From NCBI GenBank assembly GCA_010093995.1, contig ML992501.1:1332566-1396565 (forward strand): DNA of 64,000 nt, written 5' to 3'. Origin of the DNA: Elsinoe ampelina. Taxonomy: Eukaryota. Shown piece after piece: positions 1 through 64,000 of the stretch. Position 1 is the first letter of the stretch; each line of letters opens with the position of its first letter. The notes below the pieces were generated by a model. The model saw nothing but the letters and a program-made list of their open reading frames with translations, did not search any database and was not told where the DNA came from. Position numbers and translations under genes: made by a program.

Positions 1-442
1 CTATATCCGGCCATGATCGGGAGTCTCGGTGTACCTGTCAGCCTTTTCTGGTTTGCTTGGTCTGCAAGGGCAGGGGTCAATCCTGCTGCACCTATCGTGG
101 CGATCGTGCTGTTTGGGTGGTCGAATATCATGCTGTTCATCAGTTCGATGCAGTACCTTGGGGATACATATCACATGAGTAATGTGGCGAGTGCTTCAGC
201 GGCGAATGGTCTGGCCCGTTATGGCTGCGCGGCGGCGTTCCCGTTGTTTTCGATTTTGTGTGAGCATGATCCACGGGAGAGCTTTGACTATCACTGACGT
301 GAACATAGTTTATGAACGATTAGGAACCGGCTGGGCGACTAGTGTCCTCGGCTTCATCACGTTAGCACTACTACCAGGCCCCTGGCTCCTCTTCAAATAC
401 GGCAAACAAATCCGAGCACGTAGCAAGTACCAAACGCAGTAG
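1..442 (+). CDS. MFS multidrug transporter (DHA1-like), 3' part only
   Basis: Hydrophobic helices, YLGDTY..VASASAANGLARY and YERLGTGWATSVLGFI motifs typical of DHA1 C-termini. Intron 260-308 (GTGAGC..CTGAC..TAG) joins ORFs 13..297 and 182..442. The gene is cut by the window edge. Confidence 0.85.
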
Positions 443-482
443 TAGATCTGTAGATCTCAATACACATTCAACTACACACGCT

Positions 483-1994
483 TCAAATCTCCTTCTCCCC
501 CTTCTCCTCCCCCTCGACAATCGCCTCGCTACTCGCCCCCAACCCCATCCGACTCGTATCATACCCATTCCGCCCCAAATAAGCCCTAAACTCCTCATCC
601 TCCCTATCAATCGTATCCTGCCCAATATGCGGCAACAAAAACAACGCCAACCCCGCGCTCACCACGCAAAGCGCACTACTGATGAAAAACGGCAGCTGGC
701 CCGCCTTGACCGGATCCGTCTCTTCATACCGGTTGTACAAAATACTCAACACCTGCGTCCCCACAAACGCCCCCACCTTGCCCAACGCCGCCGCGATGCC
801 ATAGTACTGGCCCCTGACGGCGGTAGCGCACGTCTTACTCGCGACAAGCCCGATGTTGTCCCCCGGGCCGAGTTCGCCGAGAGACAGAAACACGCCGTAC
901 ACGACGACAAACCCAGCGACGTTTTCCGGACGGGACAGCGGGGCGTAGCACCCCGCCATTATGAAGCCCACGACGGCCTGGGCCAGGACGCCGTACCCGA
1001 GCGTCTTCTTCGGGCCGATCCAGTCGCTCACGAAGGACCCCGCGATGCAACCCGGCATGTAGAAGAAGGTGATGAGGGTGTTCCACGCGAAGGATTTCCA
1101 CAGCGCGGTCTGGCTGCCGAGGAGGTTGGCCACGATGGTGCTGCTGAAGATGCCGAACGAGTAGGCCGAGAAGTCGTAGATGAACCAGATGAGGGAGACG
1201 GTGAGGAGGCGGCGCCAGTAGAATTTGGTCACCAGGGACCAAGGGGTGCGGGTGTGCGCCATGGTGTTGCGTTTGTAGGCTTCGGGTTCGGAGAGTTTGA
1301 GGCGGAGGTAGAGGAGGGATAGAGGCGGGAAGACGCCCAGGCCGAGGCAGATGCGCCAGGCGGCGCGGAGGTGGGATTCGGTGGTCGCGAGGACGACGAT
1401 CATGGGGACAATGGCCGCGACGACGAAGCCGAGGTCGATTTGCACGTTGGTGAAGAGGATGAACCACCTGTTGCGCGTGCCGGAGGGGAGTTCGCCGGTG
1501 GATTCGGCGCAGCCTACGCTGCCGGCGGGGTACTCGCCGCCGATGCCGATGCCGGTGAGGAAGCGGTAGGCGGTCAGGGCGGCGAAGAGGCCGGACTGGG
1601 AGCCGTGGGCGCCGTAGGAGCCGGCGGAGAGGGCGGCGAAGATGAGGATGATGATGGTGGAGACGAAGAGGGACCATTTGCGGGAATAGTGGTCGGAGGT
1701 CCAGCCGAAGAGGAGCATGCCGACGACGGTGCCGGCAAAGGTGATCGAGGAGACGTTGGCTTGGGCGGCGCTGGTCTTGTAGGTGGTGGGATAGATGCGG
1801 GCGAGGAGAGTGTTGACGCTGCCGATCACGCCGTTGAGATATCCATCGCTGAAGAGGCCGGTACCGCAGGCGATGACTGGCCAGAGGCGTTCCCAGCGGC
1901 CTTTTTGCGTTGCAGCATAGGAGCCACGGCGGGCATCGTCTGGAGATGAGGCGGGGTCCGGGGATGTGGTGGTGGAGGGGTCCTTGGTCGCCAT
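483..1994 (-). CDS. GIT1: MFS glycerophosphoinositol/glycerophosphocholine permease (Git1-like)
   Basis: 503-aa intronless ORF with ACGTGLFSDGY, GIGIGGEYPAGSV, LGELGPGDNIG and TAVRGQYYGIAAA motifs characteristic of Git1-type permeases. Confidence 0.85.
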   Translation of the reverse strand: MATKDPSTTTSPDPASSPDDARRGSYAATQKGRWERLWPVIACGTGLFSDGYLNGVIGSVNTLLARIYPTTYKTSAAQANVSSITFAGTVVGMLLFGWTSDHYSRKWSLFVSTIIILIFAALSAGSYGAHGSQSGLFAALTAYRFLTGIGIGGEYPAGSVGCAESTGELPSGTRNRWFILFTNVQIDLGFVVAAIVPMIVVLATTESHLRAAWRICLGLGVFPPLSLLYLRLKLSEPEAYKRNTMAHTRTPWSLVTKFYWRRLLTVSLIWFIYDFSAYSFGIFSSTIVANLLGSQTALWKSFAWNTLITFFYMPGCIAGSFVSDWIGPKKTLGYGVLAQAVVGFIMAGCYAPLSRPENVAGFVVVYGVFLSLGELGPGDNIGLVASKTCATAVRGQYYGIAAALGKVGAFVGTQVLSILYNRYEETDPVKAGQLPFFISSALCVVSAGLALFLLPHIGQDTIDREDEEFRAYLGRNGYDTSRMGLGASSEAIVEGEEKGEKEI

Positions 1995-2820
1995 CTTGTT
2001 GAATCAGCTCGCGAGGTCGCTGTGAGAGAAATGTGCAACTTACGAGAGCGTGAGAAAAGACGTCGAAGCTGGAAAGTTGACAGACGTCAGTCAGTTCGAG
2101 CAGCCGTCAGCAGATAAAGGGCGCGCTACTGTCAGAAGATCTGCAAGTTGGAAGTCAAGCATCTGATTGGTACCAGACTATTTTGGGTGGGATCGATCTG
2201 CGCTCGGACGGGGAAGCCGACATCGTCGTCGCCATGCGTCGGCGGCGTCCAAAGGTGCTACAGTGCTACCTTGTCCTAATCGTCTGGTAGTGATGGACAT
2301 GGACGACAAGCCGTAGTCAGATTTCCTCCGTCTCTTTGCGTCGTTCCATCATGATAGACGGATGACTGCGCATAGAGTGCGGAAGAGAGATGATGCCTAG
2401 CTTACCTTATCATTGAGCTCAAACGCAAAACTTTTTCACGCAGCGGCCCACGGAAGAGCGGCAACAACCACGGCAGGAGGGCTGAACTACCACGTGCACA
2501 TTAAGTTAGCGGACAAAGATTTGGGGCATTGATGGTTGAGACGATATGATAGCGCCATGTCAATGAAGTTGGGAGGGTTTCGACGCGTGATTCTTTCTAC
2601 CCACGTGTCGTCGCGGGTCTGAATCGCTGGCTTGATGACAAGCATTTTCGCCGACTTGGCCAGGAGCTTGACATCCGACTCTATTGGGTGGGTCATTCAG
2701 TCTGGGCATCTCTGTTGCGATGTGCTTCAGTGTGCGTCTGGCAATGCCATTCATCATTTCCAACCATTTTGAAAGTATTCACTATCTATACATATCTTAC
2801 TTTTGACCGCCTGCACATTT

Positions 2821-3876
2821 CTATGATCCAGAAGCAGCCTCAACCAGCGCCTCTCCCTTTCCCTCAAGATCCGCACTCGTCGCTCTCTCACACACAATCA
2901 CAAATGCCCTCCGCTTCGCCTGCTTCTCGTCCTTCGGCAACCCATCCTTCTTGATCTCCTTCCAATTCTCATCAATCGCTTTCCTCAGCCCCTCTGCATC
3001 CTTGGGCAGACCAAGCTTCTCAACTCCCCTCGCTGTCCGCTCATCGACAAACGGATAAGCCTCCTCCCACAACCACTGCACCCGCCGGAAGAAGATGTCC
3101 AGTCCCGTCTTTCCGAGCCCCTTGATCTCCTTCTGCAGCAAGTCTCGCTCGGCATCCCATCCTTTACCTGCTTCTTTCCGCACCGCCTCGAGGGATGTAT
3201 CCGTGTCATTGCTGGCGAACTTCTCCGAGACGACCTGCGCTACCAGCCCGATTTGCGTGGCCGTCTTGTCCTTATGCTGTGTCCGTGCGTCGAACATGGC
3301 CTGGTGGCGCTTGTCGGTCGAGGCGTCGCTGATAGCTTTCGGGGTGGTGAAGTTGTACGGGTCGTTGAGGATTGTGCGGATCGTGCGCAGGCCGAGGCGG
3401 TGCGAGATTGGCCGCGACAAGACGATGGCGCAGAGTAGCTCTTCGAATGGCGAGAGCTGAGAGCCACTGTAGGTCTTGATATCCTTGCCCCGGGACGAGA
3501 TGTCTTGAGCCTCATCATCGGGTCGGCAGAGCTCGAGGGCAGATGGGGAGAGAAGGTAGTTGATGAGTTGTGCTGGAGAGGCAGAAGTCTTTGGCGCGCC
3601 ACGTGAAGAACGTCGTGAAGCCTTCGATGGCTCCTTCTGTGTGTCGTCCGCCTTGCGCTTCTTGCTAGCCTTGGTGCCGTTGGTTGCTGGGGCAGGTTTC
3701 TCCTCCTTAGCTTCCTCCTTCTCAGGCTCGAGAGTGGGAGCTACAGCCTCCTCCTGCTTCTCTGACTCTTCAGCTGTAGTCTCACCATTGACCTCAGACT
3801 CGACCTTCGCAGGCTCCTCCTCGGCCTTCTTCGCGGGAGCTGGCTTCGCGCCCTTTTTGCTGCCTTTTGGTGGCAT
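2821..3876 (-). CDS. Hypothetical protein with a K/E-rich N-terminus and a putative HhH-GPD/endonuclease III-like helical domain
   Basis: 351-aa ORF. PFEELLCAIVLSRPIS and EIKGLGKTGLDIFFRRVQ resemble the helix-hairpin-helix scaffold. KKRK is a possible NLS. Confidence 0.6.
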   Translation of the reverse strand: MPPKGSKKGAKPAPAKKAEEEPAKVESEVNGETTAEESEKQEEAVAPTLEPEKEEAKEEKPAPATNGTKASKKRKADDTQKEPSKASRRSSRGAPKTSASPAQLINYLLSPSALELCRPDDEAQDISSRGKDIKTYSGSQLSPFEELLCAIVLSRPISHRLGLRTIRTILNDPYNFTTPKAISDASTDKRHQAMFDARTQHKDKTATQIGLVAQVVSEKFASNDTDTSLEAVRKEAGKGWDAERDLLQKEIKGLGKTGLDIFFRRVQWLWEEAYPFVDERTARGVEKLGLPKDAEGLRKAIDENWKEIKKDGLPKDEKQAKRRAFVIVCERATSADLEGKGEALVEAASGS

Positions 3877-4386
3877 TGTCGCAAAGGTATATGTGCTTCG
3901 AGTGAATGTTCAATGGATATTGTGATCGACAAAACAGCTGGAGATGCAGATGACAGGTCGTATGTGCGCGAATGCGAATGCGAAAGTGGTAGTGAAAGGT
4001 GTCGAGGTGAAACGGCGCAAAGAGAAAGTGGCTGGCAGCTTGGAGCTCTCAAGCGCTTGGAAAGCTCAATGTGGAACGTCATCTCATCACAACCTACATC
4101 CTGGTATTTCATTTCTCTGCATCCATGTATTCTTTCATCAGCCTCTGGCGTTTAGGAAGACGCTTGTTTGATGCACCATGTTCGACCTCGCTTGCATGAG
4201 CCTCCACCGTCTCTGGTATGAGAAAGTACCTCGGCTGTGCTTACAAATACATCAATGCAGCAGGACATATCGCTCGCTGGTAGGATAACGCAATCGCTTG
4301 GGCTTTTCTAGCATACATTTCTATTCCCTGGAGTCTATCGTTTCGTTTTTGTTCAGTATCTCCATTACCTTTCCAGAAAAGAAATC

Positions 4387-5811
4387 ATGGCAAGCATTGA
4401 TGCATCTCCCTTGGGAGCTCCCCTCAAATTTGAATTCTCGGGGCGAACGTGAGCCTGGTAGTAACCACGAGAAGTTCTGTCTAATGCTTGATAGCGCCCC
4501 GAATCGATTCCTCAAAGGTGCCATGAGCGAGCGTCTGGCATCCTGGGATCCCAAGGTGCACGAAAATCGAGGCATCCCTTCGCCGGAACTCATCAATCTT
4601 TACCGACGTTGGGGCGAAGCTGAATTTGGCATCATCTTGTCTGGCAATGTGAGCCACTCCCTACCAGTGTACCAAGCCCGTTGGTAGGACCTCTGACATT
4701 GCCTCAGGTCATGGTGGACTACACCCACCTCGAAGCCGCCGGCAACCCCATCATCCCTCTCGACGCCCCATTCTCCGGCCCACGCTTCGAAGCCTTCAAA
4801 GAAATGGCTACTCTCGGCAAAGCACATGGCTCCCTCATGATAGCCCAAGTAGGCAATGCTGGCAGACAAACCGAGTCCAAAGTCGAGCCGAATCCCATCT
4901 CGGCGAGCGACGTCCAACTCATCGCCAAAAACGGCAGGTCCTACGCCAAACCCCGCCCGGCTACGCTTGACGACATTTCCTTCTTGATAAAGTCTTTTGC
5001 TCACGCAGCCGAGTACCTCGAGAAGGCCGGCTGGGATGGCATGCAGCTGCATGGTGCCCACGGGTACCTGATTGCGCAATTCCTCTCCCGCACCACGAAC
5101 AAGCGAACCGACCAGTACGGCGGGGACATCACCAATCGAGCCAGACTCGTCGTCGAGATCGGCGCTGAGATCCGTCGCCACACCAGACCTGATTTCGTCC
5201 TTGGCATCAAGCTCAACAGCGTGGAATTCCAGAACGATGGCTTCACCCCCGAAGAAGCCCGTGAGCTCTGCACGATCCTGCAGGACAGCAAATTCGATTT
5301 CGTGGAACTGTCAGGCGGTACATACGAGAGCTCCGGCTTCGTCCACAAATCCGAATCAACGCGGAAGCGAGAAGCCTTCTTCCTCCAATTCGCCGAGACC
5401 ATCACTCCCGCCCTGACCAAAACAAAGAGCTACATCACCGGCGGCCTGCGCAGCGTACCGGCCATGCTCGCCGCCTTGGACGTCGTAGACGGCGTCGGTC
5501 TGGGCCGTCCCGCCACTCACGAACCGCTTCTACCCAAGGACATCCTGGCCAAGCAGAGCGAGGGTGCGAGGAAGATCCTGGTAGGAGATGATCAGTTCCC
5601 ACTGACCATGGCGGCGTCGGTGGTGCAGATTAGACAAGTGGCGGAGGACAAGGCGCCGCTGGATCTGACGAGGAAGGAGGATTACGAGGCTTTGGTAAAA
5701 GATTTGAAGGCGTGGCAGGAGTATTTGGCGAAGGATACGGCGTTTACGGATAATAGACCGGCGCCGATTGTGAGCTTGCCGGGAAAGCCGTTTAGGGATG
5801 CGAGGTTATGA
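4387..5811 (+). CDS. NADH:flavin oxidoreductase / old yellow enzyme family
   Basis: MASIDASPLG start at 4387, introns about 4449-4494 and 4648-4707. Motifs APNRFLKGAMSERL, GWDGMQLHGAHGYLIAQFLS and RTDQYGG. Confidence 0.9.
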
Positions 5812-5829
5812 GCCGGTGCGGTGGGAATG

Positions 5830-6582
5830 TTAGATCAACGGACGAAGCTCGCTCAAATACGTGAGAGTAGCCTTCACGAGATCAAGTAATGAGGCGCTCT
5901 TGGCCGCCGGATAGCGGGGAGGCCGTTCCACGAGCCTGTCTAAGAACCACTTCATAGCCTCTTCCAGTCCAGTTCCTGTCTTTGCGTTGATGGCCATCAA
6001 GGTCTATGTCAATTTAGCTACATGCATTTGAGCTCGTCTACATCCACTTATGTAGCACTGATCAAGACGATTGTGCTACTCAAGAAGCTTGTGATTTCTT
6101 CCTCGACTTCAGCTATTGACCTGGCGCCCTACGAGCAATCAGCGAGTCTATCCACTTCAATAGCTCGTTTGTGGGCTTGCCTCTTGATCCAATTGAGTGA
6201 CCAATAACAGCAGCGGTCCAGGCTCCGTCTCTTCGACTTGAAGCACTAGTGACTCCAAGAAGTATAATCCATCTTCCCAACGACCCTCATCAGCTTCTGC
6301 ATGTATAGTGAATACAACGCCATCCGCATTCGTCTTGACAAACGCCTGGGCTTTCTTCATCTGAAACACGGGATGTATGACATGAGCGTCTATGACGGAG
6401 AAGGTCAACTTGTTGAGCGTCAAGTATTCCCCACAGAGCGTTTCGGAAGTATACTGGGAAGTGACGGAATAGGGAGAATCCGCCGCCAGGTGTTTAAGGA
6501 TAGAGGATTTGCCGGATTCCTTAAAGCCTGTCAGGAAGATGCGACGAGGATGTTCTGTTGGCAGATGTGCGCTGAGTGGCAT
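5830..6582 (-). pseudogene. Divergent ARF-like small GTPase paralogue 1, probably disrupted
   Basis: P-loop GFKESGKSS, VTQLD at the G4 position, last exon TLMAINAKTGTGLEEAMKWF. It lacks the MG start. Exon 2 is 77 nt (78 in the other copies), the homologous frame contains a TAG, and the intron 2 donor reads ATAAGT instead of GTAAGT. Confidence 0.7.
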
Positions 6583-6832
6583 GATGAAGCTCGATGTGGA
6601 GGGAGAGAGGATGAAGGCTTTGACGTTGTGGGAGGATGTGAAGGTGACGCTGTAGGATAAGGTTGCGGAAGAGGAGGTTGTGATTCTGGAAGATGGCCGC
6701 TGCCTAAGCTCCAGGAAGCTTATACGGATCATGAGCTCGAGACAGCTTCATCAAACGAGAGTCTATTTGCAGCACCGTTTGAAAATGCGAGGTCGTGATT
6801 CGATGACTTGGGAGGGGCGTTGCACAGCATAC

Positions 6833-7545
6833 TCAGACCGCTCGCATGGGCTGGTGATTCAGCTTGTCTGAGAACCAGTCGAAGGCCTCTTCAAGCCCTT
6901 CCCCAGTCTTACCGTTGGCTGGCTTTATGGCCTACAGTGGGTAAGCTTTTAGGCAGACATATGGATATGCTTGACTTACGTAGCATTGCTCAGCTCGACC
7001 TTTCTCCGCGATGAGCTTGTCGATGTCTTGCCTGATCTCCTCAAATGGTGCTGATCTCTGCCATGATTCAGCATGTGTTATTTAGGTCAATGATCGCAGA
7101 CAGGTAGACGTACCTCCTCGTCCAGTCGAGTGATGAGCACTAACAGAACGCTATGCTTGGTCTCTTCCACAGCAAACACGTACTCTGAAAGCTCCCAGAG
7201 TATACTTTCCCAAGCACAACGCCCAGCAGGATTGGCACTGATGGCAAATATGATACCATCGATGTTCTCACGCACGAATTCTTGAACACTTTCAACGTAC
7301 CGCGGTCGGCAGACCTGTATATCGAAGACGCCAATAGTCAACTTGGGGAGCTTAAGCCACTCCCAGACAGGTTTCTCAATGGCGATATCCAGGGTCACCT
7401 TGTATGGGCTTTCCGATGTGATGCGGGCCAGTATGGACGACTTGCCGCAATCATCTCCTCCAAGCATAGTTATGCGGCGTGGTACCTGCGGTTGGAGATG
7501 CTTCCATAGTCGGTCGCGTTTGAAGGAAGACAGGGCAGAGCCCAT
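6833..7545 (-). CDS. Divergent ARF-like small GTPase paralogue 2
   Basis: MGSALSS myristoylation-type start, RITMLGGDDCGKSSIL P-loop, ITRLD. Exons 7545-7114, 7057-6980 and 6931-6833. C-terminus ANGKTGEGLEEAFDWFSDKL matches the ARF G5 region and last helix. Confidence 0.85.
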
Positions 7546-7946
7546 GGTGGTAGATGGATAAATAAGAGGGTTCGATTTGGTAGTTGAGAGGGAAGGGGAC
7601 TGCCTTCCTTGAATGTGATATCATATGTGGCCACTGGCTCAGCTGCTGCCTCGCGCATTGTTTCCCAGGCAGACGCAAATGTTGTTACACATGGTGGCTG
7701 AAACGCCGGCTCAACCACTCTTCGACTTCGGGTGGCTGCGCCGCCAGGGTTGATCGGCTTTGTGTCTCAACCAGCTTACGAAGATTTCGCTCAGCGTCAT
7801 CGGAAGTGCTGCCATTATGAGGTACCTTGATATCGTTTGTTGGAATCTTCCGGGCTGGACAGGTCTTTCAAGGTAATCAGTTTGTTGACGGAAACTGTAC
7901 AGCCGTATCTCAAGTGACTTTCTCCGTCCACTTGTGCATTTGAATG

Positions 7947-8647
7947 CTAGGCCTTCTGATTGAGCTGCTCCGAGAACCACTTGCAAGACTCCGCGAGACC
8001 TGTACCCGTCTTCGCATTGATTGGGAAGATGCTCTGGTAGACAATCAGCGAGATGCCCTTTGAAAGTAATTCCAAGAGCTTACATAGCACTGCTCGCCGC
8101 GACCATGTTTTGCAAGGGTATAGTCGATTCTTACTGCGATGCTCTCAATGGAAGTTGCGCCCTAATTCAAATCAGTACCTTTCGCCGGGGTACTCGAAGA
8201 TGCTTGGGAACATACGTCTCTATCCCATCGGTTGACGAGTACGAGCAGAACACTTTCTGCCGTCTCTTCAACCTCGGCCAGGTAGTGCTGGATGATGTAG
8301 TTGGGATCGTCTGTGAGGAACTTATCAGTGTCGACTGCGTTGAGTACCATGATCATGCCATCTACATTCTCCTTGACAAAGTCCTGAATCTTGCTAATGA
8401 AACCGGGGTGCATTGCCCAGTAGTCTATGGTAGATATTTTCATGTTGCTGAGTTCCAACCACTCTTGGCACATGGCCGTCATTGAAATCTGTTGCTGCAT
8501 CTCGAACGAGCTTCCAGCCGCGAGGAGTCGGAGGATAGACGATTTCCCAGATGCTTCGCTGCCTAGCATAGTAATGCGTCGTGGTGAATCAAGGTGAAAA
8601 TCCCTCGATAAGGACTTCTCTCCCAACAAGGACAACGCTGTACCCAT
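7947..8647 (-). CDS. Divergent ARF-like small GTPase paralogue 3
   Basis: MGTALSL start at 8647, GSEASGKSS, VNRWD. Same two introns and 26-codon middle exon as the other copies. Ends INAKTGTGLAESCKWFSEQLNQKA. Confidence 0.85.
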
Positions 8648-8932
8648 ACCAGCCAGGCAGCGTGAGGTTCTGACACGAGAGATGCCAATGACTGGGAGAT
8701 TGGCTTGCGAACATTTCTCGTCGAGGTAGTCGTTCAGGGTAAAGACCTGGTGCCTATTTGCGGCGCAGCACGAGCTGAAACATGTTTTCATGGTACCCTA
8801 CCAAGCACCCTACCACAGAAATGGGTAGACCGAGTCCATCAAGAATCATTCGCAATTACCAAAAGCCAGCAACACCATTGCACTGATATGGTTGCGACTG
8901 AAGCGACTAAAAGACGAGTGATCATATGATCT

Positions 8933-9643
8933 CTAATACTGGCTCGTCGTCTGCTGATCAAGTTTTGCTGTGAACCAGTCGAAAGCATCTTCAAGACCAT
9001 GGCCCGTTCTGGCATCGACAGGCTTGACAGACTATAAGCCTCAGTAGTGCAGTCTCGAATACGGAATATCACTCACGTGACACTGCTCGGCCCGGTCGTA
9101 CTTGCGTAAGAGGTCATCAATCTCTTGTTCTATTTGAGCGAGGGACCTTGAGCCCTGGTCTGATCAGAATTGAAAATGTTGTCTAGTTGTGGGCCTCACC
9201 TTTCGGTCAGCTCGATCGACGAGTATTAGTAGCACCATGCTCTCCGTTCCTTCTCCTTCTAGTATGTACCACTGAATGTAGCATAACCAGTCCATCCAGA
9301 TCTCTTCGCAAGCGGTGGGATCAAACACCACGATCATTCCATGTGAGTTCTGGCGTACGAAATCCTTGATTCTGACGAAAAGCTTCGAAACCGGGGGTAG
9401 AGACTCGAGGCCTAGAAGTGAAATCTTCGTGTTCGGCAGCTCCAACCATATGTTGCTAAGGAAGGTGATTGGGGATTCCACTGTTAGCTGCGCTGGGCTT
9501 CCATGTTCGATAAGATGCAGGATGGACAGCGTTACAGAAGGTTGGTTGGCAGGCTCCATGCCAGCTAGAATTATCCGACGTGGTTCTTGTGTGTGAAGGT
9601 GCTTCCACAAAGGCTTGCGGATAAATGACGACGCTGAACCCAT
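8933..9643 (-). CDS. Divergent ARF-like paralogue 4 lacking the P-loop GKS
   Basis: MGSASSF start at 9643. RRIILAGMEPANQPSVTLSIL replaces the P-loop; VDRAD at G4. Same 3-exon structure. Ends VDARTGHGLEDAFDWFTAKL. Confidence 0.8.
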
Positions 9644-10026
9644 GGTGGACTGCAATTTCGAGGGATCCCATCGACAAGTCTGAAAGGATTCTGAACATCG
9701 TGGTACGAGGAATAATACTTTGCTCGTAGGCAGCCTTTTCAGTTTCTCCCGCGCGCTCTCTGGCTCGCAAGGGTCTGGAGGCTGAAACGGCTCAACGTGG
9801 TTCGGAGGCTTGGCCTTCATGCGTCGAAAAGTTCACAGCCACATAGTCTGACAGCGATATGGATTGTCCTTCCATGAATGGGTTGGCCACATCATGATGA
9901 TTCTATCCTCCTGCCACACGCAGCAGGTGCATAGAAGCGTCGTGCGTTCTCCGTTCATATTGCCGGCCTATACATGTCGAATAAGAACCCGATGACGGCA
10001 GAAGATGTCCGACATCAATTTATGGG

Positions 10027-10703
10027 CTAGCTGTTGAGCTTCTGGGACAGCCAGTCGAGCGAGGTGTCCAGTCCTGCCCCTGTCTTTGCGTTGATAGCTT
10101 TGATGCACTAGACAATTGTCAGCGTACCTTACCTGTCACATCCCAGGGATGCTTACATGTCGATCCGTACTGCCCTTTCGTTCAGCTAGAAGAGGTTCAA
10201 CTTTTTGCTCGATGCTTGTGAGCGACCTCGCTCTCTGTTGAATCTTAGGAAGTGCTTAGACACGAGGGGTATTGACTGACCTCTTCGTCACATCTATTGA
10301 TAAGAACGAGTAGGGGACAATCTTTCGTCTCTTTCACATCCAGTATGTAATGACGTAAGATGTACATGCTATCATTCCAATCGTCGTCGCTAGCAATGGC
10401 ATCCAGCGAAAGGATGACACCATCGGCGTGGCGCCGCACATAGTCCTGGACCTGTTCCTTGAATCCAGGGTGAATGCTGCCACAATTGAGGATCTTGATA
10501 CTCGTGTTCGGAAGATCTAGCCATTCGGAGCAGAAGTCGGAAGTTGAAGTCTGATACTTCACGTCCGACGAGCTGTCCTTAGCAAGATGCTGCAGGATAG
10601 ATGATTTCCCGGTAGCATTCATGCCTAGCAGTATGAGGGTTCGATGCGGAGTGTTTACTCTTAGGTGAGCCCACAGTGGCTCGCGTGACAGAGCGGAACC
10701 CAT
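10027..10703 (-). CDS. Divergent ARF-like small GTPase paralogue 5
   Basis: MGSALSR start at 10703, LLGMNATGKSSIL, INRCD. Same 3-exon structure. Ends INAKTGAGLDTSLDWLSQKLNS. Confidence 0.85.
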
Positions 10704-11463
10704 TTGATCTGTGGCCTGTATGTATCGGTATTTGGAGCATGCTCCCTCCAATGTAGTCGTACAAATACTTACTTTACGAGACCTGGTGGGTGCTAGGTGC
10801 AGCTTGTTAGATTGGGACTGGAAAGAAAGTCGAAACGTGAAATACAGTATTGCCCAGCGTCAGCCCTGCGCCGTTGGAATGTCGCTTTTTTCATTTCCTC
10901 GGATTGCGTGGCGCTTCTTCTTCTTCTTCTCCTCAGACACAACACCAATGTAATGTGACATCCGAAATTTACAGCTACGCCGCTGATCTCTGGACCGTGC
11001 TAGATGTCTCCAAGGATAGCCGAATCTTGAGACGCTGTGCCGCGAGCTGAAGATGACGATGAAACGCAGCTCATTTGGCCATCCATGGCTCTCCAGCCAA
11101 ACGACTGGAAGCGGCGCAGTTCATGATCTCTTTACCTCAATGCGGCTGCTGGAACGCTCCATCTGCGGCTGATGATACGGACCAAATTCAAGACAGAATG
11201 TGAGCCAGATTCAGATGCCTGCGAAGGATGTTGGTCAACGCCAGGAGCCTGTCCTTCATCTCAGCGCCTTCGGACTGCACACAGTACTGTGGGTAGTCGG
11301 GGTACGTTACGAGTCTGCATATAATCAGACTCGTCTTATAGCTCCGTCATGCGCAGAGTGTTTGTTCTTACAGACTTCTTGTGCTCATCATAACCATATA
11401 TCAAGATCGATACCACTCCCCTATAGTTTTACTGGCCATACTAAGCAGGCCCCTTCTCCGAGC

Positions 11464-22116: not shown

Positions 22117-23063
22117 TCATAGCTGATGCCCACACTTCGATAGAAGCTCTGGAAGCCTATTGAACCATTCCGCCTCTCTCGTTTGACCAACATCGCTGTC
22201 CTCCCCCTCGGATCCCTCGTCTTCCTCACTCGCACCACCATCCGCCTCGCCCTCTCCCCCGCCACCCTCCAGCTCCTCCGGCAAAGGCTTCACCCTCCTC
22301 AACCTCCCCCCACAATGCCCACAAACCCTCCTCTCCTCAACATCAATCCTCTTCTTCTGCCTCCCCACCTCCACCCCACACCCACCATACCACCTCCACT
22401 CCCCCTCCCCATCCCTCACCCACTCCAACTCCCCCTCCGTCCCCGCACAAGCCCACACATATTTCCACTCCAACTCATAATCATGCCTCTTCGTGACCCT
22501 CACCCCCATCTCCCCAAACACCGCCTCACACCTCCTCCCCCACGCCTCGAACTCCCCTCCATGCTTGCCCCGCGGCACCTGGTCCACCACTCCCACGGCA
22601 ACATGGCAGAACTCACGCGCGAGGGTACTGCGCAGCCTCTCCTCATCCGTGAGGATCTTGGAGGATAGCTCGATGGTCGCGGCGTAAGCGGGGACGGTCG
22701 GGGTCGAGGTCTCGGGTGAAAAGGACGGGTGGTGGCGCGGCCGGCGGTGACGGTGAAGTGCGGGTTCCAGATTAGGTGGACGCCGCCGGTGGGAGCAGTG
22801 CGCTGTGCGATGAGGGAGGAGGTGAGGGTTTGGTCGAGTTGGGTGAGGAAGGTGTGGGCGAGGGTGTCGCGGGTTTCGGTGAAGGGGGCGTCGTGGGGAC
22901 CGGGGTCGTCTTGGTTGGGATCGTCTTGTCTGGGGACGTCCTGAGTGGGTTTTGAGATGTCTGGGGTTGGGGTCGGACCGGGATGGCGAACATGCGGGCG
23001 CTGCAGAGGAGGTAAGCCGTACGGTGCGCGTATCATATCTTGTTCTGTGGCGAAAGGAGACAT
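22117..23063 (-). pseudogene. SprT-like (GCNA/ACRC-type) metalloprotease paralogue A, frameshifted
   Basis: The N-half (GGVHLIWNPHFTVTAGRA) is in ORF 22500..23063. The C-half (IELSSKILTDEERLRSTLAREFCH, HGGEF, CGHCGG) is in another frame, with no splice signals at about 22700-22735. HExxH is changed to REFCH. Confidence 0.7.
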
Positions 23064-23504
23064 GGTTCGCGAGGCTGGTCTCGGGCGTTGGCTGGAGCGA
23101 ATGATGTGGGTTCTGAGCAGCTGGGGAAGAAGGTTGGAGGCTGAGTAGTGAATGTAGAGTGAAGGGTGAATCGCCGCTGAAGGTCGTTATATCCTGTCCT
23201 CCAGAACTGTATCGTGGCTGGGCTCGGGCAGTGGGCACTCCTTATCAGGGCTAAAGCTCAGTGTGAATTTGAAGGATTTGAAAGTGAATTAACATGAAAT
23301 GATACTGCTGTAATGTCCGTATGTAGATATTCATATGTTTGCATGTGATCATCCACCACGCAAGTGAAGTATCTTGTGTATCTGCGTCTCGTCTGTCGTA
23401 TTGATCGACAGGGATGAGAAGTACACAACAGTCTGATATCCTTAGCAAGTCGGTAACGATCCCAGCCATCACCTGCCATTCCTTCACAGCAGCACACTCC
23501 TTGT

Positions 23505-24608
23505 TCAAAGATCCAGGTCGTATTCATCGTCTTCCTCATCAGTCTCCTGGCTGTCCTCACTGTCATGGTCCGAATCATACTCCAGCGGCTCCTCGCTGTC
23601 TTCGGTATCGCTTCTGAGGGTGTTAAAGGTGTAGGGTCCGCTGCGTATAATGTGGTCCATCTCGTCAGGTGGTGCGATGAAGTCCTTCATGCTGGTCCCT
23701 CCAGCTTCGGAGCTGTCGTTTGGACTGCCATACCCTTGATACCATCTCCCGAGCTGCTCAGACACCATGCCGATGTCCGTCGGACCTTGCTTTTCCAGGT
23801 AGTTCTTCGCAGCCCTGAAATTATTCTTCTGGTAGGTATGCCATTCCGTGTTGGTGCATGCAGAAGGGATCGGCTTGACCTGAACCAAATGTCCGTTACA
23901 TTTGCCGCACCTGTCCGTGTTGGTGTCGATCTTCTTGGAGTGGGCCTTAACCTCGCCACCACAGCCACCATCAACGTGGTGTATCCAGCTCCCATCGTCA
24001 TTCTCTTCCCACGTCACCGACGACTTCTGCCTACCAGAACAGGTCCACAGGTATTTGTACTCGATCTCATAGCCGTGCTTGGCTGTGATGACGAAGTCCT
24101 TCTCGGGAAAAGCTTCTTCGCACCTACGAGCCCAAGTCATAAACGCTACTCCATGAGCTTCTTTCACATTGTCGACGATGCGGGCCGCCACATGGCAGAA
24201 CTCATGGGCCAGAGTCCGGTAGAGGCGCTTTTCGTTGGTAATAACCTTAGTCGCCAGCCAGATCGTAGCTCGGAACTGCCTGTGGCCATGGACGTTGACG
24301 AAACCACGGTCTTCAGGGTCTTTACAAGATGGTACGGACTGTGCTCTTCCGGATGTTCTGTTCAGCGTGTTGGTCCAGACAAGATTCACTCCGCCAACAT
24401 CGCGGGTGGCCGCGCCGATGGCTCCATTGGTGACCTTTTGATCAAGATCGTAGACGAAGTCTTCGGCGAGGCGTTCTTTGTTGTCCTCGAAGTCAGCGCG
24501 GGCTTCAAAGTGTTCTTCACTTGGATAGCTGCTATGGGCTGGTAGGTTGTAGGGAGTCCAGTCGATCTGACTGGCGGTAATCTTCTTTTGTTTGTTCGAC
24601 TTTGGCAT
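23505..24608 (-). CDS. SprT-like (GCNA/ACRC-type) Zn metalloprotease paralogue B with Zn ribbon and possible HMG-like tail
   Basis: Likely start MPKSNKQKK at 24608. VWTNTLNRTSGRA, TLAHEFCHVA, HGVAF, YKYLWTC..GCG and RCGKCNGHL, followed by a helical segment and an acidic tail. Confidence 0.85.
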   Translation of the reverse strand: MPKSNKQKKITASQIDWTPYNLPAHSSYPSEEHFEARADFEDNKERLAEDFVYDLDQKVTNGAIGAATRDVGGVNLVWTNTLNRTSGRAQSVPSCKDPEDRGFVNVHGHRQFRATIWLATKVITNEKRLYRTLAHEFCHVAARIVDNVKEAHGVAFMTWARRCEEAFPEKDFVITAKHGYEIEYKYLWTCSGRQKSSVTWEENDDGSWIHHVDGGCGGEVKAHSKKIDTNTDRCGKCNGHLVQVKPIPSACTNTEWHTYQKNNFRAAKNYLEKQGPTDIGMVSEQLGRWYQGYGSPNDSSEAGGTSMKDFIAPPDEMDHIIRSGPYTFNTLRSDTEDSEEPLEYDSDHDSEDSQETDEEDDEYDLDL

Positions 24609-25183
24609 ACTGGTAGTATACGTGGTGTGGCAGAGGTTTTTAGAGAGAGCGGTCTTCGCAAGATGTTGAGGTCGTTGGATGTGAGTCCAGGTGAAGGTGT
24701 CGCAGCGAAGGCAAGGTTGTAGCTCTGCAATAGGTGGCGAGTGAGGCGGCTCATCCTGGGACAGCATGTGAAAGCCGCCTCCGCTGCAAGACCTTGCACC
24801 GTGGCCATCCGCGTCCTGGTAAGGTCGAGTGGTGAAAGACGAGCGTGCATTTCTGACTATACTAAGGGAAGCAGCAGAGGAACTGGAAGAAGTCAAGAGA
24901 GGAGATATCTTGGCTTACCTTGGTAATTATGTCACTTTCGAGGGCACAACCCAATGAAGGAACTAGTCGTTCCGAGGAGAGTGGTCCAATCTATCTGTAT
25001 TACACTGTGCTGGTCATCATCGTCAAAACTTCGTGTCCATCTGTGTGGCATCACATTCCAGGCCCATCCGCTCGCGCGATGCCCTCCTTTCCAAGCTCGT
25101 TTGAAACACCAACAATTGTTGCCAATGCCGAATCCTCAAGTCCGAACTACCACCAGCAAGATCTACCAGTGATGAGCTCCACG

Positions 25184-26083
25184 CTAACCATCGATATGAT
25201 CTTCCTTCTTCACCCCAGTTGTTCCCGGCAAGTCCTCGTGGGAGGCCGTGAAGAAATCCCCATCATGCTGACACTCCTTCTTGACTACCACTTCCCTGCT
25301 GACTCCCTGCCCAGCCTCTGCAGCCTTCTTCTTGAGCTTATACCTACGACCTCCATTCTCGAGATACGTCACCTCCAATTCGACCATCTTGCCTCCACAC
25401 TTCTTACAGCGAGGTTTGGCCTGACCAGGCTGACCCAAGACACGAGCTCGTACGCCAGGACACCCACCAAGCAGGAACGTGTTGCCTTCCTTGTCGAATA
25501 CCTCGTGAAGAATACCCCTGCGACCACCGCACTGTCCATAGTACTTCCATTTTATGGCGTAGTTGTGGGTAGCTTCGATCTTGACGTTGTAGTCCGAGAA
25601 GATCTCCTCTGCGAGTTTTCCCCATTTCATGAAGCCAGGGCCATGGGTGGTGATGAAGTCTTTGTCGACGAGACAGACCATCAGGTGGCAATATTCGTGC
25701 ACCAATGTGTCCAGAAGTTTCTGTCTTTGGTCGAGAAGTGTTGAAGAAAGCTTGATGAAGACTTTGGGAAGGACACGACCATCTGCAGTTTTGATGTCAC
25801 GGTAGTGAGCGTAGCCCGCGGTTAGGAGCAATCTTTTAGCCCAGATGATCTGTACGCCACCCGTCTGCTTCGTGGCTTCTGCGATCCTGCCTTTGCCCAA
25901 CTTCTCCTCCAATTCGATGAGCAGTGAATCGGCTTCAGCTTCGCGAGTATTCTCAAAGTCGTTCTGGGTCGCGGTGGCGGTGGTCGCGGGTTTGTCGGTC
26001 GGACGAGCACTGATGAGTACACGCATATAGGGACTGAAGCGTGATCTGCCATTGTGCTTCTTGGGCTTTGTTGATTTGGGCAT
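25184..26083 (-). CDS. SprT-like (GCNA/ACRC-type) Zn metalloprotease paralogue C
   Basis: MPKSTKPKK start, IIWAKRLLLTAGYA, TLVHEYCHLM, HGPGF and RCKKCGG. Confidence 0.85.
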   Translation of the reverse strand: MPKSTKPKKHNGRSRFSPYMRVLISARPTDKPATTATATQNDFENTREAEADSLLIELEEKLGKGRIAEATKQTGGVQIIWAKRLLLTAGYAHYRDIKTADGRVLPKVFIKLSSTLLDQRQKLLDTLVHEYCHLMVCLVDKDFITTHGPGFMKWGKLAEEIFSDYNVKIEATHNYAIKWKYYGQCGGRRGILHEVFDKEGNTFLLGGCPGVRARVLGQPGQAKPRCKKCGGKMVELEVTYLENGGRRYKLKKKAAEAGQGVSREVVVKKECQHDGDFFTASHEDLPGTTGVKKEDHIDG

Positions 26084-26937
26084 AGCAGCTGGCAGTGTCT
26101 TTGTAATATGGTATTCGATTTGGTTGTAGTCGGGTACTCGGAGTAGGGTCTTCTTCGGTTCGTGCGTGTTACTCTTCTGCCCACACCAGCAGGGGAAGTT
26201 GCTTGGTTAAGTAGGCACAGAGCTGTCTGCCCAAGACAGACAATCATTGCTGTATGAAAGCAGATAAAGCCTTCGACAATGACAGGGTGAGACAATAGCT
26301 CATGCAAACGAGGGAGCCTGTGAGATCTGTATGCCACCGTCGTTGTCTCATGGCGCGGCTCTCTCAGGCGCAGACAAACAAGGAAGCCATCCCCAATACA
26401 CTAGTGTCGCAACGGAGAAGGCGAAGATGCTTCAGATATCATAGAACAGTGTGGTCTGCGTATGTGATAGATCGAGACTGTGGCTGAGCCGGGAATCTTA
26501 GAGCTCAGTCTCCGATGACTTGCCAGCATCGAATTTGCTGCAAGTTGGACCGCAACATACACTCAGTGCAGCACGTTGGTCTATCAACCTATGGACAGTC
26601 TGTCAGCGTCCGTGGCAGATTTCCAATTTTCACCGCGAGTCGCTATGTTGGTGATTTGGCCGATGTTTTAGGTCAGTAAGACAGCTGTACAGGAAGGATC
26701 GCCGAGCGACCTTCGTCTCGCGCGGAACCAAGGCCCATGCGACTTGTGATAATTGTCAAGTCATTTCCCGGCAGACGTAGCAGCGCCTGGTGGGCCAATG
26801 TTCATGTTCCTTAGTAAACCTGGACAAACAAGGTCAAGGATGCACATCAGGCCACCAACAATCTGACAACGCCAAGAATACCTCCCCTCCCCTCTACCAC
26901 CACAAACACCTCCCCCCTCTCTCACTCATCAAGCAAA

Positions 26938-27649
26938 ATGGCCCCTTTCACTATCCGCCCTGCCACTCCCTCGAAAGACGACGGCCTCCGCCTGATCCGC
27001 AACTTCGACTCCCAGCTCCCCTGGCTCGCCGCCACCGGCTCCGGCGACCAATGGGGCTCCGAAACACGCAGCACCAACCCCAAAACCCTCACTGAATACC
27101 GTGGCAAAGTCGGGAAATCCTCGTCCAGCGCCGATGAGCCGTGGACGAATGAGTCGACGCGGACCTGGATCGTCGAAGTGACTGTGCCGCGGGCGGAGCT
27201 GGAGGGGAGTGCGGTGGAGATTTTGGGGGATGAGGGCGTGCAGGGGGATGGGGGGAACGGGCTGGTGACGATTCCGGTGGCGGGGGTGGTGTTGGAGGGG
27301 AAGGCGGTGGAGTATATTGGTCCTGTCATGCCGGTGCAGGATGAGAAGGATCCATTTGTGTTTGTTAAGTATTTGATGACGGATCGGAGGGCGGGGGAAT
27401 TGGCGAAGGGGGCAGGGGCGTTTGCATTGCGGTATGCGGTGGATCGGGCGAGGGCGTTGGGTTTCAAGCGGGTGGTGTTGGACTGTTGGTCTGGGAATGG
27501 GGGAAAACTGGCGGGGTGAGTAGATGAGGGTGATGCACGTGAAGTGGTTGCTGACGTCGGATAGGTTCTATGAGAAGCAGGGGTTCACGAAAGTGGGAGA
27601 CTTTCAAACAGAGCGCTGGTCTGGGACAGTTTTGGAGATGAGACTGTAA
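26938..27649 (+). CDS. GNAT-family N-acetyltransferase
   Basis: WLAATGSGDQWG and KGAGAFAL..A..RA..LGFKRVVLDCWSGNGGKL. Intron 27516-27564, then FYEKQGF (GNAT motif B). Confidence 0.85.
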
Positions 27650-27878
27650 ATGCTTGCTTCGCTAAGATAGACACGGTGTAGACATCGCGTCCGCAGGGTC
27701 GGGTGCCAGCGGTGCCATGACGTGACAACAGTCCAGTCGTCAAGTACTACCATGCTCCGCGCGTCCTCGAAATAGAATCACAGAGAAGGAGGGGAAGCGC
27801 GAGCACAATGATACCCATGCCGAGCCCTTCCTTGTCCAATTCTAGTCTATATACATGAACGCTTGCGCCACAGCCCTT

Positions 27879-29463
27879 CTACAACATAGCCTTCGGCATC
27901 TCCTTCATTGCCTGTCTCACACCCAAATCTGCGAGAATCTCCTCGGTACCACCCAGGATGGCATCAAACTTGTAGCATCGATGGAAGTGCTCTACCGTCC
28001 GACCCATGCCTGACTGCGTGATACCTCGTCCACCAAAGATGTTCACAGCCTCATCTGCAACCTCGTGTGCTGATCGAGTGGCAAAGGACTTCAACAGTCC
28101 GATAGGGCCTGATAGTGACTTTGCCTGTTGAGCATATGACATGTTGCACATTTGATAGGTGATCTGCTCGAGCCATGCTTGGTTGGCCTCAACGTGGGAG
28201 ATCATCTTCGCGAGTCTGTGATAGATTAGCAGCATTCGCGTATGTTGTCGGGTATGCTCACTTTGCTCGAATAACTGGCTGGGACAGCAGGTTCTTGCCA
28301 AATACCAGTCTCTGGTTGGCCCACTTCAAGCACTCCTCGACGATGATTCTCTGCCAGCTTATGACAGCGCAGCACATTGTCCACCGCTCATGATTGAAAT
28401 TGCTCATGATGACCATGAAACCCTGATGCTCCTTGCCGAGGAGATGGTTGACCGGTACAACCACGTCCTGGAACTCGATGTACGCCGTACCTGCTGCAGT
28501 CGAATAGCTGGTCTTGATCGGCTTCGTCTCCACCGCATCGCTCCGCTCAACAAGGATGACCGAGAATCCTTTGTCCGTCTTACACCCCACGACGAAGTAA
28601 TCACACCACATACCGTTCGTGATCCACTTCTTCGTACCACGAATGATGTAGTTCTTCCCATCCTTTGTCTTCTCCGCCGTTGTCCTGATCCCCGCCACAT
28701 CACTCCCAGCAAACGCCTCGGTGATCGCCAGACAAATTTTCTTCTTCCCACTCAAACACTCGTCCGTCACCCGGTCCCTCAACTCCTTGTCCCCCAACCA
28801 CTCCCTTACTGCCGTCAGAGAAATCATCATCCCCGCCATATTCCCGTCCTGGAAACCTCTGGCCTTGGCCCTGACACTCTCCTGCGCCGTGACCAGATCA
28901 TGGAAGTAGTCAAACTCCTCCCCTTTCACTACTCCTCCCATCAGCTCCTTACCGTGCAAATGCTTGCCTGGCCCCAGCTTCATCGCCAACAACCCATTCC
29001 CCGCCATCCGATCAATCAGCTCCTGGCTGATATACGTCCCATCCGCCTCCTTCTCCTGCGCTTCGGGGTAGACATACGTATCCGTGAACTCCCTCACGGC
29101 TTTTTGCAAGCGCTTGTGGCTCTCCTTGTAGTACGGGCTCTTGAACGCGGGTCGCAGCCACAGAGGCTCGGCGTACGGTACCTGTGACAGATCGCCGGGC
29201 TTCTGGTCGATGACCTCGGGCTTCTCCCCGTCGATGACGCCGATGCATAACGAGGAGTATTTCGTGAGGACCTCGTGTCGGTGCAGGTTGTAGAAGGCGG
29301 TGGTGGCATCGGTGCCGGCGATTTGGGTGAGGACTACGCTGCCGCCGGGGTGGGCGTCGAGGAAGTCGGAGAGGTCGTAGACGCGGTGGTCGATGATGCA
29401 CCAGAGATCGTCTTCGGAGTTGTGTTTGGCGACTTCGGCGCGGGTGAGGGTTTGGTGGGGCAT
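27879..29463 (-). CDS. Acyl-CoA dehydrogenase with N-terminal cytochrome b5 domain
   Basis: HPGG heme motif, LAITEAFAGSDV, GTKKWITNG, NFNHERW, IFGGRG and ILGGTEEI. Intron 28216-28261. Confidence 0.92.
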
Positions 29464-29964
29464 GATTCGTGGGTTGGACGAGTGATTGGGAGTATTCTTA
29501 GAGGATGTTGGAGCTGCAGGAAGGAGAAGATACTATAGCCTACCGTGTGAGATGGGAAAGGGAGCGAGAGACATCATACAGAATATTTCGCGTCTGTTCA
29601 GTCAACGGCACGTGAGAGCAGGGTTAATCTTCACGAGATGCCGAGGTCCAGCGTCAGGGTGAATGTCTAGCGTCTGATTGGTGCACTGCGATCTCCGTGA
29701 CGGCTTTTGATCCGGGGACGATCTGGGGCGGACCCAGATATGGTTCAGAACTTCAGGGGGTCCTTCACATGCTCAGGGGCAGATGGCGATTCAGAGATGC
29801 TTAATCACTATGATTGATATACTAGCTTGCGCCGTGCTATACAATTTCCTACATCGCTTGAGCCTGAAAACATCAAACATGTCCTGTACAATTTTCACCA
29901 CCCTAATCTCTGCTGCACCGCTGAGGACCTCTCCCAACCACAACCAGACTGTGAAAAACGCCTT

Positions 29965-31488
29965 CTAGTATTCCATAGCTTCCGTAAACAGGTCTCTCAA
30001 TTGCTCCCTCTCGACGTCCGTGTTCTGCATTTCCAAATTCGGTGCCAGCATCAACACTCGAGCTTGGGGCATTGTGCCCTCGACAAGCGTGTCAACGTGG
30101 CTGTTCTTGAATCCCAGATCTTTGAGACCTCTTGGCTGATCACCGAGACCCACCAAGAATTTCGCCAGTGCCTCACTTAATACCTCGCCAGCAGATTCGC
30201 GTTTGACCTGGCTGATATCGACACCGAATGCTTCGGCTGCTGCCAAATGACGCTCGGGATTGCTAGCGCCTGTGAATTTGAATACTGCTGGAGCCGTGAC
30301 AGCGACCGATACGCCGTGAGGGATGATAGGTGTATCTACAACATAACCAGCATGCCTGTAGCCGGGATTTTGCGAAGAGATCGGATAGCTCATGCCGTGG
30401 CAGAGATGGACTCCGGCGTTACCGAAACCGACACCAGCAAGTGTGGCAGCGAGCAACATCTGTGCTTGAGCTTCATGGTCTTCAGGATCCTTTACAGCTC
30501 TTGGAAGATATTTGACGGTGCTCCGGAGAGCTTGGAGTGAGAAGATATCGGAGATGGGGTTAGCTCCTTGGTAAGCTGGTCGATTGATCGGATTAGTGGG
30601 TCTAGGAACACGCTGGTCGTAAGGGATGGCGGTCCAAGACTCGAGACTGTGGCATAGAACATCGAGACCGGACGAAGCATGGACTGCTGAGGGCATGGTC
30701 CTGGTGTTGAGGGGATCACATATTCCTAGCGTTGGCTTCAGGTTACGATGAGCAATCCCGGTCTTTGCCTTCTTGGAGACTAGGTCGAAAATGGCGGTTC
30801 CGGTCGTCTCTGATCCTGTTCCAGCTGTTGTCGGTACCGCAATCAGTGGCTTGAGCTTCGACGTGATCGGTTTACCCTTTCCAAGTGGCGCGTTGACGAA
30901 ATCGAGGAAGTCGGCCTCGGGGAAGCTATTGTACAGGTTCATAAGCTTCGCTGTGTCGATGACTGATCCTCCACCAACTGCCAGGAATGCATCCGGATTG
31001 TATGGCTTCGAGAAATCAATTGCTTCGCGAATGCTAGACCTTGTTCAGCACGGGACGTTTCCAGCGATTGCTGTCACTTACGAAGAGTCCTTTGGCTCTA
31101 CTCTTGTCTTGCTGTATACCTCGAACGCAATTCCTTCTCTTTCCAGACCTTCTGTGACCTGCTTCATGGCATTGAGCTTTTGTACGGTCCCATCTGTCAC
31201 TACCATGACCTTCTTCGCACCGAGGTTCTTGAAGTCCATGCCGACCTCCTTTGTGCAGCCGGGTCCAAAACGAATACTAGAGGCAGCCATTTCGAAAGCA
31301 TACTCTTTCTGTTGCGAGTAGTCGACGGGCGTAGCGAGAGCTCTCCGTGATTCTTTGATTGCGCCATGATTGTGGTGGTGACCTGGATTGGAATGACACG
31401 GACAGTTGGGAGGATGCGTGTATTGGACGGCGCGGAGAAGCCCCAGAGCTTTGGCAGCTTTCGTCGGAGCCACGCGTACAGCGGCCAT
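29965..31488 (-). CDS. Hydroxyacid-oxoacid transhydrogenase (iron-containing ADH family, ADHFE1-like), mitochondrial
   Basis: EYAFEMAASSIRFGPG, VGGGSVIDTAK, PTTAGTGSETT and GNAGVHLCHGMSYPI. Intron 31034-31081. Confidence 0.92.
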
Positions 31489-32450
31489 TGTGCTTGCAAA
31501 GGTGAATAAAGATGCGTGAAAGGAGGGTGAAGGTGTAGTGGAAGGAGGAGAGCAAAGAAAGGAACAGATCCGGCCGGACTTCCTCCACTAGAGCAATTGA
31601 AACAGGACGGTGGTTGTTGCTCCTCGGCTTGGCCTATTTCATGCGGCGCCGTGGGGCTTTTTTGGATCTCAGATGCGGGGAACATCAACAGCCCGCGGGA
31701 GGCCTTCATCAATCTCCCCCCCACCTCCGAGAGGACGTGCGAGATCTGCCAAGGGCACGTGCACCGATCGTGCATGCCGATGGTCAAGTTCAATTATTTC
31801 CATCCTCTGCCTGTACAGCATTACTTCGAAGCCGTGACCATGTGAAAATGAATCTGGAAGGCATGATGCAGCTGAAATTTTATCACCTATGCTCAAAGCC
31901 GGCGTGCCGCAACTCTCTCGGGCTTCCTAGACTGCCTGCTAGGAAGACGTTTTACATCTTAGAATAAATCTTACTTTGTTTATGCTCACGAGATCATTGC
32001 ATAAAGTCGCCCTCGATCTTGTTTCTAGGTCGTGAATCTGCATGTGCAGTCGACAGAGGCGAACCCGACAGTCTGGTGCCCGTAAGATGCCTCAGGCTGA
32101 TGGCAAGCGCCAAGGCCGCAGACGGACAGCTGATTGAGGGGCCTTTCCGTCGTCACCTTTGTGTTTCTCAACCTTGATGTCTGGCGCTCTCCATCTCGAA
32201 TACATACTTGCCCACACATCTCCTTGAGAACTCGAATATTCACAGTCTCACGTCACCTCGCCCATCGATCCGCCTCATTATCAGCTCAGTTTTGATTAGT
32301 CCGGAATCCCGATTCGTCAGCGAAGCCGGCTTCGAGACCTCACAAGACACCTCATCTTTCGTGCTACCAAAACTCGTTTCTTACTATACACCCCTCGCAC
32401 GACCGACTCGTACCCTTATTAACCACAGAGTATCGTGAGAAATCACAGCC

Positions 32451-33032
32451 ATGTCTACATCAGCCCGTCGCCGTCTCATGCGAGACTTCAAGGTACACCC
32501 AGACTCTTTGCGGACGCCTCAACAGACACGACTGATCCTTGTGACAGCGCATGCAGACAGATCCTCCTGCAGGAGTCTCTGCATCCCCCGTCGCAGACAA
32601 CGTCATGACCTGGTCAGTAAGAGCTGGACGACCTCATGGCGGTCCAACCACATTGGCAAACACAGCAGCTGACGTCGACCCAGGAACGCCGTCATTATCG
32701 GCCCATCTGACACGCCCTTCGAAGATGGAACTTTCAGACTCGTCATGACCTTTGAGGAACAGTACCCGAACAAGCCACCCGGAGTCAGATTCATCAGCCA
32801 GATGTTCCATCCAAATGTATACGGCACCGGCGAGCTGTGCTTGGATATCCTGCAGAACAGGTGGAGTCCGACATACGACGTAGCCGCCATCCTCACAAGC
32901 ATTCAAAGTCTGCTTAACGATCCGAACACCAGTTCTCCAGCGAATGTGGAGGCGTCCAACTTATACCGGGACAACCGCAAGGAGTACACCAAGCGCGTGA
33001 GGGAGACAGTGGAGAAGAGCTGGGAAGACTGA
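32451..33032 (+). CDS. RAD6: Ubiquitin-conjugating enzyme E2 Rad6/Ubc2
   Basis: [14 protein letters not shown], two introns, and [26 protein letters not shown] with the catalytic Cys. Confidence 0.96.
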
Positions 33033-33681
33033 ACATGCGGAACCCGGAGTCATCACCGACTGATACCCATAACTATACGAACATTGACGGCAGATGCATA
33101 ATCATCGCACGGAATACCTTGAGCACTACCGGGCATGCAAACTTAGCGTGGCGTTGGCTGGGATTTTATTGCACCTCTTCTTTTCGGTCAGAAATAGCTG
33201 CTTTGGACTTGTATCAGTCTTCCATAACCATGAATCAATGCAAAGCGATGAATCAGTGGTCTTTCGTATGCATGAAGCAGTGATGTCGCAAGATGGAGCT
33301 GCAATCTTAGACGCGTTCACGTGCCGATCCCCTGGCTGCGTCCCGCGTGGGGAGGAACATTCATGTCCCAAGTTTTGCCGACCAAACATGAAACCGCGAC
33401 ATTGGAACTGATAATCATAATCCAACCATATCTCAATTCCATCTTGCGCTATTGACTACATTTTGTCCGGACCTAATAGAGACGTCAGGTACATTATCGA
33501 GAATCCGACAGAATCATCGAAGGCCTCCTGCGCTACAACCTTCGGCAGCCCAACTTCCGCTCTACTAGCATAGAGCCGGGCTTGTCGAATTCATGAACAC
33601 AACACCACTCCGCTGAGGAAACGACTGGACTGGATTGGCCCGCCAGACGAAAAGGAGCGCTACGCTCCACCAACTGCGAAC

Positions 33682-36600
33682 ATGGCGTGAGTGCTTCCGG
33701 ACTACATGGATCGTGAACAGCAGCTAATCCATCACCTCAGTTCAAACACGATCAAGGGTTTTTCTCTTCCTGCCAGTCGCGAGTCCTCTTCTAACGGTAC
33801 ACAGTCGTGGCCAGGTTCCGACCTCAGAACAAGATTGAATTGGCCAGTGGTGGAAAGCCAATTGTCGAATTTGATTCAGAAGACACATGCAAGGTTCAGG
33901 TAGGTCTGAAAATGAGCTAGGGATATTAAGGTGATAGCTGAAGGTGACACAGTCGAAAGAGGGTGGCTCCGGCTCATTCACCTTTGACAGGGTATTCGGC
34001 ATGGACTCGCGGCAGCAAGACATATTTGACTACTCCATTCGATCAACAGTCGACGACATTCTGAATGGATACAACGGCACAGTGTTCGCATACGGCCAGA
34101 CTGGCGCTGGCAAGTCGTATACCATGATGGGTTCGGACATCAACGATTCAGATGCGAAGGGTGTGATACCGCGAATAACTGAGCAGATCTTCGCCTCGAT
34201 TATGGCCAGCGAGAGTAACATCGAATACACAGTCAGGGTCAGCTATATGGAGATCTATATGGAACGCATTCGCGACTTACTGATACCTGAGAACGATAAT
34301 CTTCCGGTCCATGAGGAGAAGAGCAAGGGTGTTTACGTCAAAGGATTGTATGAAGTATATGTCAGCAGTGTTAACGAGGTGTATGGCATTCTAGAACAAG
34401 GCGGTAATGCGCGAGCAGTGGCTGCGACGAACATGAATCAGGAATCCTCGCGATCCCATTCGATATTCGTCATTACGATTACTCAGAAGAACATGGAGAC
34501 GGGAAGCGCGAAGTCTGGTCAATTGTTCTTGGTCGATCTCGCTGGTAGCGAAAAGGTCGGGAAGACCGGTGCCAGTGGACAGACGCTTGAAGAGGCGAAG
34601 AAGATCAACAAGTCTCTGAGCGCACTGGGCATGGTCATCAACTCTCTCACGGACGGCAAATCTACACACGTACCTTATCGAGATTCGAAGCTCACGCGTA
34701 TCCTTCAAGAGTCGCTTGGTGGAAACTCCCGGACGACGCTAATTATCAATTGCTCTCCGTCGAGCTACAATGATGCCGAAACAATCTCGACGCTACGATT
34801 CGGTGTTCGAGCAAAGGCGATCAAGAATCAAGCAAGGATCAACCAGGAACTTTCGCCTGCTGAGCTCAAAGCACTTCTTCGAAAGGCTCAGACTCAAGTT
34901 CTGACGTACGAGGAGTATATCAGCAGACTGGAAGGTGAGGTGGTCATTTGGCGGAAAGGGGAGCAGGTTCCAAAAGACCAGTGGACACCAGCGATGAAGA
35001 ATATGGTAAAGTCAGGGCTATCTCGACCTGACACTCCCTCTGCACAGGATGCCATGCGGCGGGGTTCACAAACGCCAAGTACACCTCGTCCGGAATCGCG
35101 ACTAGAGCTTGAACGAGCAGCTACACCAAGCATACCTCTGGAGAAAGACGAGAAGGAGGAATTTCTGCGGCGAGAAAACGAACTCCAAGATCAACTGGCT
35201 GAGAGGGAATCTGCCGTATCTCAGGCGGAGAAAGCGTTGGCCGATGCTAAGAATGAGCTTAAGGAGCTTCGAGAGAACGGCGGCAAGACGACAAAGGATA
35301 ACGAAAGGCTGAACGGCGAGGTTGAGTCGTTACGGATGCAGATCGAGCGCATCTCATTTGAGACCAAGGAGGCTACCATCACCATGGACAGCTTAAAGGA
35401 GGCCAACAACGACCTCACCACAGAGCTTGATGAGGTACGGCGAGAGCTGCTAGAAGCCAAAATGTCGGCACGGGAGACTTCTGCTGTCATGGACGAGAAG
35501 GAGAAGCTCAAGAAAGAACGCATGGCTCAAATGATGGCTGGCTTTGACCTCGGGAGCGAAGTCTTTTCAGAGTCCGAAAAGGACGTCAAGTCTTCGATCG
35601 ACGAGCTGGATCGATTGATTGAGGTTGCATCGTCAGGCGAGACTGTCGCTCCAGATGCGCTTACGTCGCTTCGAGAATCGTTGATCTCTGTTCAAGGCAT
35701 TGTCCGTCAATCAGAGCTCACAGCCGCCAATGGCCATGCCTCCTCCAACTCTACAGAGCTCAAGACCAAGTTGGCCGAGGTACAGAAGAACTACCAAGAA
35801 CTCCTGGAGAAGAATCTCAGTCCGTCGGATGTGGCAGAGATCAAGAACCGCCTCGCGACCTCCCTGCAATCCAACGGCGCAGGAACCACTCCTGAAACTC
35901 AAGACGCTCTCTCCCGCCAACAGCAGGAGAACGCCCGTCTCCGCACCGAATTAGAGACCCTCCGCAAACAAGCTCTCTCGGGCGTGAACGGCTCCAAAAC
36001 CCTCCATCAACAACTCGCCGACTTTGACGCCATGAAGAAATCCCTCATGCGCGACCTTCAAAACCGCTGCGAACGAGTCGTCGAGCTCGAAATCTCCCTC
36101 GACTCTACGCGGGAGCAATACAACAACGTGCTCCGCAGTGCCAACAGCAAGCAGCAGCAGAAGAAGCTGGCGTTTCTGGAGCGTAATCTGGAACAGCTCA
36201 CACTCGTGCAGAGGCAGTTGGTGGAGCAGAACGCGCAGTTGAAGAAGGAGGTGGCGATTGCGGATCGGAAGCTGGTAGCGAGAGGGGAGAGAATCAGAGG
36301 ATTGGAGGCGTTGTTGGGTGAGAGTCAGGAGAAGCTGATGGCGGCGAATCACAGGTATGTCTATCTCGATGCACTTGAGACGGTCTGGCCACTAATGGGT
36401 GTAGGTTCGAGACTCAGCTCACGGCCGTCAAGGAGAGGTTGGAGGCGGCGAAGCAAGGGTCGACGAGAGGTATGGCGACGGGTGGATTCGGAGGTAACAT
36501 GGGCGGACCGGTGGTGAACGGTGGTGGCATGGGCCCGTTCGGAAGCAGGATCGCGAAGCCTTTGCGAGGCGGCGGTGGTGCGGACGGGGGAGGACCAGCG

Positions 36601-36690
36601 GTGCCGACGTTTGCGGGACTGCAGTCGCAGCAGATGCAGGCTGGTCAGGGAGGGCAAGGGGAACGCAAAGGTTGGTTCGGTAGGACTTAG
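33682..36690 (+). CDS. kinA: Kinesin-1 heavy chain
   Basis: Short 5' exons (MA|SNTIK|VVARFRPQN), GQTGAGKS, NQESSRSH, LVDLAGSE, HVPYRDSKLT, coiled-coil stalk and IAKPLRGGG autoinhibitory tail. Last intron at about 36355-36404. Confidence 0.95.
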
Positions 36691-37017
36691 AAGGGCCGAG
36701 GATGTTCTTATTGATGTGTTTTGATGAGGTCATGAAGATTTCACTAGAGGCCTGTAGCTGTGAGCCGACGGCATTTGTGGTTGGGTTGGATATATACCAT
36801 TATCGCGACGAGGAGAGCCTAGACGTCTAGAACGAATCCCGATCTGCCAACACGTGTATTCCTCCCATGCCAGCTTCCCCTGCAATCTCTACCAGATTTC
36901 TACACTCACCTCTACTTCCATCCTCAAAGTGCCAAATTATTCCCCTTCTCGGCACCACTCCACCTCCCATCAACCTCTCCCCTCCTCTTTACTTTTTTCT
37001 TCTCCACCCCACCATCA

Positions 37018-38151
37018 ATGACTCGCCATGTCCTGGGCCCCAAACGCCTCCTGTCCACCACCGCCCGCCTCTCGGGGCACGAAAACCCCCTCGGCCTGCC
37101 CCGCTCCGGCACCCCGCCTCATCTGGCGGCGCGGATGAAGCGTGGGCTGCCGGAGCGGCGGGGGATCGGGGGTGTGAAGAATGTGATTGCTGTTAGTTCG
37201 GCCAAGGGAGGGGTGGGGAAGAGTACGGTTGCTGGTATGTATGTGTTGTTGTTATCTGGCTGGATGGAAAAGGGGGGCCAATGGAGGGGTGAATCTGGCT
37301 GACGGACACAGTGAATCTGGCGCTGGCATTCGCGAGGAGCGGGCTACGGAGCGGGATACTGGACACGGATATCTTTGGGCCGAGTGTGCCTACTCTGCTG
37401 GACTTGAGTGGCGAGCCGAGGTTGTCTGGTGGTGAGTTGGTGGCAAGGCACGAGGGGGGTTGGAGAGGGACTGATGGGGACAGATAATCGGCTTATACCG
37501 CTTACCAACTACGGACTCAAGTCGATGAGCATGGGGTATTTGGTGCCCGAGTCTTCGGCGATCGTGTGGAGGGGGCTTATGGTTATGAAGGCGTTGCAGC
37601 AGTTGTTGCATGAGGTGGAGTGGGGTGGGTTGGATGTGTTGGTTATGGATTTGCCGCCGGGAACGGGGGATGTGCAGTTGACGATTACGCAGCAGGTGAA
37701 GGTTGATGGTGAGTTGAGGGCATAGGGATGGGGGAGAGGCAAGGCTGATGGGACACAGGGGCGGTGATTGTTTCCACGCCGCAGGATGTTGCGCTCAAGG
37801 ACGCGGTCCGGGGAGTGGAGATGTTCCGCAAGGTGGATGTGCCGGTGAGTGGAAAGAGCTTCATGCTTGAGAGTGTTCGCTGATCGAGGACAGATATTGG
37901 GCATGGTACAGAACATGTCAGCGTTCACTTGTCCGAGTTGTAATACTACGCATTCAATATTTGGGCATGAGGGAGTGAGCAGGAAGTGCAAGGAGATGGG
38001 CATCGATCTGCTGGGTGATTTGCCGCTACATGCCCGGATTTGCGAAGATGCAGACAGGGGTAAGCCGACTGTGGTTGCAGAGCCGGATAGCGTGAGGGCA
38101 AAGGCTTTTGTGGATCTCGCTGGTAAGGTGAGGGAGAGGCTAGGCTTCTGA
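37018..38151 (+). CDS. IND1: Mitochondrial Fe-S cluster P-loop NTPase Ind1/NUBPL (Mrp/Nbp35 family)
   Basis: [48 protein letters not shown] and CPSC. Four introns visible. Confidence 0.9.
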
Positions 38152-38798
38152 AAATAACAGCTGTACATATAGATATGAGACCAAGGTTCTGCGTGTCGTA
38201 TGGGTTTATCAAACGCATCGAGCATTTTTCTTGACTGGGGCCAAAAGCCCGGCGCTCGGAGAATGGTCGGATGCAGCATAGATCGACCGCGACAAGTTGA
38301 CATCTGATTGTGAGACCGCCATGCCAGCATAGGATTATTCAATTAATGCTCTCACACATGTCAATTATCATGACCAGCTGTCGTCATTGGCTTTCATGTC
38401 TTCTAGAAGACGCGGCAGAGATCGGAATGTCATGCCCTTCCATTATTGATGGATCTTCCCCACCAAAAGATGCATCCCCAAGCTTCGGGATCGGCCGCGT
38501 TCGAGCGGCGCTTTGTCCAACTTGTCGCTGGCCTGTCAAACGTCGTCGAATTGTCTCATCTTGACAGCCGAAAAGCAAGGAAGGGAGCATGTCAGAGCGA
38601 CGATAACCGCGGAGCATCGACCTCACCTGTTCAGCTCCATCGCTGCGCTTCCTATGGAATACGTCCCTGAAAGGCAGCGCAGGTCAGAACCAAAGACAGA
38701 CGATACTAGATAATTTCGAGGATAGGTACATCGCCCAAAGTACCCCTGCCGCCACAGAGATCATCGCGGCTCACAGCTACACCACTAGCTGCACCACA

Positions 38799-40682
38799 AT
38801 GCCGACCGACACGTCGACCTCCTCAACCTCGATCAAGCGATTATCCGGCTCAAAGGAACATTCCCAATCCACTGCCGTATCACATTCTCCTGGTGACGGT
38901 CACGGTCACGCACACAAGTCGGGCTCACACAAGCACCAGCGACACGTAGTCGGGCATGGGCGATTGGGCGCACGAAATCCTTCAGTCGGCCGGAACTTGA
39001 GTAAGATAAATATACTTGCCGCCAACAGCGATGAAGGGTCTAGGAAAGACTCCAATGCTACACCGATAAGCCCAAGACATCCCAGACCGGGCATGAAGAG
39101 GAATCAATCGCTTGCACTCATGCCGAAAAATGCATCTCACACCGGGTTGCGGAAAAACCACTCGAGCGGACATCTCGTTCGCAATTCGTCGGCGAAACAC
39201 CTGTCAAGATCACACAAGTCCGAATACAACAGGACAAATTCGTCACATTCCGATAAGAAGACGAAGCGGAAGAACTCGCCGCCTCCCAATGGCAGACAAG
39301 CAGCTGTACACTTTGATATGGGGGACGATGACGACGACGATGATGCCGAAGAGATGGAGGGAGTAGACGACGGATGGACAGAAGAGAGTGCCTCGCAAAG
39401 TCCGAGCACGACGAGAGACAACACAAGGAGTAATACAAGGAACAATTCAGTAATATTGGATCCGAACGAGAACCCCTACAACAAGGACCAAGACCAAGAA
39501 GAGAAACCCCCGGATGAAGAAGATGACGACCCGGACGATGCAGTCACACATCAGCAAGGGGGAGAGGTACAACCCCCGGCAAGTCACGACTTTGCAACAC
39601 AGTCCGCGACTCCCAAGTCATTACATGCACGCAAATCTTCATACCATGACAGCGCGGCTGCAAAACCACCAGATGCAGAAGCTATCGCCAAACGCCTACT
39701 TCAGCGCGGCAATTCTCGACAATTCGCCGCCCCTCAGATCAGCGATGTGTCCGCCACAGCATACTCGGACACATCTACGGCTGACAGTAGCGCCGCCAAC
39801 AGCAAGATTCTCGTCCCTCATATCAACACCCGCGACACAACGAGCATGCCCTCTCCGACACCAGTCTCAGCACTCAAGCCAGGATCGTCCGGCTCCACCC
39901 CCCTCGTCAGCCGCTTCATCGACCCTTCCGCCAACGGCAGCAAAGACAGCACCCCCCTCTCCCCTTCCCACATCCGACCCACCTCATCCTCCCGCCCCAC
40001 GACCGGCTCCTCCTCCAAATCCTCCCCGACCAAACGCGCCCCCGAGGATCGCTCCACCCGCGACAAATCCGACATGCGCCGCAACCAATCCACCCCCTCC
40101 TTCGGCCTCGGCATGTCCAACGGCTACGACGCCAACTCCGGCCTCGCCTCGGGCGCCACCACCCCCGGCGCCCCCACCCGCTCCCGCATCGAGCAGAAAA
40201 TGTGGCTCGCGCGCGGCCTCAGCAACCTCGAAGCGAACAGCCAATCGCAGTCGAATCTCGCTGGTATGGTGCCCGGTGGTCGACGGGGGGGCGCAGCAGC
40301 CCAGCAGTCCGAGCGCGTGGAGAAGGAACTCGCTTGCGTGCGACGATATCGGCCGGTGATAGAGGAGGGTATCGCGCGTGTGCGAAGGGTGAAAGGTGGT
40401 CCGTTGGCGGGCGTGGATCTGGAGGGACTGGTACCCTCTTCTGCCTCTGGGGTGGGAGGGCAGGGCCCGGGGAGGAGGAGCGTGGAGAGTACCCGACGGA
40501 GCAAGAGTGGGGCGACGACGCCGGCGGCCAGGAGTAGGGCCGTGAGTCCGATTAGCGGTAGGACGAGTTTGGGGGAGGGGGAGTGGGATGGGGAGAGGAT
40601 TGAGGATCTGGAGGAGCTGACGTTGGGGGTGAGGAGGAGGATGTGGGAGTTGATGGAGGGGGAGGTGGAGGATGGGGATTGA
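38799..40682 (+). CDS. Low-complexity protein resembling fungal TORC1 subunit Tco89-like proteins
   Basis: 627-aa Ser/His/acidic disordered ORF. SRIEQKMWLAR resembles the SRTQQKLWLQR-type motif recalled for Tco89-domain proteins; the family assignment is tentative. Confidence 0.55.
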   Translation: MPTDTSTSSTSIKRLSGSKEHSQSTAVSHSPGDGHGHAHKSGSHKHQRHVVGHGRLGARNPSVGRNLSKINILAANSDEGSRKDSNATPISPRHPRPGMKRNQSLALMPKNASHTGLRKNHSSGHLVRNSSAKHLSRSHKSEYNRTNSSHSDKKTKRKNSPPPNGRQAAVHFDMGDDDDDDDAEEMEGVDDGWTEESASQSPSTTRDNTRSNTRNNSVILDPNENPYNKDQDQEEKPPDEEDDDPDDAVTHQQGGEVQPPASHDFATQSATPKSLHARKSSYHDSAAAKPPDAEAIAKRLLQRGNSRQFAAPQISDVSATAYSDTSTADSSAANSKILVPHINTRDTTSMPSPTPVSALKPGSSGSTPLVSRFIDPSANGSKDSTPLSPSHIRPTSSSRPTTGSSSKSSPTKRAPEDRSTRDKSDMRRNQSTPSFGLGMSNGYDANSGLASGATTPGAPTRSRIEQKMWLARGLSNLEANSQSQSNLAGMVPGGRRGGAAAQQSERVEKELACVRRYRPVIEEGIARVRRVKGGPLAGVDLEGLVPSSASGVGGQGPGRRSVESTRRSKSGATTPAARSRAVSPISGRTSLGEGEWDGERIEDLEELTLGVRRRMWELMEGEVEDGD

Positions 40683-43549
40683 GGGGATGAGATTGAGGTG
40701 TATAGTGAGAAGACGGATTCGAGGACTGGGCGTGGACACCAGCCCATCCCCGGACCTTTGAGGACACGGCAGACTAACGTACGGGAGAAGGCAGTGACGT
40801 GGATGAAGACGACAGTGATGACTCGGCGCATGGGATGGTATACTCGTGGCATATGCCCTTGAGTTGGGGCGCAATGATCGATCTTTGCTTTAGCAAGGTT
40901 GTCTTTCGTACGGTATACGATAGTCGAGCACAGGCACCTGAACAGTCTCTGGCAGGAATGAGCCGCAGACGAACCCTGCAATCCATCATACCTTGTCAGG
41001 ACGAGCTTTGGCAATATGCCACAGGAAATGGGGTGGTACACACGTAGCCGAGGCAGATCACCGAGCTGTCGCTGTAAGCGAGCGCGCCGACGAATATGAC
41101 ATCTTCAATATCCTGCCTCTGCCACGCGCAACTGTACGCTCGTGACCCGCCGTCTGTGCCGTAATCAAACAACAGCTGCCGATGGATTGTACCTACCCTC
41201 GACCAATGGCAGCGCATGACACCTACATCCGGCAACCTCACATCCTCTTCTGCGCAAGTGCGTGAGGAAAATCCAATGCCAACGCGGTGGGGCAACGTGA
41301 AGTCGAAGACAGTCGATGAGGTGTAGGTTGCCGTGCGACAGCAACGGCTTTTCGGGTGGAGACACACAGGGTTTGAGACAGAGGGACTATAGGCTCAACA
41401 GGATGGAAAGGGCAAGCGATTTTTTGCCTGGTCGGGAGGAGCTGCTTCGTTCAGGCGGGATTGTCTCGGGTGGATTGCACTGCGAGGGATGGGGGGAGAC
41501 AAGTGATCTGGTCAAAAGGTGGTGACATGCATATGCAGTCGAGGAATGGTAGCTGGGTTGAGCGCAATGAGGGTTCAGAGATGCCAGGAAGGCCCAAGGC
41601 ACCAAGTGAAATGGCTAGGATGGGAGTAGAGAGGACAAGGAAAATGACTGTACGGTTGAGGCCCTTGCCGCCACGAGTACAGCATCGGACAAGGGTGTTC
41701 ATGTCGTCTCACGTTTTCCTTCACCACCGCCGATCAGACACGCATCTCACATGGCAGTCCCAGTCCCTGGGAACAGTACACATGGCTTTTCCCTCCCCAG
41801 ACGCCTATCTACCGTCCTCGTCTGCCATGGCGGACCCTTCCAGTCTCCTCTCGAACAGCTCAAGTCGATAACAACATCCCCCATCTCACCGTCCACGGCA
41901 TGGCATCATCACCCGCCCAAGATCCAGCCAGCATGGCATCTCCCGCCGGAGAGAAATACTCACATGACAGCTCAACGCGCACTATCGGAGGATAGCAGAA
42001 AGAGGGGGTTCGTCCAAGGGCTAAGATTGGTGCCGGGATACCCACGCTGCAACGCCGGACGGGCAATTCGCACTGTGTTGATGTCGACGGGCAGTGATTG
42101 TGCCAACGTGTGTTGTGGTGGCGGTTGCCGGACCGTCATTTTCTTGACAACTGTGGTCGTCGGGTGGAGATGCGGGCGAAACGGTCGGAGGAAACACCAC
42201 CTACCTTTTTTGATGGGGTGGGGAGGACGAAGGTTGCAATAGTTAGTTGCGAGAGGGAATGGTTTGGGGTGGTAGAGTTTGCTTTTGAGGGGAATAATGC
42301 AGGTACGGGGACCCGAGGAATTGGGATGCGCAGAGTCATGACGGTGATGTGCAGGAGGATGTGATGAGGTGCATCGCCCGGGCGGCGATGCGGTACCTGA
42401 ATGCCCAGGCTTAACAACAAAGCTGGATTGTAGCAATTCAACAGCCTTGGGGTGAAGAAATTTCTTGTCTTAGCCTTGCATTCCTCGTTGAGAGCAATAG
42501 TCGGTCTGGACTCTTTTCTCGTTGACCGAAATCATGGCAGAAGTCAAATGGCGACAGTCAGTAATCGCATTTGTCAATTGTTTCTGTGGCCGTTGGGCAG
42601 CGAGTGAAGTTGACCGACGACGGGCCGGTGGGAAATAAAAGAAAATCTTTTTAGCAAAAATGAAAAAAGTGGAGTCTTGAACGGGCGGTACCTGCATCCG
42701 TCTCGCGCTTCTGCACGACCATGAACGCATCTTGCATCGATGGATCCCATACCAGAGACATGGCCGCATGCTGCACCAATCGCCTGTTTGCGACAGGAAG
42801 AATTTGTTTTCTAGCGTCAAGCGCAAAGAGAATTTGTCGTCGAGGATTGTTTTTTTTGCGCAACCCATAATTCCTGGCATTGCCCGGGAAATTGCTCCAC
42901 TCGTCCAGCGCTAGACCGTTTCGCGACAGGCTTCGACCTCATTTCGTGCGCCGATTGGCTTCGATTACTCTTGGGATACAGTAGTCAGGAACAGGAAATA
43001 ATGCCAGCGCTCGCCATGAGCTGCAGCCCGGTCCCATCGATATGTTATCGCTATATCTGGAGCCGCAGCCCTGTCAACCCGCGCCGCCGCCCGCATACAA
43101 CTTTCGTCTGCCTTCCGCCTTCTGCCTCACTCCGGCCTTTCGCCTCGTTTCCCTCTCCCCAGCTGCTGCTGCCACCTGGTCTATCAGACTGTCCATTCTT
43201 TAACAAAGCGATTGAGCTGAGCTCTGCACTCACGTTCATTACACTCCAACACTTTTGGATCACTACGCGCCCGCATTACCCGACCACCAGCCCCAAACCA
43301 CATCCGAAACACGAGGCTCAAGACCGACCCTAGCTAGCCCTCCAGCTCATTTCCAGCATAGACAAGGCCGCGCAACCTCGTCGACAGTCTGTCAATACTC
43401 TTTTTCGGACTCAAAGTGCATCTCAGTCGCTTTCCACCACTTTCATTGACAAACATCAACAAATAAACACTTGACGTACATACCACGCCCTTCGACATCC
43501 ACATTCCTGAACCGCAGATTCGGAACAACATCCAGATCGATCGAAGACC

Positions 43550-43960
43550 ATGAAGTTCCTCGCCCCTGTCGCCGTACTGGCGGCTGTTGTTGTCGCGCAA
43601 GACACAATGACCACCACTAGCACCATCACCCAGACCGTCACCTCTACTTGCACCGTCAAGTATGCGACCTTGAGCACTTCTACTACCTCTAGTTCTGCGC
43701 CAGCCCTTAGCACCGCGACAGTCGTACCTGTTGGCGGCTATGCCAGCACCGGCACTGGTGTATCTCCAGTAGGCGTCTACCCAACCAACGTCTACAACCC
43801 AAGCCAAGTCCGCCCTGCACCATCATCAGGAGGTTCCCAAACCAATGGCACTCGCCCTGGCCCACCCATTCCAACCTTCACCGGCGCCGCCTCCTCAAAT
43901 GGTCCACAAGCCATCGCTGCCGCGGTCATGGGTCTCGCCGCCCTCTTCGCTGTCTGCTAG
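43550..43960 (+). CDS. Small secreted Ser/Thr-rich, probably GPI-anchored cell-wall protein
   Basis: Signal peptide MKFLAPVAVLAAVVVAQ, Thr-rich body, PTFTGAASS followed by a hydrophobic C-terminus. Confidence 0.85.
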   Translation: MKFLAPVAVLAAVVVAQDTMTTTSTITQTVTSTCTVKYATLSTSTTSSSAPALSTATVVPVGGYASTGTGVSPVGVYPTNVYNPSQVRPAPSSGGSQTNGTRPGPPIPTFTGAASSNGPQAIAAAVMGLAALFAVC

Positions 43961-44839
43961 TCTCCCGGACTGCTTCAGTCCCTTGTATAGCTCCGACTTC
44001 TCCAGCGATGAATTTCCTTGTAACGTCTTGACGAGTCCCCCGACCCCATCGACGCGAGTATACCCTCGTGCACGCATGCCAATGCCGACTACATTCTCCT
44101 CTGCGCGACATTTCCGCGCAGGTCCTGGATCGGACTTCTCGACCACCAACACAATCTTGTCTTCATGTCAATACCTTTCTTGCCACTCCTTGGACCTACC
44201 GTTTTCTTCCCTTGTTGTCTCTTTTGTCTGACGACATTACGCTCTCTATACTGCGAGTACCTACCACGCCGGGGCGGAGGCGGCTTTCCTTTCGAACCGA
44301 TGTATCGGCTACACTCTCTTATCAACAATATCAAATGTATCTCTGTCGGAGATCTAAAGGACATTCCAACGCGCGCAAGGGCAAGGCCCCGCGCATCACA
44401 CTCATTCGGTCTACAAGCTCCAAAAGAAATGGGGAAGGATATAAGAGGATTTGTTCTCTCGTGTAGAGCTAGTGATACCCCTGGTTGTTTACTTTTGGAT
44501 GGCAGAAGTGGAGCACTTACTGCGTTTGTTTTGGAGAGGCGTGGTTAGGAAAAGCAATGGAATTCTGTCAGTTCATCGTCTTGTCCTCGCTCTTTTATTC
44601 TTTGGTCTCGTGAACCTTGGTGTCATGTCTGTGTGGGTCGTGATGTTATCATGTCATGCTACTCTCTCTACCATGCGGCTGGCGTCGCGGCCGATGGCTC
44701 TCTCTCGTGACTGAAAACGCCCGCTTCTCAGTGCCATCACCGGGTATCTCGCATGCCTCTCTTTCCCTTGTGCATCCAGCCACGACGCAACACACTCGTC
44801 CATTTATCATTCCTTCCCCAACATCCCTGATCACCTCCC

Positions 44840-45451
44840 TCACCTCCTCCTCCTAACAGTCGTGAACCCCTCCTCATCCACCTCCGGCTCCTCTCTCCTC
44901 CTCTCCTGCCTCACCCCTTGCACCAAAGCCGGCGCCTCCCCCATCTCCTCATCCCCATCCGCATCCCCATCCACACTCCCATCCTCACTCCCCTGCTCCC
45001 CACCATCAACCCACCTCCCATTTCCTCCCCCCTGCTCCTCCCACCTCCTCTTCACCTCCCCCAACACCTCCCTCCGTCCCTCCACCATGACCAACTTCCA
45101 AGCCCGCACAATCTCCTCCGCGACCTCGACCTCACTCTCGTCCTCGACCTGCACATCGAATTCGTCCGCCATGACTTGCAGCAGGACGTCCTCCACGTCG
45201 TACGCGTCCGTGTCGGGCCGCTCGGAGAAGAGCGTGCTGATGGCGCCGGCGAGCCAGTCCCGTTTGTCGGACGACGAGGGGCCGCCCCATTGGTTTTCGA
45301 CCGCGAGGGTGAGGGCGGGCCAGAGGTTGAGCAGGTAGAAGAGGGTGTGGTCGAAGGTGGTTTGGAGATCGAGAGGGGCGGGGGTGGTGGAAGAGGGAGA
45401 CCGGGTGGGGACGGGCTGGGGGCCTGAGGGGGCGAGGGAGGTCGGTGCCAT
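44840..45451 (-). CDS. TSR2: Pre-rRNA-processing protein TSR2
   Basis: WPALTLAVENQWGGPSSSDKRDWLAG (WGG motif), EDVLLQVMADEFDVQVEDES and C-terminal DEEGFTTV. Confidence 0.9.
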   Translation of the reverse strand: MAPTSLAPSGPQPVPTRSPSSTTPAPLDLQTTFDHTLFYLLNLWPALTLAVENQWGGPSSSDKRDWLAGAISTLFSERPDTDAYDVEDVLLQVMADEFDVQVEDESEVEVAEEIVRAWKLVMVEGRREVLGEVKRRWEEQGGGNGRWVDGGEQGSEDGSVDGDADGDEEMGEAPALVQGVRQERRREEPEVDEEGFTTVRRRR

Positions 45452-46028
45452 GATGGGCGGAGGTATGGTCTGTCGGATGTGTGCTCGAGTGTTCGCTACA
45501 ACAGGCGTTGGAGTGAAGGGCGGGGAATGGATGAGCGTATGCTGTCTGGGTGTTGGAGCATTCAACTATTTTGCCCGAAGCGCATTTTTCTGATGATGCG
45601 GCTCTGTAGCCTGGCATTTGTGGAGCTGAACCCCGGTTTGTGCGGCGTCGGTCCGCGTCGCGCTTGATCTGCGCCGGATGCAGCATGACGTCGGATTGAC
45701 CATTTTGGGCTTCCGCAGTTGACCTCGAAAGGCCTGGACTGTGTTCATTTCCCTAGTCGCGTCCATTGACATTGAATTCTGCGTATTCAAAGCTTTCTGT
45801 TGGCACTATTTTGCGCCGAGTCGATTGAGACTTCTATCTGGACTCGACACAAGAAGAAATTATCGAGACCGGTAGTGGTGCAGATAGTGCACTAGTCAGG
45901 AGGCGGGACCGTGCTGGAGGACGCGGAAGACTGATATTGAGAATAACATCCTCTATCGTCCTGTCCTTGAACGCCCTCCACGCATTGCTGTCGCAGATGA
46001 GCTTTGTGGAGCGGTCCATTTGAATCCG

Positions 46029-49000
46029 ATGGTCCTTAATACCTTGACTGTGGGTGCGGCGGTCACCCCAAGTGTCATCGAGACAGCCATAAGTCATGTA
46101 AAGTGGATCACGGCAATCACATTGATATCAAGCTGATTGGTCGCTCTAGTATATCAAACGAGGACCTCTACGTGGCAAACCTACCGCGCACATCTCGTAC
46201 GATGAAGGCTTACATCTGGTCCGTCAATTCCTGGACTATGCCTCGAACCACACTGTAGATGAGGTCCAATCCTTTACAGCTCAATGGGTCCCCTGTCCTC
46301 GATGGGTCAAAGCTTCAGATATCTTGATTCCGGAAGCACACCTGTCACATGCTGCATCACTCCTGTCCACCCAACTTGGACCGTATGGACTGAAGGCTGT
46401 GGGTGGTTCGCAGTGGTGGCAATGGCGGCCATCTCAAACGCCCCTCAAGGCGGAATGGATCGAAATGCGAGCCGACTACAACGAACGCAAAGCTAAATCA
46501 CTGCCGGCGAAGCGTATCATCCTATACATCCACGGCGGAGCATACTACTTTGGAAGTATCGACGAGCACAGGTATCAGCTTCAACGTCATGCTAGGAAAT
46601 TGAAGGCGAGGCTGTTGGCTCCACGATACAGGCTGGCTCCACAATTTCCATTCCCATGTGGCTTGCAAGATGCATTGGCAAGCTACCTACATTTGCTGAC
46701 TGAATTTGATCCCTCATCAATCTTGCTCATGGGAGACTCGGCAGGTGCTGGAATGGTACTGAGCACACTTGTCACTCTACGAGATCAAGGAGTGCCTCTG
46801 CCCGCCGGGGCTATCCTCATTAGTCCTTGGGTAGATCTGACTCACAGCTTTCCCAGCGTCAGCGGTGATGGCGACCTGGACTATATTCCCGCCAATGGCT
46901 TTCACCACAGACCGAGTGTAGCTTGGCCACCACCGAATGAAGAAGAGCAACGGAACTTGAAGACACAAGCTGATAATGCCAAATCAAAAGCAGAGGCGAA
47001 AAGTAAAGAAGCTGAAGCCGTTTCTGGAACCAAAGTCCACCCAGAGCACCCGAAGTTTCCAGAGAACCGAGATCCTGCAACCAACCCACCACCGCTATCT
47101 ATCAATCTCGACGGCAAGAACATCACGCTTATTGATCAGATTCAGTTGTATGCAGCAAACAATCTCCTGTCCCACCCACTGGTCAGTCCAGTTCTGCAGC
47201 CGAGTCTCGGAGGTCTCCCACCTCTCTTGATACAGGTCGGAGGTGGTGAGCTTTTGCGGGACGAGCAGGTGTATATCGCCCACAAGGCTGCCAATCCGTC
47301 GCAATATCCTGCTCCAGATACCATGCTCGACTTGCATGATCCGGACAGGAAGCAGAGCAGCAAGTACCCCCCCACCCAGGTACAATTGCAAGTATGGGAG
47401 GACTTGTGTCATGTACCACATACCTTGTCCTTCACACGACCGGCCAAGTACATGTATCGTGCTGTGGCGCAATTCGGGAACTGGGTGTTCTCTCAATCGC
47501 AGCACAATGGTATACCACTCATGGATCAAGCATTGAACAACAAGAAGGATGACGATGTTTTGTCCATCATTTCAACCTCTACGTCTGGATCGTCATCATC
47601 CGACGAGACTCTGCACTCTAAGAAAGGTCGATCCCGAGCTGGCAGCAAAGCCTCCCACAACTCAGGTAAGGGTCGGTCCCGCAGTGAGGGCGATGTTCCG
47701 TCTCCAGCTGCACGAGCTCAGTCAACGACAACAATTGCGGGCGGAGACTGGGCCAGTACCGCTTCAGCTCTTGCATCATTACCTGCTACGGAGGACAAGT
47801 CCACTCTCCCTTCTGTGGCTGCGACCGCTCCGATACCAAAATTCGAGAATTTCATGGTCCGCCAGCTCATCGATCGCCACGGCACAATTTACCCTTTACC
47901 ACCAGCGTCACTGATCCCCGCTCTAAATCTCGACCCAGGAACTATCGGTCAGATCAAGCCTGGGCCGGTACGGAAGTGGCTTGCGAAGAAGTCTCAGTGG
48001 GATCACAAGTTCGCCTCAACCAAGCGCAAAGTCCAGACCAAGCGTCTAGACGAGATGCGCAAGGGCTTCGCCAGCTTCAAAGCCGCGGACGGAAATATCG
48101 AAGTGCCACCACCCACAGCTCTCGCGGGACGGCAGTTTAAGCTCGATGAAAGACGAAACAAGGATATGGGCAAAATGGGAGAAGGCTTGCGCAATCTCGA
48201 AGCCGGAGGCAAAGGAAAGAAGAAGTCTTGGGGTCTCGCGATGTGGTCTGGCTGGGGCAGCAAGCACGACGAGACGACCATCGAAGCAAGCTCTGGCATC
48301 GGAGCGGCAGCTGTGGTCGGTGCCGCCTCTGCCAGTGTGGGTGGTAGTGGAGGTCACACCCTTGCTCAAAAGGGAGATGACGAACGGAACGGCAGAAGCG
48401 ATTCCAAAGATGAGGAACAAGAGAGAAGCAAGAGCGTTGGCGCCTCTTTGCGGAATCCACTACGCAGGGTACTCAGCCGGCGATCGAGCCGAACGAGTGG
48501 CGAAGGCGACGTGGACAAGACGAAGGAAGAGGTTCCGCCCGTACCACCAGTCCCGTCATCAACAAATGCTGAAATCGCCACCCCCATCGCCACCAAAGAC
48601 AGCAGTGCAGATGCAAATCCTCCAACCATTCCGTCCTCCCATCCCGAGCACAACAGGAGCTCCACCACCACCGCCTCAGTAGCAGCCGCCACCGCCGCAG
48701 CCCTGGCTGCCGGTATAGCAGCCCACACCGCCAATAACGATTCCCCTAGCGCAGACACACCGACTTCCCAAGCCGAAGTCCAGCAGACCAGAGAAGAAGA
48801 AGAAGCGCTGACCTCCGCCGCCCTGCCCAAAGGCGACAAGGTCGAAGGCAGCGAGAACACCTTCCTAGCGCCGGGTAATGCTCGGCCAAACAACGGGGTT
48901 GTTGCTTACCCATTCAAGCTGAGAGGCGGAGAAGGGCACGAGAGGAGCGCGAGTATGATGACGTTGGAGAGCGTGAGGAGTGGAGTTGTTGGGGACTTGG

Positions 49001-49242
49001 GGCCTGAGGGCGAGGAAGCTGTCGCTGTGGAGAAGGGGGAGGAGGTGACGGGGAAGAAGGATGAGGATTCGGAGGCGAAGGAGATAGAGGCTGGGGAGGT
49101 CGTGTCGGAGAAGCCAGGACAAGAGACAACCATGGGTACGACAGAGGACGATGGGGCGAGCAAAGCTGTCGTGGAGGGCCAAGTAATGAGCGAGAAGCAG
49201 AGGCCGAAGCTGGAATCGTTTGTGACCGCGAACGAATTCTGA
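46029..49242 (+). CDS. Alpha/beta hydrolase (HSL-like esterase/lipase) with a long disordered C-terminus
   Basis: Start MVLNTLTVGAAVTP at 46029, intron 46098-46149. HGGAY oxyanion motif, GDSAG nucleophile, ISPWVDL and WEDLCHV. Confidence 0.88.
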
Positions 49243-49388
49243 GCTCGAAGGCGCCCCCGAACAGGTCATTATATCCATACAGAAGTGCGCTCGTTTTCAA
49301 CCCCTGGCGGCGTCACTGAACTGGTGCGCGCTCCACATCGATAGTGGGAACCACCGCCTCAGTCGCCCAGCCCCCATCTCCAAGACCA

Positions 49389-51076
49389 TCAAGTGTTACA
49401 AATCAGCTGCGGCACGGCATACGTCGTCACCAGGCCCCATGTGATATAGACCGCACACGCCCACCCTGTAAGGACATTGAGATCATTGATGCATGCTCTG
49501 AAAACAGCCACGATGCCAAACGGAGCCACGATGACGAGAGGCACCAGCGCGAGCAATTTGTGGCAAAGAACGCCGTCGACGGCGTGGAGGCCCCAGATCG
49601 GCCGCGAAGCCTCGGACACGGCCTGCGCCACGTCTTGCGGGATCAAGGCCATAGTGGCCACGGTGCCGGGCGTCACGCGGCCGGGGTGCGCCATGCCCTC
49701 GGTGATCTCCTTGGCCATCATGAGCATGTGCACTTTCCCATCCACGGTCCTGGTGTAGTCGTACACGTGGCCGCAGTCGCGCTCGCAGTGGCAGGGTAAA
49801 TTCTGTTGCCAGTAGAAGACGAGCCGCGGGTTGCCGGACAGCTTGTAGAACTGACTCGGGGGTCAGCAAAATGTGCGGGTTACATCGTGGGGGATAAATG
49901 GTAGGAATGGGAAGCGAGATAGGCAGGAGATGGCGGCGACTTGAGTGAGAAGGGGTTGGGTGGGGACTGACTTCGGCAAAACGGACATCGGCCAGGCCTC
50001 TCAGAGCCAGGAAGCTGCCGAATCGACCTCTGACGGCGTGATACTCCTTGATCAGGCGCTGGAAGAGCGAGGAGTCGTCCAGGTCATGGACGCAGATGTC
50101 GGACCTGCGTGTGAATGCGGGCTGTTCCATGATAGGGTCGATGCACCAATAGATGACTCCCCAGCGCGACGGCGCTGCTTGCAGTGTGGGTGGAATAGCT
50201 GTGTCTGGTTCGGACGTCCCTAGCCGCCGGGCTGTTGTGCTGGCGCCATCGTGGTCTAGAACCTCGGCAGCCACCAACGCTTCTGCCAGCAATTGGCATT
50301 CGTGGCAGTAGTTCACAACGCTTGAATGCGTCAGGTCGATCGATAACGTCTTGTTGCCGAGCTGCATAGTGTCAGAGTGCGACAGCAGGACTGTACATTG
50401 AACTATACTGACCCTCCAACGTAGTGTCAACACAAGGCGTGACGAGACCCTTGTAGGCTCTGCTAGAGGCCACCATCTCACTCGGCCGATCTTGCGCTCA
50501 ACGTCTCGTTTCCATCCCTCCCACCGACTGGGTACCAGATACCTCGACTGGAACATCAATAATCGAGCTCCGTTCCAGTACAAGTCATCGAGGAACTAGC
50601 TGGAGAGTGAGAAGTGGCACAAAGAGAGGATTGATCATACATACGGGCAAGGTAAGATAGGCCTGCAAACCTGCGCCCAATGTCGAGCGTGAAAAGATTG
50701 ACTGAATCAATCCCAATATTGGTCCCCGTGAGCATTCTCCGGCTTTACTGATGACGAGGTCTACAACCTGCTTGACCAAGACTTCCTTGTGGTATTGTGG
50801 CTCCTTCAAGCCCTTCACTTCCGAGATCCATAGTCGGCGCAGATGCGACACACCATCCGCCCCACGAGCCAGGTACACTATCATTTCGAACAGGGGTATG
50901 CAGAAGGCCCACTGTAACAGATCTTCCTGCGGTGCTTCACTGTGTAATCGTTTGTCCTGGAGGCGGACACTTTCAGCATCTACGTCTCGTGCAGCGTTTG
51001 GGGACAGCGGTGCTGCAATCTTTGGAACGATCACATCGGTGTTGACGACCCGATACAATTCGATGCCTTCGGACAT
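49389..51076 (-). CDS. Uncharacterised protein with C-terminal transmembrane helices (paralogue of 51475..54257)
   Basis: Spliced from ORFs 50585..51076, 49483..50583 and 49389..49766 via introns near 50645-50600, 50412-50364 and 49971-49851. Motifs YWCID, DDSSLF..L..EY..VRG, LPCHCERDC and WGLHAVDG, then a hydrophobic end. Confidence 0.7.
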
Positions 51077-51474
51077 GAGAGGCTAGAGTAGAATCCATGG
51101 GAGTGATACGCTTTCGTGTAGTCCAGGAACTTGTGAAAGATTGCGATACAGCCTGCTAGTGGATGCTGATACTGAGGTGGGAGATGATCGATATTTGCTG
51201 ATTCATTGTCTGGTCCACGCCCTTTGCATTCCATCTCGCATTCCTTTTCGCATTCCCTTTTGCATTCCACTTCTACGTCCAGGAATGCACCAATCCGTTC
51301 CTGGTCATCTATCAACCCTTTTTCATCCACCATTGTTGACTTCTCGGCAAGGCCGGAAGATCTCGCCACCACCATCGCCGCAACATCGGCTTCAATGGCT
51401 GTTCCCTCCCTATCGCATCGCTTGAAGTCGTTGTATGCTTGCCAGATCGATGAAGCTCCAACCCCTCTCCGCAT

Positions 51475-54257
51475 CTATCCGGCCCTGACAAGCTGCGGCG
51501 CCGCCACAACAATCGCAACCAAGGACATCAAGAACGACGACACAGCAAAAGCCCCCTGAAGATCCTTCTTATCCACCGGACGTAGCCAAAGAGCCATAAA
51601 CACCATCCCGAGAGATGCCATAAGCGCCATAAACACCATGACTTTCCACCTAATCACCCCTTCCACGGCATGTATCCCCCAAGCAGGCTCCATAGCCTGG
51701 AGATCCGACCTGGACACATCCAACGGCAACCACTCAATCGTCTCTGTAGAGTTATGCTTGACGTCCGGCTCGCGCATGCCGTGCATGACATCCGCGGCCA
51801 CGAGCTGGCGATGAAAATCCTCGTCCTCATTCACGAGGATATACTCGTACTTCTGGCAGGGGTTCTTGCAGGCGCCGCAGGGGAGTTGTTCGGCGAGACA
51901 ACTCACCTGGCTGTTGTTGCTGTGGATGAGACCGAATTTGATGAACTTGATGCCGACAAGGCCGGTTAGGGAGAAGTAGCGACCGAGAAGTCCGCGGATG
52001 GCATTGTAGTCTTGCTTCAGGCGGCGGAAGAGGGTTTCGTCGTTGAGGCCGGCGATGTTGATGATGGAGCGTTGCGTGAGGGCGGGTTGGCGCCAGGATT
52101 TGTCGACGCACCAGTATAGACGGCCTTGTTTTGGTTGTGTGGTGGGGAGTGTGGTCGATGAGCCTGGCGCTGCGGTCGGGATTGCTATCTGGCCACTGAT
52201 GGTGGCAGAGATGGTGTTCGGAGGATTTCCATTGCCATGAGTACCACTGTGGGAGAGAAGCGATACCGATGTTGCACCACACACGACACCCAAGGGTATA
52301 GAAACTCCACCTGGTGACATCGTAGATGACGCAGGGGATACTAAAGCGACGGTGGGTAACATGTCAGATCCACTGACCTCGAGGTCGACTTTATTAACAC
52401 TTTGAGCCTTCGTCTTGGGCGTGGTCTTGTTGTCAAGTAGCTCCACAATTTGTGAGAGCAGCGTACATTCTGACAGGAAATTTTCCACTTGCATCCTGTT
52501 GGCAATCATAGATACAGTCCGAAACGATCCCTAGTCCATATGTCAGTTTAAGCAGAGTCTACTGCGATGGTGAACGTGCTTGCCAGGTGAGGCGACATTG
52601 ATCACGTCGGTTGTGTTTAGGCGTCATCAAGGAACGGCCGAGGCCAATACTGGCCAGGATCATTCGCTTCCTTGAACCGCGCATGTCGGCGGGATTGGTT
52701 CCAGCGTCGTCGTGGTATGCATACGTCCAGGTCCGTCGATGTCGGATGTAGATACACAGTGGGGACTGCAGGAGTTAGTACAGTCAAGATGCACTGTCCA
52801 GAGGATCTTACCTTTCGAATCACGTCCACAATGCCGTCGATCTTGAGATCTTCACTGGTGACGCCCATTAGATCGATCAGAGCCTCACTCAGACCTTTTG
52901 GGATGACTCCGATGGCTTGGTAGTAATGCTGGACGATATGCATGCACCGCACAGCTTGGCCTAGATGTGCAGTTTCGAGGGCCGAGTCATGGATTTCTTC
53001 TCGGGTGCGTTGTACAGCCTCACCACCCTGAGAAGCGCACAGTAATATCTCGAGAATGAGCATTCCAAGACGCCAGCGAATCTGGCGACCAGAATCGAGC
53101 GATCCAAGCATGTCATAATTCGCAAGAGGTGGGTGCACTGTAGAGGACCAATTTGAATGTCGTGATGGAAACCGTGCAACGAGGATGTCGGATCCCAAAT
53201 GTCGAACGACCTCAATGTTTGCGGGAGAGATTCTTCGGACCTGCTCCGCTTCAAGACTCCAATCAAGTGACTTGAAGGAAGCAAATATAGGCTCGAGAAG
53301 AGCGGCAATGGTGGACGGACAAACGACCGCGGAGAATAGGGATTCTAGATTGCAGACGTACTTTGTTGAATCCGAATATTCTGCCGCTTTGGACTCTCTT
53401 GGCTGTAAAGACTTCGATGATGATGCTCGACTTGCGACAAGTGATTTATGGTCTCGTTGAAGCCTTCGTATCAATTTTCGGAAGCGGAGTTTGTCGGAAT
53501 CGCTCATGTCCAAGGCATTCCAATTGAGCCCTTCAAAGAGACCCGATGTGATGGCCACAAGCAAGAGCATGTCTTGCTCTCGAGGCGATATCGTAAGCCC
53601 GGCTTGCACAGATAAATTGGCAGTTGCATCTCGCTTGCCAAGTCCGCCTCTCGTTGTAGGCCCTGTAGAGTCCACTGTCACTAGCGAGACAGTTCGGTGT
53701 GAAGCACTCAGACCAGCAAGGAGGTCAAGCAAAGTATTTGAGCTCTGAACATACATCTTGTCGTGTAAATGCCCATGCAGATGTGCCACTCGAACGCGAG
53801 CATCATTCAATAGTACAACCATACCGTCTGGTGCGTTCCGGAGAGACAGAAATGGGTGCCGTATCTTGTCGTACATGTCCAAGATTTCGCAACGTACGGT
53901 GGCGGTAGATAGCAGTCGGGACAGCGAGCTGCAGAGACCATCACTTTGCGCCAATCGTTCCAACTGTTGCACTAAGTGACATATCCTCAACTCCGTTCTT
54001 TGTAGAGAGGCCCGGACCTCATGTCGGTGTGCAGAAGTTAAAGTGGTCCTGTAGGCTTCGGTTCGAATGATCAGGATGATGGACAGGATATCGAGGTGTA
54101 GCTTTAGGTCATGCAGCTGCTTCGCTGTGGTCCGAGGGCTGAGGGGCTGCCATACTCTGAGCACCAGATATGCAAGCAACACTGGCGGGATATAGCACAA
54201 GATTCGACTGGTCCGAATACTGCCATAGAGCATCATCGACCATGTCGGAAGGTCCAT
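51475..54257 (-). CDS. Uncharacterised protein with a long helical N-terminal region and C-terminal transmembrane helices
   Basis: ORF 52617..54257 is joined to ORF 51475..52509 by introns at about 52811-52767 (GTAAGA..CAG) and 52581-52532 (GC donor). Motifs YWCVD, NDETLF..L..DY..IRG, LPCGACKNPC, WGIHAVEG and DLQGAF. Confidence 0.65.
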
Positions 54258-55430
54258 GTTAACGTCCAGCGTTGATTATGCGCGATCGGAAGAGTGGTTG
54301 CTGTGATACTTGTGTCAGAGGAGTATCGCTGTCCAGATCAGTGAGGTTTATATACGACCAGATACCAGCACGGCTGAAGCGAAAACAGTTGAAGCGTGCA
54401 TGCTGCAAAGTGCTACCTATCGCAAGCATTGTCAGAATGAGGCACTGCCATTACACCTTCTGAGTCGGCGAGCAAGCAAAATGAACAAAGGATGCTCAAA
54501 GAGAGCGGGCAAACATGGTTATCGACACAGTCCGGGTAATTGTTAACGATGCAGTCGCAATCAGGTTGTTCCAGTTTCGCCAAACATCTGTGAGTACCAG
54601 ACGGTTGCCGGTATTCCGACACTCACTGCTCCACCATCGAAGTGTTCAGAAGCCAGTGCTTGTCCAAAGCCTTGCATGAGAATGGTCCTGGGCAACAAAT
54701 TGTAATGCCAGAGCCAGGTCCACGAAGAGTATGCAAGATCCTATATTGTTTGTGCGAAGATATCAGCAGGCATCGAGAGTATACACAGCCGTGAGCCAAT
54801 GTTACTGATCTGCATGGCTCTGGAAGCCACAGCGATTCGCTGGTCAGATGCCCACAAAGTGTTATCACATCAGCTCCGTCAGTGTAGCGGCAACGAGGTG
54901 GCGTAGAGGCACTGCTCATGTTAGAGTTATCAACGACGGAAGACTTGTACCCCTCACATTCAACAACGCAACAAAGTCAAACTGAGGGCGCGAAGTGGTC
55001 CATAGAGAAGCACAAGACGCCCTAGATATCCACAGCCAGAATTTGAAAAAGTGTCACTTGCTGGTGTGGTGGCTGTAGCTGGAGACTCGCATTCCCTTCA
55101 CTGGCGAAGAGCTCAGCTTGCGTGGGCATGGTAGAAAGAGGTTATTGCAATAGCAGCCGATTTTGCACCTTGTCTGTGCTCGAGACATGGTGGAGAAGTG
55201 ATGATGGAAGGAGCGGTTTTGCCTGAGACCGCGTGCAGAACTTCGGCCGGATTCTGATTGGTGCGCTCGGAAAACTGTAATAGCTGTTTGTTTTCGCGAA
55301 TCGTCCAGGGTGGTGAACGGGACGGGATTAGCATCGTTGAGCAATGCATTAAGCTGGATCGGGACTTTGCGTTCGGTTTGAGGTCTGAGGAAAACCCTTG
55401 TGGGAATACCGTATTCATACGTCTCGTTGT

Positions 55431-57181
55431 CTATAGTAGCCCCTCAAGATCTTCCCTCCACTTCAAAATCGGCTGGCCATGACCATTGGGTCGCATATGT
55501 ATCTTCACAAAGCCATCATCTTCCCAGATATCAATACTGAAAACCCGACAGTTCTCCGGCGCCAGCGTATTCGGATCGAGAGCGTACTCTGGCGATGCCA
55601 TGGTCGCCGCGTCCTCGATATCGGCAACCCGTCTGGCCACTTTCGCATGCAGCCGAGTGTCCCACAGCCCTTCTCGTGATGGGAGTTCTTGCATGATCTT
55701 CATCGCGCGAGAGCGCAGGTCTCGGTATCGGCATTTCAAGGCCACCATATAGAGTGCAGACACGAGACCGTGGTCGAAGATGAATGGTGCTGTCATGTAA
55801 TTCGGACCGGAGGAGGTGTCGTTCATGCTCAGCAGAAGTTCGGCCGATTCGACGATATCTCGGAACTCGTTGCGGTATGCGTCTATGCAGACCTCCCATG
55901 GTCTCAGGCATGCTTGTGCCCATGCTGATACAGCGCAGTAGCGGATCCATAAATCCAGTGCGTTCGAGTCGAGCAGCGTCAGTACCCGCTCCTTCCCTGG
56001 CCAGAATAGTGGCAACGCAAGAGCTTCCCACGCCCTGAGCTTTTTGACCAAGGCATCATGGGGCTCGTGAACCTTGTCCCAGTGTTTCGGATCCCGATCA
56101 GTATGGCGGTATTTGTGCACGAAACGTATGGCGGCAGAGATCAAGATGTCCAAGGTTCCTTGAGCTTCGTTGAGGTCGGGGAAAGAGTCGGGAAGGGTGA
56201 CATCCAATGCTGGCTGCACAATATCCCAGAAAGATGTGGTTGGACTGTTGCCGTTGCCAAACAGGACCGACTGTGCCGAAAATCTGCGTAAGATTTTTTG
56301 AGCATTCTCCGTCCAGTGTGCGTGTGGAGCTTGATCAAGTATCTGCAAGCCATGGCTGAGATGCATGATGGCATTATTCCGATTCCCATAGAGGCACTCG
56401 AAGATGGTGAACAGCAAGCAGCATGCCACGGACACGAGATCTTTGTTGACTGGATCTTTGCGGTCTCGTAATGTAGCTATTGAACTGTTGTAGTGATCAA
56501 TCTCGTACGCTTCTGCTTGTAGTTTCGCTCGTTTCTGTTGTCTGTGTGCATACATGAATCGACTATGACCGGCGCTGATAGAAGCGATGGCGAGCAGCAC
56601 TGCCGGTTCACAGTGGCATAGCTGAGGTAGCAAGATTGTCCACATGTCGTTCACGAATCGACCAGAGAGAGTTGGCGCCAAGTAGTCTCGAAAGTGGTAA
56701 ATCCATTGCTGGTGCTCTAGTGGTATGTCGAACATGATTGCCGGCTCCGGTGAGGCGGATGTCGATGGCGTGACACGGCGGGAGACTGCTACAGTGCTTG
56801 GAGTGGTTCCCGGAGTTGTGCCCCTAGACGAGACTGCATCTGTACTTGGCGCGATTCTTCGTACCGTCAGGACGGCGTGTGTGGTCGACGAATCGGTTTT
56901 GGCCTTTGGAGGAATTCTGCGTGGAGCCTTTCTTGGGGGCGGGAATGGATCGTATCCATCGCATTTGCGTCCAGTGGAAGTGCATCGCTTGCAACTGTTG
57001 AGACATCAGATCGGCTGGCACACATGCATTGTCTTTGCTGCTACTCACTGCGGCTTGACTTCGTCGCATTTGACCTTTCGGATCCTGCGGAGATTGGTCA
57101 GTATTTAGCGATGTGATCAGGTACCTGATTTACTTACTTGCAGGTCCGGCACCCAGTTCTGACCTTGAATGTGGCTGTCAT
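55431..57181 (-). CDS. Zn(II)2Cys6 transcription factor
   Basis: Split binuclear cluster MTATFKVRTGCRTCK|IRKVKCDEVKPQ|CKRCTSTGRKCDGY across two introns, followed by a fungal-specific TF domain (ILLPQLCHCEPAV, LYMVALKCR, REGLWD). Confidence 0.9.
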
Positions 57182-57925
57182 TTAGGGCTAATCGAATCGG
57201 TCGAACACTTGGGACAATGCCATCTGTGCCATGCTCAATGTTTCTATAGCAGGATAATCGATGGTAATCTGCAAATTTCGAGGTTGCTGGCAATTTGCTG
57301 CCTGAAAGCGCAGCTGACACAGCCTGTCTGTCCTTGGTCGCTGGAGGCCTCACCCAACATCCGCGCAATCTTGCTTACTATGGCACCGGCCAATAAGCCG
57401 CAGGACCAGGATAGTTCCAGACATTGCAGTTGGTGCAAGCCCTATCCTGGTAGGCCTGACTGTACTTCAGACACAGTAAGGTGAAAGATGGCGCAGAACG
57501 CTGTGTTTATGACGCAGGAACCCCTCATCACTGTAAGCGGTTGCCCACTTGGCCACGCGTACAACGCCATGACATGGGCTAATACGACCACTCCATCCAG
57601 ATTCATGTATACCTTTACGAGAATCTAGTTCGAGACCCGATGTCTTGTAGAACAGCTTTGGGTAAAGTTGCACGTCAGTCGTGGCTTGGAGAGCATTGCA
57701 CAGCTCAGAAATCGCTCAGGTGAACCCCTCATTCGCCGCAAAATGACACCCCCACATTCGGGGCCTTTGTCTCTTCAATGTGGGGTGTTGTCGCAGGTGT
57801 TACAGTGAAGGATCCCTATAACAATTGTTGTGTTTGTTCCTTATAGGTTATGTATCTTCCATTGCATCTCCATACTTCGACATGGTAGCCACGTAACTCC
57901 AACTCATACACAATCACGAAGCATC

Positions 57926-59195
57926 ATGGCGAGCATACCTGTTAACAAGGACGCTTGGATTCATCTGAAAGGCAAGACAGTCCTGATCACTGGTAGGTAC
58001 TAATGTGTAAACCAGACCATTGCTGACCTGTCAAGGTGGCTCAAATGGCATCGGCAAGACGACTGTAAAGTTGTTCGCAGGTCAGGGCACTCTTGCAACG
58101 GAACTTGCAATCAGCTAATCCGGCAATAGAACAGGGGGCAAATGTTGCAATTGGAGACCTTGATGCGGTGGGCGGAGAACGCCTGGTTCAGGAGCTTGGG
58201 AGGTACGTGTTGCTCGGTCGAGTTTTTGCACTTAATCTGAAGACCATATAGTAATGTTCTTTTCCGGCGAACCAATGTCACCGACTGGAACTCGCTGAGG
58301 GAGCTATTCAAGCAAACCTTCGAGAGATTTGGCAGTATTGATCATGTTGTGGCAAATGCGGCAATGCCGGAGAGGGATCCTTTTCTCCTGACAGACTCGT
58401 TTGACGAAGACGGCGAGCTGGCTGCCCCGGATCTTCGAATACTTGATGTGAACACGGGAGGCGTGATGAGAAGTATGGCAGATTTTGTTGTCCATGATCA
58501 CCTCTGACTGCGAACCAGCCGCAAAACTGGCCATCCACTACTTTCAGAAGAAAAATGCTAGGCCCGGAGGATCGCTTGTCGTGGTCGGCTCTGCTGCATC
58601 GTACGCACGTTTCCAGCTGAACGAGTAGATCGGACTGACAGCTTCAAGATACTTCCCGACTGCTCCTATCATTCGATACTGTGCCACTAAACACGCGGTA
58701 CGAGCGGTGGAGTCAATAAGTGGACCCCCGACTGACACTGACCAGGCACTCGGACTGGTGAGGACCATTGCATATATGAGCAAGACGCTGGGTGTTCGTG
58801 CCAATCTCATTGCTCCATGGATGACAGGTATATCCAGAGCCATAACAAATTTGAACAAGGATTGATGCCGATAGAAACGGGTTTCAGCTCCGAAGTCAGG
58901 CAGATGTGGGGTGACATGCCCATCAACACAATGGTCGAAGTCGCTGAAGCCATTTTGGTCGCATGTGCTGACAGCAGTCTAAATGGTAAGCTTCTCGTGG
59001 AGCAGTGACACTCACTCCAGCTAATAATGGCCAGGTCGTGCTCTTTACGTGGCCAAAGAGATTGTCGATTTCGAGGAACCGCTTCATCGGCATAGAGAGT
59101 CGTGGATGTCAAAGCATCAGGCGGAACTTTTTGACAAGGGTCGGGTCAAGCTCGCTGCGGGAATGAGCCTACCGACGGAGCACTACTTAGATTGA
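57926..59195 (+). CDS. Short-chain dehydrogenase/reductase (intron-rich, absent from the ORF track as a unit)
   Basis: KGKTVLITG|GSNGIG Rossmann motif, FGSIDHVVANAA, LDVN, GSAAS, YCATKHA (YxxxK) and GVRANLIAPW. About eight short introns. Confidence 0.88.
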
Positions 59196-59698
59196 GCTCC
59201 CTAATAATACATCGTTGTACTACAATACTACCTTGCAGCGGGTACAAAGTGGAGCACCGGTGATCGAATGTATAGTGATCGAGCCATGGGGAGTGACTGT
59301 AGCATTCGGCGCGAATCCAGTGTTATTTAAAGATCGCGTAGACGTGAATTGAAACTCTGGTGCATGTGACAGCAACATCTTCCACAAATGAGCTGTCGAG
59401 CCTCCCAAGGTTGACCCTTTTTTTTCAACGAGTGTAACCACTTGAGTCATGCTGAGCAAATCCAGACTTCCAGAATTCAGCCGCCGTCCGGCTCCTGCGG
59501 AAGCTCAAAAACGCGTCTTCAGGCCCCGGACATTTTATTCGTGCGAGCCCCGCGACCTTTGCACTCTTTCCATCCCGTCGTCTGCTGCCGGCATTTGACT
59601 GCAGCTCCTACGAACCACAGCGGCGTCTGGAGAAAGTCTGTGCCACCATCCTACTACTGTACTCCATGTGTCGTTGACGGCTTGGCCCGCTATGCAGC

Positions 59699-64000: not shown

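Follow-up and report, generated by a model that had tools for sequence, protein, structure and literature searches.

An old tandem array of ARF-derived, probably non-cycling GTPase-fold proteins in Elsinoe ampelina, with one decaying copy

The 64-kb stretch of DNA analysed here (the window) comes from Elsinoe ampelina, the grapevine-anthracnose fungus, a Dothideomycete, and carries five ARF-like genes, all on the minus strand, with start codons at 10703 (gene E), 9643 (D), 8647 (C), 7545 (B), and 6582 (A). From E to A, the start-to-start distances were 1060, 996, 1102, and 963 bases, and when all six frames of the window were scanned with the family profile, exactly these five copies and no further ones were detected. 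The layout described in an earlier note on this DNA, five same-strand genes at a spacing of about 1 kb with common intron positions, was borne out by the gene models, the introns being shared by B–E.

Genes B, C, D, and E have three exons each. Their first intron (phase 0) follows the Asp of the G4 motif by two codons, and intron 2 lies directly after a 78-nt (26-codon) exon 2, which ends in EQCY, EQCY, EQCH, or TDRH in these copies. Gene E (10027-10703, minus strand; exons 10703-10281, 10234-10157, and 10107-10027) encodes 193 aa starting with MGSALS, with an intact G1 (GMNATGKS), LNCGS at G3, and NRCD at G4; its model showed 100% identity to the stored protein P0001 (193 aa), named Elsinoe ampelina at NCBI. 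In addition, one contig, from run X6 only, revealed a 57-nt GT..AG intron in the 5'UTR of gene E (10716-10772, minus strand; joint 10714/10772, cut +1). Gene D (8933-9643, minus strand; exons 9643-9200, 9154-9077, and 9031-8933) encodes 206 aa from an MGSASS start, with the P-loop lost, LGLES at G3, and DRAD at G4, and its stored model, P0005, is 59 residues longer, beginning at an in-frame ATG further upstream (9820). Gene C (7947-8647, minus strand; exons 8647-8216, 8161-8084, and 8033-7947) encodes 198 aa from an MGTALS start, with G1 intact (GSEASGKS), IDYWA at G3, and NRWD at G4; the stored model P0006 begins at an internal Met, and an upstream in-frame ATG was found at 8791. As RNA contigs span both of these upstream ATG regions, the true starts of C and D may differ from those given here. 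Finally, gene B (6833-7545, minus strand; exons 7545-7114, 7057-6980, and 6931-6833) encodes 202 aa starting with MGSALS, with G1 intact (GGDDCGKS), FDIQV at G3, and TRLD at G4, and corresponds letter for letter to the stored protein P0002 (202 aa).

In contrast to the intact genes B–E, copy A (5830-6582, minus strand) is a relic, a decaying gene. Its exon 1 (6582-6181) has no MG start and an intact G1 (GFKESGKS), with IDAHV at G3 and TQLD at G4. Intron 1 (6180-6129) has a GC donor, and the exon-2 relic (6128-6052) is frameshifted, with 77 nt instead of 78, contains an in-frame TAG, and is directly followed by an AT donor. Exons 1 and 3 (6003-5830) are in a common frame, with 177 nt between them, and both were matched in the six-frame scan with the family profile, in which exon 2 gave no match. 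The closest orthologue was P0004 of E. batatas, with 80% identity over 136 aa. The earlier picture of genes with identically placed introns holds for B–E and needs correction for copy A, which is not intact.

Seven of the eight introns of B–E, all of them GT..AG on the minus strand, were skipped exactly in RNA-derived contigs from four public runs of two studies. Both introns of gene E were skipped in contigs of all four runs. For D, both introns were skipped in X6 and intron 2 also in X3; for B, both were skipped in X6 and intron 1 also in X2; and for C, intron 2 was skipped in X2, with no joint listed for C intron 1 in the contigs of the four runs. Exon 1 of copy A was covered by contigs at 6176-6482 (X2) and 6194-6571 (X3), with no splice joint listed for this copy in the same four runs. 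These contigs report the presence and splicing of RNA and carry no expression levels. The runs showed only two differences from the window in 5.2 kb, so no hyper-polymorphism of the array was seen in this small sampling (two studies, few isolates).

Regarding the sequence motifs, the G3 and G4 strings given above aligned as the earlier note had claimed, and its C-terminal motif (N/D)(A/G)(K/R)TGxGLxxxxxW was found in five of five copies. The MG-x3-S start was likewise confirmed in four copies (MGSALS, MGSASS, MGTALS, and MGSALS) and is absent in A; of the description "myristoylated", a myristoylation-type N-terminus stands for these four, and the modification itself is suggested by that N-terminal motif. 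None of the five aligned copies has the G2 Thr, the G3 Gly, or the catalytic Gln; the G3 motif DxxGQ is missing throughout, the G3 Asp additionally in D and E, and switch I contains no conserved Thr, losses that support the proposed pseudo-GTPase nature of the proteins. On the other side, G1 (GxxxxGKS) and the G4 Asp are kept in A, B, C, and E, and the G5 Ala in A, C, and E, B having Gly at this position. Copy D presents G-M-E-P-A-N-Q-P plus a four-residue insertion in place of GxxxxGKS. This loss of the P-loop had been overlooked in the earlier note. Among the 14 family members covering the region, the P-loop is intact in six, keeps K and S without the first Gly in one, and has lost the motif in seven. 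Conservation is particularly low in what used to be the effector surfaces, with mean pairwise identities of 0.18 (switch I) and 0.23 (switch II).

Sequence profiles and predicted folds place the proteins in the ARF family, in agreement with the ARF derivation proposed earlier. The Pfam Arf profile scored 31.7 bits on exon 1 of E, 25.8 on C, 20.9 on B, and 17.2 on A, the last two below the cut-off of 22.3, and exon 1 of D gave no Pfam match; PF00025 is precomputed for full-length P0001 and P0002. Against the PDB, the family profile matched 89 distinct sequences at E<=0.001, the best being Arf1 (52.1 bits), and all of the best 60 of these 89 were ARF-type GTPases (Arf, Arl, or asgard Arf). Searched alone against solved structures, D reached at most 22.8 bits by sequence, and the best match of E was ARL15 (32.7 bits). 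The AF2 model of B (pLDDT 92.4, pTM 0.89) retrieved with Foldseek only Arf or Arl structures among the matches listed, with Arf1 plus a GDP analogue at the top (E 1.5e-13, TMt 0.80), and that of D, with pLDDT of 80-97 in the G domain and 40-71 in the N-terminal extension, matched Arf and Arl structures with TMt 0.67-0.83. The ARF-like shape of these models is partly built in, because canonical ARF-family sequences dominate the input alignments (108 of 125 rows). In ESM Atlas, the Arf family was common to 10 of the 10 best feature hits.

When set beside solved structures of canonical Arf1, Arl1, and Arl3 (6pta, 3lrp, 1moz, 5di3, 8sdw, and others), the Elsinoe proteins match in predicted overall fold (TMt 0.72-0.83 for the model of B) and are of similar length; they also have an extended N-terminus that starts in the myristoylation style with Gly2, G1 in four of the five copies, and the C-terminal helix motif TGxGLxxxxxW. 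However, the similarity is only 33-52 bits, distributed evenly among the subfamilies; PTIGFN (G2) and WDxGGQ (G3) are missing, NKxD is replaced by (N/T/D)(R/Q)xD, and the canonical proteins are pan-eukaryotic, whereas this family is restricted to Elsinoaceae. Judged by the PDB matches, the proteins show affinity to no single ARF or ARL subfamily and, with the HMMER search and the tree described below also taken into account, do not appear to be orthologues of a known conserved ARL subfamily.

The strong divergence between paralogues noted earlier was evident, with amino-acid identities of 31-43%, and in 10 of 10 paralogue pairs saturated pS values (0.71-0.76) were found against pN values of 0.38-0.47. 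Only two short DNA matches (48 and 32 nt) were detected among the five units, whose intergenic and intron DNA is not alignable. The ORFs of B–E are open, and since pN is about half of the saturated pS, these genes are constrained rather than neutral; together with the spliced contigs, this excludes for B–E that the copies are untranscribed and in neutral decay. From their sequences, the paralogues are old and their overall constraint is purifying. The diversifying selection proposed in the earlier note gains no support from these comparisons, in which synonymous sites are saturated, and the decoy, sensor, or allorecognition roles suggested with it are likewise unsupported.

An exhaustive HMMER search produced 878 hits at E<=0.001, only eight of them at E<=1e-30, and all the named hits above 100 bits outside the window were from Elsinoe or Sphaceloma. 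In a tree from a quick search, rooted at the midpoint and with labelled ARF, ARL, and SAR reference rows left out, 16 of 16 Elsinoaceae rows fell on one side of a branch with SH-aLRT 89, which is not starred. The family appears to be clustered also in Elsinoe and Sphaceloma relatives: in E. fawcettii, the locus tags of members follow one another (011480 and 011490), a single 584-kb contig of E. australis holds three, and one 114.7-kb contig carries three family members. These sequence searches point to a family restricted to a single lineage, the fungal family Elsinoaceae. The birth-and-death evolution that had been suggested fits both the decay of copy A and the presence of subclades specific to single species.

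A wider, sporadic fungal ARF-like group, comprising P0036 (Coniocarpon cinnabarinum), P0078 (Coniophora puteana), P0020, P0024, P0026, P0030, P0043, P0051, P0054, and P0134, clusters in the tree with the family from Elsinoaceae (SH-aLRT 92 for 26 rows together) and resembles it in an N-terminal P-W-x-x-L...R-P-x-R pattern, in extra residues ahead of switch I, and in a (D/N)xE-GA-x-S-x-E-E-I-E pattern past G4. In contrast to the family, a PTIGF-like G2 and a partly DxGG-like G3 are still present, and the scores of the group with the family profile, 57-69 bits, do not exceed those of canonical ARFs. A number of gene models in this group break off with E-V... at the same spot, probably because a GT donor located where intron 1 begins was read through.

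We consider it likely that this is an old tandem array in Elsinoaceae, derived from an ARF-family small GTPase, whose proteins are non-cycling binding modules. The proteins keep the predicted ARF fold and, in about half of the family, the N-terminal Met-Gly...Ser signal for N-myristoylation, and all five have lost the parts of the switch, namely, the switch-I Thr, the gamma-phosphate-sensing Gly of switch II, and the catalytic Gln, with the P-loop Lys lost too in D and in every second relative from other species of Elsinoe. Probably membrane-tethered and without hydrolysis, the proteins could serve as scaffolds or adaptors, and the surfaces of the former switches, now strongly diverged, would determine which partners they bind. 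In this view, D would be a nucleotide-free pseudoGTPase (class i), whereas in the pseudoGTPases B, C, and E a nucleotide may persist as a structural cofactor (class ii). As G1 and the G4 Asp are kept, B, C, and E may bind nucleotide and might even hydrolyse it, with the help of a GAP or in a non-canonical way.

It seems unlikely, in our judgement, that B, C, and E are working atypical GTP switches that bind GTP via G1, G4, and G5, with only D and A dead, and that hydrolysis or a change of state comes from a GAP or partner in trans, or from non-canonical residues, a scheme suggested for certain atypical ARLs. Such switches would agree with the retained motifs (GxxxxGKS and the G4 Asp in A, B, C, and E, plus the G5 Ala in all of these but B), and with the match of E to ARL15, an atypical ARL described in a 2025 review as purified without nucleotide yet nucleotide-responsive (PMC12722892). 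However, the switch-II Gly and Gln are missing in all five copies, as are the G3 Asp in D and E and a conserved Thr in switch I, and since the P-loop is dispensed with in seven of the 14 members, the conserved function of the family cannot depend on nucleotide.

We hold it quite improbable that the array belongs to a non-self recognition or immune system, as baits, decoys, or allorecognition determinants, possibly with a nearby NLR-type gene (15216-19515, minus strand; PNP_UDP_1, AAA_16, and TPR). That gene is one gene away from the array, separated from gene E by about 4.5 kb that contain one long ORF, and the family is tandem, lineage-restricted, and strongly diverged, has lost copies, and shows poorly conserved former effector surfaces. 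However, the adjacency was noticed post hoc in this one genome, the two differences in 5.2 kb are below the polymorphism expected at allorecognition loci (in few isolates), the overall constraint is purifying, and no HET, HeLo, or amyloid motif or signal peptide-like start was found in the array proteins. That the whole array consists of functionless decaying duplicates, transcribed pseudogenes, is very improbable: the four lesions of copy A (GC donor, 1-nt deletion, in-frame TAG, and AT donor), the P-loop loss in D, and the truncation of several public gene models of the family would suit it, but B–E have open frames of 193-206 codons and same-position GT..AG introns despite saturated synonymous sites and unalignable non-coding DNA, and the pN/pS relation, the correct splicing of seven of eight introns, and the high-confidence predicted fold also oppose it. 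For B–E, decay is already largely refuted by these data.

Returning to the preferred reading of non-cycling binding modules, ARF paralogues that, as in Elsinoe, are confined to particular taxa, have diverged strongly, and are of unclear origin were left unclassified or excluded as "ArlX" by Vargova et al. 2021 (PMC8358228); the sections consulted mention no Elsinoe sequences, and the present family differs in being tandem and expressed, with a defined intron pattern. The closest published analogue would be ArlEM, a eumicrosporean ARF-family putative pseudoGTPase from Microsporidia (PMC13393502, BMC Biol 2026), set beside the Elsinoe family by its published description, not by sequence. As described there, ArlEM is likewise specific to one lineage and so diverged that the ARF-family paralogue from which it arose is not identifiable, with G motifs, including the P-loop, disrupted in most members, predicted N-myristoylation in some species, and expression. 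In contrast to ArlEM, reported as mostly single-copy and ubiquitous in its clade, the Elsinoe genes form a five-gene tandem array in a Dothideomycete, in which the fold is predicted to be well preserved, with no helices deleted in the models, and P-loop-intact and P-loop-dead paralogues stand side by side with one decaying copy.

The array occupies positions 5830–10703 of the window on the minus strand and consists of five homologous genes transcribed in the order E, D, C, B, A, with start codons at 10703, 9643, 8647, 7545, and 6582, respectively. When the whole 64 kb was scanned in six frames with the family profile, exactly these five copies came up and none further. Copies B, C, D, and E have three exons each, with an intron 1 of 45–56 nt in phase 0 placed two codons past the Asp equivalent to that of G4, an exon 2 of 78 nt, and an intron 2 of 45–50 nt. 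The claim of five same-strand genes with common intron positions made in the earlier note was thus borne out, the introns of B–E matching in position. Exon 1 of E, when translated, matched at 100% identity an NCBI protein (193 aa) from Elsinoe ampelina, and our models of E and B agreed, letter for letter, with P0001 (193 aa) and P0002 (202 aa), respectively, among the stored proteins. For C, D, and A, the stored models were corrected: P0006 corresponds to C begun at an internal Met, P0005 to D lengthened at its N-terminus by 59 residues that start from an in-frame ATG upstream, at 9820, and P0003 to A with intron 1 read through. The GC content of the array was 0.49–0.51 compared with 0.52–0.64 in its flanks, and it is not an AT-rich isochore.

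Expression was assessed on contigs of four public runs from two studies, none of them recorded as RNA, aligned to the region 5700–10900; these contigs show joints and coverage, and depth, expression level, strand, and transcript ends are unreadable from them. They omitted exactly the predicted introns, with GT..AG borders on the minus strand, at seven of the eight coding introns of B–E, and so come from spliced RNA. Both introns of E were joined in all four runs, intron 1 of B in runs X2 and X6 and its intron 2 in X6, intron 2 of C in X2, and, for D, intron 1 in X6 and intron 2 in X3 and X6; no joint at intron 1 of C was among those listed for the four runs. In addition, one contig of X6 showed a joint at a 57-nt GT..AG intron in the 5′UTR of E (10772–10716, minus strand). 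The expression check proposed in the earlier note therefore came out positive for B–E.

Single contigs also bridged neighbouring genes, one of them (X3 record 11, window 8275–9156) running from the spliced 3′ exons of D into exon 1 of C, and another (X6 record 28, window 9350–10107) from the last exon of E into exon 1 of D, which means that transcription extends through the intergenic DNA, whether by read-through or because UTRs overlap. Within the portions of 5.2 kb that contigs cover, the window differed from the contigs of the four runs at two positions only: 6396 (C>T in X2 and X3, changing Val63 of copy A to Ile) and 9850 (G>C in every run, upstream of D).

Copy A showed a different state. 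Its intron 1 has a GC donor, its equivalent of exon 2 measures 77 nt versus 78, is frameshifted, and contains a TAG in frame, the donor after this relic of exon 2 is AT, and its N-terminus has no Met-Gly start; exons 1 and 3 are still open, in a frame common to both. A alone among the five copies had a close orthologue, P0004 from E. batatas (80% identity over 136 aa). Among the joints listed for the four runs, none fell within A. Its exon 1 was covered by contigs in two runs, and the coverage over its exon 3 was indistinguishable from the 3′ end of a convergent gene. The latter encodes an Old-Yellow-Enzyme-type NADH:flavin oxidoreductase (Pfam Oxidored_FMN, 4624–5811, plus strand), and its contigs end at 5941–6012, in antisense overlap with exon 3 of A (region 5700–6012).

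Many stored protein models of the family and of wider fungal relatives (P0003, P0004, P0012, P0018, P0022, P0156, P0020, P0043, P0051, and P0054) end soon after the G4 region. These early ends apparently come from reading into intron 1, so that a truncated annotation is no evidence of pseudogenes in the family.

Regarding the ARF-like nature claimed for these genes, the Pfam Arf model scored exon 1 of E (31.7 bits) and C (25.8 bits) above the cut-off of 22.3 bits and that of B (20.9 bits) and A (17.2 bits) below it, with no match for exon 1 of D; PF00025 was precomputed for full-length E and B. The 194-position family profile matched 89 distinct sequences of solved structures at E ≤ 0.001, with scores of 52 bits for Arf1, 47 for Arl1, 46.5 for Arl3, 34.6 for Arf6, and 33 for Arl2. 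Against the same kind of target, E alone scored 32.7 bits with ARL15, 31.7 with Arf1, 29.7 with Arl1, 26.4 with Rap1, and 23.1 with Sar1, and D alone reached 22.8 bits at best. AlphaFold2 modelled B with a pLDDT of 92.4 and a pTM of 0.89 (125-row alignment) and the G domain of D with a pLDDT of 80–97, the annotated N-terminal extension of the latter being of low confidence; the alignments used were mostly of canonical ARFs, a caveat on the ARF-like fold of both models. Both models show the fold of a small GTPase, extended at the N-terminus and ending in a C-terminal helix of ARF type. The Foldseek matches listed for B and D were Arf/Arl structures, for the most part full-length and GDP-bound, at TM values (target-normalised) of 0.67–0.83, the one exception being 3l2o, at rank 49 for D. 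In the ESM Atlas, the best ten matches were all Arf-family clusters. By profile and by predicted fold, the array proteins belong to the ARF family, as the earlier note had claimed, and the structure prediction it proposed as a check agrees for B and for the G domain of D.

Of the GTPase motifs, G1 (P-loop, GxxxxGKS) survives undamaged in A, B, C, and E; in D it is degenerate and contains a 4-residue insertion. An equivalent of G2 (PTIGFN, with the switch-I Thr) is absent from all five copies, as are the Gly and the catalytic Gln of G3 (WDxGGQ in ARFs), of which the Asp is left in A, B, and C only; the earlier description of G2 as unrecognisable and of G3 as changed holds for every copy. G4 (NKxD in ARFs) keeps its Asp in all five, with Lys replaced by Arg or Gln and N, T, or D as the first residue, and G5 ((C/S)A(T/K) in ARFs) reads NAK, NGK, or DAR. 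The C-terminal helix TGxGLxxxxxW is well conserved in the array copies.

Copies B, C, D, and E, but not A, begin with M-G-x-x-x-S, in agreement with the four such starts claimed before, and we take this start to fit the N-myristoylation consensus. In-frame ATGs lie 5′ of the conserved MG starts of C (at 8791) and D (at 9820), on the minus strand, within open frames spanning 8162–8797 and 9164–9832, respectively; if either were used, the Gly would no longer be N-terminal.

Among 14 members of the wider family that span the P-loop region, this motif was intact in six and lost in seven, and the remaining one retained Lys-Ser with loss of the first Gly. Judging from these residues, much of the family works without a nucleotide pocket, whatever its role. 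In the scheme of Stiegler and Boggon (2020), as given in a review (PMC12722892), a pseudoGTPase misses at least one motif for nucleotide binding or hydrolysis; here G2 and G3 are missing in all five copies and G1 in D.

An exhaustive HMMER search of 1.84 billion representative proteins returned 878 matches at E ≤ 0.001, of which 31 reached E ≤ 1e-10 and 8 reached E ≤ 1e-30. All the named matches from outside the window above 100 bits belonged to E. batatas, E. fawcettii, E. australis, or Sphaceloma murrayae, and the eight named relatives from outside the window above 78 bits whose source was looked up, a set that leaves out higher-scoring non-family matches such as P0013, were all from Elsinoe or Sphaceloma. 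The E. fawcettii members carry the consecutive locus tags 011480 and 011490, three E. australis members lie on one 584-kb contig, and a further three members lie together on one 114.7-kb contig, which suggests clustering in the relatives too. Word-based protein searches found no relative of B–E in another species, and a word-index search with exon 1 of E recovered only the E protein itself (one match, 13 candidates). The profile of the five paralogues found 4 proteins among 868 candidates, and the 17-row family alignment, scored on the 8000 candidates sharing most words, gave three matches, one of them new (P0156).

A quick maximum-likelihood tree was built on 122 rows, without labelled ARF/ARL/SAR references, leaving out P0012, P0021, P0114, P0152–P0155, and proteins of <150 or >270 aa, and keeping 18 labelled rows (16 from Elsinoaceae, P0036, and P0029) at any length. 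The 16 Elsinoaceae rows were all placed to the same side of one branch (SH-aLRT 89; none of 500 label shuffles as low), nested in a 26-row group (support 92) together with sporadic fungal proteins, the named ones belonging to an Arthoniomycete that forms lichens and to the basidiomycete Coniophora puteana; the family was separate from the 96 remaining rows. The sporadic relatives retain PTIGF-like and partly DxGG-like motifs. In several relatives, the gene model stops with Glu-Val at the intron 1 position, which would correspond to read-through of a GT donor at an intron position common with the family. The Elsinoaceae family seems to be the most derived offshoot of an ARF-like lineage in fungi that is older and patchy. 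Neither the family profile, nor E alone, nor the tree showed a clear best affinity to one ARF/ARL orthogroup, and a broad distribution with one or few copies per genome was not seen, five copies being present here. With affinities spread over subfamilies and a distribution restricted to Elsinoaceae, the view that these are not orthologues of a conserved ARL stands.

The paralogues are strongly diverged, as had been noticed, with protein identities of 31–43%. In all ten pairs, the proportion of synonymous differences was 0.71–0.76, that is, saturated, versus 0.38–0.47 for non-synonymous ones; dN/dS can thus be read as an upper bound only, of about 0.15–0.26, the correction being undefined in five of the ten pairs. 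DNA matches between units were limited to two short stretches of exon 3, of 48 and 32 nt. The duplications are therefore old, with no recent gene conversion, and purifying selection has kept B–E open and spliceable. Together with the spliced contigs, this rules out for B–E the outcome of untranscribed copies in neutral decay; the ratios describe overall constraint and are silent on site-wise positive selection. Mean pairwise identity in the family was 0.31, versus 0.31 among 92 mixed ARF-family representatives, and the P-loop region alone was clearly less conserved in the family (0.30 versus 0.52 in other ARF-family sequences). The switch regions were variable both in the family and in the comparison set, which mixes subfamilies and so speaks neither for nor against hypervariable switch surfaces.

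We consider it probable that the array encodes expressed, lineage-restricted pseudoGTPases of ARF fold, in which B, C, and E might still hold a nucleotide, with canonical sensing and hydrolysis impossible, D would be nucleotide-free, and A would be a relic. The N-termini and ARF biology suggest myristoylation and an adaptor role at membranes, to which the proteins would be tethered. As the main rival, B, C, and E, where an intact G1 coexists with the missing G2 and G3 residues, would be atypical yet working switches, which seems unlikely. Wholesale pseudogenisation, to which the lesions of A would correspond, is very unlikely given the constraint on B–E, and the least probable of the readings weighed here. 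A sponge role, in which nucleotide-free ARF mimics would sequester Sec7 exchange factors, was set aside, the surfaces contacting the exchange factor being the least conserved.

An immune or allorecognition role, the latter also raised in the earlier note, has as its sole pointers the pattern of the family and an NLR-type gene one gene away (15216–19515, minus strand; two adjoining ORFs with PNP_UDP_1, an AAA_16/NB-ARC-type P-loop, and many TPR repeats), located about 4.5 kb from E with one long ORF in between. The near-identity of the sampled isolates (four runs, two studies) lends it no support, and we regard such a role as decidedly improbable. The same holds, if anything more so, for a specific version in which the proteins would be diversifying ARF-fold baits or decoys, myristoylated mimics of an ARF-GDP-like surface monitored by or acting with the neighbouring PNP_UDP-NB-ARC-TPR NLR, with P-loop-dead and P-loop-intact paralogues as different bait states; if true, a dead small GTPase would here have been turned into a guard/decoy or allorecognition module of a fungus.

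Regarding known systems, the closest analogue is ArlEM of Microsporidia (Eumicrosporea), presented in PMC13393502 (2026) as an expressed, enigmatic ARF-family putative class-i pseudoGTPase, with predicted lipidation and obscure origin. The likeness, compared by description, is in kind only, and orthology is unlikely because ArlEM comes from a different phylum; the tandem layout, the mixed states, and the well-preserved fold are the array's own features. The 2025 review (PMC12722892) argues that many atypical ARLs should count as pseudoGTPases, and Vargova et al. 2021 (PMC8358228) keep unclassified genes as “ArlX” and exclude extremely divergent sequences with disrupted motifs. Lineage-specific ARF-derived pseudoGTPases, such as ArlEM and atypical human ARLs, are only now starting to be recognised, and surveys of the ARF family left such diverged sequences aside. 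Our literature search found no paper joining Elsinoe with ADP-ribosylation factor, although supplementary tables might list related fungal sequences, and nothing relevant on tandem fungal Arf-like genes with NLR or pseudoenzyme. The array offers a natural series of pocket-intact, pocket-dead, and decaying copies of one fold inside 5 kb of a culturable fungus, a convenient system for asking what the ARF fold does after ceasing to be a switch.

No obvious biosynthetic cluster was found among the neighbours of the array. The long ORF between E and the NLR-type gene is a 1097-codon open frame (11176–14469, plus strand) in which Ser, Thr, and Ala abound and Ser-Ala repeats form runs; no Pfam family matched it at E ≤ 0.001, and its product may be a wall or surface protein. 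The remaining neighbours encode a sugar/MFS transporter (486–2003, minus strand), a class I/II aminotransferase (20018–21781, plus strand), and a SprT-like protein (22120–23241, minus strand).
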